From an uncultured Candidatus Binatia bacterium (GTDB lineage: Bacteria > Desulfobacterota > Binatia > UBA9968 > CAXXLF01), in assembly GCA_965218425.1 (NCBI GenBank), contig OZ244621.1:1696001-1760000 (forward strand): DNA of 64,000 bases. The letters run 5' to 3'. How positions within the stretch are numbered: position 1 is the stretch's first letter; each line of letters starts with the position of its first letter. Positions 1 to 64,000 of this stretch are shown piece by piece. The notes under the pieces were generated by a model. That model did no database searches and was not told the DNA's origin. It was given only the letters and a program-made list of their open reading frames with translations. The position numbers were made by a program, and so were the translations under genes.

Positions 1-530
1 TCCGGAATTGTGATGATCGCAGGATGGAACAGTTACGAGTTTGCGGCGCAGGTCTCGGCCAATGTCTTTTGCCTCAGGGAAAAAGCAAAGTGGAGGAGCG
101 TGCTCCCGTGACGTTTCAGGAGAATCGCACATGTAACAAGTTGAGATACGCATCATTCCGTCACCATATAAGATCTTAGTTAGGTTGACCGCCGCACCGC
201 GCTGAAAATGAACCGGGATCAGGCTTGCCCTCTTGCTATATGGGTTCCCTTCCCTTTCGGATTCCAGCTACGATTATATCAATTCTCTTGTGGAATGTCC
301 CGTCCACTTGGACGCAATGTTCTAATCAGCGCAACCAACCGCTCATCACCCCGGCATCACGGCTTGAATATCGGTGCAAGCGGACAGAATCAGATGGAAA
401 CGGGCCGGAAATCGGCCGGATTTTAAGGGCCATTCAGAGGTCGAAAAACGGGCCTGAAAGGGCCGTTAAACCGGGGTGAGCCGGAAGTGCGTCAGCGATG
501 CGTCCGGCGCGAACCCGAGTATCTCGACGG

Positions 531-974
531 TCAAGCGGGGGTCGATCGTAGCCGGGACAGGGCCCCGCGGATCCTTTCGACGGCTTCTCCGAGATGGTCC
601 ATCCTGGCGGCGTAGGATAGTCGCAAGAACCCTTCACTCCCGAATCCGGAGCCGTTGGTGGTGACCACGCCCGCTTCGCGAACCAGAAGCTTGGCGAATT
701 CCAGCGAGGGCATCTTGAATTCACGTATATCCAGGAAGACGTAAAAGGCTCCGTGGGGCGCGTGACACCGGATGCGAGGGATGTCTTTGAGCCCCTCCAC
801 GAGGAACCTTCCGCGTCGATCGTATTCTTTCACCATCTCGCGGATACGGTCCCGTGGGCCTTTCAGGGCGGCCACGCTTGCCTTCCGGGCCGGGGCGTTG
901 GCGCAGATGTTCACGGTGCGGCGGTATTTGAGGAGTTGGAACAGGAGGTCGGAGCGCGCCGCAAGGCAGCCCAC
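531..974 (-). pseudogene. C-terminal fragment of a PLP-dependent class I/II (aspartate-type) aminotransferase
   Basis: PHGAFYVF, GVVTTNGSGFGSEGFLRLSYA match the family C-terminus; only 147 aa and no room for the N-terminal two thirds before the regulator at 1147. Confidence 0.8.
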
Positions 975-1146
975 CCGTTAGATGTTTTGAACGTTGGAAA
1001 TCCGAATCCTTGATATTTTTTAAGATTTCGCGCTTCGGCTTGCGCAATTTGTCTCGCCGCAAAAAATTTTGTGAAGCCGTCCCGGTTGACCTTCCGTCGG
1101 CGCGAATTCAGCCCAATGACAGGGTCGAGAGATCGGCGGCACGGGG

Positions 1147-1815
1147 TCATTGGACCCGGATATTTTTTGCCGCTGCGATACCTAACGGAAACTGGTCCTT
1201 TCCTACCTTCAGGGTCATTATTCCAAGGGACGGCGCGATGTCGAGCACGCGGATCCGGGTTCCGGGCGTCAGCTTGTGCTGCAGGAGAAATTCCAGAAGG
1301 CGAGAGTCTCGCTCCCCCATTTCGCTTATGCACCGTAGGATCACTTCCTTGCCGGAGGCAACCGAGCTCAAGGGCAACCACTTGCGCTTCCAGGGCGGGT
1401 TCCCCTCGGTTGGGATGGGGTTGCCGTGGGGGCAGGTGGTGGGGTGGTGCAAGACTTCCGCCAGTCTTTCTTCCACCGTGGGTGAGATGACATGTTCTAT
1501 CCGATGGGCTTCCTGATGTGCGCTGACCCAGTCCAGACCCAAGAGGTCGGTGAGAAATCTTTCCGTCAGGAAGTGACGCCGCAGGATGGTCTCCGCCACC
1601 TTTTTACCCGTAGGGGTCAGGCGAATCTCCTTGCGCCGCTCTACCTTTGCATAGCCTTCCTTCTCCAGACGCCGCAGGGCGCTGAACATCGTCGACGGGG
1701 AAACGCCGATCTCCTCTGCAACCCTTGCAGCGATCACCGTCTCGCTCTCTTCCGCCAGGAGATAGATGGCCTTTAGATAGTCTTCCGTGGCCGGGGTGGG
1801 TTCCGTATGGTTCAT
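1147..1815 (-). CDS. DtxR/MntR/IdeR family metal-dependent repressor with C-terminal FeoA-like domain
   Basis: TEDYLKAIY, HTH, RRHFLTERFL, HQEAHRIEH, TCPHGNPIP; ATG at 1815 chosen as start. Confidence 0.92.
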   Translation of the reverse strand: MNHTEPTPATEDYLKAIYLLAEESETVIAARVAEEIGVSPSTMFSALRRLEKEGYAKVERRKEIRLTPTGKKVAETILRRHFLTERFLTDLLGLDWVSAHQEAHRIEHVISPTVEERLAEVLHHPTTCPHGNPIPTEGNPPWKRKWLPLSSVASGKEVILRCISEMGERDSRLLEFLLQHKLTPGTRIRVLDIAPSLGIMTLKVGKDQFPLGIAAAKNIRVQ

Positions 1816-1819
1816 GGGG

Positions 1820-1944
1820 TTGACAAACAAATGATTTTCGACTAATCGAATCCTGAATGATTCAAAAGGCGAAATATATTGCTTTGTGACTCGATTCGCG
1901 ACGTATCGGTCCAGACCAATCATATTTCACCGCATTGGAAATAT
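1820..1944. promoter_or_regulatory. Divergent promoter region with candidate operator palindromes
   Basis: TTGACA at 1820-1825; inverted repeats TTCGA-CTAA-TCGAA (1837-1850) and ATATTTC-N9-GAAATAT (1922-1944). Confidence 0.4.
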
Positions 1945-1968
1945 CAAGCGACGCAAAGGAGCGGATGT

Positions 1969-2988
1969 ATGAGATTTTATCGGGCAGTGAAACTTGCCGG
2001 AGCATTCTTCATCTTGGCCTGGGCCCTATCGGGAGTCCTGGCGACCCCGTTACAGGCTCAGTCGGTGGTGGTCTATTCCTCCAGGATCGAGAGGCTGATC
2101 AAGCCCATGTTCGGCGCCTTCACGTCAAAGACAGGGGTCGAGGTCCGGTATTTTACCGCTAAAGTGTCCGAGCTGTTTGAGAGGCTCAAGGCCGAGGGGC
2201 CCAACACCCCCGCCGATCTATTCATGACCGTGGACGCCGGGAACCTCTGGATCACAGAGCAGGCTCGACTTCTCCAGGGGTTCAAGTCGGACATTGTCGC
2301 AAAGAACATCCCTGCCCACTTGCGCGCTGGAGACAACTCCTGGGTGGGGCTCACGGTCCGCGCCAGGCCCGTCATGCACAGCACCAAAAGGGTCAAACCG
2401 TCCGAGTTGTCCACCTATGAGGCATTGGCTCAACCCCGTTGGAAGGGAAGGCTCTGCCTGCGCACGTCGCGAAAGGTTTACACCCTCTCGCTGGTGGCGA
2501 CCATGATGAAGTCGCTGGGTGAGAAACGCACGGAAGAGGTGGCTCGCGGGTGGATCGCCAACAAGCCGAGGATCTTTAACAGCGACACCAGGCTGATCAA
2601 AGCCATGGGCGCGGGTCAGTGCGACGTGGGCATCGCCAACACCTACTATCTGGCCCGTCTCAAGGCGAAGGACGCCGGGTTTCCGGTGGCGGTTTTTTGG
2701 CCCAACCAGAAGGGTCGCGGCGTGCATGTCAATATTTCCGGCGCCGGGGTGACCCGCTATGCCAAGAACCGGGATAATGCCGTCAGGCTAATCGAGTTCC
2801 TGAGCTCACCGGATGCCCAGAGCCTATTTGCCGATGCCAACTACGAGTATCCCGCCAACCCGGCCGCCAAGCCCCACAGCCTGATCGCAAAGTGGGGCGC
2901 CTTCAAAGGGGATCAGGTGGACGTGGCCGCAGCCGGGGCCTTGCAAGCGGCGGCGGTGAAGCTCCTGGACCGCGTCGGTTACAAGTGA
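1969..2988 (+). CDS. Fe(III) ABC transporter substrate-binding protein (FutA/FbpA/IdiA family)
   Basis: Signal peptide, VYSSR, EGPNTPADLFMTVDAGNL, NTYY, GVHVNISGAGV, ANYEYP; AAGGAG RBS before ATG 1969. Confidence 0.92.
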   Translation: MRFYRAVKLAGAFFILAWALSGVLATPLQAQSVVVYSSRIERLIKPMFGAFTSKTGVEVRYFTAKVSELFERLKAEGPNTPADLFMTVDAGNLWITEQARLLQGFKSDIVAKNIPAHLRAGDNSWVGLTVRARPVMHSTKRVKPSELSTYEALAQPRWKGRLCLRTSRKVYTLSLVATMMKSLGEKRTEEVARGWIANKPRIFNSDTRLIKAMGAGQCDVGIANTYYLARLKAKDAGFPVAVFWPNQKGRGVHVNISGAGVTRYAKNRDNAVRLIEFLSSPDAQSLFADANYEYPANPAAKPHSLIAKWGAFKGDQVDVAAAGALQAAAVKLLDRVGYK

Positions 2989-3000
2989 GGTGAAGAGTCG

Positions 3001-4701
3001 GTGAGCATCGGGGGAAACGCACAACGTCGCGCGTCCCGGTCATGGCGGGATCCCTGGTTTCTGGCGGCCGGCATCGTCGCGCTGCTCGTGGCAACCCCCA
3101 TCCTGGTGGTGCTCTCATCACTGCTGACGCCAAGCCTCGATGTCTGGGCCCATCTTTGGGAGACTCAACTTCTCGAGCTTGTACGGAACACTTTTTTATT
3201 GATAATCGGAGTCGGATCGGGCGTGCTCGTCCTGGGCACCGGGCTTGCATGGCTGGTGACCATGTACCGCTTTCCGGGTCGGGGGATCTTCGAGTGGCTT
3301 CTGATTCTCCCCCTGGCGATTCCCGCCTACGTGATCGGGTTCGTGTTCCTGGCCATCTTCGACTACGCGGGGCCGGTGCAGAGCCGGCTTCGGGCGCTGT
3401 TGGGACCCGACATCTGGTTTCCGGATTTCGCCTCCTACGGCGGGGTCACCCTCGTCATGACCCTGGTGCTCTACCCTTACGTCTACATGCTGGCGAGAAC
3501 CGCCTTCATGGAACAGGCGGCCGGCACCATGGAGGCGGCGCGTTCTCTGGGCGCTCGGCCCCTGGCGGTTTTCTGGAACGTGGCGCTGCCCCTGGCGCGG
3601 CCCTCCATCGCCGCGGGACTGGCTTTCGCCCTGATGGAGACATTGGCGGACTTCGGCACGGTCGCCATATATGGATACCCGACGTTCACGGTGGCTGTTT
3701 ACCGCGTCTGGTACGGCCTGTTCGACCGCGCCGCGGCCACTGAGCTGGCCGGCATCCTCATGATGTTCGCCCTGGGACTGTACTTGATGGAGCGCATGGC
3801 CCGCGGCCATGCCCGCTTCTTTCAAACGGAAGGAACCGTGCGGCCGGCGTTCGCCAAAAGACTGTGCGGCTGGCGGGCATGGACGGCCAGCGGGGTGGTC
3901 GGCCTTGTGGTTGGAGTCGCATTCGTCCTTCCCGTCCTCCAGTTGTCGCTGTGGGTGGCGGGAAGCGCCGAGTTCGATGCACGCTATCGTGAATTCCTTT
4001 TCACCACGCTCATGTTGGGCGGGGTCACGGCTGTTCTGGCGGTGGCCGTTGCAGTGTTGGTGGCCTACGGGCTGCGCCTTAGCCGCAATCGAATCATCCC
4101 GGCATTGGCGCGGATAGCCAGCATGGGTTACGCCCTTCCGGGATCGGTGATCGCCGTGGGAGTGTTGGTCCCGCTCGCTTTCGTGGATCGCACATTGGAT
4201 GGTTTTTTGCGCGCCACATGGGGGATCTCCAGCGGTCTCCTCTTGACGGGAACCATGGTCACGTTGATCTTTGCCTATCTGGTTCGATTCCTGGCCGTCG
4301 GTTTTCATACGGTGGAGGCGAGCCTGGTAAAAGTCACCCCTAACATGGACATGGCCGGGCGGTCCCTCGGGGTGGGTAAAGGGGGGGTGCTCCGGCGAAT
4401 TCACCTGCCTCTCATCAGGGGCGGGCTGAGCGCCGCCGCGCTTCTGGTATTTGTGGATGTGATGAAGGAGATGCCCGCCACGCTTCTCCTGAGGCCGTTC
4501 GGTTATGAAACCCTGGCCGTGCGCGTTTGGCAGCTCACGTCCGAATCCTTTTGGGAGGCCGCCGCCCTGCCGGCCCTGACCATTGTCGCGGCGGGTATCC
4601 TGCCGGTCATGTTACTGATTGCAGGCGGCGCTCCGGCCTTCTCTTCCCGCGGGGATCCTTCGGCGGCGAGTGACTCGATTCCCGTTGTCGCCGCGCCGTA
4701 A
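3001..4701 (+). CDS. Fe(III) ABC transporter permease (FutB/FbpB family)
   Basis: Two permease repeats with EAARSLG loop, METLADFG, VMKEMPATLLLRPFGYETLA. Confidence 0.92.
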   Translation: MSIGGNAQRRASRSWRDPWFLAAGIVALLVATPILVVLSSLLTPSLDVWAHLWETQLLELVRNTFLLIIGVGSGVLVLGTGLAWLVTMYRFPGRGIFEWLLILPLAIPAYVIGFVFLAIFDYAGPVQSRLRALLGPDIWFPDFASYGGVTLVMTLVLYPYVYMLARTAFMEQAAGTMEAARSLGARPLAVFWNVALPLARPSIAAGLAFALMETLADFGTVAIYGYPTFTVAVYRVWYGLFDRAAATELAGILMMFALGLYLMERMARGHARFFQTEGTVRPAFAKRLCGWRAWTASGVVGLVVGVAFVLPVLQLSLWVAGSAEFDARYREFLFTTLMLGGVTAVLAVAVAVLVAYGLRLSRNRIIPALARIASMGYALPGSVIAVGVLVPLAFVDRTLDGFLRATWGISSGLLLTGTMVTLIFAYLVRFLAVGFHTVEASLVKVTPNMDMAGRSLGVGKGGVLRRIHLPLIRGGLSAAALLVFVDVMKEMPATLLLRPFGYETLAVRVWQLTSESFWEAAALPALTIVAAGILPVMLLIAGGAPAFSSRGDPSAASDSIPVVAAP

Positions 4702-4744
4702 ATGCAATAGACGTGAATCCATCAAGGCGAAACGAATACGATCC

Positions 4745-6676
4745 ATGAAGCGGGTATTTCTTTTTTCAGTCCTGTCGTTGCTCCTGGCGGCCCATCACGC
4801 CGTTGCGGATGAGACCCGGCGTTTCCTCCTCATTGTGGATTACATCGGGAGCGACTACGCAGTTGCGGTTCAAGGTGGAAAGATAGTCAATGCGGGGGAG
4901 TATCGGGAGATGGAGTCCTTCAGCGCGGATGCCCTTTCCCTCTTCGCTTCGCTCCCTCCTCCCGCCGACCGGAAGGCATACGGTCGGATTCAGGCAAAGC
5001 TCAAGGAGCTCCGGCGTCTGGTGCGGAGCAAAGCGGATCCGTCCGTGGTGGCCGGCCTCACCGGGGAGATCAAGAGCGCCGCGGTTGATCTCTATCAGGT
5101 GACGACCTTCCCCTTGAAGGCCCCCTCGCTCAAGAAAGCCGAGAGGTTTTACAGGGAAAACTGTGCGGTATGTCACGGCGTGGACGGAGGCGCCAAAACC
5201 GCCCTGGCAAAGGAATTGAACCCCCCGCCGACGAATTTTCGCGATCCCTCGGTCATGGCGGGGCTTTCACCCTTTAAGGCCTTCAACGTCCTTTCATTCG
5301 GGATACCGGGCACGGGCATGCCTTCCTTCGACGCCTTCAATGAACAGGACCGGTGGAGCCTGGCCTTTTACCTTTTCTCCCTGCGCTTCGACCCCGGTGA
5401 AATCACCGGAGGAGAAGCCCTTTGGGCGGACCGGAGCCGCAAGGAAATCGGCGAATTGAAAACCCTTGCGTCGCTTACCGACGGGGAGCTGCTAGAACGA
5501 ATGGGCGCCGGGAGGGGTGAAACAGAGGACGCGGGAAGATCCGTATTGGCGTATTTACGCGGGGGACTCCCTGAAAGCGTGGTTCTTGATCCCCTTTCCT
5601 ATTCCCTCGCTCAGCTCCGTCTGAGCGTTCGGGAGCTCAAAGCGGGGAATCGAGACGGAGCGTATCAAGCCGTGCTGGAAGCCTATCTGGAGGGGTTCAA
5701 GCTCGTGGAGCCGGACCTGCGCGCGGCAAACCCGGACAGGGTCCCTGAGATCGAACGGATGTTCCTGGCCGCCCGAGGGGCGCTTAAAGGATCCGATTCC
5801 AAGCTTGCCCTTCCCTTGCTGGCGCAACTCGGTGAAGAACTCGTCAAGGTCCGGAGCGATTTGGGATCGGGTCCATCAGGCGCCTCCTTTGCCTTCTTCA
5901 ATTCCATGGCCATTATCCTCAGGGAGGGACTGGAGGCCGCCCTGATCGTAGCCGCTATCCTTGCCTTGCTTAGATTGTCGGGCCAGCGCGCGGCCATGAT
6001 CTATGTTCATTGGGGCTGGATCGGCGCCATTGGAGCGAGTCTGCTCACGTGGTTGGCGGCGGAGTTTCTAATCGCCATTAGCGGATCCAACCGGGAGCTG
6101 GTGGAGGGAATCGCCTCCTTGCTGGCGGCTGTGGTTTTGTTTTACGTGAGCTTCTGGTTGCTGGCAAAGCTGGAGACAAGGAAGTGGACCGACTTTATCA
6201 GATCCAAAGTAGAGACGGCTCTTTCCAAGGGGCACGTAACGGCCCTGGCGGGGGTCTCTTTTCTTGCCGTCTATCGGGAAGGATTCGAAACGGTTCTTTT
6301 TTATCAGGCGCTTCTTTTAAGCAGTTCTTCCACCCAGGGCTCGGTGCTTTTGGGATTTGTCGCGGGTGTTGCCTTGCTTATGGTTTTCATCGTCGCCATC
6401 TTCAGGGCGGGCTTGCATTTTCCGGTGCGTTATCTTTTCGGTTTCACGAGCGGGTTGCTTTATATTCTGGCCGTTATTTTTGCGGGCGAGGGAATCTACC
6501 GCCTGCAACAGGTGGATCTCTTGGGCGCCACCTCCGTAAACTTTCCTTCCTTTCCCATGCTGGGGATCTACCCCAGCCTCGAGGGCCTTCTCCTCCAGGG
6601 AGCCATGCTTTTTCTCTTCATCTCCTCACTGCTATGGTTCTTCGTCCTCTTGCCCAGACGGGCAGTGTCCGCTTAG
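4745..6676 (+). CDS. Cytochrome c / FTR1-family iron permease fusion (PbrT/EfeU-like)
   Basis: Signal peptide, CAVCH heme motif, GIPGTGMPSF, two FTR1 motifs REGLE and REGFE in a hydrophobic C-terminal domain. Confidence 0.9.
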   Translation: MKRVFLFSVLSLLLAAHHAVADETRRFLLIVDYIGSDYAVAVQGGKIVNAGEYREMESFSADALSLFASLPPPADRKAYGRIQAKLKELRRLVRSKADPSVVAGLTGEIKSAAVDLYQVTTFPLKAPSLKKAERFYRENCAVCHGVDGGAKTALAKELNPPPTNFRDPSVMAGLSPFKAFNVLSFGIPGTGMPSFDAFNEQDRWSLAFYLFSLRFDPGEITGGEALWADRSRKEIGELKTLASLTDGELLERMGAGRGETEDAGRSVLAYLRGGLPESVVLDPLSYSLAQLRLSVRELKAGNRDGAYQAVLEAYLEGFKLVEPDLRAANPDRVPEIERMFLAARGALKGSDSKLALPLLAQLGEELVKVRSDLGSGPSGASFAFFNSMAIILREGLEAALIVAAILALLRLSGQRAAMIYVHWGWIGAIGASLLTWLAAEFLIAISGSNRELVEGIASLLAAVVLFYVSFWLLAKLETRKWTDFIRSKVETALSKGHVTALAGVSFLAVYREGFETVLFYQALLLSSSSTQGSVLLGFVAGVALLMVFIVAIFRAGLHFPVRYLFGFTSGLLYILAVIFAGEGIYRLQQVDLLGATSVNFPSFPMLGIYPSLEGLLLQGAMLFLFISSLLWFFVLLPRRAVSA

Positions 6677-6833
6677 GGTCCCTGCTGTCGCCCCGCTCGC
6701 GCCGCTGCCCGGCCTGTTCGGCATGGCACTCGGCACAATCGAGGCGTTCCGCCGACTGGAACGGGCGGGCAGTCAGGCGGGCCACGGCTATACTCCCGGG
6801 CGCACTCCGGAAGGCTCTCTTGACCGGCGCTTG

Positions 6834-6933
6834 CGGGCTGACGGCGGCGATCCCGATCGTCAATCGGTTGACATTTTGGTTTCGTTATAGGATCTTTCCA
6901 CTTCCGGGCTGACGATGGCGATCCCGATCGCCA
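6834..6933. repeat. Two 29-bp direct repeats, each carrying a palindrome, flanking a TTGACA
   Basis: 6834-6862 and 6905-6933 are 26/29 identical; second copy holds perfect TGGCGATC-CC-GATCGCCA; TTGACA at 6868-6873. Confidence 0.8.
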
Positions 6934-7028
6934 CGATTCTCAATTGCCCGGAACGCCGAGTCGATTGCGCTATCCACGAGATGAGCGGGCACAACGACAC
7001 GGCGGTCGCAAGGAGAGAGGAGAGAGGA

Positions 7029-7460
7029 ATGAAGATCACGAATTCGACCAGGCACATCGTGCTTGCCGCCGCGATGACGCTTATTTGCCCGGCGGCCGGC
7101 GCGGCGGATCAACGGGTGCTCGTGGAGCTAAACAAGCTCGAGGCCAACAAGAAGGACGCCTGCCGCGCCTACATGGTAATGAAGAACGAAGGCGCGACTC
7201 GATTCGAGACCCTGAAGCTCGATCTGGTGATCTTCGACGCGGACGGCATCATCGCCAAGCGGCTCGCGGTCGAAGCGGCGCCGCTGCCGGTCGGAAAGAC
7301 CAGCCTCAAGGTGTTCGACATCAACGGTCTGGCATGCGCGCGGATCGGCCGCTTGCTGCTCAACAACGTCATCGACTGCGTCGACAGCACCGGACGGCGC
7401 GGGGATTGTCTGGCCCTGGTCTCGACCCGCGCGCGGGGATCGGTGGACTTCGTCAAGTGA
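7029..7460 (+). CDS. Exported protein of unknown function with four Cys in the mature part, upstream of exbB
   Basis: Signal peptide ending AAGA; VELNKLE...CR, LKLDLVIFD..G, FDI..LAC..IGRLLLN.VIDC; AGAGGA RBS. Confidence 0.75.
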   Translation: MKITNSTRHIVLAAAMTLICPAAGAADQRVLVELNKLEANKKDACRAYMVMKNEGATRFETLKLDLVIFDADGIIAKRLAVEAAPLPVGKTSLKVFDINGLACARIGRLLLNNVIDCVDSTGRRGDCLALVSTRARGSVDFVK

Positions 7461-7462
7461 CC

Positions 7463-8191
7463 ATGGACCCCACCGCTTACCACGTAGCCTCTCTCTCGGC
7501 GGTGTCCGAACGGATGTTGGGGTGGCTCCAACTGGGCGGACCCGTGGTTATGGTTCTGTTGGCCATGTCGGTGCTGGCGCTGACCATCGTGATCATCAAG
7601 CTCTGGCAGTTCCGTGCGTTGCGGATCGGTGACCTGGGTCCGGCGCGGGAGGCGGCGGAGCTCTATTGCCGCGGTCGGCCGGACGCCGCCCTGGCGCTGG
7701 CAGGGCGAACCGGGAACCCGGTCGCCGGGATGCTGTCACAGGCCATGCGCGGGCAGCGCCGCGGCCTTCCGGAGGCAAAGGTGCGCGAGGAGGTCATCCG
7801 GCATGCAGGTGATGTCCTGGAGTCATTGCGCGCCGGGTTGCGGCCGTTGGAGGTGATCGCCTCGCTCGCGCCGCTGCTCGGCCTGTTCGGCACGGTGCTG
7901 GGCATGATCGAGGCGTTCCGCCGCCTCGAACAGGCGGGCAATCAAGCGGATCCGGCGATCCTTTCCGGCGGCATCTGGGAAGCGCTGCTGACCACCGCGG
8001 TGGGGCTGGCCGTGGCCATACCGGTGGTGGCGGTTCTCAACTGGCTGGAACGGCGGGTCGATCGCCTTGAGCACGAGATGGACAGCATCGTCACCCGGGT
8101 CTTCACGGTTGACTTGTCCGACGGTCCCGAAAAGGAGGAGGGCCATGCGTCAACACAACTACGCGATGCGGCCCCGCATGCCGTCGAATAG
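7463..8191 (+). CDS. exbB: MotA/TolQ/ExbB proton-channel family protein
   Basis: GGPVVMVL, APLLGLFGTVLGMIEAF, GGIWEALLTTAVGLAVAIP. Confidence 0.9.
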   Translation: MDPTAYHVASLSAVSERMLGWLQLGGPVVMVLLAMSVLALTIVIIKLWQFRALRIGDLGPAREAAELYCRGRPDAALALAGRTGNPVAGMLSQAMRGQRRGLPEAKVREEVIRHAGDVLESLRAGLRPLEVIASLAPLLGLFGTVLGMIEAFRRLEQAGNQADPAILSGGIWEALLTTAVGLAVAIPVVAVLNWLERRVDRLEHEMDSIVTRVFTVDLSDGPEKEEGHASTQLRDAAPHAVE

Positions 8192-8576
8192 GGCCGGTGG
8201 GCGTCGGGGGTTGATCCGCCTGACGCCGCTGATCGATGTCGTGTTCATCCTGCTCATCTTCTTCATGCTGGCATCGAGCTTTCTGGACTGGCGCGCCCTG
8301 GACTTGACCGCCGCCTCCGAGGCGGAGGCCGGCGCGTCCATGGAGGGAGCGCTGCTGGTGGAAATCCGCAGTAACGGCTTGCGGCTGTCGGGCGAATCCA
8401 TCTCCCTTGACGCCCTTGGCGGTCGTATGGAGGCCCGGGCGGAGATGCGACCCGGTCAGCAGGTGCTGGTAAAGCCGGCCCGCGGCATCACGGTGCAGGA
8501 AGCGGTCCGGGTCCTTGATCGGATCGCGGGAGCGGGAATCACCCAGCTTTCTCTGATTCGTGACCCGGATGCGTAG
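8145..8576 (+). CDS. exbD: Biopolymer transporter ExbD (copy 1, canonical Asp)
   Basis: LTPLIDVVFILLIFFML transmembrane motif; start uncertain. Confidence 0.88.
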   Translation: MRQHNYAMRPRMPSNRAGGRRGLIRLTPLIDVVFILLIFFMLASSFLDWRALDLTAASEAEAGASMEGALLVEIRSNGLRLSGESISLDALGGRMEARAEMRPGQQVLVKPARGITVQEAVRVLDRIAGAGITQLSLIRDPDA

Positions 8577-8991
8577 CTATCGATCCTCAGGCTCCGGGCG
8601 GCCCCGGGTGAAAAACGATGAGGAGCGTATTCTGCCGCTTATCAACGTCGTGTTCCTGCTGCTCATTTTTTTCATGCTCGCCGGACAATTTGCCGCTTTG
8701 GACCCGTTCCGGATAGAGCCGCCCAGTTCGCTGACTCAAGAGCAGCCGGAAAGGCAGGCGATGGAAGTGCTGATGGACGTCGACGGACAGCTTGCCCTTG
8801 ACGGCGCCGTCATCGGGGCCATGGCGCTCAAATCGGCCGTCTCGACGCGCAAGTTCAGGGAAGGCGTCGTTAACGTTCGGTTGAAGGCCGACGGGCGGGC
8901 GGACGCAACGCGGGTGGTCGTGGTGATGGAGTTGTTGCGCGATGCCGGTGTCGAGAAGCTCCACCTTCTCACCTCGGCGGGGAAACCCTGA
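8569..8991 (+). CDS. exbD: Biopolymer transporter ExbD (copy 2, Asn at the conserved Asp)
   Basis: ILPLINVVFLLLIFFML; LKADG...VMELLRDAGV. Confidence 0.85.
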   Translation: MRSYRSSGSGRPRVKNDEERILPLINVVFLLLIFFMLAGQFAALDPFRIEPPSSLTQEQPERQAMEVLMDVDGQLALDGAVIGAMALKSAVSTRKFREGVVNVRLKADGRADATRVVVVMELLRDAGVEKLHLLTSAGKP

Positions 8992-9941
8992 TGCGAATCC
9001 TCTGGTACCATTGGATGATAGGGTTTTCATCGGCCCTGCTGATGCATGCGGTCGCCATGGCCGGACTGTTGTGGGAGCCGAAGATCCCCAGGGCCGAAAG
9101 CACCGGAAGCGCCGAGAGCACCGAACCGGCCGGGGTCGAGATATCCCTTGGCCCTGCCGTCACTCGGCCGGGCAGCGTTGCCGGAGCGATCACGGAGATA
9201 CTTAAGGCGGAAAGGGTGGCGGCCGCCGAAGCCGCCCTGCAAGGACCTAGTGTAAAGACGGTGGCAACGTCGCCGGCGCCGGTTCAGGCAGAGGCCGTGG
9301 AATCCGTCGATGCCCCGGAGGTGGAGGCGGTGACCCCGGCCGTCACTACCGAGATGCAGGCAGTGACCCCCGCCGTCGCCACCGAGGTGCAGGCAGTGAC
9401 CCCGGTCGTCACTACCGAGGTGGAGGCCGTGGGGGCCGTGACCGCCGCCACTGCCGTGGAGGTCGAATCGGTTGCGTCACGGCCGGTGGAGCAGGCGTCG
9501 CGTGCGGAGTCGGGCGAAGCGGTGTCGTCCGGGCCGACTCCGGCGCCGGGCCCGGCTGAAAAGGGCGGCGCGCCGCAGCGGGGGGAGACCGCGGCGCGCA
9601 CGGTTGGGGCGACGGGCGCCCTTGACTCATCGGGCGCCGGCGGCGCGCCCCGCGCGCAGGGGGATTACGTGGGGCGGCTGCAATCATGGTTGGGAAAACA
9701 CAAAAAATATCCCAGAAGAGCCCGGGTCCGCCGTCAGGAAGGCACGGTTCTTCTCCATTTAGTGATAGACCGGGACGGGAGCTTGCGGGAATACCGGATC
9801 AAGGAGAGCAGCGGCTATGATTTATTGGACCGGGCGGCCATTGCAATGATCGAACGCGCTCAGCCGCTGCCGCGGTTTCCTGACAGCTTGGATCGGACAC
9901 GGATTGTGCTGGTGGTCCCGGTTCAGTTCGTACTGCGGTAA
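8991..9941 (+). CDS. tonB: Energy transducer TonB
   Basis: N-terminal helix SALLMH, low-complexity linker, C-terminal KKYPRRA..RRQEGTV...SSGYDLLDRAA...VPVQF. Confidence 0.9.
   Translation: MRILWYHWMIGFSSALLMHAVAMAGLLWEPKIPRAESTGSAESTEPAGVEISLGPAVTRPGSVAGAITEILKAERVAAAEAALQGPSVKTVATSPAPVQAEAVESVDAPEVEAVTPAVTTEMQAVTPAVATEVQAVTPVVTTEVEAVGAVTAATAVEVESVASRPVEQASRAESGEAVSSGPTPAPGPAEKGGAPQRGETAARTVGATGALDSSGAGGAPRAQGDYVGRLQSWLGKHKKYPRRARVRRQEGTVLLHLVIDRDGSLREYRIKESSGYDLLDRAAIAMIERAQPLPRFPDSLDRTRIVLVVPVQFVLR
9318..9431 (+). repeat. In-frame 33-bp tandem repeat in tonB linker (3 full copies plus partial)
   Basis: Encodes EVEAVTPAVTT/EMQAVTPAVAT/EVQAVTPVVTT/EVEAV. Confidence 0.85.
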
Positions 9942-10050
9942 ACCCATAGGCGGCTTATCCCTTTTCCGGAATTCTTCTCTAAACACTAGAGACTCAACAC
10001 TTCTTGACCGGTAGCTGAAAGCTGAGGCCGCTCGGCACTTTAACTCGTTG

Positions 10051-11529
10051 CTATTTAATGAAGAAGCCGAGTGATGCGCTGGTGTATTGCACCAGGGGCC
10101 CCCAGTAGACGCCGAACAGGACTGTGGGGATTGTCAGGAGAATCAGGAGGGGAAAGAAACCAGCCGTCATGGCCACTTGGCCATCGTCTGAGTTTGGGGC
10201 ATCCAGGAACATGGTTTTCACGATTCTGGCGTAGTAATAGAGCGAGACTACGCTGTTGAGAATGGCCACGACGGCCAGAATATAAAATTGGCCCTTGATC
10301 ACTGCGGCAAAGAGCAACAATTTTCCCACGAACCCGGCAAACGGAGGAAGGCCGGTTAGTGAAAATAGAAATATCGCCATGCAGACTGCCGGCACCGCGG
10401 CCCCACGCCAGGCCAGGCCCCGGTAACCTTCGACATCCTCTCTCCCCGTCGCATTGGAGACGATCACCACCACCAGGAAAGCGCCCAGGTTCATAATGAG
10501 ATAGACCACGATGTAAAAAAGCATCGCATTGAGCCCGTCATTGTTTAACACCACCAGCCCCATCAAGATATAACCGGCGTGGGCGATACCCGAGTAGGCA
10601 AGGAGTCGCTTTATATTCTGCTGATTGAGGGCGCAAAGGTTTCCCAAGGTCATGGTCACAATGCTGACGATCCACAGCACCTGCGGCCAATCCACACCTG
10701 GGATGAGGACCCAGTTTCCTCCTTCTCCAAGGCGGGAGATAGCGGGAAGGAAAAAACGAATCATGATGGCGACACCGGCGGCATTGGAACCCACGGAGAG
10801 AAAGGCCGTAATGGGGGTCGGGGCGCCTTGGTAAACGTCAGGGGACCACATGTGAAAGGGCGCGATTACGACCTTGTAACCGAATCCGGCAAGGATGAAA
10901 ACCAGGGCGATAAACAGCGCCGACTGATTGCCCGTGGACCCGAACAATACCTGGTTGATCTGTGCGTAATCGAGGCTCCCTGCCAAACCGAAGATCCAGC
11001 TCATGCCGTAGATCATGCTGCCCGAGGCGACGCCGCCATAGATGAGGTACTTCAGGGCGGCCTCACTGGATCGGCGGTTGTGAGGAAGCATGCCAGTCAA
11101 GATATAGGAGGTAATACTTACCAGTTCCAGAGACAGGTAGGCCATCAAGAGGTTGCTGGAGGAAGCCATGAAGAACATGCCCAGGGCGGAGGTGAGCAGC
11201 ACCGTGTAATATTCGCCCTGATGCACCTGACGGATCTCGTGACTCCCCATGGACATCCAGATAACCGACAGCACCGCCAGCAGGGATATGACTTTGAAAA
11301 AGAGACTGAAGTCGTCGAGGATGATCATGCGGTAAAAGAGCCATCCTCCGGAGGCGCCGCTGAGCTCCAGGACTGCCCAAAGGGATATGATGGATCCAGC
11401 CGCCGCCAATAGGGGCAGACCCTTCTTGTTTTCAATAAACAGGTCGAGGAAACCGAGGATCAGGATCGTCCCCACCAGGATGAGCTCGGGGTAAAAATAT
11501 TTAAGGCTCTCGATATTTGCGAAGTCCAT
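10051..11529 (-). CDS. nuoN: NADH-quinone oxidoreductase subunit N
   Basis: EAALKYLIYG, PFHMWSPDVYQGAPTP, NIKRLLAYSGIAHAGY; start placed at MDFANIE. Confidence 0.95.
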   Translation of the reverse strand: MDFANIESLKYFYPELILVGTILILGFLDLFIENKKGLPLLAAAGSIISLWAVLELSGASGGWLFYRMIILDDFSLFFKVISLLAVLSVIWMSMGSHEIRQVHQGEYYTVLLTSALGMFFMASSSNLLMAYLSLELVSITSYILTGMLPHNRRSSEAALKYLIYGGVASGSMIYGMSWIFGLAGSLDYAQINQVLFGSTGNQSALFIALVFILAGFGYKVVIAPFHMWSPDVYQGAPTPITAFLSVGSNAAGVAIMIRFFLPAISRLGEGGNWVLIPGVDWPQVLWIVSIVTMTLGNLCALNQQNIKRLLAYSGIAHAGYILMGLVVLNNDGLNAMLFYIVVYLIMNLGAFLVVVIVSNATGREDVEGYRGLAWRGAAVPAVCMAIFLFSLTGLPPFAGFVGKLLLFAAVIKGQFYILAVVAILNSVVSLYYYARIVKTMFLDAPNSDDGQVAMTAGFFPLLILLTIPTVLFGVYWGPLVQYTSASLGFFIK

Positions 11530-11534
11530 GGGTT

Positions 11535-13055
11535 TTACGAGAGATGAGGAATCACCATTCGGTTCAACTGGTCCAAGGAAGAACTCAGGAGGTCCAACAC
11601 CGCATGGGGGTAGACCCCAAGGATGACGACGATGATGGCAAGGGGGGCCAGGGTGAATATCTCCCGACAATTGATTTCGGCAATTCCATGGTACTTCTCG
11701 TTTGGTTGTCCCAGGTAAACCCGCTGCATGGTCCACAGGAGGTAGCCGGCAGTGAGGACTACTCCCGTTGCGCCCAGAATGGCCAGCACATGGTATTTTT
11801 GCCACGCGCCAAGCAGAACCAGGACTTCGGAGATAAAACCGGATAGACCCGGAAGTCCCATTGATGCAAAGAAAGCCAGCGCCGTTATAGCCGTATAGAC
11901 CGGCATCAACGCCGCCAGACCGCCAAAGCCTTCTATGTCCCGATGATGGGCTCGGTCATAGATAACGCCCACAAGAAGGAAGAGCATCGCGGTGATGGTT
12001 CCGTGGTTGAACATTTGCAGAACGGCTCCGTGGATCCCGTGAGGGGTGAACGATGCCATCCCCAACATAACGTATCCCATGTGACTGACGCTCGAATAGG
12101 CGATCAGCTTTTTAAAATCCTTCTGCGCCATGGCGCATAGGGCGCCGTAAATGATATTGAACGCCCCCAGAGCCCCTAGAAAGTAAAAGGCAAGGTCCGC
12201 AGTGGCCGCGGGGAGCATGGGATAATTTATCCGCAGGATCCCGTAGGCTCCCATTTTGAGCAGGACGCCGGCAAGGATCACTGAAATGGCGGTGGGTGCT
12301 TCCACGTGAGCGTCGGGAAGCCATGTGTGAAATGGGAAGGCGGGTATCTTGATGGCGAAGCCGATGAACAGCGCCATCCAAACCACGTGTTGGAAACCCC
12401 ATCCCCACAGATTAAAGGGCCAAACCGGAATTACGGCAACGCCGTATTTGTCGTTCTGGGCAATGAGTTGGGTCATGTCGAACGTGTGAGGTTCACTGGT
12501 GAAATAGAGGGCCAATATCGCCAACAGCATGAGAACACTGCCGAACAGCGTGTATAGAAAAAACTTGATGGCGGCATATTCCCGCCTTGGCCCTCCCCAG
12601 ATGCCGATGAGGAAATACATGGGCAGCAGCATCACTTCCCAAAAGATGTAAAAGAGAAAAAAATCGAGGGCCACGAATACCCCCATCATTCCCGTGTCCA
12701 GGAGGAGAAAGAGGGCGAAGTAACCTTTCACGGCCTTATCGATGCCCCAGGAGGCAAAGATACAGATGAAAGAGAGGAGCGCGGTGAGCAACACCATGGA
12801 GATGCTGATGCCGTCCACGCCCACAAAGTACTCGATATTGTAAGCCGGTATCCATGAAACCTTTTCAGTGAACTGAAGTCCGGGGATGTTGCGGTCAAAG
12901 TTGATGAAAAGCCAAACAGCAAGCAGAAGTGGAGGCACGGTGGCGGCAGCAGAGACCCAGCGGATCAGGCTGTGTAGCCCGGAGGGCAAGAGTAGAACCA
13001 CCGCCATCCCGACCAGGGGAATAAAGACCATATAGGTGAGCACGTTGTCCGTCAT
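11535..13055 (-). CDS. nuoM: NADH-quinone oxidoreductase subunit M
   Basis: GVDGIS, FWEVMLLPMY, PFHTWLPDAHVEAPT, KKLIAYSSVSHMG. Confidence 0.96.
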   Translation of the reverse strand: MTDNVLTYMVFIPLVGMAVVLLLPSGLHSLIRWVSAAATVPPLLLAVWLFINFDRNIPGLQFTEKVSWIPAYNIEYFVGVDGISISMVLLTALLSFICIFASWGIDKAVKGYFALFLLLDTGMMGVFVALDFFLFYIFWEVMLLPMYFLIGIWGGPRREYAAIKFFLYTLFGSVLMLLAILALYFTSEPHTFDMTQLIAQNDKYGVAVIPVWPFNLWGWGFQHVVWMALFIGFAIKIPAFPFHTWLPDAHVEAPTAISVILAGVLLKMGAYGILRINYPMLPAATADLAFYFLGALGAFNIIYGALCAMAQKDFKKLIAYSSVSHMGYVMLGMASFTPHGIHGAVLQMFNHGTITAMLFLLVGVIYDRAHHRDIEGFGGLAALMPVYTAITALAFFASMGLPGLSGFISEVLVLLGAWQKYHVLAILGATGVVLTAGYLLWTMQRVYLGQPNEKYHGIAEINCREIFTLAPLAIIVVILGVYPHAVLDLLSSSLDQLNRMVIPHLS

Positions 13056-13077
13056 CGTTTAGAGTCTCCTATACAAA

Positions 13078-15123
13078 TCAGCTCCAGTAGCGCAACTTGA
13101 AGAGAATGGCGAGAACCACTGCGCCAATAACCACGTAAAGGTAGGCGTTGATATTTCCGGTTTGAACCTTGCGAAGTTTGTCTCCCAGGAAGAACGTCGT
13201 ATCTGCGACTTTGTTGACCATCCAATCCACCACGTAGTTGTCGAACAGACCTTCGATCCAAGCGACGAAAGCAGTGGTCTTTGCGGAACCGTCCACGATG
13301 AGGTCGATGATGTAGCGGTCAATCCAGTCGCCGATGCGGGCGAACAGCAAAGCACCCTTCACGAAGAGAAAGTTGTAAATTTCATCGATATAGTACTTGT
13401 TGTAAAGGACACGGTGAGGAAGACCGCCGGCGAAATTGGAGAAACGTTCGGGGGATAGAGCTTTACTGTAATAAAGGATATAAGCGAGAAAGAATCCCCC
13501 TCCGGCCACGGCCACGGAAAAGATCATTAAAGCCCATTCCTGTGCCGCGGAACCGTGATGTTGCCCTGCGTGACCGCCGAGAACGGGCTCCAGCCAATGC
13601 TCAAATTGGCTTCCGCCGAATATCGCGGGAAGTCCGATCCAACCCGCCAGCAGTGCTCCAACGGCCAGGATCACTAAAGGGAGGGTCATTACTTTAGGCG
13701 ATTCGTGGAGATGGGCCTGGACATGAGGGTCAACTCGGGATTCCCCGTAGAAGACTAAGAACAGCTGGCGAAACATATAAAAAGCCGTCATTCCAGCCGT
13801 CAGGATCCCAATTCCCCACAGAAGGATGGAACCGTGGGAACTGGAGAAGCTTTTCCACAGTATTTCGTCTTTGGAGAAAAAACCCGCCGTTAACGGGGCT
13901 CCGCTGATGGCCAGGACCGAAACGGCGAAGGTCCAGAAGGTGGTGGGCATGGAGCTTTTCAGTCCGCCCATTTTTCTCATGTCTTGTTCCCCGCCCATGG
14001 CATGGATGACACTTCCTGAACCGAGAAAGAGACAGGCCTTGAAAAAGGCGTGGGTCATCAGGTGAAAGACAGCCGCTCCATAGGCGGCCACTCCGACCGC
14101 CAGGAACATGTACCCGAGCTGGCTGACGGTGGAGTAGGCTAGCACCCGTTTGATGTCGTTCTGAGTGATGGCAATGGTGGCGGCGAACAGGGCCGTGGCG
14201 GCGCCGATGATTGCAACTGCCTCCAGGGTCACGGGAGCCATGGAGTAGAGAAAGTGTAGACGCGCAATCATGTACACTCCAGCCGTCACCATGGTGGCGG
14301 CATGGATCAGGGCGCTCACCGGGGTAGGGCCTTGCATGGCGTCGGGAAGCCAAACGTGAAGGGGTATTTGAGCCGATTTTCCCGTGGCGCCGACAAAAAG
14401 AAAAAGGGTCGCGAGAGTGACAACTCCCATGCCCCAAATTTCCTTGTTTTGAATTAGCGGGGCGTACTTTTCTATTTCGCGGAATACCACTGTGCCATGC
14501 CCCACTTCGAATAGAGACCAGAAGATGAGAAAAATGCCCAGAAGAAAACCGAAATCGCCCACACGATTGACGATGAAGGCCTTGTTACCGGCCCTCGTGT
14601 TGGTGTGGTCTCGATACCAGAAACCGATCAAGGCGTAGGAGCACAGTCCAACTCCCTCCCAACCGATGAACATCAACAGAAGGTTGTCGGCCATGACGAG
14701 GACGAGCATGGCGAAGGTGAACAGGTTGAGATAGGCAAAGTAGCGCCAGTAAGAATCATCGTCATGCATGTAACCCATGGAATAAAAGTGAATCAAACCG
14801 CCTATGCCGGTTACCACCAAAATCATGACGGCCGAAAGGGGATCCAACCAGAAGGCCACATCCACGTTTAGAGAGCCAAGAGAAATCCAGGAATAGACGC
14901 GATTGATCAGAAAGCGCTCTTCGGGCGCCGCCGTGAAAAGGGTTGCAAAAACCCACAAGGAGAGAAGAAACGAGAGGCTAACCGGGGCGCAGGCAACAAT
15001 GCCGATGGGACCTTTGCCAAAATGTTTTTGTAGTTTGGCGCCCAGCAGCCCGTTGAGAGCAGCGCCCATCAAGGGTAGAAGCGGAATCCAGAAAAGAAAG
15101 CCGGCGGAAGTGGGATGATCCAT
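13078..15123 (-). CDS. nuoL: NADH-quinone oxidoreductase subunit L
   Basis: GWEGVGLCSY, GKSAQIPLHVWLPDAMQGPTPVSALIHAATMV, DIKRVLAYSTVSQLG. Confidence 0.96.
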   Translation of the reverse strand: MDHPTSAGFLFWIPLLPLMGAALNGLLGAKLQKHFGKGPIGIVACAPVSLSFLLSLWVFATLFTAAPEERFLINRVYSWISLGSLNVDVAFWLDPLSAVMILVVTGIGGLIHFYSMGYMHDDDSYWRYFAYLNLFTFAMLVLVMADNLLLMFIGWEGVGLCSYALIGFWYRDHTNTRAGNKAFIVNRVGDFGFLLGIFLIFWSLFEVGHGTVVFREIEKYAPLIQNKEIWGMGVVTLATLFLFVGATGKSAQIPLHVWLPDAMQGPTPVSALIHAATMVTAGVYMIARLHFLYSMAPVTLEAVAIIGAATALFAATIAITQNDIKRVLAYSTVSQLGYMFLAVGVAAYGAAVFHLMTHAFFKACLFLGSGSVIHAMGGEQDMRKMGGLKSSMPTTFWTFAVSVLAISGAPLTAGFFSKDEILWKSFSSSHGSILLWGIGILTAGMTAFYMFRQLFLVFYGESRVDPHVQAHLHESPKVMTLPLVILAVGALLAGWIGLPAIFGGSQFEHWLEPVLGGHAGQHHGSAAQEWALMIFSVAVAGGGFFLAYILYYSKALSPERFSNFAGGLPHRVLYNKYYIDEIYNFLFVKGALLFARIGDWIDRYIIDLIVDGSAKTTAFVAWIEGLFDNYVVDWMVNKVADTTFFLGDKLRKVQTGNINAYLYVVIGAVVLAILFKLRYWS

Positions 15124-15130
15124 AACGTTT

Positions 15131-15250
15131 CTAGATTTTAGACTTTGGGTTAAGGACTTTAGATTTTTGGACTTTGTTCATACTTGCTTTGGGTTTCGAG
15201 TTTGCACTTTTCCTTATACCCGGCGTTCTTTGCGTCTTCGCGCGAATCGT
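15131..15250. repeat. Degenerate 7-8 bp periodic repeats plus AAGACGCAAAG motif between nuoK and nuoL
   Basis: gattttag actttgg gttaagg actttag atttttgg actttg; 15220-15245 reads tcgcgcgaagacgcaaagaacgccgg on the minus strand. Confidence 0.55.
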
Positions 15251-15269
15251 TTTTCTTAACCAGGTTTTC

Positions 15270-15578
15270 CTATTCTTTGAGTGTTTGGGCCGCTTGAACG
15301 TCAATGGATTGAAAGAGCTGAAAAATGGCCAATACGATGGCAAGCCCCACCGCTGCCTCCGCAGCCGCTAGCATAATGACGAAAACTGCATAGATTTGAC
15401 CGTCAATCTCCATGCCGCCGAAATGAGCGAAGGCGACGTAGTTGACATTGGCGGAGTTCAGGATGAGCTCCACCCCCATCAAGATACTGATGGCGTTTCG
15501 CCGAGTCAGGACGGCATAGAAGCCGAGACTGAAAAGGACGGCGCCGATCACGAGATAGTGCGTTAGGCCAATGGTCAT
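15270..15578 (-). CDS. nuoK: NADH-quinone oxidoreductase subunit K
   Basis: RRNAISILMGVELILNS, AAAEAAVGLAI. Confidence 0.95.
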   Translation of the reverse strand: MTIGLTHYLVIGAVLFSLGFYAVLTRRNAISILMGVELILNSANVNYVAFAHFGGMEIDGQIYAVFVIMLAAAEAAVGLAIVLAIFQLFQSIDVQAAQTLKE

Positions 15579-15589
15579 CTGCAAGATCC

Positions 15590-16096
15590 TTACCCTTTAA
15601 TCTCCTTGCGGGCGAGGACGACCGCCCCAATCAGGGCAACCAACAAGACAAGGGAGGCCAGCTCGAAGGGGAGAAGGTACTTTCCCAGAAAGAGCTCCCC
15701 AATTTGCGCCGTGGTGGGCTCATGGGTCACCTTATCCGCCTTGTTCCAAGAGCTCTCGATGATGCTTGTCACCAGGAGGGCGAGCACCAACCCCGTCACG
15801 ATCAGGGCGGAGAATCTGCCTACGGAGCGGTTCGTAATGTGGACATCGGCAATCCTGTGGGTGAGCATGACAGCGAATAAAATAAGAACCAGGATGCCGC
15901 CCACATAGATGAGAACCTGGACGGCGGCGACAAAATCAGCGCCCAACATGACGTAGATACCTGCAACGCCGCCAAAGGTGCCCACCAGGGAGAAGGCTGA
16001 ATAGACAATGTTGCGTGAAAAGGCCACCCCTGCGGCGGATACTACAGTAATTCCCGCGATCAGGTAAAAAACGATCGTGCCAATCGAAATGTCCAT
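15590..16096 (-). CDS. nuoJ: NADH-quinone oxidoreductase subunit J
   Basis: QVLIYVGGILVLILFAVML, YLLPFELASLVLLVALIGAV. Confidence 0.95.
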   Translation of the reverse strand: MDISIGTIVFYLIAGITVVSAAGVAFSRNIVYSAFSLVGTFGGVAGIYVMLGADFVAAVQVLIYVGGILVLILFAVMLTHRIADVHITNRSVGRFSALIVTGLVLALLVTSIIESSWNKADKVTHEPTTAQIGELFLGKYLLPFELASLVLLVALIGAVVLARKEIKG

Positions 16097-16218
16097 GGGT
16101 CCAACGGTTAATTTTAGAAGACCCAAAAGACCGCAGGTCGTTTGGGTCGGTTACGGGAGGATTGTTAAGGATCCACGGCAAACAGGGCCTATCAGGCGCC
16201 CCCTTCACCGGCAGTCAA

Positions 16219-16782
16219 CTACCCCTCCTCAGAGCCCGCGCCTCCACTTTGCGGGCTGGCCAGCTCGTCCATATATTTTTTCCCAATTTCAACCTTTGTA
16301 ATCATCGTCGGTTCGGTTTCCCCGCCCTTCTTTGGCTTGTAAAGCGGGACGGGCTCCGTCACGAAATGTCGCACCAATCCGGCAGGATTGTGCACCGCCC
16401 CTTCAAATTCCTGGCTGTGCCGAATGGACCCCGTTGGGCAGGCTTCCGCACACAGACCGCAATACATGCACTTGCAGATATCGATATCGAATTGAGAAAA
16501 AGATCGCTGTTTGGTCTCCTTGTTCATTTCGATCCCTATGGCGATGCAGGTGATGGGGCACAGCCTTTCACAGGCAAGGCATCCCGTACAGATATCGAGG
16601 TCCACCTCCAGAATGCCCCGATATCTCAGGGGGAGGGTGTCCTGGACCTGCTTGGCCATACGATCTGGATACTGAATCGTAATGGGACGTCTGACAAAGT
16701 GGGAAAAGGTGATCGTCAGTCCCTCGAAGATCGTAGTAACTGTCTCCGCGATATTGCCGACGTATTGAGCCAGTGCGTTCAC
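16219..16782 (-). CDS. nuoI: NADH-quinone oxidoreductase subunit I (2x 4Fe-4S)
   Basis: TIQYP, CTGCLACERLCP and CMYCGLCAEACP. Confidence 0.95.
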   Translation of the reverse strand: MNALAQYVGNIAETVTTIFEGLTITFSHFVRRPITIQYPDRMAKQVQDTLPLRYRGILEVDLDICTGCLACERLCPITCIAIGIEMNKETKQRSFSQFDIDICKCMYCGLCAEACPTGSIRHSQEFEGAVHNPAGLVRHFVTEPVPLYKPKKGGETEPTMITKVEIGKKYMDELASPQSGGAGSEEG

Positions 16783-16798
16783 GAGTATCCGCCTTTCC

Positions 16799-17986
16799 CT
16801 AAATAAACGGTTTTAGATAAAGGTCCGGCTGCGAATGCCGAAGCTGAAATCTCACTCGTCGAGCGAAGAGACCCATGATCCCCAGGCCGAAGAGAAAGAG
16901 CGCCACGCTAATAATCTGATTGCCATTGGGCCAGATCAACATCCAGACGGCTGTTCCCAGCAAACACATGAACGAAAGGGGAACCATATACTTCCAGCAC
17001 AGGGACATAAGCTGATCCACCCTTACCCTGGGGAGCGTCCCCCTCACCCACATGGCGACAATAACCCACAAATAGGCCTTAAGAAAAAATACAGTGAATT
17101 CCAGTATGCCTCTGAGGATCGGGATATCGGTTACAGGGGGAATCTGCCATCCACCCAGGAAGAGGGTGGTGGCCACGGCGCCAATGACGTAGAGATTGCC
17201 CCATTCTGCAAAGAAAAAGAAGAGAAACCGCATGCCACTGTATTCTGTCACATATCCAGCCACCAGCTCCGACTCCGCCTCAGGGATGTCGAATGGAGTG
17301 CGATTGCCCTCGGCCAGCGCCGCAGTGAAAAAAAGGAAGAAGGCAATAAAAGTAAACGGGCTATGAAAAAAATACCATTGCCAGGGAGCCCAACCCTGCT
17401 GACCGATGATCCCCTGCATGCTGAGGGTGCCGGCGGTGAATATGATGACGAGCACTGAGAGACCGGCGGGGATTTCGTAACTGACAATTTGAGCTGCGGA
17501 TCGCATGCCTCCCAGGAGGGACCACTTGTTGTTGGAAGACCAACCCGCCATGAGGATCCCCACCACAACCAACGAAGTAACGGCTAGGATATAGAGAATC
17601 CCAATATTTAAGTCCGCCACGATTAGCCGGCTGCCGAAGGGTATGACAACAAAGGTGGCCAAAAATCCCACAAACACCACATAGGGGGCAAGGGCAAAGA
17701 GCTTTCTATCAGCCGCATCCGGAATGATGTCTTCCTTCAGTAGGTTTTTAATCCCATCTGCAAGCCACTGGAGGATCCCCTGGGGCCCCACCCGGTTGGG
17801 CCCCACACGCGATTGGATCCGACCCCAGACCCTTCTTTCCAGCCAGCTGGTTACACCTGCCAGGGGCGCCACGAAGAAAGAAAGGACGGCAAATGCCACA
17901 AGGATCATAACGAGGGCATAGATAACGTCTGCGGGAATCCCGGGAAGGAGTCCAAGCTCGATCAGTTTATCTGCAAAGGACTGCAT
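16799..17986 (-). CDS. nuoH: NADH-quinone oxidoreductase subunit H
   Basis: ERRVWGRIQSRVGPNRVG, RSAAQIVSYE, RTPFDIPEAESELVAG. Confidence 0.96.
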   Translation of the reverse strand: MQSFADKLIELGLLPGIPADVIYALVMILVAFAVLSFFVAPLAGVTSWLERRVWGRIQSRVGPNRVGPQGILQWLADGIKNLLKEDIIPDAADRKLFALAPYVVFVGFLATFVVIPFGSRLIVADLNIGILYILAVTSLVVVGILMAGWSSNNKWSLLGGMRSAAQIVSYEIPAGLSVLVIIFTAGTLSMQGIIGQQGWAPWQWYFFHSPFTFIAFFLFFTAALAEGNRTPFDIPEAESELVAGYVTEYSGMRFLFFFFAEWGNLYVIGAVATTLFLGGWQIPPVTDIPILRGILEFTVFFLKAYLWVIVAMWVRGTLPRVRVDQLMSLCWKYMVPLSFMCLLGTAVWMLIWPNGNQIISVALFLFGLGIMGLFARRVRFQLRHSQPDLYLKPFI

Positions 17987-17998
17987 GTTCTCTTCTAA

Positions 17999-19141
17999 CT
18001 AACGGTCGATTTCCGGGGCATCCACGTCCAGACTGGCAATCAGCGCGATCAAGTCCGCTACCATGATCCCTTCACTTAGTTTGTCCACGATACTCATGGC
18101 GGTGAAGGAACCGGTGCGAATGCGTACTCGGTAGGGGTATTCACTGCCGTCGCTGGTGACATAGAACCCCATGTCTCCGCGCGGCGCCTCTATCCTAATA
18201 TAGGTTTCTCCCGCGGGCGGTCGGAACTTCACTGGCACCTTGGCGATGGGGGGGCCCTTCGGTATCATTTTGAGGCACTGGCGCAAAATCTTGCAGCTCT
18301 CCATGATCTCGATGATCCGCACCATGTACCGGTCATAGCAATCCCCCAGGGTGCCCTTCTCCCCGGTGCCTACCGGCACCTCAAAGTCCAGCTCAGGATA
18401 AACCGAATAGGGCATATCCCTTCGGATATCCCAACGGACACCGCAGGCTCTTAGGTTAGGGCCGACAAGATTGTACTGAAAGGCATCCTCTTTGCTGACG
18501 GCGGCAATGTTTGCGAGCCGTTCTATGAAGATCTTATTATAGGAGAGCAGGCGATTAAATTCGTCCACGATGGGTTCGAAGTGGTCGAGAAATTGGGTAA
18601 TCCGATCACCGGTCTCGGTTTTTAGATCGAACCCGACTCCGCCGATCCTAAGGTAGTTGTAGGTAAGCCTTGCCCCACAGATCTCCTCCATCAGATTGTT
18701 GATGGTCTCCCTCTCCCTGAGGGCGTGAATAAAAGGGGTAATAGCCCCGATATCCTGGCCAAAGGTTCCCACCGATATAAGATGGCTGGCAATGCGGTTT
18801 AGCTCGCAGGCGACCACCCGGCAATACTCGGCTCGGCGGGGCACCTGAACGTTGCCGAGTCGTTCCGCCGCCATGCAAAAGCCCTGGTTGGCAAACATGG
18901 CCGCAAGGTAATCCGCCCGGTCGGTGTATGGAACGTACCCGTGCCAGGTCACCTTCTCGCCGATCTTTTCAATGGAACGATGGAGGTAACCCACGTCCGG
19001 GATGGCTTCCCGTATTACTTCGCCGTCCGTTCTGACAACGAAGCGCAGCACCCCGTGGGTGCTTGGATGCTGAGGTCCCACGTTGAGGGTCATGTCCTCG
19101 GTGTGAAGACCACTCTGTTCAGTCGGCTGGTGTTCGTTCAT
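17999..19141 (-). CDS. nuoD: NADH-quinone oxidoreductase subunit D
   Basis: [28 protein letters not shown]-terminal EIDR; no Ni-binding CxxC pairs. Confidence 0.95.
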
Positions 19142-19155
19142 AGAAGGCCTCTTTG

Positions 19156-19662
19156 CTAACGGAGCACTTCACGTACCAGAGGTTCCCTTTGGGTGCTGAT
19201 GCCGTCGTACTCTTCCTGTTCCAGGTAGTCCTTACGTAGCGGATGACCTTTCCAGTCTTCGGGGAGCATGATCCTTCTGAGGTCACTGTGTCCTTCAAAG
19301 TTAATGCCAAATAGATCAAATGCCTCGCGCTCGAACCAATTGGCTACTTTCCATACCCCTTCCATGGTTGTGATGCTGGGTTGGTCTCGGGGTAAATCCA
19401 CCTTGAGCACGATGAGATGCCCGTGGGTATAGGATTGGAGGTGATAGACCACCTGGATCTTGTTCTCTTTGGGAAAGTCCAATGCGGTAAGGTCCGAAAG
19501 GACCTCAAATTTTAGCTCGGGGCCGTCTCTGAGGCAAAGACAAACTTCCTTGATGCGGTCAGAATTGACGGTGAAACAAGGGTCCATGGCCTCTCCGTTA
19601 AAGGCGCTGGTAACCCCTGGAAATTCCTGTGCTACTTTTTCGTAGATCTCACTTGCCTTCAT
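19156..19662 (-). CDS. nuoC: NADH-quinone oxidoreductase subunit C
   Basis: [40 protein letters not shown]. Confidence 0.95.
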
Positions 19663-19675
19663 CTCTCGGCCCGTC

Positions 19676-20062
19676 CTAAGACTCGACTTTCTTCACCCAT
19701 TCCAGGTCCCCTTTTCTCCAGGCGTATACGAGTCCGAGGAGGAGGACGGCTATGAAGATGAAAATATGGACAAAGGCGTAGAGCCCGTCGCCCCTTGCAA
19801 TCCACTCCCGAAATACAGTCGCCACGGGGATAATAAAGACAATCTCCACCTCGAAAATAATAAAAATCAAGGCCACGATGTAGAATCGGATGTTGAAGTT
19901 AACCCAGGCACTACCGGCGGCGGGCTCTCCACATTCGTAGGTGGAAAGTTTTCTCGTTTGTGGGTTTGATGGGCGTAGGAAGCGTCCGATTTGAAGGTTC
20001 AGCCCTACAAAGGCCGCCCCCAACGCCATAAATACCAAAACATTGGCAAAGTCGAACAACAT
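19676..20062 (-). CDS. nuoA: NADH-quinone oxidoreductase subunit A
   Basis: [29 protein letters not shown]. Confidence 0.95.
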
Positions 20063-20090
20063 TGCGAAAAACCTTCAAAATAAGATCGCC

Positions 20091-20120
20091 AGTATAGACA
20101 TAAATACAACCTTGGGTCAA
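20091..20120 (-). promoter_or_regulatory. Sigma70-type promoter for the first nuo operon
   Basis: TTGACC-N18-TATACT on the minus strand. Confidence 0.6.
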
Positions 20121-20206
20121 CTAAAGTGAACGGGAATAGAGCCAAGTTGGAGGTCCGGGGAGGGCGGGTTGTTTCCATGTGAGTCATATAGTATATTTAA
20201 CTCTAG

Positions 20207-20680
20207 ATGAAAAAAACATCTAAAGGCAAAATTAATCTATCCACTTTGAAGCGAGCCGATGCCCGTGATCCGTCGGGGGCCGTCGGGCGTAACCTTGAGG
20301 CCTTTCTGCTTTTGGAACTCTTGCGCCTGCCTTCCTACGGGTACGACCTCATCCGGCGACTTGCCGACTATGGGTTCAAACGGGCCACGGAACCGGGCGT
20401 GGTTTACAGAGTATTGAGGTCACTTGAGGAAGCGGGCGTCATCCGCTCCAAGTGGACCCCACAGGTGTCCGGACCTGCGCGCCGTTACTACCAGATCACC
20501 GATAATGGCAGGGAAATACTGCGGCGCCGAACCTATCACTTAAAACGGCAGAGGGATCGCATTGAGCGGCTGCTGGAAGACTATGTAAAACTCACGGGTG
20601 ACTCCCTTACCGCGGAGCCAGCCGCCGGGACCTATGAGCGGAACCTGGGGGCCGGCGGCCGTCGTAAAAGGAGACGTTAA
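20207..20680 (+). CDS. PadR family transcriptional regulator
   Basis: LLLELL..PSYGYDL, PGVVYRVLRSLEE, GPARRYYQITDNG. Confidence 0.9.
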   Translation: MKKTSKGKINLSTLKRADARDPSGAVGRNLEAFLLLELLRLPSYGYDLIRRLADYGFKRATEPGVVYRVLRSLEEAGVIRSKWTPQVSGPARRYYQITDNGREILRRRTYHLKRQRDRIERLLEDYVKLTGDSLTAEPAAGTYERNLGAGGRRKRRR

Positions 20681-20686
20681 GCCGCC

Positions 20687-22507
20687 ATGAGTACGGTTTT
20701 TCGAATTCTAGGATACTTTCGCAAGTACTGGCTTGCGACATTGGGAGCCTATTTCTGTCTCCTAGTGGTTGCCGCGGTGGAACTCTCTGTCCCCCACCTG
20801 ATTCGGCAGATCATTGACTGTGGGATCAAGGTGGGGGTGGGAGACCATGGTCTTCCCGCCCATTGCACTGCCGGTGTGGACTCCATGAGGCTGATTACCT
20901 GGCTTGTTTTCCTCATCGTGGGTCTCACCGTGCTCAAGGGTTTTTTCCATTTTGGTCAGGGATATTTGGGGGCCTACAGTGCCCAGGGGATCGCCTATGA
21001 CCTGCGCAGCCAGCTCTCTCGCCACCTGCAGCGGCTCTCCTTTAGCTGGCATGACCGGTCACAAACCGGCCAGCTCATGTCGCGAGCCACCAGCGATGTG
21101 GACCAACTTCGGCACTTTACCAGCAGGGCACTGATTCAAATGGCCCATTTCCTTTTCATGGGGGTAGGTATCAGCGTGGTACTCTTTAATATGAACTGGA
21201 AGTTGGCCTTGGCATCGCTCGTGACGCTACCGTTTCTGTCCCACGCTGCCTCCCAGTACGGTCGTAGGGTTCGTCCCCTGTTTCGCAAGGCGCAACAGGA
21301 ACTGGCGGTGCTGGCCACCATCGTCCAGGAGAACCTGGCCGGTGCCAGGGTCGTCAAGGCCTTTGCCCGTGAAGAGGACCAGATTAAAAGGTTTGAGTAT
21401 CAAAACGGGCTGCTGCTGGACGAGTACCTGGCGGCAGCGAAGGTTCAATCCTATTCCAATCCCCTGATGGATGTATTTGCTAACCTGAGTACGGTGGTGG
21501 TGCTCTGGTTTGGGGGAACTCTGGTTATCGGAGGGGAACTCTCCGTGGGCCAACTGGTGGCCTTCAATACCTACCTCTTGCTGATGGTCCGTCCTGTGCG
21601 TCGGCTTGGTTTTCTTATCGGACAGAGTGCACGAGCCATTGCGGCGGGAGAAAGGATCTTTGAGGTTCTGGATGCACCGGTGGAGGTGGTGGATAAGCCG
21701 AACGCGCCTCCTTTGCCGGCCATCAAGGGGGAGGTGGAGTTCCACAAGGTGTCATGCACTTACTACCCGGGAGTGCCGGTGCTGCAAGAGGTCAGCTTCC
21801 AGGTGAATCCAGGTGAAGTGGTGGCCCTATTGGGAACCACGGGTTGCGGTAAATCAACCATCGTGAACCTTATCCCACGGTTCTACGACGTGACTGAAGG
21901 CCGCATACTTGTGGACGGTCACGATGTCCGGGACGTTCAATTGCTGTCGCTCAGGCGCCAGATCGGCATTGTGATGCAAGACACCACTCTTTTTACGGGC
22001 ACCATCCGTGAGAACATTGCGTTTGGGGCGCCACAAGCAACTCAAGACGAGATCGTCAGAATGGCAAGGGCGGCCCGTGCCCACGAGTTTATCTCTGGAT
22101 TCCCCGAGGGGTACGACACCGCCGTTGGAGAGAGAGGAGTCACCTTGTCCGGCGGTCAAAAGCAGCGCATTGCCATTGCTCGGGCATTGCTGCTGGATCC
22201 TAAAATCCTCATTCTTGACGACTTTACCTCTGCGGTGGATACCGAAACCGAAGCCCTGATCCGTGAGGCCCTGGACGTATTAATGAAAGATCGGACTACT
22301 TTGATAATCGCTCAGCGCGTGAGTACGGTTCAGGACGCCCATAAGATCATTATTTTGGATCATGGCAGAATAGTAGGCCAGGGCTCCCACGCGGAGCTGG
22401 TGGAGAATAACAGCGTCTACAACGAGATTTTCCAGATCCAACTTCCGAACGGGGAAGGTTTGGGGCCAAAGGTTTACGGGCGGCCACAAATAGGGGGGCA
22501 GGGTTAA
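20687..22507 (+). CDS. Heterodimeric ABC exporter half 1 (permease + NBD with non-canonical catalytic residues)
   Basis: GTTGCGKST, LSGGQKQR, Walker B ILILDD (Asp for Glu), switch IAQR (Gln for His). Confidence 0.93.
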   Translation: MSTVFRILGYFRKYWLATLGAYFCLLVVAAVELSVPHLIRQIIDCGIKVGVGDHGLPAHCTAGVDSMRLITWLVFLIVGLTVLKGFFHFGQGYLGAYSAQGIAYDLRSQLSRHLQRLSFSWHDRSQTGQLMSRATSDVDQLRHFTSRALIQMAHFLFMGVGISVVLFNMNWKLALASLVTLPFLSHAASQYGRRVRPLFRKAQQELAVLATIVQENLAGARVVKAFAREEDQIKRFEYQNGLLLDEYLAAAKVQSYSNPLMDVFANLSTVVVLWFGGTLVIGGELSVGQLVAFNTYLLLMVRPVRRLGFLIGQSARAIAAGERIFEVLDAPVEVVDKPNAPPLPAIKGEVEFHKVSCTYYPGVPVLQEVSFQVNPGEVVALLGTTGCGKSTIVNLIPRFYDVTEGRILVDGHDVRDVQLLSLRRQIGIVMQDTTLFTGTIRENIAFGAPQATQDEIVRMARAARAHEFISGFPEGYDTAVGERGVTLSGGQKQRIAIARALLLDPKILILDDFTSAVDTETEALIREALDVLMKDRTTLIIAQRVSTVQDAHKIIILDHGRIVGQGSHAELVENNSVYNEIFQIQLPNGEGLGPKVYGRPQIGGQG

Positions 22508-24370
22508 ATGGTGGCCCAAGGAGGCGGAGGATGGATGTGGCATTCCGGTGGAACCGAGAGGCGGACCCGGGGAAGGGCCTTCAACCCGCGGGTGGTCGAG
22601 CGGCTCCTTGACTATCTAAAACCACACCGGCTTGGCGTGGTTTTGGCCATGATCCTGGTCTGTATCACCGCCGGCATGCATCTCATCGGTCCTTATTTGC
22701 TGAAGGTCGCCATTGATGACTATTTGGTGGCACAGCAAGACGTGGCCGGACTATCCATGGTCTGCATCGGTTTCTTTTTAACCTTACTCATCGCCTGGAG
22801 CTCGCAGGCTGGGGAATCCTACACCATGGCCTCGGTCACCCAGCGGGTGTTAAAGCGGATTCGCGACCAGTTATTCAAAAAGATCAACCAGCTTCCCTTG
22901 GGCTATCACGACCGGCACAAATCAGGGGCGACCATGTCACGTATTGTCAACGACGTGACTGTTCTGCAGGAGCTGCTGACCCACGGGTTCGTGGATCTGG
23001 TGGCTGACCTCTTGGTCATTGTGGGCATTGTCGTGATCATGCTCACCATGAGCGCGAAGCTTGCGCTTTATACCTTTGCGCTCTTACCGGTTATGGTGAT
23101 TGTGACTCTGATCTTTGCCCATCGTGTGCGGGGGGCCTATCTCCGGACCCGTGAGACCATTGCCCAGGTGGCCGCGAGTCTCCAGGAGAGCATATCCGGC
23201 GTCCGTGTGGTCCAGGCCTTTGCCCGTGAGCGGGTGAGCCAGGATCAGTTTGACCAGGTCAACCTTGTCAATCTTCAAGCCAATCTGTGGGCGGTGACCT
23301 TATCCAGCGCCTTCCCGCCGGTGGTGGAGATTATTGCCATGCTGGCAACGGCAACTGTGCTTTGGTTCGGTGCCGCTTCCGTGCTGGCGGGTGAGATCAC
23401 CGTGGGTGTGGTGGTGGCTTTCCTTGCCTATGTGGCGCGATTCTTTCAACCCATACGTGAACTCAGCACCATCTATACTCTATTCCAGCAATCCATGGCG
23501 GCCGGTGAGAAGATCTTTGAGTTAATGGATACCCCAGTGGAGGTGGATGACCGTCCCGATGCAAGGCCCATGCCCCGCATCCAAGGCAAGGTGGAGTTCG
23601 ATCACGTTAATTTCAGTTATCGCAGTGGCGTACCGGTACTTAAAAACATTTCTTTTACAGTGGAGCCGGGTCAGACCATTGCGCTGGTGGGGCCCACAGG
23701 CGCCGGTAAGACTTCCATTTCCAGTTTGATTAGCCGGTTTTATGATGTGAGTGAGGGAAGAATACTGATTGACGGTACCGACGTTCGGGAGGTTACCCAA
23801 TCGTCCCTGCGCAGCCAGGTTGGGGTTGTTCCCCAGGACCCATTTTTATTTACCGGAAGCGTCGCGGACAACATTCGTTTTGGCCGTTTGGACGCAACAG
23901 ACGAGGAAGTGATTGAGGCTGCCAAGCAGGCAAACACGCATGATTTCATCTCCCTTTTACCGCAAGGATACGGCACCCGGGTATTTGAACGCGGGCAAAA
24001 CTTCTCACAGGGTCAACGGCAACTCATAGCTCTGGCGCGCGTTGTTCTGGCAAATCCCCATATTCTTGTGCTGGACGAGGCCACGGCCAGTATCGATACC
24101 CGAACGGAAGCACTGATTCAGGCCGTGTTAAAACGCCTCCTGAGCGGGCGAACTTCCTTCGTTATTGCACATCGTCTCTCCACCATACGGAATGCCGACA
24201 AGCTTTTTGTCGTTGAACGCGGGCAGGTGGTGCAGCAGGGAACCCATGATGAGTTGGTGGCGGGGGAAGGTTTATACCGTGATCTCTATCGCATGCAGTT
24301 CCGTCATGGGTCACAAGAGCGAATTGTCGTCACCCGACCATCCTCGCCGTCCCCTTCCCGGCTGGATTAA
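22508..24370 (+). CDS. Heterodimeric ABC exporter half 2 (permease + NBD)
   Basis: GPTGAGKT, degenerate signature FSQGQ, LVLDE, IAHR; TM287/288-like complementary pattern. Confidence 0.93.
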   Translation: MVAQGGGGWMWHSGGTERRTRGRAFNPRVVERLLDYLKPHRLGVVLAMILVCITAGMHLIGPYLLKVAIDDYLVAQQDVAGLSMVCIGFFLTLLIAWSSQAGESYTMASVTQRVLKRIRDQLFKKINQLPLGYHDRHKSGATMSRIVNDVTVLQELLTHGFVDLVADLLVIVGIVVIMLTMSAKLALYTFALLPVMVIVTLIFAHRVRGAYLRTRETIAQVAASLQESISGVRVVQAFARERVSQDQFDQVNLVNLQANLWAVTLSSAFPPVVEIIAMLATATVLWFGAASVLAGEITVGVVVAFLAYVARFFQPIRELSTIYTLFQQSMAAGEKIFELMDTPVEVDDRPDARPMPRIQGKVEFDHVNFSYRSGVPVLKNISFTVEPGQTIALVGPTGAGKTSISSLISRFYDVSEGRILIDGTDVREVTQSSLRSQVGVVPQDPFLFTGSVADNIRFGRLDATDEEVIEAAKQANTHDFISLLPQGYGTRVFERGQNFSQGQRQLIALARVVLANPHILVLDEATASIDTRTEALIQAVLKRLLSGRTSFVIAHRLSTIRNADKLFVVERGQVVQQGTHDELVAGEGLYRDLYRMQFRHGSQERIVVTRPSSPSPSRLD

Positions 24371-24413
24371 CGATCTTGGCACAAAAGTTTGAAATTTTCG
24401 GTTGCAAAGCGCG

Positions 24414-24568
24414 TCGCGCCGAGACGCCAAGTACGCTAAGACAAGAAATTTTGCCCGATTCGGGAGACGACGATTGGGCGGAACCTAAAGGCTTCAAGGG
24501 AGATCTGTTTTTGTTTGTCGTCGTCTCGCGACAAAGAAAAATTTAACTCTCTGCGCCCTCTACGGTAT
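24414..24568. repeat. MITE/REP-like structured element with two hairpins whose loops are complementary
   Basis: Loops GGAGACGA (24463-24470) and TCGTCTCG (24521-24528); flanked by AGACGCCAAG and CTCTGCGCCCTCT motifs. Confidence 0.6.
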
Positions 24569-24575
24569 AGTGGGC

Positions 24576-25466
24576 TTATTCGATTTCATTTCGGATAGCC
24601 GGAATGGACTTCAAATAGTCCGCGATGGCCAGGGCGTCTTCCCGCGTCATATCCTTGTAGCCCGCTGTGGTGCCGTGGACCACCTCGGCCATGAGACCCT
24701 GAACATCGTCCAGGTCGAGCTTCGTTCCTTTAATCAGCAGGTCCGCGATCTCGTCCCGGCTCCAATCCTTGATGCCCGTTTCCTGGTGGGGGGTGATATT
24801 CGGGACGTCCTCGCCCAAGGGACCAGATTGCCAACCCGCCAGATAGAGAGCCCGGTTTGGCACGCCTAGACGGTTTCTCGGAGTGTGGCAGTCCCCGCAT
24901 ATCGCCACGTGATCTGCGAGATAGCGTCCCCTCTCTATTCCGCTTTTCGGGGCGGTGGGTGGAGGAGTGGTAAAGCCCCCGAAGAATTTCAGCCACAACG
25001 GAGTAAATAGGGAGCGGACAAAGGGGAGACGAAATTTTGCCGGGGGCGTTTTCTGGGACACCGGATCGAGGGTTCTCAAGTAGGCAATTAGCGCCTTGAG
25101 GTCACTCTCGGCCATGCCCGAGTATGCTTCGTAGGGCATGACAGGAACCAGTTTTTCTCCGTTGGATCGGACTCCTTTGACCATGGAGTCGTAGATCTCC
25201 TGATCCGACCACTTCCCAAGTCCGGTTTCCTTATCATGTGTTATGTTGGTGGAGTAAACCTTCCCCATGGGCACCGGGAACTCCCTTCCACCTGCATTCA
25301 GTGTCTCCTCGGGTTCCGTATGACAGGCGCAACCGCCTGCAAGGGCAAATATGTATTGGCCTCTTTTGACCATCTCTTTGGACTGGCCCTGGGCTTTAGT
25401 CTCGTTGAATGGAAAGGTCGTTAGAAGGAGCAAGAATAAAAGTATCGTGCTTCCTCGCGTTCCCAT
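24576..25466 (-). CDS. Periplasmic diheme-type cytochrome c (related to dehydrogenase cytochrome c subunits)
   Basis: Signal peptide; RGQY..CACH, GKVYSTNIT..ETGLGKWS, PVMPY, RGRYL..CGDCHTPR, PNITP. Confidence 0.88.
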   Translation of the reverse strand: MGTRGSTILLFLLLLTTFPFNETKAQGQSKEMVKRGQYIFALAGGCACHTEPEETLNAGGREFPVPMGKVYSTNITHDKETGLGKWSDQEIYDSMVKGVRSNGEKLVPVMPYEAYSGMAESDLKALIAYLRTLDPVSQKTPPAKFRLPFVRSLFTPLWLKFFGGFTTPPPTAPKSGIERGRYLADHVAICGDCHTPRNRLGVPNRALYLAGWQSGPLGEDVPNITPHQETGIKDWSRDEIADLLIKGTKLDLDDVQGLMAEVVHGTTAGYKDMTREDALAIADYLKSIPAIRNEIE

Positions 25467-25510
25467 GGCGATGGAATGTACCTTATACTATGTCGCCGTG
25501 TCAATTTCGT

Positions 25511-25892
25511 GAGCTGTTTTGCGAGAGTTTCGTGAGGTAAGGGTGGGGGCTCCCTTCGCTCCACGGGACTCCCGCAACGACCCGCCGGGCCGGCGCTCGC
25601 ACGAAGCTTCCGGCTCCCGGATTCGACGTGGGCGGTCTGCGGCTTTCACGCGACGCCGACCACGGTGGGCAGCCCGCTGCCCCGTCCATGTTTCGCTCAG
25701 GGAGCACCTTTTGGTTATCCTCGGCTTTCATTGTTCCCCACTCGGTACTCAGCACTCTATGCTCGTTGCTCACTCGGGGGCCTGGCCCAGAGCCAACTTC
25801 CCCTTGCGGAGAGTGTCTCTGCTTACGTCTCGCTCCACTCGGAGAAATCGACGGCTTAGACGGGGTAATGAGGGGACAATTTGAGACGGCTC
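25511..25892. other. GC-rich structured intergenic segment, possible MITE remnant
   Basis: Imperfect terminal inverted repeats GAGCTGTTTT / GAGACGGCTC, internal GCTCCCT / AGGGAGC pairing, no credible ORF. Confidence 0.35.
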
Positions 25893-25917
25893 CAAGATAG
25901 TGTATGATTAGCTCCCG

Positions 25918-26121
25918 ATGGATAAAATTGAGCCCCTTGCGGATCATCTGTTCGTCAGTCGCCATGCGATTGGAGACCAGGTGGAACTCTGGGGCAAGAC
26001 ATACACAGTGTCGAGCAAGACCACACTGGCCTCGGGTGAGCCTGCCTTGGTTCTTCAGGGTGAAGGGAAGCAATTCGTAATCGGCGCCTCGCACCTAATC
26101 AAAGGAAACAAGGAGAGTTAG
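25918..26121 (+). CDS. Small hypothetical protein (67 aa)
   Basis: Protein-like composition, promoter-like TTGAGA-N16-TATGAT just upstream, 28 bp from next co-oriented gene. Confidence 0.6.
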   Translation: MDKIEPLADHLFVSRHAIGDQVELWGKTYTVSSKTTLASGEPALVLQGEGKQFVIGASHLIKGNKES

Positions 26122-26149
26122 ATCCGAGCCAGGGGTTTATGAGGTAAGC

Positions 26150-27142
26150 ATGGAAAAAGTGCATCTAACGTTGGCGTGCTGGGAGTATGACAGGACCCTT
26201 CCTCTTCAGGAAGGAAAGATTAAAGTGGAAGGGGTGGATTTAACTTACCTGCCGCTCCATGTGGAGGAGACGTTTTGGCGCATGCTTCGGTATCAGGATT
26301 TCGATGCCGCAGAGCTTTCGTTGAACTCTTATTTAATGTCCCGGGATAAAGGCGCTCCCCGGTTCATCGCCATTCCAGTCTTTCCCTCTCGGTTCTTTCG
26401 CCACTCCTTCATCTTCATCCATGCGGATGCGGGGATCCGCGAGCCGAGGGACCTCATCGGGAAACGGGTCGGGGTGCCCGAATATCAGATCACTGCGGCC
26501 GTATGGATTCGCGGGCTGTTGCAGCATGAATACGACGTTGCGCCGGCGAAGATGAAGTGGTTTACCGGTGGTGCCGAGGATCCGGGTCGTGAGGAGAAAA
26601 TTAGGCCCGACTTGCCGAAAGAGGTCGAAATCCAATGGATCGGTCCGGATCGGACACTATCCGCAATGCTTGAACGAGGAGAGCTCGATGCTTTGATTTG
26701 TGCCCATGTCCCCTCTCCTTTCGTACGGCGTTCTCCCAAGGTTAAACGGCTGTTTCCAAATTTCCGTGAACTTGAGATGGATTACTATCGACGAACAAAA
26801 ATTTTTCCTATTATGCACACCATTGCTCTCAGGGAGGAGTTTTACCAGAAGAATCCTTGGATAGCCCAAAGCTTGTGCAAGGCGTTTGCCGAGGCAAAGA
26901 GCCTTTGCGAAGAGAACATGTATAAATATTCCGCCCTCAAATACATGGTTGCCTGGTCCGTGGCCGCGATGGAAGAGGAGAGAGAGCTCTTCGGTGACGA
27001 TTTTTGGCCTTATGGCCTAAAGAGCAATACACATGTTTTGGAAACCCTTGTCCAATACTCCTACGAGCAGGGCCTGATCAAGAAACCGTTGGATGTGAAA
27101 AGCCTCTTTGCGCCTAACACACTAGAGGACTTTAAGGTATAA
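26150..27142 (+). CDS. 4,5-dihydroxyphthalate decarboxylase-like / periplasmic-binding-fold protein
   Basis: LTLACWEYDRT, FDAAELS, PVFPSRFFRHS, GVPEYQITAAVW, IFPIMH, DFWPYG. Confidence 0.85.
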   Translation: MEKVHLTLACWEYDRTLPLQEGKIKVEGVDLTYLPLHVEETFWRMLRYQDFDAAELSLNSYLMSRDKGAPRFIAIPVFPSRFFRHSFIFIHADAGIREPRDLIGKRVGVPEYQITAAVWIRGLLQHEYDVAPAKMKWFTGGAEDPGREEKIRPDLPKEVEIQWIGPDRTLSAMLERGELDALICAHVPSPFVRRSPKVKRLFPNFRELEMDYYRRTKIFPIMHTIALREEFYQKNPWIAQSLCKAFAEAKSLCEENMYKYSALKYMVAWSVAAMEEERELFGDDFWPYGLKSNTHVLETLVQYSYEQGLIKKPLDVKSLFAPNTLEDFKV

Positions 27143-27222
27143 TGACATTTAAGACGCCTGGATGCCGAACTCGAATTCCGGGGTCGATAATACGAATATA
27201 GCAGCATAGGAAATTAGCCTTT

Positions 27223-27750
27223 ATGGCAGAGGAAAAACCCAACCCGGCAGCCGAAGAGGTCAAGTGGTGGATTGAGCGCGGGCCCGTCAGGGAGCGTGAG
27301 AAGAAACCAGAGCCCAACCGGGGTATCATTGATAATTGGGCTTACGAATTGTTGAAGGACTACAGTCAAGATCAGGCACTCAAAAGCGTTGCCGGTATCA
27401 ACGAACGTGTGCTAAAAAATTTGCACGTGGGTCCCAGGGAGTGGCAATATCTCTCTTTGAACGTCGGTGAATTTCCCCCGGGCAAGCTGAACCGGATCAA
27501 GGAGACCCTGAGGCTCCCTCAGTATGCACGAGGATTGACTATCGATGCTGGCTATTCCGTGAGGGTATTGATCACCGGAGACCCGGTGGGGGAAAGGCTT
27601 ATGGATATCAACTTTCCCGAGGTTCCGTCACTGGATTATTGGGTTCGCGGTGAATTGGTTGAAGAGAGACTCTTCTCGAATTTTGATGAAGTGTTAAGAA
27701 AGCTGAGGCCGGTCCTCAATCGCTATCTTTCCCAGCCGGCCATTTCCTAA
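27223..27750 (+). CDS. Hypothetical protein
   Basis: 175-aa ORF with normal composition filling the gap; no family recognised. Confidence 0.7.
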   Translation: MAEEKPNPAAEEVKWWIERGPVREREKKPEPNRGIIDNWAYELLKDYSQDQALKSVAGINERVLKNLHVGPREWQYLSLNVGEFPPGKLNRIKETLRLPQYARGLTIDAGYSVRVLITGDPVGERLMDINFPEVPSLDYWVRGELVEERLFSNFDEVLRKLRPVLNRYLSQPAIS

Positions 27751-27771
27751 CAGATGGTTGAAAACAGCCTG

Positions 27772-28920
27772 CTAAGTCATTCTTGCCGATCGTTTCCCCT
27801 TGCCCCGCTTGTCTTCCTTGGTTTGAGTTGTTTGCTGGTCTTCCAATGGCACGCAGGAAGTTACCTCAAGGCCATAGCCTGAGAGGCCCACGAGGTTCTT
27901 GGGATTGTTAGTGAGCAGACGCATTCTTCGAACCCCTAGATCTCTTAGGATCTGTGCGCCGATGCCGAAATCTTTAAAATCTCTATCGGCGGTCTGCCTC
28001 TTCTTGATGGGACCCATCCCTTTACCCTCGATTTGGAGATAGAGAATGATGCCCTTCCCTTCTTCGGCAATTAGTTCCATGGATCGCTTTAGCATCGCGC
28101 GCGTCTCAGGTTTCTGAAAATCAACCCCAAACACATCCCCGGCGACGTACTTTGAATGGACCCGTACCAGGAGATCCTCTTCGGGTGATATCTTGCCTTT
28201 GACCAGGGCAAGATGTTCGCTCTGATCGATGTGGGTGTTGTAGACCACAGCTTCGAATTCTCCCCCGTTTCGTGTGGGGAGTCGCGCCGAGGCCGCCCGG
28301 AACACCAGGGAGTCGTATTTCAGCCGGTACTGGATCAGATCCGGCACCGTGACCAGTTTTAGATTGTGTTGCGCGGAAAATACTTCCAGATCGGGGAGCC
28401 GCGCCATGGTGCCGTCGTCTTTCATGACCTCACAGATGACCCCGGCGGGCCTGAGACCTGCCAACCGAGCTAAATCCACCGACCCTTCGGTCTGCCCGGC
28501 ACGGACCAACACGCCTCCTTTTTTCGCCTGAAGCGGGAAAATATGACCTGGAGTGACAAGGTCCTGGGGTTTCGCGTCGTCGTCGATGGCTTTAAGAATG
28601 GTCAACGCCCGATCGGACGCGGATATCCCGGTGGTGACGTTTTCGACACCATCAATGGAAACCGTAAAGGCTGTGCCAAAGGGAGAGGTGTTGTCTGCAA
28701 CCATCATGGTTAACCCCAGCTCCTCCACCCTTTCTTCAGTCAAGGGCAAGCAGATAAGACCCCTACCGTAACGGGCCATAAAGTTAATGGCCTCCGGGGT
28801 GACTTTCTCCGCAGCCATGCATAGATCCCCTTCGTTCTCCCGGTTTTTGTCGTCCATTAGGACGATCATTCGGCCTTGGCGGAGATCTTCTATGGCTTCT
28901 TCTATGGTTGCGATAGCCAT
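27772..28920 (-). CDS. ribB: 3,4-dihydroxy-2-butanone 4-phosphate synthase fused to a degenerate GTP cyclohydrolase II domain (RibBX-like)
   Basis: [41 protein letters not shown]-terminal domain has VRVHS and GIGAQIL but lacks the Zn Cys residues. Confidence 0.92.
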
Positions 28921-28999
28921 GGGCGATCTACTTTAGCATTTTCCCATTTGAGGTCAAACGGTAAGGAAGCTGCGGGCACGAACCGTCCACAACATGTTT

Positions 29000-29043
29000 A
29001 AATATTCCTTTTACTGAACCTGTCGGGTTCAAAAGGAATATTT
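29000..29043. terminator. Long AT-rich hairpin between pyrF and ribB
   Basis: AAATATTCCTTT..TGAACC-tgtcg-GGTTCA-AAAGGAATATTT. Confidence 0.5.
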
Positions 29044-29099
29044 TGTCTGGGGCCGGTCCTGCCGGTAAGGGATTGAATAAACTTTTTATTTCACAAGGT

Positions 29100-29855
29100 C
29101 TACCGTGCGCTCATTTCCATTTCTGAGACGATGGCTCTTGCCGCGCTCAAAGGATCCTGAGCTTCCGTGATGGGCCGGCCCACAACGATGTAGTCCGCCC
29201 CGATGCGCATGGCTTCCCTGGGTGTCATGACTCTACTCTGATCGTCTTGTTCTTTGCCCCTGGGTCGAATGCCGGGGCAAACGATGAGGAATGGACGGCC
29301 GCAGGTCGCACGGATTTGAGCCACCTCGTGGGAAGAGGCCACCACCCCGTCCATGCCCGCTTCCTTGCTCAAAACCGCAAGGCGGACCACCTGGTCGATC
29401 ACTTCCCCGTCAACACCGACTTTGGACAGATCGCTCTTGTTAAGGCTGGTGAGAACGGTGACGGCCAACATGATGGGATGTCTCAGGGTCTCCTGCTGAC
29501 AGACGCGCTGCACCTCCTTCACGGTTCGATGCATCATGTCGAGACTTCCGGAGGCGTGGACGTTGAACATCTTCACCCCCAGACGCGTGGCCTCAACGGC
29601 CGCCTTGGAAACGGTGGTTGGGATATCATGAAATTTGAGGTCTAAAAAGACCTCTCCTCCCATTTCCTGGATCAGTTTGACCCCTTGGGGTCCTGAGTGG
29701 AGAAAAAGCTGCTTGCCCACCTTGAACATCCCAACTTCCCGGGCGAGCAGTGAAACCAGTTTTTTCACCTCCTCCATGTCATTCAAGTCTAGAGCAAGAA
29801 TTAACCTCTCCCGCATGGAGGTGGGTGAACGTACAAGATCGAGACCTGAAGCCAT
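29100..29855 (-). CDS. pyrF: Orotidine 5'-phosphate decarboxylase
   Basis: LILALD, FKVG, FLDLKFHDIPTTV, VTVLTS, PGIRP, VVGRPI. Confidence 0.97.
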   Translation of the reverse strand: MASGLDLVRSPTSMRERLILALDLNDMEEVKKLVSLLAREVGMFKVGKQLFLHSGPQGVKLIQEMGGEVFLDLKFHDIPTTVSKAAVEATRLGVKMFNVHASGSLDMMHRTVKEVQRVCQQETLRHPIMLAVTVLTSLNKSDLSKVGVDGEVIDQVVRLAVLSKEAGMDGVVASSHEVAQIRATCGRPFLIVCPGIRPRGKEQDDQSRVMTPREAMRIGADYIVVGRPITEAQDPLSAARAIVSEMEMSAR

Positions 29856-29878
29856 AGGCTTAGCTCCTCTTGATTGTC

Positions 29879-31588
29879 TCAAGTGACCAGCGATTGGATC
29901 TTTTGTGCAGCGTCCGCCAACGGCACATCCGCCGTGTCCCCTCCCGACCTTTTACGCACTTCCACGTTCCCCTTCTGCAAGCCCTTGGCCCCTATGGTCA
30001 CACGGATGGGGACACCGATGAGGTCCGCATCCTTGAACTTGACTCCGGGGCGTTCATCTCTGTCATCCAGCAGGACCTCCAGACCGCTTTGAGTAAGTTT
30101 CTGGTATAGATCATCGGTGACATCGCGCACAGTGTTCTCTTTATAGTTAATCGGCAGCAGCAGTACTTGAAAAGGGGCAAGGGGAAAAGACCAGATGATG
30201 CCATTATCGTCGTGGTTTTGCTCAACTGCTGCTGCCATGAGACGAGTAATCCCGATGCCGTAACAGCCCATCTCAACGGGCTGCTCCTTCCCCTGCGCAT
30301 CGAGAAAGGTGGCCCCCATGGCCTTACTGTATTTCGTGCCTAAATAGAAAATCTGACCCACCTCAATCCCGCGATAACCTTCCAGCTTTCCTCCATCACA
30401 CCGCGGACAAGGGTCTCCGGCCGCGGCCATTCTAAGGTCGGTAAAGGCTGAGACGGTGAAATCCCGTTTCTGATCCACTCCGGTATAGTGGAAATCCAAT
30501 TCGTTAGCTCCCGTAACAGCCCCCTCGATGCCTTCCACTACCTGGTCTGCTATGATCTTGAGCTTCAGACCAATGGGTCCTAGAAAGCCGGGCGCTACAC
30601 CCGTGGCTGATTCCACATCAGCTTCGTCGGCCAAACCCGCTTCCGAACCTCCCAGCAAGGTTTGGAGCTTGAGCTCGTTCATTTCATGGTCGCCGCGTAG
30701 CAGGACCGCCACCAGATCCTTCTGGTCCACTTTGTAGACCAAGGTCTTGATAAACAGGCGTGTGGGTAGGGACAGAAAGTCAGCCACATCAGCCACGCTC
30801 TTCCTGCCCGGGGTGCTGACTTTTTTGAGGGTTGGAGGCTTCTTGTTTTTAGGAGCGATTTGTTTTGCGGGTCGGCATTCAGCCTTCTGAATATTGGCCG
30901 CGAACCCGCAGCCGTTGCAGCTCACCAGGGCGTCTTCACCTGAATCTGCCAAGACCTGGAACTCGTGGGACAGGGTGCCCCCGATGGCGCCTGTGTCCGC
31001 TTCCACGGGGCGAAATCGAAGACCACAGCGCTCGAAGATCTTCTTGTAGGCCCCAAACATATTTTCGTACTCGCGCCGAGAGTCCTCTACGTTCGCATGG
31101 AAGCTATAGGCATCCTTCATAATGAACTCTCTGCCTCGCATGAGGCCGAAGCGCGGACGGACCTCATCGCGGAACTTGGTGTGTATTTGATACAAGTTGA
31201 AGGGCATGTCCCGGTAAGAGCGCACCTCCTTTCGGACCAGGTCTGTAATGACCTCCTCATGGGTGGGGGCGAGACAAAAATCCCTCTCGTGCCGATCCTT
31301 GAGGCGGAGGAGTTCTTTTCCGTAAACCTCCCACCTTCCGCTCTCCTGCCAAAGCTCGGCAGGCGAGGTAAAAGGCAGCAGGAGCTCCTGGGCCCCGGCC
31401 CGATTCATTTCCTCTCGGACAATATTTTCAACCTTGCGGATTACCCTGAGTCCCAATGGGAGGTAGTCGTAAATTCCTCGGCTCACCTGGCGGATCATTC
31501 CCGCCCGCACCAGTAGCTTGTGACTGACCACCTCAGCGTCGGTGGGGTCTTCCTTCAAGGTGGGGATAAATGTGGCGGTCCAGCGCAC
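29879..31588 (-). CDS. proS: Proline--tRNA ligase
   Basis: SHKLLVRAG, PTHEE, FRDEVRPRFGLMRGREFIMKDAYSF, IEVGQIF, MGCYGIG. Confidence 0.98.
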   Translation of the reverse strand: MRWTATFIPTLKEDPTDAEVVSHKLLVRAGMIRQVSRGIYDYLPLGLRVIRKVENIVREEMNRAGAQELLLPFTSPAELWQESGRWEVYGKELLRLKDRHERDFCLAPTHEEVITDLVRKEVRSYRDMPFNLYQIHTKFRDEVRPRFGLMRGREFIMKDAYSFHANVEDSRREYENMFGAYKKIFERCGLRFRPVEADTGAIGGTLSHEFQVLADSGEDALVSCNGCGFAANIQKAECRPAKQIAPKNKKPPTLKKVSTPGRKSVADVADFLSLPTRLFIKTLVYKVDQKDLVAVLLRGDHEMNELKLQTLLGGSEAGLADEADVESATGVAPGFLGPIGLKLKIIADQVVEGIEGAVTGANELDFHYTGVDQKRDFTVSAFTDLRMAAAGDPCPRCDGGKLEGYRGIEVGQIFYLGTKYSKAMGATFLDAQGKEQPVEMGCYGIGITRLMAAAVEQNHDDNGIIWSFPLAPFQVLLLPINYKENTVRDVTDDLYQKLTQSGLEVLLDDRDERPGVKFKDADLIGVPIRVTIGAKGLQKGNVEVRKRSGGDTADVPLADAAQKIQSLVT

Positions 31589-31632
31589 GGTATGCTTTTA
31601 ATGATGGGGAATTGACTGGGGCAAGTAGAGGG

Positions 31633-32733
31633 TTAGTCGATTTGGACCGCGGCGTTTTCCGCTTCTTTCTCGGCCACTAACTTCTCCACCTCCTCCATAA
31701 GGGTTTCCAGGATCTGGGACTCGGGAACCTTCCGGATCACCTGCCCCTTTTTAAAGATAAGACCGATACCCTTTCCCCCGGCAATGCCGATGTCTGCACC
31801 CCGGGCTTCGCCTGGGCCGTTCACCTCACAACCCATGACGGCTACGTGGATATCCTTATTATTGTATGGTAGCATCCGCTGCTCCACTTCCTTGGCCAGG
31901 CCCACCAGGTCTATGTCCGCACGGCCGCAGGATGGGCAGGCAATGAATGTGAGGCCCTGCTTTCTAAGGCCCAGGGCTTTCAGAATTTCGAGTCCCACTC
32001 GTATCTCTTCCACTGGATCCGTGGACAGGGAGACGCGGATGGTGTCCCCGATTCCTTCGGCCAACAAGGTACCAATGCCCACTGAGGATTTGATACTGCC
32101 CATGGAAGGGGTTCCCGCCTCCGTGACCCCAAGGTGAAATGGGTAGTCCACCTTGTCTGCGAGCATTCGGTATGCCTCGATCATCATAAGGGGATCGGAA
32201 GCCTTGAGGGAAATCTTGATTTCATTGTAGCCCAGGTCCTCCAGGATCTGAACATGGCGAAGCGCGCTCTCTACCATGCCTTCGGCGGTTGGGCCGTTGT
32301 GCTTTTGCAAGAGGTCCTTCTCCAAGGAGCCCCCATTGACGCCGATGCGAATAGGGACCCTGCGCTCGGAGACGAGCTTGATCACTTCCTCGATGCACCA
32401 ACGGGCGCCGATGTTCCCTGGATTCAGCCGCAGGCCGTCCACTCCCTGTTGCAACGCGATAAGGGCGAGCTTGTAGTTGAAGTGAATGTCCGCCACCAGG
32501 GGGATGCGGATCTTTCTTTTTATCTCGCCGAGTTGTTCCGCCGCCTCGCGGACTGGGACTGCAACCCGCACGATGTCGCAACCAGCCGCCTCAAGGGCCC
32601 AGATCTGGTCAACGGTTGCCCGCACATCCCGGGTGTCCGTCTTGGTCATGGACTGGACCGAGATAGGGGCATCATCTCCTATGAGAACCTTGCCTAGTTG
32701 AAGGGGCCGGGTTTTTCTCCTTGCAAACACCAT
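31633..32733 (-). CDS. ispG: 4-hydroxy-3-methylbut-2-en-1-yl diphosphate synthase
   Basis: VQSMT, PLVADIHF, RLNPGNIG, HLGVTEAG, GIGDTIRVSL, CPSCGR, MGCEVNGPGE. Confidence 0.98.
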   Translation of the reverse strand: MVFARRKTRPLQLGKVLIGDDAPISVQSMTKTDTRDVRATVDQIWALEAAGCDIVRVAVPVREAAEQLGEIKRKIRIPLVADIHFNYKLALIALQQGVDGLRLNPGNIGARWCIEEVIKLVSERRVPIRIGVNGGSLEKDLLQKHNGPTAEGMVESALRHVQILEDLGYNEIKISLKASDPLMMIEAYRMLADKVDYPFHLGVTEAGTPSMGSIKSSVGIGTLLAEGIGDTIRVSLSTDPVEEIRVGLEILKALGLRKQGLTFIACPSCGRADIDLVGLAKEVEQRMLPYNNKDIHVAVMGCEVNGPGEARGADIGIAGGKGIGLIFKKGQVIRKVPESQILETLMEEVEKLVAEKEAENAAVQID

Positions 32734-32980
32734 TCAACTATAAAAGAACGGGTGCAGAGGGTCAACCCCAGGTTTGGTGGGATGAGCTTAATGGCTTTCC
32801 TTGGTAATCCTGTCCATCGCTCACCTGGTTCTTCGGTACCCTTTGGAACTTTCTGCAGTTTGCAGGCATCGCTGGATTGCTCAACCAAGGGGCGAATCTC
32901 AAGGCCGCCGGCAATCCTGCAAGAAACGGAGGGGCGGAGGGAGTAAAGAGGGAGCTCGCTAAACGTAAAATCCGTTGACT

Positions 32981-34498
32981 TCAAGCCCTGCCCTCTTTGG
33001 AGTCAGTGACCCAATCGAAGGTTCGAGTCACCGCTTTTTGCCACTGATTATAAAGGATCTCACGACGGGCTCTAGACATCCTCGGCTTCCACGTCTTTCC
33101 TTGACTCCAGTGCTTGCGCACAGCGTCCGTGTTTTGCCAGAACCCCGTGGCCAAACCCGCCGCATAGGCGGCACCCAGCGAAGTGGTTTCGGTGATCCGC
33201 GGCCGGACAATTGGAATCCCCAGTATGTCGGCTTGGAACTGCATAAGCAGTTCATTGGTCACCATGCCGCCGTCAACTTTGAGCATCTTTATTTTGGCGC
33301 CTGAGTCCTTTTGCATCGCCTCGACGATCTCGCGGGTCTGATAAGCAGTTGCCTCCAACGTTGCACGGGCCAGGTGGCCTTTGTTGACATGGTGGCTCAT
33401 ACCGACGATCACGCCGCGCGCGTTATCCTTCCAGTAGGGCGCGTATAAACCGGAAAACGCCGGTACAAAATAAATGCCTCCGTTGTCCTGCACCGAGTAT
33501 GCCGAGCCTTCCACGTCGGCAGCCCGCTCAATGATGCCCAAATTGTCTCTCAACCACTGCACCAGGGCGCCGGCAGTGGCAATGGATCCTTCGAGCGCGT
33601 AGACCGCCTTTTCCTTTCCCATTTGATAGGCGACCGTTGTAATCAGGCCATGCTTGGAGTGTACTCTCTTGGCGCCCGTGTTCAGGAGTAGGAAACAACC
33701 AGTGCCGTATGTGTTCTTCGTTTCTCCCGCTGCGAAGCAGGTTTGCCCGAACAGGGCCGCTTGCTGATCGCCGAGGTCTGCGGCTATGGGAACGCCGGCC
33801 AGTGGGCCCTGTGCGTGGCCATAGAGTTCGCTGGAGGATTTTATCTCGGGCAGCATGGCGCGCGGTATGCCCATGATCTCGAGCAACTCCTTCTCCCAAT
33901 CGAGTGTTTTCAGGTTCATCAGCATAGTACGACCGGCGTTTGTGACATCCGTAACGTGTACGCCACCTGAAGGCCCCCCGGTCAAATTCCAGATCAACCA
34001 TGTGTCTATGTTGCCTAACAGTAGTTTCCCTTGCTTGGCGCGCGGGCGGGCGCCGCTGACATGGTCGAGAATCCACTTGATCTTGGGAGCGGAAAAATAG
34101 GTGGCTAAGGGCAACCCCGTCCGGCGCCGGAACCGATCTTGCCCACCTTTCTTCGCCAGGTCACGGCAAATGTTGGCGGTGCGCGTGTCCTGCCACACCA
34201 CAGCATTGCAAATGGGCTTTCCCGTGGCGCGTTCCCACACCACCACGGTTTCACGCTGATTGGTCACGCCCACAGCGGCGATCTTGTCGGGCTTGATTTT
34301 GGCTTGCCCCAGGGCGTCCACGATGACCTCTTGGGTGCGTTGCCAGATCTCCAAAGGATCGTGTTCGACCCAGCCGGGTTTGGGATGGATCTGTTTGTGT
34401 TCTAGCTGAGCCGCGCCAACCACATTGCTAGCATGGTCAAAGATCATGAAGCGTGTGCTGGTGGTTCCCTGATCGATTGCCGCAATGTATTTGGCCAT
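32981..34498 (-). CDS. glpK: Glycerol kinase
   Basis: [53 protein letters not shown]. Confidence 0.97.
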
Positions 34499-34662
34499 TC
34501 TAGCTTTCCCGCGTCATTTCCCTGGTAAATCAGAGATAAGCACTTGTCAATTTATTTCGGTTGCGACAAAAGTGTAGGTCCTCTCCCGTCATATCTATTG
34601 GGCGCAATGGTGTAGACCAATAGTGAGTTTGATGATTTGTCGAGTTGTCGTGATTCACGTGA

Positions 34663-35020
34663 TCAGGCGATGACCCTGGCGAGCTCATCATAGTTTTGCA
34701 GCTGGAAGGGCGTTTCCCCCGCTCGATATCGTGAATCATTCCCAGCACCGCATTACAAAGAGGCACGGGTATACCTACCCTCTCTCCCTCTCGAACCAGG
34801 TGCGCAAGCGTATAATCCACTTCCGTTGCAATCCCCTGCTGTATTTGGCGGAGCGGTCCCTTGCGATCCTCCACCTTCCATGACTTTGCGTATTTATTTA
34901 TGACCGCCAGCCGATCCTCGAAAGGCTTGGCCGGGTGGAGGTCCGGTGGATTGTATTCCGCCGGCAAACCGCATGCTTTTCGTCCGCACAGATGGTTGCC
35001 AACGCAGCGTCCGCGCCAAC
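34663..35020 (-). pseudogene. Frameshifted C-terminal remnant of a ketopantoate reductase (PanE/ApbA)-like gene
   Basis: TEVDYTLAHLVREGERVGIPVPLCNAVLGMIHDIERGKRP; tail QLQNYDELARVIA* in another frame; no N-terminal Rossmann domain. Confidence 0.6.
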
Positions 35021-35025
35021 ACCGG

Positions 35026-38000
35026 TTACGAGGTTTGCTTCAAAGATTTTGGTGAATTGGCGGGTGTGGACGTGTTTATGCGTTCTAATCCGAACAGGCG
35101 CATCAATATTGGTTTCAAGTCGTCTCCTACGGCGTATAAGCATGGAACCAGGATCAAGGTGAGGAGGGTGGCGAAGGAGAGTCCCCAGACCACCGAGATG
35201 GCCATGGGAGAGAGAAACTTGGCCTGACCTGTGGAGAAGAAAGCTAGAGGAACCAAACCTCCAACTGTTGTCACCGTTGTAAGCAGAACGGGCCTGAGAC
35301 GGGTCATGCCCGATTTTAGGATTGCTTCGTCTGTGGGTGTTCCCTCCTTTTTTGCGCGATTGACAAAATCCACCAGTATCAGTGAGTCGTTTACCACAAC
35401 ACCGATCAGGGCAATCAGTCCCATCATGGAAAGAAAACTCAAAGGTTCTCTCATGATCAGGTGACCGATGACGACGCCGTCCAAGGCGAAGGGTATGGCA
35501 GCCATCACGATGAGGGGTTGGAGGAATGATTTGAAAAGCGATCCTAGAATAAAATAGATCCACAACAGGGCCAGCAGCGAGATCTGCGGTAGTGCGGCCA
35601 GGGATTCTTCAAACTCCTGCCGTTCGCCCTTGATGATCACCCGGTAACCTGGAAAACGGCTCCCCACATCGCTGAATTTCTTTTTCAATCGTTCGGTAAC
35701 TTGAAAAACCGTTGTCTCCCGAACGTCCACGTCGGCCAGTACGCTGATGGCCCTTTTCTGGTCGTCGCGCCGAATCTTGCTATTGCCCACGGCGGTTTGC
35801 AGCTCGGCGACGTCGCGCAGAAACACGCGTTGCCCTGAGGAGAGCGTCAGCTTCAGGTTGGCTACCGTCTCCAGGTTTTGACGTGCGGCCTCCGGAAAGC
35901 GAATGACGATGGGCACGTCTTCATCCCGGCGCTGGATAGTTGAAGCCTCCACGCCAAGAAAACCCTGCTGTACCTGTCGGGCAATTTGACCGAGGTCCAG
36001 TCCGAGGGCGCGCGCTTCAGGGCGCAGAGTGATCTGCAACTCTTCCTTCCCCTCGGTAAAATCATCCCGTACGTCACGCACGCCGGGGATCCCGTTCAAA
36101 AAACTTTTCATTTCTTCTGATAGGTTCCGTAAAGCGTCCAACTCGTTTCCCACCACCCGGGCCTCAATGGCGGGTCCACCGGGGCCGGCCTGAAGTTTTA
36201 GGAACTGTATCTTTGTGACGCCTGGGATTTCTGCGATCCCACTGCGGATCTCCGCAATGACGTCATCTGCGCTTCGACTTCGGTAGTCCCCGAGCTCCAC
36301 CATGAGTTGCCCTAGATTGGGCCCTCGTTCCGCGCGGTGCACGTCCAGGACGCTGACCCCCACATTGGTTGCTAAAGATTTAAGCTCACCGGGAGGCAGT
36401 CTTAGAACGACCTGTTCCGCCCGCTTCGCAATCTCAAGGGTGTCTTCAATCTTTGCTCCAGGTGATGTTTCGAAGTTTGCCACGAATTGTGAGGACTCGA
36501 ACTCCCGGAAGAGGACGAATTTTACCCGGTAAATGGCAGTGGCTCCCAGGATCACGGTGACGCATATCAAAAGGGCGATGGTTACATAGCGCCACCGCAG
36601 GGCTACCGTTAGTAGCGAGCCGTATGCCGTGCGTAGTCGCCGCAACCAGCCCTGCTCCCTTAGCCGGACCTTCTGAGCATAGGCGGGGGTAATAATATCT
36701 GATAGATGGGAGGGCAGGACTAAAAGCACCTCAAAGATTGAGGCTAACAATGCAAAGCACACCACAAAAGGGATGGGCTTCAAAAAGACCCCCATGGTTC
36801 CAGGCAACAAGCCAAGGGGAATAAATGCCGCTACGGTGGTGAGCACCGTGGCTACCACTGGCCATGCCACCTCTGAAGTCCCCTGGATGGCTGCCTGGTG
36901 GGAGTCCATTCCGCCTTCCACGTAACGGTAAACGTTTTCGGTCACGATAACGGCGTCATCCACCAGGAGGCCGAGAACCAGGATCAAACCAAAGAGCGAG
37001 ATCATGTTCAGGCTGATGCCATACCACGACATACAAACGATGGCACCGAGCATGGCAAATGGAATCCCAAGACCGGTGAGAAAAGCAATGCGGGTCCGCA
37101 CAAAGACCCACAGGGTGGTCAGGATGATGAGCAGACCTATGAAGCCGCTCCATTTTAGCGTGTTCAAGCGGTTTTTAATAAAGACCGAGAAGTCATTGTA
37201 AAGGCCAATGGTGACAGTCTGGGGCAATCTCTCTCGGAGCTCCACCACGTAGTCGCGAACCTGTGCAGCGATATCGATGGCGTCTCCCTCACGTTCCTTC
37301 ATCACCACCAGGTTGATTGCGGGCTGGCCGTTGTAACGCCCCATGGTGGTGGCATCCTTAAAGGTCTCTCGGACTGAAGCGACGTCGCCTACGGTTAATG
37401 GGTGACCCGCTTCTTTCGCTCGAAGGATGATTCTCTCCACATCCCGGACACCCTCTGCCTCTCCCAGGGTTCTTAACAGGATTTCACCCCGGGCGGTCTT
37501 CAACGTCCCTCCAGGGACATTTCGGTTGTGGCTGGCGATGCTGGCCCTTACGTCATCCAGGCTCAGTCCGTACTGGTCGAGCCGTTGGGGGTCCACCTCC
37601 ACCCAAATCTGCTGTTCACGAATTCCTAGGATCTGGGCTGCGGCTACCCCAGGGATTCTACGCAGGTCGTCACGAACGTCTTTAGCCATATCCCGAAGGG
37701 TTGACTCTTCGATGTTTCCGGCCAGTGACAGGGTGATCACTGGATAGGTGGATTTGACTTCGCTCACCTGGGGTTCTTCGGCCTTTTCCGGTAACTCCGT
37801 GACGAGATCCAGTGCTGCTCTGACGTCACTCAGAGCCTGGCTCATCTCAGTATCCGGTTGGAATTTAATAAATATGTCCGATCGACCCTCCTGAGATACG
37901 GACAAAAGCTCGTCCACGTCGTCCACCTGGGCCACTTCCTCTTCGATCTTCGCGGTGATGAGCTTTTCTACTCCCTCAGGGGAGGCACCGGAATATTCGG

Positions 38001-38148
38001 TAATCACCTGGACTGCTTGACGGGAAAACTCTGGGAACATCTCCCTGGGCATTCCAACGTAGGTTACGATACCGGCACCCAGGACCAGAACAATGAGCAG
38101 GTTGACCAGCACCCGGTTTTCGACGGAGAACTCCACCAGTTTCTTCAT
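35026..38148 (-). CDS. RND efflux transporter permease (AcrB/AcrD/AcrF family)
   Basis: 1040 aa; GLLVDDAVIVTEN, GVVVNDSLILVD, RLRPVLLTTVTT. Confidence 0.95.
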   Translation of the reverse strand: MKKLVEFSVENRVLVNLLIVLVLGAGIVTYVGMPREMFPEFSRQAVQVITEYSGASPEGVEKLITAKIEEEVAQVDDVDELLSVSQEGRSDIFIKFQPDTEMSQALSDVRAALDLVTELPEKAEEPQVSEVKSTYPVITLSLAGNIEESTLRDMAKDVRDDLRRIPGVAAAQILGIREQQIWVEVDPQRLDQYGLSLDDVRASIASHNRNVPGGTLKTARGEILLRTLGEAEGVRDVERIILRAKEAGHPLTVGDVASVRETFKDATTMGRYNGQPAINLVVMKEREGDAIDIAAQVRDYVVELRERLPQTVTIGLYNDFSVFIKNRLNTLKWSGFIGLLIILTTLWVFVRTRIAFLTGLGIPFAMLGAIVCMSWYGISLNMISLFGLILVLGLLVDDAVIVTENVYRYVEGGMDSHQAAIQGTSEVAWPVVATVLTTVAAFIPLGLLPGTMGVFLKPIPFVVCFALLASIFEVLLVLPSHLSDIITPAYAQKVRLREQGWLRRLRTAYGSLLTVALRWRYVTIALLICVTVILGATAIYRVKFVLFREFESSQFVANFETSPGAKIEDTLEIAKRAEQVVLRLPPGELKSLATNVGVSVLDVHRAERGPNLGQLMVELGDYRSRSADDVIAEIRSGIAEIPGVTKIQFLKLQAGPGGPAIEARVVGNELDALRNLSEEMKSFLNGIPGVRDVRDDFTEGKEELQITLRPEARALGLDLGQIARQVQQGFLGVEASTIQRRDEDVPIVIRFPEAARQNLETVANLKLTLSSGQRVFLRDVAELQTAVGNSKIRRDDQKRAISVLADVDVRETTVFQVTERLKKKFSDVGSRFPGYRVIIKGERQEFEESLAALPQISLLALLWIYFILGSLFKSFLQPLIVMAAIPFALDGVVIGHLIMREPLSFLSMMGLIALIGVVVNDSLILVDFVNRAKKEGTPTDEAILKSGMTRLRPVLLTTVTTVGGLVPLAFFSTGQAKFLSPMAISVVWGLSFATLLTLILVPCLYAVGDDLKPILMRLFGLERINTSTPANSPKSLKQTS

Positions 38149-39395
38149 GGCGAAAGATTCCTTGTTCTCGCCACTCGGATGGCAGCTTTATCGCGGAGAA
38201 GGGGTTGCCCGCTGATGACAAGCAGATCGCCGGACTTGAGTCCTTGCGCGATCAGGTGGCGGGAGCCAAAGGTTCGTGCGACGGTAACGGACCTGCGCTC
38301 AGCGGTCCGCTGCTCCGGGTTGGCTACGAAGACCGAAGGTTTTCCGGAGTCGGTAAGGACACTGGAGCGAGGAACGAGGATAGCGTTCGGGTAGGTGCGA
38401 ACGGGTATCTGGGCCCGGGCAAACATCCCCGGCAAGAGCCGCGTGGGGCCAAGGTTCTCCACCAGAACCTCCACCGGAAAACTCCTGGTTTCCTCATCGG
38501 CTCGGGGGCCAATGTAAGCGACTCTACCTTGGAAGGCTTGGGATGATACGCTGACCGAAATATCGACAACGGTGCCGCGACGAATAAACTCGATGTCATC
38601 GGGGGGTATCCTGAGGAGGAGCTTTACTCTGCTAAGTTCTGCGAGACGGAAGAGCACTTTTCCTGGCGCTACCTGTTCACCAAGAGTGACGGTTTTTTCC
38701 GTTATGACCCCGGCGAAAGGTGCGAGCACCTGAGTGTCCTCAAGGGATTCCTGGGCCCGGGCTAGTTCCGCCTCGGCGGAAGCCAGCTCCGCCTCGGCCA
38801 CCGTGTGGTCCACCTCGGCCTCCCGGAGTCCGCTTTGGGTAAGCTCCATTTCCTCTTCAATCCTATGGAGAGCCAATTCTGCTCGTTCCGCCTCTTGCCG
38901 AGATATGAGGTCCCGTCGAAGCAAATCCATGAGGCGGCTGTGCTCGGCGCGGGCGAGGCGAAGTTTTTCCTTGTTCAGGGGAATGAGCCTCTTTTGTCTC
39001 TGGATCTCAACTTCTTTCGATTGGACCCCCGCCTTGGCACGGGCAACGTGGGCTGTGCGATACTTGACCTCTATGGCAAACGAAGTAGGGTCAATTTCGG
39101 CCAATAGGGCGCCTTTTCCCACGGCAGCCCCCAATTCAATTTCATCCGGGATCAGTGCGATGGGACCCGAGACCTGAGCGCCTACTTCCGCCTCACGAAC
39201 GGCCTCAACGGTTCCCAGCGCCTCCAGGCGGTAGGTAAACGGACTCGGGTTAATGGCGGCAACTTCCACGGCCACGGGGTTCGGTTCTGATTTTGGCGTG
39301 GTTGGTTCTTCCACCGATTGTATCAGGTAAACACTTGCCGCCGTAAGTAGGGTCATGGCCAAAACTGTAAAGAACGAGCGTTTGCGCTTGGTCAT
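38145..39395 (-). CDS. RND periplasmic adaptor (membrane fusion protein)
   Basis: VGAQVSG, coiled coil, VLAPFAGVI, TRSFPVEV, LLPGMFARA. Confidence 0.93.
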   Translation of the reverse strand: MTKRKRSFFTVLAMTLLTAASVYLIQSVEEPTTPKSEPNPVAVEVAAINPSPFTYRLEALGTVEAVREAEVGAQVSGPIALIPDEIELGAAVGKGALLAEIDPTSFAIEVKYRTAHVARAKAGVQSKEVEIQRQKRLIPLNKEKLRLARAEHSRLMDLLRRDLISRQEAERAELALHRIEEEMELTQSGLREAEVDHTVAEAELASAEAELARAQESLEDTQVLAPFAGVITEKTVTLGEQVAPGKVLFRLAELSRVKLLLRIPPDDIEFIRRGTVVDISVSVSSQAFQGRVAYIGPRADEETRSFPVEVLVENLGPTRLLPGMFARAQIPVRTYPNAILVPRSSVLTDSGKPSVFVANPEQRTAERRSVTVARTFGSRHLIAQGLKSGDLLVISGQPLLRDKAAIRVARTRNLSP

Positions 39396-39994
39396 GGCCG
39401 AAGACTCCTTAGAGTAGATGCGATAAGATTCTTTCGCATCAGGTCCAAATCAAATGCGTTTCGGTCGCAGAGCCACTGTAGTACCAGCCCATCCAAGGAG
39501 GCCAAGATGCTTGCGGCAGTGAGGGTCGGTTCAACTTGCCGAAAGGATCCACTTCGAGCGCCGGCGTCGATGATGGCGGCAACATCCTTTCGAGCATCGT
39601 CATAGGCTTGGCGCATCTGAGTCTTTAACAGTGCCTCTTGCCGTCCTCTTCCGCCCTCAGCCCAGAAGTCAAAAAACACCAGAAAAAAGGGTTCCCAGGC
39701 TCGAAAGGTTTCAAAGGCCGCCTCGATAAAACGCTCGAGCATGAGGGTTGGTTCACGGATCTCGGAGAGCTCTTTCATATAAAAGCTCTTCAACTCGGTT
39801 AACATGTGCTTGTGTAGCGCTAAGAAAAGATCGGCCTTACTCTTGAAGTATTCGTAGACCGTTCCCTTGCCGATTCCCGCATCCTCAGCTACTGACTCCA
39901 TCTTTGCCCGATGATAACCGTCCCGCGCAAATACCTGCATTGCCGCCTGGAGAATCTCCCTGCGCTTTTTATCTTTATCAACGATAATAGGCAT
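39392..39994 (-). CDS. TetR/AcrR family transcriptional regulator
   Basis: ILQAAMQVFARDGYH..VAEDAGIGKGTVYEYFKSK. Confidence 0.95.
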   Translation of the reverse strand: MPIIVDKDKKRREILQAAMQVFARDGYHRAKMESVAEDAGIGKGTVYEYFKSKADLFLALHKHMLTELKSFYMKELSEIREPTLMLERFIEAAFETFRAWEPFFLVFFDFWAEGGRGRQEALLKTQMRQAYDDARKDVAAIIDAGARSGSFRQVEPTLTAASILASLDGLVLQWLCDRNAFDLDLMRKNLIASTLRSLRP

Positions 39995-40014
39995 TTAGAT
40001 TGTTCTTCCTTTAA

Positions 40015-40065
40015 TGACCGACCAACCGGTCACTTTATATTACACAAGAAATCTGCGGCCGTCAA
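40015..40065 (-). promoter_or_regulatory. Sigma70 promoter and likely TetR operator
   Basis: TTGACG(40065-40060)-N17-TAATAT(40042-40037); palindrome TGACCG-N6-CGGTCA at 40015-40032 over the predicted start site. Confidence 0.7.
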
Positions 40066-40096
40066 GGCACGTGAGGGGGGTGGCGGAGGATGTCGG

Positions 40097-40276
40097 ATGG
40101 AACGCACCCCGTTTATTCCTGCCCAGTGCGATGTCTTCGGTGGTCTGGATGTGGATGAGAAAAGCATTGGGGCGACCTTCATCAGCCATGAAGGATTGCT
40201 CAAGCCGTTGAGCCCGCCCCTCGATCCATTGACTGCTAACCGCAGTGCCGTTCAGGAAGTCGAATCGTCAAACTGA
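40097..40276 (+). mobile_element. IS110-family transposase N-terminal remnant
   Basis: GGAGG RBS then MERTPFIPAQCDVFGGLDVDEKSIGATF, resembling the GLDV RuvC-like start of IS110 transposases; ends after 59 codons. Confidence 0.55.
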
Positions 40277-40759
40277 TTTGGCCAAATAGCCGGCGATCAG
40301 ACCGGCAATGAGCGGGAAAAGAAAACTTGCAATTATTCGAATGGCAAAGAGCCTTGGACCCAGGATACTGACTTCGTAAAATGCAATCCCACCGCCCCAG
40401 ATGGCCCATGAAGTAATAAAGGTCGTGACGGTGGCAACACTTGCTCCCGCCTGATAGAGCGATGCAGCGACTGGGAAACTTACAAAGGGACCACCGAATA
40501 TGGCAAAACCAGCAAGATAACCGACTGCAATCCCTTTTAACCCAGACTCTTTTCCCAGCCATCCTTGAATGACGGTCTCGGGCAAGAGGACTTGGATGTA
40601 GCCCGCGATCAACGTGGCACAGACAAAAGCAGGAATGATAGCAAAAAGCGTCTTTATGCCTTTTGACATACCCGAAATGTGGCGGCCGTCGCCCTGAAGA
40701 TAGGCGCCGAGGGCGAGCAGTAAAACAATGGTAACGAGCATAATATTCATTGCTTTCAC
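40268..40759 (-). CDS. Predicted small permease (ArsP/DUF318-like half)
   Basis: Hydrophobic; WLGKESGLKGI..GGPFVSFPVAASLYQAGAS..FITSW; GGAGG RBS. Confidence 0.8.
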   Translation of the reverse strand: MKAMNIMLVTIVLLLALGAYLQGDGRHISGMSKGIKTLFAIIPAFVCATLIAGYIQVLLPETVIQGWLGKESGLKGIAVGYLAGFAIFGGPFVSFPVAASLYQAGASVATVTTFITSWAIWGGGIAFYEVSILGPRLFAIRIIASFLFPLIAGLIAGYLAKSV

Positions 40760-41101
40760 AGGTGTCCTCCAGTAGTGATTAATTACCCGTAACCTGGGTA
40801 GGTCCGCTCGAACCTAACAGCGAATGGACGAGGCGTAAATCCAAATCGCAACTTGTCTTGTTCCGCGCACGCCTCAATTGGTTACCCGCGTAATCCGTTC
40901 CTCCGCCAAGTCTACGGCATCCCGTCATACATAAGGGGGGGCTACCGCAGCGGTTCATTTTCGAGACTGGCAGCCAAAAATGCCGGACCCTTTTGTACCT
41001 AATATACGTCCATTTATTCGCCAATAGGACAAATTTGTTCGTCCTAATCAGCTAAGGCTGTGCACTGCCCGACTATAACATATTTATTTTATTAAACTCG
41101 T

Positions 41102-41124
41102 GCCTGGCATGTGGCTTGCCAGGC
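41102..41124 (+). promoter_or_regulatory. Sigma54-type promoter inside a perfect 8-bp inverted repeat
   Basis: TGGCAT-GTGGC-TTGC with GG-N10-GC spacing (41105-41119); GCCTGGCA-N7-TGCCAGGC; AT-rich tract upstream. Confidence 0.6.
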
Positions 41125-41234
41125 TTAAATCCGATTGGGTTTTCCCTCTGAATGCCGCTCCAAGGAGCCAGCACCGTCTTTACAGGGGAAAAATTAGCAA
41201 TTTGTCCCACCTAATGATTGGGAGGAAGGCGTAA

Positions 41235-41672
41235 ATGGAATCTATCACGTTCGTCATTGCCGTGGCGGCTCTGTTGATTGCAGGTATGGCGTTTCAACGC
41301 ACCGGTGGAATCGAGGAACTCAAACGGCAGGTGGAGGCTCACACGTTCAGGACGGATGGAATGAGGGATCGTACCTCAGATGTCCTAGACCGTCTCGAAC
41401 GAGTGGTAAGAGGAAAGAAAGTTCCGCTGCCAGTAAGTCCGAATCGGTCTAGAGCCATCAGACGGGTGTCCCTTGGCGAGGCTATCTTTCTTTCTCGGTG
41501 TGGTATTCTTGCGCAGATCAGCTCCAACCTAATCCTACCCGGTTCTTTTCTATGGGCGTGCCCCATCGCCGTCGTGCCAAAGCGACAAACCTTCCATGTT
41601 GGATTGCAGGAACCGCTCAAAAGAAAAAGATATTGGGTAGGAAGTAGAAAGCTCTTCCCTGCGATCATGTAG
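41235..41672 (+). CDS. Small membrane-anchored hypothetical protein (first ~62 aa convincing, tail may be read-through)
   Basis: GGAGG RBS, N-terminal TM helix, coiled-coil-like segment. Confidence 0.55.
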   Translation: MESITFVIAVAALLIAGMAFQRTGGIEELKRQVEAHTFRTDGMRDRTSDVLDRLERVVRGKKVPLPVSPNRSRAIRRVSLGEAIFLSRCGILAQISSNLILPGSFLWACPIAVVPKRQTFHVGLQEPLKRKRYWVGSRKLFPAIM

Positions 41673-42375
41673 GGGACTTGTTCGAAAGGTTGGAACCTTC
41701 CAACTCTTTTAATTTTTGTTTTATTTTTTTAATCAGGTTGTGGTAGGATGAATTTGAAATGACCCGGTTGAACTGAGAGCGGTAGTTATTCACCAGGCTG
41801 ATATTCTCAGCTACTATGTCGTAAATTCGCCATTCCTCGTTGGTACGAATCAGCTTATAGTTAACTAAAAAAATTTTACCCTTCCCGCTGACGATCTTGG
41901 AATCCACCCGGGCGTAAATGTCGTCCACGATTTCACCGGTAAAAACCACCGTCTCACCATCATAGAGGTCGATATGCCCCGCATAGCTCCTCTCTAGGAG
42001 ATTCGTAAAGAGGCGGACAAACTCGTCTTGTTCCTCCGCAGACAACTGACGCCAATGGAATCCCAACGAACGCCTGGCCATCTCTGGAAAGTTGAACAGG
42101 GGGTATACAACCTCCCGCAACCGGTCCAGGTAAACCTGTTTGCCATTCTTAGAACGAGTTTTCGAATCACTGAGGATCTCGATCCCTTGTTCAACTACGA
42201 ATCGGATCCTCTCCGTAGGCTCGCCTGCCCGAATGGAATCAGGCGCCGGGAGGGAGATGAGAATTACGAAAGCAACCCATGTCGCCAATCGAGATTTCAC
42301 AATGAGGGCTATAGCAGTGAAGAGAAGGAGAGTCAATATTTTGGCGCACGAACAGCTTGACACGATCATTCGCAT
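41665..42375 (-). CDS. MlaC/Ttg2D family phospholipid-binding periplasmic protein
   Basis: FNFPEMARRSLGFHW, WRIYDIVAENISLVNNYRSQF; start uncertain. Confidence 0.88.
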   Translation of the reverse strand: MRMIVSSCSCAKILTLLLFTAIALIVKSRLATWVAFVILISLPAPDSIRAGEPTERIRFVVEQGIEILSDSKTRSKNGKQVYLDRLREVVYPLFNFPEMARRSLGFHWRQLSAEEQDEFVRLFTNLLERSYAGHIDLYDGETVVFTGEIVDDIYARVDSKIVSGKGKIFLVNYKLIRTNEEWRIYDIVAENISLVNNYRSQFNRVISNSSYHNLIKKIKQKLKELEGSNLSNKSPT

Positions 42376-42503
42376 GTAAACATTCAAATCGCGAAACGAT
42401 TGACGGTGGGGGCTATTGAACCACTTGAGTCGGAACACCTTCGGGCACTGTGTCGTCCGAAGGTGAACGCCTCACCAAGGCGGTATCAGAATGGCGCCAA
42501 ATA

Positions 42504-42647
42504 TTAGTGTCCGCTTTTGTGGGTTGCTATTTTCTTTGCGGCCTTCACCACTTCGTTTTTTTCGGACGCGGCCGCGGGAGACGTAAATGCTAATGTGAAA
42601 AATGCAAGCCACAGCCCAATGACGAGCTTCGTTATGGGTCTTTTCAT
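42504..42647 (-). CDS. 47-aa putative secreted peptide (not in ORF track)
   Basis: MKRPITKLVIGLWLAFFTLAFTSPAAASEKNEVVKAAKKIATHKSGH*; AGAAGG RBS; Sec-type signal ending AAA. Confidence 0.5.
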   Translation of the reverse strand: MKRPITKLVIGLWLAFFTLAFTSPAAASEKNEVVKAAKKIATHKSGH

Positions 42648-42880
42648 AGAACCTTCTTTCGAATTTTCACCAGAAATTAAAAAAGCCGGACATCCTTGCA
42701 GAAAAAGTACGCAAGAGCGGTCTGGTTCTGATCTACCATCGGTCCCTGCGCAAAAGTATTGTTCGGCTCTCTTAGGCCTGCCGTGACAAGAGGGAAAATC
42801 CAGGTTTAAGGCGAACGGTCAGAGCGCGCTTCCAGTAAACTTTGCAATGCATGCCAAGATACCCCTAACGTGAACGAGAC

Positions 42881-44388
42881 TCATCCAAAAATCAGTGATT
42901 TGACGACCACGGGGACGGCGCCGCGATTTTTTAGTTCTTGCCCGATATCGATAAAATCCAGATCACGTAGCTCCACCTCATCGACGATCACCACATCCGG
43001 TATTACTTCCAGCTCTTGCTTCAACAGAGTTCCCAACAACCCACCAATATCCGAATCCAGGACAAGGACCCATGGGGCATCATTATTCCTGGAAGCTAAC
43101 GCCGTGGAAATACCACAAGCCAGGGCGAGGACCGACGAGTATGAAAAATCAAACGGCCAGTGAAAGAACAGCGCAATGAGGTGCTGCGAATCCAGTTGTG
43201 GAACATCCAAGCTCTCCATGGCCCCATGGATGGAACTTGCCACTCCTTCCGCGGTGAGATGGTCAGGCTCAAGGCGAGGGACCACCACCTGATAGTCCCA
43301 GAGTGGAAGTATCTGAGGATCGGAGAGAAAAATGGTGCTGCTTGAAACCTGCACCGTGTACTGAGAAGCCCCGATCACGGTGGCACGTATCTTTTCGACG
43401 CCTTCACCGAGGGACGTACCCACGGTGGGCAGGCGTAAACGGATCTCCTCCGCCAAAAGCGGACCCAGGTCCCCATAATCCCGGTGATCCTGGCGGTAGA
43501 TGTATTCAGCCACGCCCCCAGAAAAAATAATCTCGTCGATGGGGCCTTTATAATTTAAAGGCCCCGTGATCAAGAGTTCACCAGTCAGGGGCGACAAGGA
43601 TTCACGGCGCAGAAACTCGAACAACGCGTCGGCCAGGGTTTTAGCAATCCGTCGCTTTTCCTCTGGTAATAGCTTCGCGCCCAGATCCCCATGGACACCG
43701 ATTTTCTGTAGGACTCGCCGACCTGTCTCCTCCATGCGGATTAGGTCACCCTGAAGATCCCACGCGATGAGTCGGGCTCCTATATTGATGGCACCGGTTT
43801 CGAGAACCGAGCCGCCGCGAACAAAGGTTGTCTTGCAGGTTCCGCCGCCCACGTCCACGTTGAGGACCGTCCTGTCCCCATGGGCGCGTGCCACGGCGCC
43901 GGATCCATGTGCTGAAAGGATACCCTCTAAACGAGGGCCGGCGGTTGCGCAAACGAACTTTCCACCCATGGTGGAAAGCATGCGAGTAATCGCCTCCGAG
44001 TTCTTTTTCTTGACGGCTTCACCCGTGCAGATCACGGCTCCGGTATCTATCTGGGACGGTAGCAGACCCGCCTCTGTGTACCCTCGGTTGATAAAGGCCG
44101 AAAGCCTTTCGGTGTTGATGGTCTCGCCGTCGCGGTAAGGCGTGAGAAGGATGGGGTCCGATGCAGCACGTCGCGGCGAACCACCACGAAGCGGCTCGAT
44201 AGACTTAGTCCTTGCCGCTCCAAAAAGAGCTTGGAAAAGGTAACGTGTGACGTCGTAGAGCCGACATCGATGCCAACGCTATTCAGAATAAGCCATCCGG
44301 GATTGGGGGCGAGGTTGGCCTGGGGATCAATCTCGCCACCCTCTGGGTGCTCCTCAAGCTCATCCGGATGGTGGTGGTCATGGCCCAT
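42881..44388 (-). pseudogene. EutA-like (ethanolamine ammonia-lyase reactivase family) protein split by a 1-bp frameshift
   Basis: SVGIDVGSTTSH in ORF 44047-44388; ILLTPY..IDTGAVICTGEA, ATAGPRLE, NVDVGGGT, IRATVIGASQ, VPVVVKSLIF in the other frame; break at G4 run 44153-44156. Confidence 0.85.
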
Positions 44389-44433
44389 GGTTCGTTTCTC
44401 GCGCTCTGTGATGACCTAGGGATCGGTCCGGTT

Positions 44434-45561
44434 CTATGGGTGGTAGTTTACGGGGGGCATCTTGAGATCGATCCCTTTTTGCTTCAGGGTCTGCGCAAAG
44501 TCCTTGCGAACCCGAGGGTCCTCGTCCTCGTAATCGATGAGGGTACCACCCTCCTTGACGCTTATGTAGCCGCTAAAGTCTTCACCCACCGTAAGGTTGT
44601 ATCCCGGGATACCCGAGTTACCTCCATAGATCGCCAGGTGGCGGGCAGGCCCGGTGCTTGTGTTCAGGTGCTGGTGAAACCAGCCGTCGGGTGGGGTATA
44701 GATGCTGCGTGGCCCCCAGTTAATTTTCAAGACCTTATCACCGGCCCCCGCGGCGTAGGGACGGGTTCCTGTATCCCGAGGCCATACCAAAACATACCCC
44801 TCACCCAACAGACCCACCAGAATGGCGCCTGGGCCGTGATAGTGAGCTTTGTGATACCTTCCGGCGGGCCATTCGGAAACATGGCCGTAAGGGAAACCAT
44901 CCGCCATTCGATAACCGGTGAGCTGGCCACCGGCGACTTTCTGTTCCAGGTTGTCCAGAAAGGCGGCCTTGGCGTCTGGTATAAAGTTTGTGTACCAGAT
45001 GGTCGAAAACCTACCCTCTTTTTCTCGGTTTTCTGTGGGGGTGAAATAATCTGCCTTACTGCCAAATTGATCCAGAAACTTGTAATCGCAATTGAAGATG
45101 AAATCGTGGGGACCAAAGACGCTCATTACTTTAGGAGCGGTGGTCACTCCGAGAAATAGCGCGGGTTCACGGGTGCCGTTTAAGAGACGATGCCAGCAGT
45201 TACGAGGTGGAGCAAAGACACTCCCCTCACCCCATTCAAAGGCTCGCTTGGCTCCACCTTCCTGCCATATCTCGGTTATCCCCCGGCCCTTCAAGATGAC
45301 AATGGCCTCCTGATAGAGGTGCTTCTCCGGATTCAGGGCTTTGCCTCCGGGAATTTCAGCCACATAGAGTCCTCGCTCCGCCTGTTTCGCGCTCAGCATT
45401 TGGACGAAGGTGCCCGAGCCTCCCGTGCGGGCCCAGGCTTTCCTCGGGAGTTCGGCAAGGTCGTCGGTTCCTGCTATGGTTTCAACAATGGGAATCCCTT
45501 CTCCTTCCATCCACGTTTGATAGGGGTATCTATCCCTGGCGTCTCTTTTTTGCTGTTCCAA
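44434..45561 (-). CDS. Tandem cupin-domain protein of unknown function
   Basis: EKHLYQE..GRG.TEIW, PPRNCWH, YHKAHYHGPG, PPDGWFHQH, IDYEDEDP. Confidence 0.85.
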   Translation of the reverse strand: MEQQKRDARDRYPYQTWMEGEGIPIVETIAGTDDLAELPRKAWARTGGSGTFVQMLSAKQAERGLYVAEIPGGKALNPEKHLYQEAIVILKGRGITEIWQEGGAKRAFEWGEGSVFAPPRNCWHRLLNGTREPALFLGVTTAPKVMSVFGPHDFIFNCDYKFLDQFGSKADYFTPTENREKEGRFSTIWYTNFIPDAKAAFLDNLEQKVAGGQLTGYRMADGFPYGHVSEWPAGRYHKAHYHGPGAILVGLLGEGYVLVWPRDTGTRPYAAGAGDKVLKINWGPRSIYTPPDGWFHQHLNTSTGPARHLAIYGGNSGIPGYNLTVGEDFSGYISVKEGGTLIDYEDEDPRVRKDFAQTLKQKGIDLKMPPVNYHP

Positions 45562-45594
45562 TGGTTTCCTCCTCCCTTTGGTGTTCTCCCGTGC

Positions 45595-46581
45595 TTAAAC
45601 CGCTGGTAAGCCCATGGCTCTCTGTGCGTTGGTTCCCAGGATTTGAGCTCGTTCTTCCGTCGAAATGGCATCCAAGGCCTTGATCTTGGCAACGGGTTCT
45701 CTGTCTCCCATACCCATGGGATAATCGGTTCCTATTACGACTCGATCTGCGCCCACCACTTGAATGAGGTACTGCAACGCCAGGACCGAGTGCACAACGG
45801 AATCAAAATACATTTGCTTCAGGTAGGCGGAGGGCTTTTGCGGCGTATGCTCCCTGAGATCTTTTCTTATGGAATGGGCGTGGTCCAGGCGCCAGATATT
45901 AAAGGGTAGGAGACCACCCCCATGTGCCAAGCAAAGGCGAAGGTTCTGATACTTTTGAAAGATCCCCCTGAGAATCATTCGCTCGATCATGAGGGTCGTA
46001 TTGTAGGGAAATGCTAAGACGTTGCCCAACACCCCTCGGCTTAAAGAAGAATCCCCTCCTTCAATTGGATGAATGAACAGTAAAAGGTCGAGTTGTTGCG
46101 CCATGTCGTAGAAGGGTTCCAGCTCGGGATCGTCCAACGGTTTACCCTGAACATGGGTGCCCACCTCGATACCCTTCAAACCCAGGTGGCACGCCTCTTT
46201 CGCGATGGTCGTAGCTTCCGAGACGCTCTGAAGGGGAGCGGTGCCGAATCCCACGAACCGGTCGGGGCGTGTTTCCACTGTCTGTTGAATGGCTTCATTT
46301 TGCAGGCGGGAGAAATAGGCTGCGGGTTCGGGTTGGTCCCAATAGTATAACAGGATCGGGGACGGTGATATGGCTTGGAGATCGATGCTCATCTTGTCGA
46401 GTTCCCGGACCCTCGCCTCAACGTCGTAAGCTCCTTCGCTCAAACTGCCGCGACTTCCCCCACGTGAGGTGACCGAATAGCGGCCATCGGTTAGTTTTAT
46501 CTCAGGGCCATGCTCTTTGAATTTTGTCGCATTTTGAAAGGCCTTTAAGGGGAAAAAATGGGAGTGGAGATCAATGTTCAT
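45595..46581 (-). CDS. Amidohydrolase 2 family decarboxylase/hydratase (ACMSD/LigW-like)
   Basis: IDLHSH, FIHP, LAHGGG, YFDSVV, GTDYP. Confidence 0.9.
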   Translation of the reverse strand: MNIDLHSHFFPLKAFQNATKFKEHGPEIKLTDGRYSVTSRGGSRGSLSEGAYDVEARVRELDKMSIDLQAISPSPILLYYWDQPEPAAYFSRLQNEAIQQTVETRPDRFVGFGTAPLQSVSEATTIAKEACHLGLKGIEVGTHVQGKPLDDPELEPFYDMAQQLDLLLFIHPIEGGDSSLSRGVLGNVLAFPYNTTLMIERMILRGIFQKYQNLRLCLAHGGGLLPFNIWRLDHAHSIRKDLREHTPQKPSAYLKQMYFDSVVHSVLALQYLIQVVGADRVVIGTDYPMGMGDREPVAKIKALDAISTEERAQILGTNAQRAMGLPAV

Positions 46582-46606
46582 GGCTGGTCCTAAACTCTTG
46601 GCTTAC

Positions 46607-47650
46607 CTACGGCTGAAAGAGAGCCGCAACTTTCGTTGAGTTGAATATATAGGTTTCACCATATGCCACAACCTCCGCTTTTCGGTGAGCCATGGCACCT
46701 GCTAAACAAAGCCAATTTAAGAGTTCGTGCTGGCCGGCGTCGGTCAAGGTTTCTGGTTCCAGATTGCGCCATTCGCTGTGTCGTCCAGTGCTCAACTCTT
46801 GGAGCCGTTTGCGGTCGGAATCCACATCGGGATAGAGACCATAGTGCTTCCCCGTCAAAAAGGCGTGGGACCACGATGAGGAACCGATCAGCACTGCGCG
46901 CCATGGGCTATCCTGCAGAATTCGGGCAACCTCAGCCCCAAGGTCGAAACAGCGCTTGGGCGTAGGCGCCGGCGGAGCTTTCTCTCCTTGCGCAAAATCG
47001 GTTGCCGCTCGTTTCGAAATAAGGTCGCTCCCGTAACAATTGACGTGAAAAGGAATAATGGGGTAGTCGAATCCACGCTGGTCGTAGTCGAGGTATATCA
47101 GGGTTCGCATAAAGGCGTGGGCTAGGCCGGGATGGTGGTGAGGCTTGTAGGAGTAACATACATCGAAGTTGTTTAGCGTAAGTTCTCGTGCCAGATGATG
47201 GGCTGCCAAGCGGTGACTGCGCACAGAGACGACCTTATCCTCCGGTTGACCCCAGACATTGACAGGCGAATTGATAACCGAACTCCGGCGGAACGGATAA
47301 CATTCGAGCTGGTCAAAGACGTACACACAAAAGGGCGGCACGATGTCTTCCTTAAAATTTTCGTATTGGTCGTCCCCCCAGATGAGCACAAAATCCGGCT
47401 TGAATGCGCCAATCTCCGCACGGAGTCGGCGAAAGCCGTGCACCACGAGCTCGCGGTGCCGCCGGGCCGAGGTTAGACCTTCGTCGTCTCCCCACTCCGA
47501 CTGCATGGGTTCAGGCCAGTGACGTACGTCCCGCAAATGATCCGGTAGGCGAGGACTCTTCATGAACCGGCGCAGGATGTCGGCCATATTTTCGTCTGGG
47601 AACTGAAACATCGGGGCGTGGGTGACCCCCATTCCCAGCAGTTCTGCCAT
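46607..47650 (-). CDS. Extradiol ring-cleavage dioxygenase class III subunit B (LigB-like)
   Basis: GVTHAP, WGDDQYENF, LAHAF, SSSWSHAF, GQHELLNW. Confidence 0.88.
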   Translation of the reverse strand: MAELLGMGVTHAPMFQFPDENMADILRRFMKSPRLPDHLRDVRHWPEPMQSEWGDDEGLTSARRHRELVVHGFRRLRAEIGAFKPDFVLIWGDDQYENFKEDIVPPFCVYVFDQLECYPFRRSSVINSPVNVWGQPEDKVVSVRSHRLAAHHLARELTLNNFDVCYSYKPHHHPGLAHAFMRTLIYLDYDQRGFDYPIIPFHVNCYGSDLISKRAATDFAQGEKAPPAPTPKRCFDLGAEVARILQDSPWRAVLIGSSSWSHAFLTGKHYGLYPDVDSDRKRLQELSTGRHSEWRNLEPETLTDAGQHELLNWLCLAGAMAHRKAEVVAYGETYIFNSTKVAALFQP

Positions 47651-47668
47651 GGCGTGCCTCCTATTTTT

Positions 47669-48817
47669 TCAGTCTAAGACGGGCTTTGTGGAGTCAAATT
47701 CTATGATTCGATTTTTCTCCGGGTCGCGCACCAGCGCCATGGGTTCGCCGCCTCTCTGAACCACCTCGATCTGCTTGCGAAGCATCTTGCGGTACATAAT
47801 AATCCCTTCGTCCGATGATCCAAGGTTTTCTTGACTCCGATCGAAAATACTTCCCTGTGTTTCCCAGGCCATTTTGTCCTGGCTGGAAAAGGAGGTCATC
47901 TCGTGCTCACCCTCCGGCGTTATCAACGAATCCATGAAATTAACTTTGGGGTCTTGCGCTCCATTGGTGGACCGGGGCTTGGTTTTGGGATCGAAACACA
48001 TGACGATGATCCGGGTATGGGTATCGTCGATGGGGACCCGCCAGTGGAGCGCTTCAATATATCCCTGGGGTATGCGGAGGATATTCGGAAAGACGAGGGG
48101 AGGACGTGTTTCTCTTTCAGGCCGGTCTCCTCCGTAAACACACCGCTTGATGATCCCCCATTCACAGATTTCCCAGTCGTAGTCCTGCACCGGCCGGTAG
48201 TAAAACAGGCCTTGCGGATCGCCCAGTTGCGCCATGGTGTGGCCGTGGAGATAGTAAGTGTGGATCGTATCAACAGAGTTCTCCATGGCCTGGAGCCAGT
48301 TGCAGCTGAGCACGGGATGGACGTCAATGGATCGGGTCCCGTCTGTCCTCACAAGAACGTCCCATCGAGGTAAGAGAGTCTTTTTTTCTGGGGGCCCCAT
48401 GTAAACGAAAAGCACGCCGGCCAGCCTCTCCACCGGATAACTCAGATGGCATACCTTGTTCTTGAACTCTGGATTCTTTTCGAAAGGTTGCTCCAGGCAC
48501 TTCCCGTCGATGTCATATTTCCAGCCGTGGTAGGCGCATCGGATGCCATCCGGTTCTACGAAACCGTAAAAGAGCGAGGTTCTCCGGTGGGGGCAATGCT
48601 CGCCAACACATCCGTACGGGCTCTCCTGACTGCCCTGTGCGCTTGGGAGACGAAACACCACGAGCTCTTCGTCCATAATTTTAACGCGCTTTTTGGGACT
48701 CTCTTCTGTAAGCTCACTGGCCAGACAGACCGGTTGCCAGTAACGACGCAAGAGCGCACCCGCTGGTGTGCCTGGACCGACTTGGGTTAATAGCTCGTTT
48801 ACCTCGCGCGTGAGCAT
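47669..48817 (-). CDS. Rieske non-heme iron oxygenase alpha subunit (phthalate 4,5-dioxygenase/LigX-like)
   Basis: LTQVGPGTPAG..LRRYWQP, CPHR...CAYHGW, CNWLQAMENSVDTIH..LH, QDKMAWETQG. Confidence 0.93.
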   Translation of the reverse strand: MLTREVNELLTQVGPGTPAGALLRRYWQPVCLASELTEESPKKRVKIMDEELVVFRLPSAQGSQESPYGCVGEHCPHRRTSLFYGFVEPDGIRCAYHGWKYDIDGKCLEQPFEKNPEFKNKVCHLSYPVERLAGVLFVYMGPPEKKTLLPRWDVLVRTDGTRSIDVHPVLSCNWLQAMENSVDTIHTYYLHGHTMAQLGDPQGLFYYRPVQDYDWEICEWGIIKRCVYGGDRPERETRPPLVFPNILRIPQGYIEALHWRVPIDDTHTRIIVMCFDPKTKPRSTNGAQDPKVNFMDSLITPEGEHEMTSFSSQDKMAWETQGSIFDRSQENLGSSDEGIIMYRKMLRKQIEVVQRGGEPMALVRDPEKNRIIEFDSTKPVLD

Positions 48818-48995
48818 TGCCGGGTCCTCCTTCTCATGAGTTTAGAATTCGTTTTTCCTCTTTTCTGACTCAGGCACGAATCGGACGTCGAAGGAGAAGC
48901 AACTTGCAAGAAATTACTTCTTACCTCTTTTGGGTGCCTCCTACGATGAATTGCTAAGGATCAAAGCTACGACGATTGTAGAAACAGCGGGAAAG

Positions 48996-49024
48996 ACTTT
49001 ATCCAGGATAGCGCCAACTGTCAA
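48996..49024 (-). promoter_or_regulatory. Sigma70 promoter upstream of the aromatic catabolic operon with overlapping palindrome
   Basis: TTGACA-N17-TAAAGT on minus strand; TATCC-A-GGATA palindrome at 49000-49010. Confidence 0.6.
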
Positions 49025-49372
49025 ATCGATTATGGATACCGTAGGCCCCCGTCTTTCGGAGGGTGATTTCCCCATGGCTCGCGGAAATTTCCCTACGCCG
49101 GGCAAAGCACGGCGACCAATGTGCTGCGCTAACGTGTGCACTGGTCCCTGCCGCGTCGCGGTAACAGCGAATCCACGGGTGCAGGTTTTGTGAATGACGC
49201 CCCCGCGCATCGCCCTCTCGCGCATTGCTTTGTTACCTCGCGCCTCCTATAGTGACGCATCGGGCTAACTGCCGGATGCAGAACGATTTGCAGCGCGCGA
49301 GCATTTGAGCGGGCCGGAAGCACGATGCGGACGCCCTTCGGCGTTTAATTGTCACGCCACAGGCGATATTTC

Positions 49373-49660
49373 TTAGAAGAGCTCTTTTAGATAAGGAGGC
49401 ACCGCGGCGGGGTCCGCAACCGATCTCCGTATCTCGTCGGCTAAAAGATCCACCTGATCTTTAACGGGGAGATCTCGGTCAAGGATAATCAATTTTCTCT
49501 CACCCAAGCGGCAACTACCGCTGACCGGATGGTAACCCACCTCGCGCAGCAGTTTTTCAGTGCGGACTTCAATCTGTAGTCTTTGAGCAAATTCGACAAG
49601 CTCGTTCAATTTTGCCGACAACTTATGATGTCCTCGCGGCGTTTTGGCTTTTTTATCCAT
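49373..49660 (-). CDS. Small hypothetical protein
   Basis: 95 aa, IEVRTEKL..SGSCRL..IILDR; divergent from usp. Confidence 0.7.
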   Translation of the reverse strand: MDKKAKTPRGHHKLSAKLNELVEFAQRLQIEVRTEKLLREVGYHPVSGSCRLGERKLIILDRDLPVKDQVDLLADEIRRSVADPAAVPPYLKELF

Positions 49661-50007
49661 CGTAAATCAGAAGTATTATCGCTCATATTCACCATGATGT
49701 AAACCCCGAACCACTATGTGTAGTATAGTTCACCACCAAGCTGAGGGAGTCAGCTGGAAGAAGAGAACGGCTGGATCTCCTCCCATCTGACGTTGAAGGC
49801 GCTTCGAGATAGGGAATCCTGCCTTGAAAATTAAAAATTGCCTGATATTTTGGCGTAAGCAACAGCCGAGTAGGCGGTTCAGAGAGGCATGTTCGAGGCT
49901 GTGGCATCTAACTGCGGATCGCGGTACTAAGGATGCAAACCTTATGCGTCCTCACTCATAACTGGACCGGAGCAAACAGCTCCATTTAGGTCCCGGGAGG
50001 CGGGTCG

Positions 50008-50844
50008 ATGATTAAAAATATTCTGGTACCCATAGACGGATCAGAGCATTCCAAGGCCGCCGTGGAGTATGGCCTTTGGTTCATGGAGAACTTCCATGGG
50101 ACCCTCTTTGGACAGCATGTGATCGACACGGTTTCCATTGAAGGGAGCTTCTTTCACGATATCTCCGGTTCCCTTGGTTTTGAACCTTACCTGGATTTCT
50201 CCACCAAGATGCGTGAGGTGTTGGAGGAGAGGGGCAAGGGATTGCTGGAAGAGTTCAGTGATCGTTGCCGGAAAAAGGGCATCAAGCACGAAACTTTTCT
50301 CGATATGGGCATCATCGCCAACGAGGTTTGCGAACGGGCCAAGGTGGCCGATCTCGTGATCATGGGCCATCGGGGTATCAACGAGGAGTTTTCTACCGGT
50401 ATGCTGGGCAGCACGGCTGAGAGCGTGACCCGTAGGATCCAACGACCCGTTTTTATCACAACCAAGAATTTCAAAGCGATCGATAGCCCCCTGTTGGCCT
50501 ATGATGGAAGCCAAAGGGCGAGTTCCGCCATGGAATCGGCGGCAGAGTTCTGTTCCCAGCTTAATCTTCCCCTCACCGTTCTCTACGTCCCAAAAGAAGA
50601 GGGTACGGCGGATCGGGTGTTTCAAGAGGCGCAATCCTATCTTGAGTCTTACAACCTACAGGTGCGCTATGAGGCGGGAAAAGGCTACCCGGAACAGGTC
50701 ATTGTAGAGTATCTGACCAATTTCAATTACGACCTCCTCTTCATCGGCGCCCACGGACATCGTAGAATAATCGAGATGGTTATCGGAGGCACAACGGAAC
50801 ACGTGCTTAGAAAAAGCCCCTGCCCGGTTTTTCTTAAGCGTTAA
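50008..50844 (+). CDS. Universal stress protein, tandem UspA domains
   Basis: KNILVPIDGS, DLVIMGHRG..LGSTAESV, LAYDGS, GAHGH..GGTTEHVLRKSPCPV. Confidence 0.93.
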   Translation: MIKNILVPIDGSEHSKAAVEYGLWFMENFHGTLFGQHVIDTVSIEGSFFHDISGSLGFEPYLDFSTKMREVLEERGKGLLEEFSDRCRKKGIKHETFLDMGIIANEVCERAKVADLVIMGHRGINEEFSTGMLGSTAESVTRRIQRPVFITTKNFKAIDSPLLAYDGSQRASSAMESAAEFCSQLNLPLTVLYVPKEEGTADRVFQEAQSYLESYNLQVRYEAGKGYPEQVIVEYLTNFNYDLLFIGAHGHRRIIEMVIGGTTEHVLRKSPCPVFLKR

Positions 50845-50856
50845 TCCCGAACTGAT

Positions 50857-51675
50857 ATGAAATTGCTGGCTGCCGCCGTGCAAATGCTCGCCTCCTCGGA
50901 TAAGAAGGCCAATGTTGAGGAGGCGGAAAACCGGGTGCGCCACGCTGAGTCCGAGGGCGCACAACTGGTGGTCTTGCCCGAGGTATTCAACTGGAGGGGA
51001 CCCTTAAGGCAATGCACGGCCGCGGAATCTATCCCGGGTCCCACCTCAAACCACATGGCCAACCTGGCGCGGGAGCTGGGCCTATACATCCTCGCCGGCT
51101 CGATGCTTGAAGCCGTAGGCGACAGGAACAAAGCCTACAACACAAGTCTGCTCTTTAACCCTCAAGGTTCCTTGCTGGCAAAATATCGCAAGATCCATCT
51201 GTTTGACGTTGATGTCACGGATGGGGTGACGGTGTTGGAGTCCGAAGCGCGAATCCCCGGGGAAGAAGTAGCGGTGGCGGAAACCGAGTATTGCCCCGTG
51301 GGCCTTACCATTTGCTACGATTTGCGGTTTCCCGAGCTCTACCGCCGTCTCGTGGAAAGAGGGGCTCAGATCATATTTGTTCCGTCGGCTTTTACCGCTT
51401 TTACCGGCCAGGCCCATTGGGAACCACTGCTCCGCGCACGAGCGATTGAAAATCAGGTTTATATCATCGCCCCCGATCAAGTGGGAAATGCAGCGGATAG
51501 CATTGATACGCATGGTCACTCCATGATAGTGGACCCTTGGGGGAGGGTGCTGGCCGAGGCGTCATCAAAGGGCCCCGAGGTGATCTTTGCCGAGTTGGAT
51601 CTGGGCTATCTAGCAAAGGTCCGCAGTGAGTTACCCGCCCTGTCGCATCGGAAGGATTTTTTAGGGCGGCAATGA
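50857..51675 (+). CDS. Carbon-nitrogen hydrolase (Nit1 / deaminated glutathione amidase-like)
   Basis: LPE, YRKIHLFD, ICYDLRFPE, HWEPLLRARAIENQ, GHSMIVDPWG. Confidence 0.92.
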   Translation: MKLLAAAVQMLASSDKKANVEEAENRVRHAESEGAQLVVLPEVFNWRGPLRQCTAAESIPGPTSNHMANLARELGLYILAGSMLEAVGDRNKAYNTSLLFNPQGSLLAKYRKIHLFDVDVTDGVTVLESEARIPGEEVAVAETEYCPVGLTICYDLRFPELYRRLVERGAQIIFVPSAFTAFTGQAHWEPLLRARAIENQVYIIAPDQVGNAADSIDTHGHSMIVDPWGRVLAEASSKGPEVIFAELDLGYLAKVRSELPALSHRKDFLGRQ

Positions 51676-51802
51676 TCCTCCTGTAATCTCACGCCGGTTT
51701 AAGTCCCGATCTTCATTACGCGTTCCCTTCATCCAACGAGCCCGCTTGACCACTTGCCGATCTTTTAAACATGGGCGCCCTGCGCGATGCGCTTTGCTCT
51801 GC

Positions 51803-51829
51803 CCTAGCCGGCGAAAATCGGCGGCTAGG
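51803..51829. terminator. Hairpin between convergent genes
   Basis: CCTAGCCG-N11-CGGCTAGG; no clear U-tract. Confidence 0.35.
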
Positions 51830-51906
51830 ACATTCGACAGCGAATCGTCCAGGTTGATCCGCGGCTAAAAATTCTCTGCGGGTTCAGCGACGCGGCGGCC
51901 GCAAAG

Positions 51907-53016
51907 CTACACGATGGTGAGCATTCTCTCGATGGGAATCCTGGCACGGGCGGCCATTTCCGGATCCACGGCAATCTCGTGAATTCCGTCGCGAAGAGAG
52001 ATATAGAGCTTTTTCAGCGTATTCTGCTTCATGTAGGAACAGATTGCCTTGGCGCTTGCGGGGACCAGCACTTTCTCTGGAGCCGCCTTGGATAACGGGT
52101 AAAGGTTTCCCACCTCCGTGGCCATGATGATGACCTTTTGCGGGGTCTCCTTAACAAAATCCACCATTCCTTGAGTGGAACGAAACTCCATGATCCCTTT
52201 AGGGACCGCTTCTTGGCTCACCTGCCGCATACATGCACTGGTGCAGCCGCACTCCGGGTGAATCACCGCGGCCGCGCCGGGGTAGCGCTTCCGCTGGTTT
52301 TCCACATGGTAGGGGCGAATGCGGTCGTGTACATGGCACGCTCCCATCATAAGCCACAGGCGATCCAGTGAGGAGCCCTGCTGTTCCAGGAGCCTCGCCG
52401 CATAGTAACCCAGATACACGTCCGGGAGAAAAAGGATGGGTTGCTTTGATCTTGTATGCTCAAGTACATGGAGAATCACCTTTGCAGCATTGGCCGAGGC
52501 GCAACAGTAATCACTCTCAGCCTTTACCTCCAGGTACGTGTTGACATAGCTGATCACCACGCCGTCGGGATAATCGCGACGCCAGGCGCGAATCTTCTCC
52601 ACGTCCGCATGGGCGGCAAGGAAACAAAGGGCCCCGGGGTCCGGGGCAAGAACCCGTTGGTGGGGCTGCTTCATGATGGCGAGAATCTGGTTCATGAAGA
52701 GCACCGCCGCCTCCAGGAGGATATCGGCATCCGACTCGGCGCCCTTTTGTGCGAGATACAAGGAGTCCCCCACCGCATCCGCCATATCCTGAACGTCTTC
52801 AGGCATATAGTTATGCGCCAGAATGAAGGCGTTGCGTTCCCTCTTCAACCGTATGATCTCATCCCGCAGCCATTGACGTTCCTGTTGGGGAATGTTTTCC
52901 CTTCGGGCGTCCGCGGGAATCTTCGGTACCTCGATGGGAGGGCTCAAGTCCACCTGATCAATGGCGGAAATGACCTCCCGGGCGGGAAGGATATCGCCAG
53001 GTGTTACTCCGTTCAT
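51907..53016 (-). CDS. nadA: Quinolinate synthase
   Basis: ILAHNY, GDSLYL, SYVNT, GACHVH, HPEC, ST.GM, ATE, CSYMK; start placed at ATG 53016. Confidence 0.93.
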   Translation of the reverse strand: MNGVTPGDILPAREVISAIDQVDLSPPIEVPKIPADARRENIPQQERQWLRDEIIRLKRERNAFILAHNYMPEDVQDMADAVGDSLYLAQKGAESDADILLEAAVLFMNQILAIMKQPHQRVLAPDPGALCFLAAHADVEKIRAWRRDYPDGVVISYVNTYLEVKAESDYCCASANAAKVILHVLEHTRSKQPILFLPDVYLGYYAARLLEQQGSSLDRLWLMMGACHVHDRIRPYHVENQRKRYPGAAAVIHPECGCTSACMRQVSQEAVPKGIMEFRSTQGMVDFVKETPQKVIIMATEVGNLYPLSKAAPEKVLVPASAKAICSYMKQNTLKKLYISLRDGIHEIAVDPEMAARARIPIERMLTIV

Positions 53017-53417
53017 GCCAACCTCAATTTCTCCATATACCCCAATGACCCGCTTAGCGTAATTCTCACGCAAACTCAAGGGAAAAGCAACGCCGGATCA
53101 GCGCGATCTACGAATTGAGCCCCATCCTTTTGCGCGCCCCAGTGAGGAGAATGTTCGAAGCGGGTTTGCCTGTCGCAATCCAGCGTTTGCCGGGTGACGG
53201 AGCATTTTCGCTGGCCAATCCATAATCGCCCAGCGTCTAAAAGTTAATCAACATGCAGCTTTCCACAGGTATCCATCGGCAAGGGGTGTAGTCAACGTAA
53301 AGAAAAATCAGGGTTATACAAGATGAGTAAGGCTGGTATCCAAATTGCCTATGTACGTTTTCCTTTCACCCCGTGTGGATAAATTGATACTCGATAGGTA
53401 CGAAAGGAGAATATGTG

Positions 53418-53546
53418 ATGAGGCAGAAATTCATTCCGTCGGCATTTGTGTTAGCTATTGTGTTGGCGATGGGTCACCCTGTGCAAGGGCAGGATACCCT
53501 AAGGACTGGGGCCAGGGTGGTTAAGCCTCGACAGCAGCGTCGGTAA
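53418..53546 (+). other. 42-codon ORF encoding little more than a signal peptide; possible gene remnant
   Basis: AAGGAG RBS; MRQKFIPSAFVLAIVLAMGHPVQGQDTLRTGARVVKPRQQRR*. Confidence 0.35.
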
Positions 53547-53718
53547 GAGGGTTCCTGATGACCCCGCCGGAACGGGTGCCGTGAGGGGTTGATTGTAATC
53601 ACAATGCAGGTGCCTCATAATCGATACGGGTGGTCGTTCCTACATCCGGGGAGTTTGCCTGAGGCGTGAGAAGTGTGGCTAACATTGGTCCTTAAATTCC
53701 AATTCCATTCTGTCAGCC

Positions 53719-54591
53719 ATGGTCATCGATAGGCGTTGCCGCCCTTTAGCCATCGCCCTTGCCATTACGTTTCTCTACTTTGTGGTGGAGGTGATCGGTG
53801 GCATTTACACCAACAGTCTAGCGCTGCTGTCCGATGCAGGGCATATGTTGTCCGACATCGCGGCCCTAGGTTTGAGTTTGTGCGCCTTCCAAATCGCGAG
53901 ACGACCGGCGACACCGCAGAAGACCTTCGGCTATCACCGTATTGAGATCGTGGCGGCCCTGGTGAACGGGTTAGTCCTATGGCTCATCGTCGGCGTCATT
54001 TTTCATGAAGCCTACCAGCGCTTCTTTACCCCCCCTGAGGTCCAAAGCCTGGGGATGCTAATCATTGCCGCCACCGGCCTCGCGGTGAATGTCGCGGCCG
54101 GTCTTATTCTTTACAAGTCTCATCACGAGAGCCTTAACGTCCACAGCGCCTTTCTTCACGTGGTGGGGGATGCTCTGGGTTCCGTGGGCGCCATGATCGC
54201 TGCGCTCATTATGTTATCCACAGGCTGGTATCTGGCCGATCCCCTAATCAGTTTCTTTATCGGCGCCCTGATTCTTTATACCTCATGGGGACTCATCAAG
54301 GAATCAGCTGACATTCTCATGCAATCAGTACCACGGGGAATCCGCCTGGACGAGGTCCAAAATTCCATGGAAAGTATAACTGGTGTTCTGAAGGTTCATG
54401 ACCTCCATGTCTGGGCTGTCACTTCAGGGGTATTTACCCTGAGCGCCCACGCAGTGGTTAACGGCGACCGCGACTTTCATCAGGTGCTAAGTGAAATGGA
54501 AAAGGCCCTAAGCGAGTGCTTCGATATCAGGCACACCACCATCCAACTCGAGACGAAAAGCCGCGAAGCCGAAGAGTTCACGGATTTTTGA
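53719..54591 (+). CDS. Cation diffusion facilitator (CzcD/ZitB-like Zn/Co/Cd exporter)
   Basis: SLALLSDAGHMLSD, TFGYHRIE, AFLHVVGD, VHDLHVW, HTTIQ. Confidence 0.94.
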   Translation: MVIDRRCRPLAIALAITFLYFVVEVIGGIYTNSLALLSDAGHMLSDIAALGLSLCAFQIARRPATPQKTFGYHRIEIVAALVNGLVLWLIVGVIFHEAYQRFFTPPEVQSLGMLIIAATGLAVNVAAGLILYKSHHESLNVHSAFLHVVGDALGSVGAMIAALIMLSTGWYLADPLISFFIGALILYTSWGLIKESADILMQSVPRGIRLDEVQNSMESITGVLKVHDLHVWAVTSGVFTLSAHAVVNGDRDFHQVLSEMEKALSECFDIRHTTIQLETKSREAEEFTDF

Positions 54592-54686
54592 ACGATATTT
54601 TGCACCTTTTTCACCCGTTCTCTCCTTGCCCTTGCGGTCCCCCGCTCAAGATGCTTAGGTAGTTGAAATTAGCCTTTCGGGACCCC

Positions 54687-54714
54687 TTGACGTTTCAAAT
54701 ATCTGACTTAAATT
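54687..54714 (+). promoter_or_regulatory. Promoter of groESL
   Basis: TTGACG-N16-TAAATT. Confidence 0.5.
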
Positions 54715-54776
54715 TGGGCTCAACTCGTTAAGTATTCGTTATTAAAAACATTGTTTTATTATTTAAGGAGGCACCA

Positions 54777-56694
<1,918 letters not shown>

Positions 56695-56717
56695 CCAAAA
56701 ATTAGTTCCAAAATCCC

Positions 56718-56758
56718 GGGTGGGAGGGGCAAAAAGGGCTCTTGAACCCCTCCCGCCC
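56718..56758 (+). terminator. GC-rich hairpin after groEL
   Basis: GGGTGGGAGGGG ... CCCCTCCCGCCC. Confidence 0.45.
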
Positions 56759-56844
56759 ATGACCTTCGGCCCCACCCCGTGGAATAATGATAGAGTCGTT
56801 TGTTGAAGGCTCGGTGGGGGGGAGTTATTCCACTGGAACGATCC

Positions 56845-56873
56845 TTGACTTTAGCGCTTTTTTTCAATAAAAA
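56845..56873 (+). promoter_or_regulatory. Sigma70 promoter of the second nuo operon
   Basis: TTGACT-N17-TAAAAT. Confidence 0.7.
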
Positions 56874-56969
56874 TTCTAAACTTTCGCCGCGGACCGTCTC
56901 GGCGCTCCCCCTCCTACGAGGGGGTTAATTTATTTAAATGGGCACGATTGCGTGTCATGAATTCTCCTC

Positions 56970-57326
56970 ATGTCTCATCCCTATTTCCCTGTACTGATTC
57001 TCTTCCTCTTTGCGGGCGTTGTGGTCCTCTCACTGCTCCTAGTTTCTCATATCTTAGGTCCCAGCAGTCTCAACCCGGCCAAGGCCGAGCCCTTTGAATC
57101 GGGCAATCCTCCCAAGGGAGACGCTCGAATTCGCTTCCCTGTGAAGTTTTATCTGGTGGCCATGCTCTTCCTCATCTTCGATATTGAGGTGGTCTTCCTC
57201 TATCCTTGGGCCATCTACTTTCGTCATTTGGGGGTCTTTGGTCTCGTGGAGATGGGGTTCTTCTTAATCATTCTCATCGTAGGGTTCATCTACGTATGGA
57301 AGGAAGGGGCCCTGGACTGGAGCTAG
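56970..57326 (+). CDS. nuoA: NADH-quinone oxidoreductase subunit A (second operon)
   Basis: PFESG, FYLVAMLFLIFDIEVVFLYPWA, WKEGALDW. Confidence 0.96.
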   Translation: MSHPYFPVLILFLFAGVVVLSLLLVSHILGPSSLNPAKAEPFESGNPPKGDARIRFPVKFYLVAMLFLIFDIEVVFLYPWAIYFRHLGVFGLVEMGFFLIILIVGFIYVWKEGALDWS

Positions 57327-57332
57327 GAATTT

Positions 57333-57893
57333 GTGATGGAAGAGAGTTCGACATCCGCCGTGCAAACCCGGCTGCAAGGAAGAGTTCTTGAGTCTCAGAC
57401 TCTCCGGGGTGAAGAAATCATCTTCGTATCCCGTGAGGGGATGCTGGAAACATTCCGCATTCTGAAAGAGGATCCTCAACTGAACTTCGATTTTTTGATG
57501 GATATCACTGCTGTGGACTATCTCACAAAGAAGACGCCCCGTTTTGAGGTAATCTACCAATTATACTCCCTGAGCCACAACCAACGATTGAGGGTCAAGT
57601 TAGCTCTTCCAGTGGATGATCTGGAGGCGCCCTCCCTGACTTCCCTATGGAAATCCGCGGATTGGCTGGAACGGGAGGCCTGGGACATGTTCGGTGTTCG
57701 CTTTCAGGGTCATCCAGATTTGCGGAGAATATTGCTTTACGACGAGTTTCAGGGTCATCCGCTACGCAAGGACTATCCGGTGAACCTATGCCAACCTCGG
57801 GTGCCCGAGAGGGAGGTGGAGGGGACCTTTGTGGATAACGCGTCGAAAAACAAACTCCTACATCTACAGCAGAAGTTCTCCAGAAAGACGTAG
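57333..57893 (+). CDS. nuoC: NADH-quinone oxidoreductase subunit C (second operon)
   Basis: [41 protein letters not shown]. Confidence 0.96.
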   Translation: MMEESSTSAVQTRLQGRVLESQTLRGEEIIFVSREGMLETFRILKEDPQLNFDFLMDITAVDYLTKKTPRFEVIYQLYSLSHNQRLRVKLALPVDDLEAPSLTSLWKSADWLEREAWDMFGVRFQGHPDLRRILLYDEFQGHPLRKDYPVNLCQPRVPEREVEGTFVDNASKNKLLHLQQKFSRKT

Positions 57894-58275
57894 ACAGAAA
57901 TTATTGAGATTTTGCATTGTAATTTGGGTTTCAACTTGGGGGAATAGATGACTCGCCCGCGCAATGATGCCAAGAATGAAAAGATAACGCTTCAGTGGAA
58001 AGGATATCCCGCGGGGCGAGCTACGAAGACGCAAAGCGCGCCAAGGGAAATGCTCTAAGCGCAAAGCGTTTATTATTCAGTAACGAGTGATGAAAGCTGA
58101 GTGGAGCGGCATGAGAATTGAGAATAGAACATGGAAAATCGAATATCGAAAAACGGCCGAAAGGAAGATCGGACGTTATGCGCTTTGCGCTCAGCCCCTT
58201 GCCGTTTTTCATCTGCGTTAACCTGCGTGGGTCCGGGGTTAGGTTCTTAAAAAGATATTCGTCCGCGTTGATCTA
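57894..58275. repeat. 382-bp non-coding mosaic of short periodic repeats between nuoC and nuoD
   Basis: gagaattgagaatagaac, aaaatcgaatatcgaaaa, aagacgcaaagcgcgccaag, gcgctttgcgctc, atctgcgttaacctgcg. Confidence 0.55.
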
Positions 58276-59466
58276 ATGAAATCAGAGCCACCAGAACTAC
58301 CGTTGGAAACAATGGAACTGCAGATGGGCCCCTCCCATCCAGCAACCCATGGCACCATAAAGTTCAACCTCACCCTGGAGGGGGAGAAAATCATCGCCTG
58401 TGACACGGAAGTAGGCTACCTGCACCGGGGCTTCGCCAAGAGTTGCGAGCAGGCCACATGGACACAGGTGTTTCCGTACACGGACCGCCTGAACTACGCC
58501 TCACCCCTGATCAATAACGTGGGTTACGCCTTAGCCGTGGAAAAGCTCATTGGGCTGGAGACTCCTCCCAGGTGCCAGTTTATCAGACTCATTATGAGTG
58601 AACTTTCCCGTATCTATGATCACCTCACCTGTTGTGCCATGGCCTCGTCCGAGCTGGGAGCCATCACGGCCGGATTTTACTTGATGGCAGCCCGAGAACA
58701 CCTCATGAGAACCATCGAAGCAGTTACCGGAGCGCGCCTGACGGTGACCTACGCTCGAATCGGGGGAGTGAAGCACGATTTACCCCATGATTTTCCCGAA
58801 CAGGTGGCCCGTGTCTTCCAGATCGTCAGAAAGATGCTGTCGGATTGCGACCGTCTCATCTCCCGCAATCGCATCTTTATCGACCGCTTATCCGATATAG
58901 GAGTCATTACGAAAGAGACCGCCATCTCCTATGGTCTGACGGGACCCATACTCCGTTCCACCGGGGTTAACTACGACGTTCGCAAGGCCCAACCCTATCT
59001 AATCTATGACCAGTTGGACTTCGAGGTCCCCTTGGGGTCAAAGGGGGACAACTATGACCGATTTGTCTGCCGGATTCAGGAGATCGAGCAAAGCATGCGT
59101 CTGGTGGAACAGTCATTGAAGGCCATACCCCTTGGCGCGGTTTTCGTTGACGACGCACGGTTCGTTCTGCCGCAAAAGGAAAAAGTCTACAACAGCATCG
59201 AAGGTTTGATGCACCACTTCAAAATCATTACAGAGGGGATACACGTGCCCCCTGGAGAAGTCTATCAGGCGGTTGAGGGCGGCAATGGCGAGCTGGGATT
59301 TTTCATCGTCAGTGACGGTGGAGGAAGACCCTATCGGATACGGGTACGCCCGCCTTGTTTCATCAATATGGCTGCGTTCCACGAAATGGTGCTCGGCCAT
59401 ATGGTTGCGGATATCATTCCAACTTTTGGAATGATCAATATGATCGGCGGGGAATGCGATCGTTGA
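58276..59466 (+). CDS. nuoD: NADH-quinone oxidoreductase subunit D (second operon)
   Basis: MGPSHPATHG, GYLHRG, DRLNY, EGGNGELG, GECDR. Confidence 0.95.
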   Translation: MKSEPPELPLETMELQMGPSHPATHGTIKFNLTLEGEKIIACDTEVGYLHRGFAKSCEQATWTQVFPYTDRLNYASPLINNVGYALAVEKLIGLETPPRCQFIRLIMSELSRIYDHLTCCAMASSELGAITAGFYLMAAREHLMRTIEAVTGARLTVTYARIGGVKHDLPHDFPEQVARVFQIVRKMLSDCDRLISRNRIFIDRLSDIGVITKETAISYGLTGPILRSTGVNYDVRKAQPYLIYDQLDFEVPLGSKGDNYDRFVCRIQEIEQSMRLVEQSLKAIPLGAVFVDDARFVLPQKEKVYNSIEGLMHHFKIITEGIHVPPGEVYQAVEGGNGELGFFIVSDGGGRPYRIRVRPPCFINMAAFHEMVLGHMVADIIPTFGMINMIGGECDR

Positions 59467-59544
59467 ACGGAACAAAGACTAAAGGCGGCAGGGGATCCCT
59501 TTGGTGGGGTCTCTATCGACCCGTAAGGAATAACGAGATGAACC

Positions 59545-60018
59545 ATGGCCCTGGAATTTTCCCAAGAAACACTTAAACAGTTTGACCTGGTGGTGAGCCG
59601 TTATCCCGAAAAGAGGTCGGCGGTGCTGCCGGTCCTCTACATGGCTCAAAAGGAATTCGGGCACCTCAGTCAGGAGGCCATCGAATATGTGGCCGGCTTA
59701 ATGGATATCCCGGCGGCTCGCCTCTACGGCATCGTCACCTTCTATACCATGTTAAATATGAAAGCCGTAGGGAGACACCATCTTCAGGTGTGTCGCACCC
59801 TCCCCTGCTACCTTCGAGGATCGGAAAGAGTCACCAACTACATAAGGAATAAGCTGGGCATCAATCCAGGCGAGACAACTCCAGACGGGAAATTCACTCT
59901 CTCCGAGGTGGAGTGCTTGGCCAGCTGCGGCACGGCACCGGTCATGCAGATCAACGACGACTATTGTGAAGATCTTTCAGAGGAAAAGATCGACAGGATA
60001 TTTGAACAACTGAAGTAA
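59545..60018 (+). CDS. nuoE: NADH-quinone oxidoreductase subunit E
   Basis: VTFYTM, CRTLPC, ECLASCGTAP. Confidence 0.96.
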   Translation: MALEFSQETLKQFDLVVSRYPEKRSAVLPVLYMAQKEFGHLSQEAIEYVAGLMDIPAARLYGIVTFYTMLNMKAVGRHHLQVCRTLPCYLRGSERVTNYIRNKLGINPGETTPDGKFTLSEVECLASCGTAPVMQINDDYCEDLSEEKIDRIFEQLK

Positions 60019-60026
60019 TCCCAGCC

Positions 60027-61304
60027 ATGGAAAAAGTACTGCTGCGCAACATCGAAGTCGAAGACTCTCACAAACTCGCGGTCTACCAGTCACGGCGGGG
60101 CTACGCTGCGGTGGAAAGGGTACTGAAAGGGATGACCCCCGAGCAGGTGATCGAGGAGGTGAGCTCCTCAGGCTTGAGGGGACGGGGGGGAGCAGGTTTT
60201 CCCACAGGGAGAAAATGGAGTTTTGTGCCTAAGGACATCCCAAAGCCCAAGTATCTCATTGCCAACGCGGACGAAAGTGAACCGGGAACCTTTAAAGACA
60301 GGATTTTGCTCGAGCGGGACCCCCACGCGGTGATCGAAGGGGTGATCCTTGCCGCTTTCGCCATCCAATCCCACCTTGCCTTCATCTATATTCGGGGCGA
60401 ATTCATGCCAGGCTACCTTGCACTGGAAAGAGCCCTCCAAGAGGCGAGGGAGGTCGGCTACATAGGTAAGAATATTCTCGGTTCCGGTTATGACCTGGAG
60501 CTGATCCTGCACCGGGGCGCCGGGGCGTACATTTGCGGCGAGGAGACGGGACTCATTTCCTCGCTGGAGGGGGGAAAGGGTTGGCCACGGGTCAGGCCGC
60601 CCTTCCCTGCGGTCAGCGGTCTGTTTGGTTGTCCTACCGTGGTCAACAATGTAGAAACCCTGGCGGCACTCCCCTGGATCATCGATCAGGGTGCAACCAA
60701 ATATTCGACCATGGGGACGCAGAAGAGCAAAGGCACCAAGCTCTTCTGCGTCAGTGGCCATGTCCAAAGACCGGGTGTCTATGAAATGGAAATGGGTTAT
60801 CCCCTCAAGCAGTTGCTGGAGGTGGAGTGTGGCGGGGTACTCCATGGGAGGAAACTCAAAGGGGTCATTCCTGGGGGCTCCTCAGTGCCGGTTCTGCTAC
60901 CCCAAGAGATCGAGGACATTCGATTGGATTACGAATCCATGGCTCAGGCCGGAACGTTATTAGGATCGGGCGGCGTCATTGTTATGGATGATTCCACCTG
61001 TATGGTAAGAGCGGCATGGAATATTTCCCGATTTTACGCCCATGAATCCTGCGGCCAGTGCACGCCTTGCCGTGAGGGTTGCCACTGGCTGCAAAAGCTC
61101 TTCGAGCGGATTGAGAGCGGTGCGGCCACGGATGGGGACCTGGACCTCATTCTGAGCATCAGCAATCGCATTATGGGCAAGACCATCTGCCCATTTGGGG
61201 ATGCAGCGGCCATGCCCGCCGGGGCCTTTATCAAGAAGTTCCGGGACGAGTTCGAGCGGCACATTAAGGAAAAGAAATGTACGGTGGCCAAGGGCTCGGC
61301 CTAA
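60027..61304 (+). CDS. nuoF: NADH-quinone oxidoreductase subunit F
   Basis: GLRGRGGAGFPTG, NADESEPGTFKDR, YICGEETG, ESCGQCTPCREG. Confidence 0.97.
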   Translation: MEKVLLRNIEVEDSHKLAVYQSRRGYAAVERVLKGMTPEQVIEEVSSSGLRGRGGAGFPTGRKWSFVPKDIPKPKYLIANADESEPGTFKDRILLERDPHAVIEGVILAAFAIQSHLAFIYIRGEFMPGYLALERALQEAREVGYIGKNILGSGYDLELILHRGAGAYICGEETGLISSLEGGKGWPRVRPPFPAVSGLFGCPTVVNNVETLAALPWIIDQGATKYSTMGTQKSKGTKLFCVSGHVQRPGVYEMEMGYPLKQLLEVECGGVLHGRKLKGVIPGGSSVPVLLPQEIEDIRLDYESMAQAGTLLGSGGVIVMDDSTCMVRAAWNISRFYAHESCGQCTPCREGCHWLQKLFERIESGAATDGDLDLILSISNRIMGKTICPFGDAAAMPAGAFIKKFRDEFERHIKEKKCTVAKGSA

Positions 61305-61338
61305 CTGAAGAGATACCCAACTGGTTCCACTGGAATCC

Positions 61339-62910
61339 ATGGACACTGTGAAGATCAACATCGACGATCGGGAAATTGAAGCCGCCAAGGACAAGACGGT
61401 CATCCAGGCGGCTCTGGAGGCGGGAATCCAAATCCCCAACTACTGTTATCACCCGAAGCTCTCCATTGCCGGCAACTGCCGTATGTGTCTGGTGGAGATC
61501 GAAAAGATGCCCAGGCTCCAGATTGCCTGCAACACCCGAGTCGCTGACGGGATGGCGGTCAAGACACAGAGTCCCCAGGTCCTGGAAGCGAGAAGGGGTG
61601 TCATGGAGTTTCTCCTGATCAATCACCCGCTGGACTGCCCCATCTGCGACCAGGCGGGGGAATGCGGGCTCCAGGACTACTACATGCAACACTCCCTCGC
61701 CAGCAGTCGATTCGGTGAGAGAAAAGAACACGAACGCAAGAGGCAGGTCTTCGGTCCCAACGTTGTCTTTGACGCGGAGCGCTGTATCAAGTGTACCCGA
61801 TGCGTTCGATTCCTGGATGAGGTGACACGAACCCACGAGCTCACAGTGTTTAACCGGAGCGACGACTCCACCATTGCGCTTCTTCCCGGCAAGATACTCG
61901 ACAATCCCCTGTCCGCCAATGTGAACGACATCTGTCCCGTGGGGGCACTCACCGACCGCGACTTTCGCTTTAAAGTAAGGGTCTGGTATCTCAACACCGC
62001 TCCTTCCGTCTGCCCGGGTTGCAGCACGGGCTGTAACATAAACATCGAGACCCACCAAAATCGGATCGCTCGCTTCAAGCCTAGAATTAACGAAGCGGTC
62101 AATGAACACTGGATTTGCGATGAAGGACGCTACTGTTTCCATGACCTCACCGCAGGAGAGCGCCTCACCACCCCGCTGATCCGCCAGGAAGATGGGGAAT
62201 TAGCATCCACCGATTGGGACACCGCTATCCAAGCTACCTATCGGGGTTTAACCGGCGCCCGGACCCTTGCGGGCTTGATCTCCGGACGGAATACCAACGA
62301 GGAGGCCTTTCTCTGGGCGAAGTTCATGAAGTCAGCCTCACCTCAAGCCGTTCTGGAGGTTTTTTACCGGGAAAGAGAGCTCACCGAGGTGGAGAAGATA
62401 CTCAAGAGCCCCGACCGCAGCCCCAATTTTCGCGGAGTGAAAGAAATGGGGATAATCTCCGACGGCGGAATGGAACAATGGCGCGAGGAACTGCTTCAGG
62501 GAAACTTTGGTGCGGCTTACCTGATCGGCGAGGACGTGGTTTCTTCGTTCCCTGAGGCTGATAAAACACAAAGGGCCATAAAAGGGCTCTCCTTCCTTGT
62601 GGTGCAAGACACCCACATGACCCCAACGGCACGACTTGCCCACGTGGTTCTTCCGGGGACAAACTTCGCCGAAAAGGATGGAACCTATACCAACCGTAAG
62701 GGGAGAGTCCAGAGACTGCGCCCCGCCTTGGTAACCCCTCCAGGAGCGAGAACGGATCATGAAATCTTTAACCTCCTGTTGGCCCAAGGCGGGTATAATT
62801 CCGCGGGGCAAGCCCCGGAGCAAATTTTCCAACAGCTAACGAAAGAAATCGCTGGTTACCAAGACATGAGTTACGGCAGGATCGGGGGATCCGGCGCCCA
62901 GGTCCAATGA
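61339..62910 (+). CDS. nuoG: NADH-quinone oxidoreductase subunit G (short form, 523 aa)
   Basis: CYH..GNCRMC, HPLDCPICDQAGEC, CIKCTRC, CPGCSTGC. Confidence 0.93.
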   Translation: MDTVKINIDDREIEAAKDKTVIQAALEAGIQIPNYCYHPKLSIAGNCRMCLVEIEKMPRLQIACNTRVADGMAVKTQSPQVLEARRGVMEFLLINHPLDCPICDQAGECGLQDYYMQHSLASSRFGERKEHERKRQVFGPNVVFDAERCIKCTRCVRFLDEVTRTHELTVFNRSDDSTIALLPGKILDNPLSANVNDICPVGALTDRDFRFKVRVWYLNTAPSVCPGCSTGCNINIETHQNRIARFKPRINEAVNEHWICDEGRYCFHDLTAGERLTTPLIRQEDGELASTDWDTAIQATYRGLTGARTLAGLISGRNTNEEAFLWAKFMKSASPQAVLEVFYRERELTEVEKILKSPDRSPNFRGVKEMGIISDGGMEQWREELLQGNFGAAYLIGEDVVSSFPEADKTQRAIKGLSFLVVQDTHMTPTARLAHVVLPGTNFAEKDGTYTNRKGRVQRLRPALVTPPGARTDHEIFNLLLAQGGYNSAGQAPEQIFQQLTKEIAGYQDMSYGRIGGSGAQVQ

Positions 62911-62922
62911 TGCGGATCAACC

Positions 62923-64000
62923 ATGATCATTGAACTGAGTATCATTACAGCGAAGGTCGTTCTCGTCTTGTTCATGGTTTTGAACCTGGCCGGAATCATG
63001 GGGTGGGTGGAGAGAAAAGGCAGCGCTCTCATTCAGGACCGCATCGGCGCCAACCGAGCATCCGTATTCGGCTTTGCCGGACTCGGCCTGGTCAATACCT
63101 TACTCGCCGATCCCATCAAATTTCTCACTAAAGAAGATTTTATCCCACCCGGGGGGGACAGGGCTTTGCACACCCTGGCGCCCTGCCTGGCTCTATTCCC
63201 CGCCCTGGTGACCTTCGCGGTCATTCCTTTTGGCGACGTGCTGGTCATCGGCCAGAGAGTGATCAATCTTCAGGTGGCCAATATCAACGTTGGGCTCCTC
63301 TTTCTCTTCGCCTTCGCCTCGCTCGGGGTGTACGGCATCGTCATTGGCGCCTGGGCCTCAAACAACAAATTCTCCCTGTTGGGTGGAGTGAGGGGCTCGG
63401 CCCAGATGATCTCCTATGAAATTCCCATGGGACTCTCTGTGATGGGAATCTTAATGATCTATGAAACCCTGGAGTTGCAGACCATCGTCCGGGGTCAAGG
63501 AGATCTTCTGTGGGGTTGGCTTCCGGCCTGGGGCATCGTCCTGCAGCCCGTCGCTTTTATTCTATTTTTTACCGCTGCGGTTGCGGAATCCAAGAGGATC
63601 CCCTTTGATCTCCCGGAAGGGGAATCGGAGATCGTTGCCGGTTTCCACACGGAATACTCGGGAGGCAAATTTCTCATGTTCTTTGCCGCAGAATTCGCCG
63701 AGATGGTCACTGCCGCCGCCCTCATCGCCACTCTCTTCTTCGGCGGTTGGCAGGTGCCGTACCTCATGAGAGACGGTTTCCATTTTCCCGGGGGCGGGAC
63801 ATTGCTTCTCCCTCAACTTGCGGTGGTCCTTATGCAAGTGGGGGCCTTTACGGTTAAAGTCTTTTTCTTCTCCTGGCTGTTCATATTGTTGCGCTGGACC
63901 CTTCCCCGGTTCCGCTACGATCAGGTCATGCGACTGGGCTGGAAGATGCTCCTCCCCCTCGCCTTGCTCAATCTGATGGTGACCGCCGTGATTATTGTGG
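62923..64000 (+). CDS. nuoH: NADH-quinone oxidoreductase subunit H (second operon, runs off window)
   Basis: Read from DNA: ERKGSALIQDRIGANRA, SNNKFSLLGGVRGSAQMISYE, RIPFDLPEGESE, RWTLPRFRYDQ. Confidence 0.93.
   Translation, partial: MIIELSIITAKVVLVLFMVLNLAGIMGWVERKGSALIQDRIGANRASVFGFAGLGLVNTLLADPIKFLTKEDFIPPGGDRALHTLAPCLALFPALVTFAVIPFGDVLVIGQRVINLQVANINVGLLFLFAFASLGVYGIVIGAWASNNKFSLLGGVRGSAQMISYEIPMGLSVMGILMIYETLELQTIVRGQGDLLWGWLPAWGIVLQPVAFILFFTAAVAESKRIPFDLPEGESEIVAGFHTEYSGGKFLMFFAAEFAEMVTAAALIATLFFGGWQVPYLMRDGFHFPGGGTLLLPQLAVVLMQVGAFTVKVFFFSWLFILLRWTLPRFRYDQVMRLGWKMLLPLALLNLMVTAVIIV

Follow-up and report, generated by a model that had tools for sequence, protein, structure and literature searches.

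A conserved pair of a bicupin and an EutA-like ATPase that is independent of EutBC, with a putative role at the bicupin metal site

What does a relative of EutA, the reactivating factor of ethanolamine ammonia-lyase (EAL), do at the end of an operon for the degradation of aromatic compounds? The question is raised by the window analysed here, a stretch of 64,000 nucleotides from a Binatia genome (G000), in which five genes lie on the minus strand with gaps of only 18, 25, 33 and 45 bp, as the initial annotation had described. A Rieske oxygenase alpha subunit of the phthalate 4,5-dioxygenase/LigXa (alpha3) type (382 aa; 47669..48817; PF00355 and PF19301) is followed by a LigB-type (class III) extradiol dioxygenase of a divergent subfamily (347 aa; 46607..47650; PF02900, E 6.7e-11) and by an ACMSD-like amidohydrolase-2, probably a non-oxidative decarboxylase (328 aa; 45595..46581; PF04909, Amidohydro_2). 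The last two genes encode a bicupin with a TTG start and a gentisate/salicylate-dioxygenase-like fold (375 aa; 44434..45561; PF07883), which is the core partner of the EutA-like gene, and the EutA-like protein itself (42881..44388; PF06277 in two pieces). Purine-rich (AGGA-type) ribosome-binding sequences precede the starts of the first four genes and a weaker one precedes the EutA-like start; promoter and terminator scans at the locus gave results no better than chance.

The Rieske subunit has both the CxH..CxxH cluster motif and the N-x2-D-x2-H-x4-H iron motif, and its best PDB sequence matches are 7fjl (E 6.8e-48) and 7fhr, a putative phthalate 4,5-dioxygenase (E 4.5e-44). The amidohydrolase matches ACMSD (4ign) over its full length (E 1.7e-61) and LigW more weakly. 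The LigB-type protein, distant in sequence from characterised LigB members, falls under every NCBIfam cut-off and has weak PDB matches, such as MhpB (E 6e-4). An alpha3-type Rieske oxygenase, a class III extradiol dioxygenase and an amidohydrolase-2 decarboxylase in one operon recall the phthalate 4,5-dioxygenase and LigXa-LigZ-LigW pathways for aromatic acids, names that we take to be analogies for this operon. Unlike those pathways, the operon has no reductase, and the two usual reductase types are absent genome-wide. The lack of a reductase or ferredoxin gene in the operon, pointed out in the initial annotation, was borne out, and the whole genome gave no match to the reductase domains PF00175 or PF14759 and no tblastn match to two FNR-type reductases. 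Rieske alpha-size ORFs number 85 in this genome, 83 of them with the cluster motif.

That the five genes are the system, or that the LigB-type dioxygenase and the amidohydrolase are clients of the module, was not supported. Among 31 relatives, the complete operon is limited to G000, G001 and G002, and the LigB type was found in 0/201 Xanthobacteraceae, 43 of which carry the bicupin and EutA-like pair (a single-protein query without a positive control). The aromatic-degradation genes ahead of the pair are a local addition, and the conserved unit is the pair. At this locus, the module would have been appended to a Rieske, LigB and decarboxylase operon acting on an aromatic acid. Rieske oxygenases are frequent neighbours of the pair elsewhere, and the operon's LigB type is not; as to a possible nickel link, NicO genes occur at 3/139 loci, as seen with two single-sequence queries, neither of which found the other.

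Phylogenetic profiling covered 613 genomes (151 of the class, 201 Xanthobacteraceae and 261 Chloroflexota). The bicupin and the EutA-like clade were present in the identical 76 of them, that is, in the same 20 genomes of the class, the same 43 Xanthobacteraceae and, both together, 13 Chloroflexota; the profiled genomes are kin, and these counts are not independent events. This reciprocal co-occurrence (76/76) upholds the earlier suggestion of a conserved and apparently undescribed eutBC-free module made up of cupin and EutA-like protein, and the linkage, on whose conservation that suggestion depended, was found across phyla. Two more EutA matches in Chloroflexota, with lower scores, lie in eutA-eutB-eutC operons and group with canonical EutA. 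Literature searches, with subscription journals and bioRxiv supplements outside their coverage, returned no account of the pair.

In G000, a bicupin of the same family lies directly upstream in 5 of the 9 EutA-like loci, and chance adjacency is excluded by a binomial P of ~7e-8 (59 bicupins, with ~4100 genes assumed). Adjacency was also seen at 25/39 informative loci of the order and at 33/76 informative genome_contigs loci. The sole bicupin of the family adjoins the EutA-like gene in G192 and G196, and both bicupins flank it in G194. Moreover, EutA-like proteins and the adjacent bicupins have matching trees (Spearman 0.85, 66 pairs), also within genomes, where the value is 0.79 (27 pairs from 10 genomes) versus 0.04 +/- 0.09 with partners shuffled within genomes. 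EutA-like and bicupin genes co-occur, usually adjoin and have been duplicated together. There are 9 EutA-like loci versus 59 full-length bicupin paralogues in G000 and 43 bicupins in G193, with 3-9 EutA-like copies per genome in the order. A whole EutA-like subclade of 22 rows, including one G000 copy, has no adjacent cupin, and the same applies to a Heimdallarchaeota EutA-like branch, in which G195 holds 0 bicupins.

The bicupin resembles gentisate 1,2-dioxygenase and salicylate 1,2-dioxygenase (GDO/SDO) in its top structural matches, its H-x-H...H-x-H motif and its aromatic-catabolism neighbourhoods. The model of the G001 orthologue (pLDDT 89) gave VIA Z scores of 20.2 to 3bu7 and 19.6 to 2phd, and a profile match to the GDO 3bu7 has an E value of 2.9e-7; no close solved structure for the family was found. 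Within the motif H240-x-H242...H296-x-H298 of the C-terminal barrel, H240, H296 and H298 are kept in 59/59 G000 paralogues and in 62/62 EutA-adjacent copies, and H242 in 56/59 and 61/62, respectively. As a sequence motif, this is the GDO/SDO pattern of three putative metal-binding His with a further His two residues past the third ligand; cupin ring-cleaving dioxygenases are described as having a three-His iron and a substrate-binding His two residues on (PMC10306065). In contrast, identity to GDO/SDO is just 10-14%, and seed globulins and oxalate decarboxylase lie within ~2 Z. In addition, GDO/SDO usually use the N-terminal barrel, according to PMC10306065, whereas the full His motif of the bicupin sits in the C-terminal one. 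The N-terminal barrel has no full H-x-H motif, and its H124 is replaced by Tyr in 23/59 paralogues. Basic residues are conserved at R/K208 and K238. To our knowledge, the cupin dioxygenases described so far function without an ATPase.

The EutA-like protein shares family, length, ~33% identity, nucleotide motifs and C-terminal acidic residues with the EAL reactivase EutA (E. coli b2451, PF06277). It differs from it in forming a separate clade that has no EutBC linkage, is multicopy, often has a His/acidic N-terminal tail and is paired with a bicupin. The C-terminal piece of the local copy scores 282 bits against PF06277 (cut-off 27), and the window pieces, which alone were scanned, score 124-228 bits against the NCBIfam EutA equivalog models (cut-offs 598-952). 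Grouping with canonical EutA, which the initial annotation had named as the competing outcome, was contradicted by two trees that place the protein outside the EutB-linked group. FastTree set 8 EutB-linked EutA rows apart from 131 others with support 99, for a small outgroup with long branches, and the second tree separated 10 EutB-linked rows from 28 with an SH-aLRT of 100.

Nearly all columns invariant in the 8 EutB-linked EutA are preserved in the clade, including the phosphate-1, phosphate-2 and adenosine motifs, T83-P84, T122-G123, N130, E155, R206, D307 and the C-terminal D470, D481 and K497. This preserved residue set speaks for a retained biochemical task with a new client. The clade departs from canonical EutA at H48 (vs Q), K186 (vs N) and E295, positions that could mark a different chemistry. 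The fold is actin-like (ASKHA), with the three nucleotide motifs near-invariant; in the C-terminal domain, D447 is conserved together with D470 and D481. For the model of the G001 ATPase orthologue (pLDDT 92), the ATPase domain comes closest in fold to exopolyphosphatases (VIA Z 19.9 for a Ppx-like chain, against 17.6 for FtsA) and not to DdrA. The DdrAB/GdrAB reactivases share the ASKHA ATPase domain (2d0o: Z 15.1, rmsd 4.6, 248 aligned), and chaperone-like cofactor release is given as their model mechanism (PMC7674605). Unlike them, the EutA-like protein is encoded by a single gene, the loci showed no DdrB-like small subunit, and its putative client is not a B12 enzyme. For the swivel domain, which in DdrA-type reactivases has a Mg2+ site at the partner interface, Pfam gave EutA alone for 7 C-terminal pieces, and in VIA searches with the whole model the ATPase domain dominated. 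ATP-dependent electron-transfer activators of the HgdC/BcrAD type have conserved Cys ligands that bind a [4Fe-4S] cluster. In the EutA-like clade these ligands are missing, and no Cys was found among the columns invariant or conserved to >=90% in 132 sequences. At least four His at one end were counted in 51/137 representatives; the His-rich tail is not essential, since the other 86 do not have it. Three long representatives bear an unrelated N-terminal extension. Cupin-EutA fusions were absent from 120 loci; the cupin-like stretch at the end of P0240 resembles a read-through artefact.

The local EutA-like gene is broken. DNA alignment with the intact G001 and G002 orthologues places a one-base deletion at 44153..44158, leaving it one base short at ~44155. 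The N-terminal piece (44155..44388) has 78 codons, with the His/acidic tail, which the initial annotation quoted correctly as MGHDHHHPDELEEH, and the phosphate-1 motif; its out-of-register frame continues to a stop at 44047, giving a 113-aa ORF with 78 correct codons. The C-terminal piece (42881..44155; 424 codons; PF06277, E 9.8e-84) is represented by a 384-aa ORF that begins at an internal GTG, shares 372/424 residues with the G001 orthologue and has no further lesion; the intact G002 orthologue scores 391 bits against PF06277. The frameshift is present in the DNA, since short-read assembled contigs of 4/4 public runs, from 3 studies and with one run possibly the source, cross the site without a gap. 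An assembly error is ruled out by the same contigs, which report the majority allele only. Programmed -1 frameshifting was also rejected: a scan of 140 bases around the site found no X_XXY_YYZ heptamer, and the two orthologues keep the reading frame. The local copy is probably inactive, and its inactivation by the frameshift may be recent. We propose that its loss is tolerated because eight paralogues remain in the genome.

Several explanations of the pair have to be weighed. An ordinary EutA that sits beside cupins by accident and reactivates a B12 enzyme from elsewhere in the genome would pass the Pfam EutA cut-off, as this protein does, and would suit the three B12-binding domains of G000 and the EutB found in 21/43 pair-positive Xanthobacteraceae. 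The genome profiles already contradict this reading, which appears highly improbable. Neither EutB nor EutC was found in the 97%-complete, single-contig genome (the E. coli control was detected), which extends to the whole genome the absence seen earlier, and G000 has no methylmalonyl-CoA mutase. EutB was found in 0/61 genomes of the order, and in Xanthobacteraceae it is statistically independent of the pair (21/43 pair-positive vs 81/158 pair-free genomes, Fisher p 0.86); at E <= 1e-40, 81 EutB-positive genomes lack any EutA match, and the clade stands apart with support of 99-100. The EutA-like clade is independent of EutBC. It is very doubtful, too, that the module serves Rieske oxygenases, by activating them or by standing in for the missing reductase as an electron source. 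Such a role would suit a genome with 85 Rieske alpha-size ORFs yet neither of the two reductase domains nor an FNR-type match, and the Rieske type is present in 43/43 pair-positive Xanthobacteraceae vs 66/158 pair-free ones; a Rieske gene occurs in 24/40 of the pair loci in that family, and within 4 kb of 20/63 G000 bicupins against a background of 15%. However, ordinary reductases occur in some pair clusters (L151 and L131, of the FNR type, and 4/40 Xanthobacteraceae loci, GR-type-like), and the Rieske type is found in 66 genomes that lack the pair. The ATPase offers no conserved Cys that could hold an Fe-S cluster, and a Rieske gene lies within ~5 kb at just 5/40 loci of the order and 5/80 genome_contigs loci.

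Sugar kinases and the A subunits of hydantoinase/oxoprolinase phosphorylate or activate small molecules. The pair could likewise be one ATP-dependent enzyme of two components, or catalyse two steps in succession: the ASKHA protein would phosphorylate or activate a small molecule, and the metal site of the bicupin would finish the reaction. Strict co-occurrence and co-duplication suit subunits equally, the fold neighbours of the ATPase include phosphotransferases and phosphatases, H48, K186 and E295 are conserved specifically in the clade, and R/K208 and K238 of the bicupin are suited to an anionic substrate. We nevertheless consider it rather unlikely, given gene numbers far from 1:1 in G000 and G193, an EutA residue set kept along the whole ATPase and few new invariant polar residues. 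Scaffolds and switches such as FtsA, MreB and PilM belong to the same fold class, and an ATPase acting on the bicupin through oligomer assembly or disassembly, or as a regulatory nucleotide switch, is consistent with all the linkage data. That option is improbable: among characterised homologues the nearest, by the PF06277 and NCBIfam EutA models, is a reactivase, and the His-rich tails would be left unexplained.

The reading that we favour, and hold to be somewhat probable, is that a gentisate-dioxygenase-like bicupin and a dedicated EutA-family ASKHA ATPase make up a functional module of two genes, in which the ATPase putatively remodels the bicupin metal site by reactivation or loading. The bicupin would bind a divalent metal, with Fe(II) the likeliest, via H240/H242/H296 in the C-terminal barrel, and its substrate may be an anionic aromatic intermediate from nearby Rieske oxygenases. 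EutA takes out damaged cofactor in a process that needs ATP (PMC5821096). By analogy with its action on EutBC, an ATP cycle would let the ATPase bind and loosen the bicupin; an oxidised, wrong or product-blocked metal centre would then leave and a fresh one be loaded, with the His/acidic tail possibly holding the metal. One ATPase may serve many bicupins in trans, as the 9 loci and 59 bicupins of G000 suggest. Counting against this reading are the EutA-like loci without a neighbouring cupin, the dispensable His-rich tail, the cupin dioxygenases that manage without an ATPase, the residues changed from canonical EutA and the closer fold match to exopolyphosphatases than to DdrA. More tentatively, and with some doubt, the EutA-like clade may be an ATP-driven reactivase or metallochaperone for a mononuclear non-haem metal enzyme, enabling tens of undescribed bicupin oxygenase paralogues beside Rieske oxygenases in Binatia, SAR202-like Chloroflexota and some Alphaproteobacteria. 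In its boldest form, if true, the pair would explain how ~80 Rieske oxygenases can function where the genome encodes no recognisable reductase.

The label 'ethanolamine ammonia-lyase reactivating factor' implies ethanolamine use in genomes without EutBC and is a systematic mis-annotation; two bicupin records bear a similar reactivating-factor name. The bicupin family, with 59 copies, is among the most expanded enzyme families of this genome, and the pair is directly testable because cultured Sinorhizobium and Phyllobacterium strains carry it. In Sinorhizobium mexicanum and S. terangae, a single cluster brings together the genes for Rieske oxygenase, ferredoxin, reductase, bicupin and ATPase. 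Oxidative inactivation of non-haem metal centres limits both aromatic degradation and biocatalysis, and we know of reactivases of this fold for adenosylcobalamin enzymes only. If the proposed role is true, ATP-driven enzyme repair would be extended to non-haem metal centres, through a large clade whose evolution has gone hand in hand with that of a cupin metalloenzyme.

The window operon described in the initial annotation is confirmed: its five genes all lie on the - strand and are separated by 18, 25, 33 and 45 bp. In 5' to 3' order they encode a Rieske alpha subunit (Rieske and LigXa_C domains), an extradiol dioxygenase (LigB), an amidohydrolase (Amidohydro_2), a bicupin (Cupin_2; 44434-45561) and an EutA-like ATPase (EutA; 42881-44388). 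The nearest solved relatives of the first are phthalate-4,5-dioxygenase-type Rieske enzymes and that of the amidohydrolase is ACMSD, while no close solved relative was found for the LigB protein or the bicupin. The genome (G000) is a single contig (C1) of 4.46 Mb, 97% complete; its paralogues cluster in the tree with records named Candidatus Binatia, and the nearest Atlas clusters of the bicupin are mostly Ca. Binatota. Positions 2001-10000, with iron-uptake-like and TonB/ExbD-like ORFs, have 60-65% G+C against about 54% elsewhere, and the G+C-rich stretch of the first 10 kb is possibly acquired DNA. A DNA search of 31 relatives found the full operon only in G000 and in G001 and G002; in G001, about 440 extra bases (L026:7977-8426) separate the amidohydrolase and bicupin genes.

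The window EutA-like gene shifts frame after codon 78, being one base short at ~44155 relative to the G001 and G002 orthologues, both of which are unbroken (502 and 503 aa) and lie in an identical five-gene arrangement. The site is crossed without a gap by contigs of 4/4 runs from three studies (one run possibly the source). Since the downstream piece is close to that of G001 (372/424 identical; codon differences synonymous in 112 cases and non-synonymous in 52) and shows no further lesion against it, the damage is recent. An internal GTG restart would lose the invariant T83, P84 and G117. On its sequence, the gene is read as a young pseudogene. The window locus is a poor choice for the bench; intact orthologues or rhizobial copies are better.

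The conserved partner of the EutA-like ATPase is the bicupin. Nine EutA-like loci were counted in G000, leaving aside a short and weak tenth match: five lie behind a bicupin of the same family, one behind a more distant bicupin, two have no cupin, and one follows two small ORFs whose Cupin_2 match is at or just under the cut-off, one tested directly and the other via its G002 orthologue. Of 39 informative loci of the order, 25 have a same-strand bicupin no more than 400 bp upstream, as do 33 of 76 informative ones in the genome_contigs set (the best 80 of 580 candidates, partly overlapping the order set), after one and four loci, respectively, were dropped for short flanks. The linkage between cupin and EutA-like protein, proposed in the initial annotation, is kept in fetched loci across Binatia, Chloroflexota, Alpha- and Betaproteobacteria and Actinomycetota, and the flanking genes vary (ATP synthase, Lon-like protein, transporters).

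Several loci differ in detail. In one EutA-like subclade, widespread in the order (G000:C1:961788-963416 and 21 related rows), a cupin is never adjacent; in the G000 copy, both termini carry His-rich stretches. A highly divergent copy with altered phosphate motifs (G000:C1:3024153-3027029; L033) is preceded by the two small cupin-like ORFs and a UbiD-like gene. An ArsP_1 (PF03773) permease-like gene occurs near the pair in three loci (window 40268-40759, L026, L140), NicO nickel/cobalt transporter genes adjoin it in L116, L124 and L130, and a YjbE-family gene in L147. Two pure bicupins (P0017, P0028) are labelled 'reactivating factor for ethanolamine ammonia lyase' at NCBI, a name apparently borrowed from the adjacent gene.

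Bicupin and ATPase occur in the identical 20/151 genomes of the class sample and 43/201 Xanthobacteraceae, and together in 13/261 Chloroflexota. As two further Chloroflexota, with a lower-scoring EutA and no bicupin, hold eutA-eutB-eutC operons grouping with canonical EutA, both partners are present in 76 of 613 genomes and one alone in none; these counts overstate independent events because the genomes are related, and the Xanthobacteraceae and Chloroflexota samples each contain a centre genome picked for having the ATPase. EutB is distributed evenly (21/43 pair-positive vs 81/158 pair-negative Xanthobacteraceae, p 0.86). Three genomes whose fetched ATPase has no adjacent cupin contain 6, 7 and 24 bicupin matches elsewhere; the exception is a Heimdallarchaeota genome (G195), with an EutA-like ATPase and no bicupin found. 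In the trees, the ATPases split deeply into four subclades, to which four bicupin subclades correspond, and patristic distances correlate at 0.85 (66 pairs). Within multi-pair genomes (27 pairs, 10 genomes) the correlation is 0.79, vs 0.04 +/- 0.09 with partners shuffled within genomes, so species history alone is not a sufficient explanation. Physical linkage itself co-duplicates genes, and the co-phylogeny therefore indicates long-kept pairing, not binding.

The absence of eutB and eutC noted for the operon extends to the whole of G000, where neither EutB, EutC nor methylmalonyl-CoA mutase was found; EutB was found in 0/61 genomes of the order. EutA-like genes are present in 20/20 order genomes of the class sample (3-9 copies each) and were found in 0/131 others. 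Nor does the clade group with canonical EutA: EutB-linked EutA is set apart by a branch supported at 99-100 in two trees, with a small outgroup (E. coli, three haloarchaea, four Bacillota/Fusobacteriota, plus two Chloroflexota in the second) and, in the first, a FastTree, flagged long branches. Between the two sits a Heimdallarchaeota branch with neither cupin nor EutB nearby; a further branch has a ~180-aa N-terminal extension with Cys/His motifs and no Pfam match (the two branches together: L109, L113, L122, L144; P0223, P0241, P0260).

The intact ATPase is modelled (pLDDT 92) as an ASKHA domain (~33-350), closest to Ppx/GppA, FtsA and PilM (DdrA at Z 15.1), and a C-terminal alpha/beta domain for which profile and structure searches found no placeable relative. 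Nearly all invariant columns of canonical EutA are kept, including C-terminal D470, D481 and K497; the clade differs at a few conserved positions (H48, K186, E295), has no conserved Cys, and in 51/137 representatives carries at least four His at one end. The bicupin model (pLDDT 89) best matches gentisate and salicylate dioxygenases (Z 20.2, rmsd 3.9, 270 aligned; next Z 19.6), with seed globulins and oxalate decarboxylase only slightly below; Foldseek ranks MncA and oxalate decarboxylase top. H240, H296 and H298 are present in 59/59 paralogues and H242 in 56. This set matches the three-His-plus-one pattern of cupin dioxygenases (PMC10306065), but sits in the C-terminal barrel.

The initial annotation had listed the LigB protein among the operon genes. 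A single-protein query did not find this LigB type in 201 Xanthobacteraceae, pair-carriers included, and this LigB is therefore unnecessary for the pair. Rieske oxygenases are tied to it more closely: the window type is in 43/43 pair-positive Xanthobacteraceae vs 66/158 others. Forty pair loci, hand-picked from 39 of these 43, include a Rieske gene in 24, a Rieske ferredoxin in 19 and a 170-aa protein in 20. In G000, 20/63 bicupins have a Rieske gene within 4 kb (background 15%) and 11/63 LigB (background 5%); elsewhere, over a narrower span, the association with Rieske genes is weak (5/40 and 5/80 loci). Most simply, the bicupins would act on Rieske oxygenase products in aromatic-acid catabolism. 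A second Rieske gene (G000:C1:2879922-2882409; 73% DNA identity to the window's) is convergent with a close bicupin paralogue, also in G001 and G002. In L163-L195 (Xanthobacteraceae), L119, L140, L151 and L156, a Rieske ferredoxin gene diverges from a LigXa-type Rieske alpha gene, followed by that for the 170-aa protein, which has no Pfam or PDB match and may resemble an FtsZ-like Rossmann fold; this conserved cassette, often between two bicupin/EutA-like sets, is absent from G000.

Could the pair instead feed electrons to Rieske oxygenases in place of a missing reductase? Its genome, G000, holds 85 ORFs of the size of a Rieske alpha subunit, and no FNR-type (PF00175) or Reductase_C (PF14759) domain was found in it, PF00175 being missing from 25/41 order genomes as well; yet pair clusters of Sinorhizobium and Modestobacter include FNR-type reductases, and GR-type-like reductases occur in 4/40 Xanthobacteraceae pair loci, so that we regard this role as very improbable. 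Five weak GR-like matches in G000 look, by sequence and context, like ordinary disulfide oxidoreductases or transhydrogenases. Its sole small Rieske ferredoxin (C1:3101947) lies at the end of an apparent suf operon, and one small Fer2 ORF lies at C1:2004207.

EutA takes damaged cofactor off EutBC in a process that requires ATP (PMC5821096), and in glycerol dehydratase reactivase, removal involves a chaperone-like subunit swap (PMC7674605). By analogy, the EutA-like ATPase may, on a slight balance of probability, reactivate or reload the predicted metal centre of the bicupin: it would do for a new client what EutA does for EutBC, and open the bicupin so that a spent or wrong metal centre is released and reloaded. 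This is the most economical model because the EutA residues are kept, the B12 client is absent and the bicupin is the constant partner; the 9:59 ratio of ATPase to bicupin genes is more in keeping with a helper than with a subunit. No published description of the pair was found in the literature searched. The present analysis contributes whole-genome profiles from three samples in which co-occurrence is strict, controlled by EutB, Rieske and LigB, a test of co-phylogeny inside single genomes, and the finding that the frameshift at the window locus is real. Bicupin and EutA-like ATPase are a real system.
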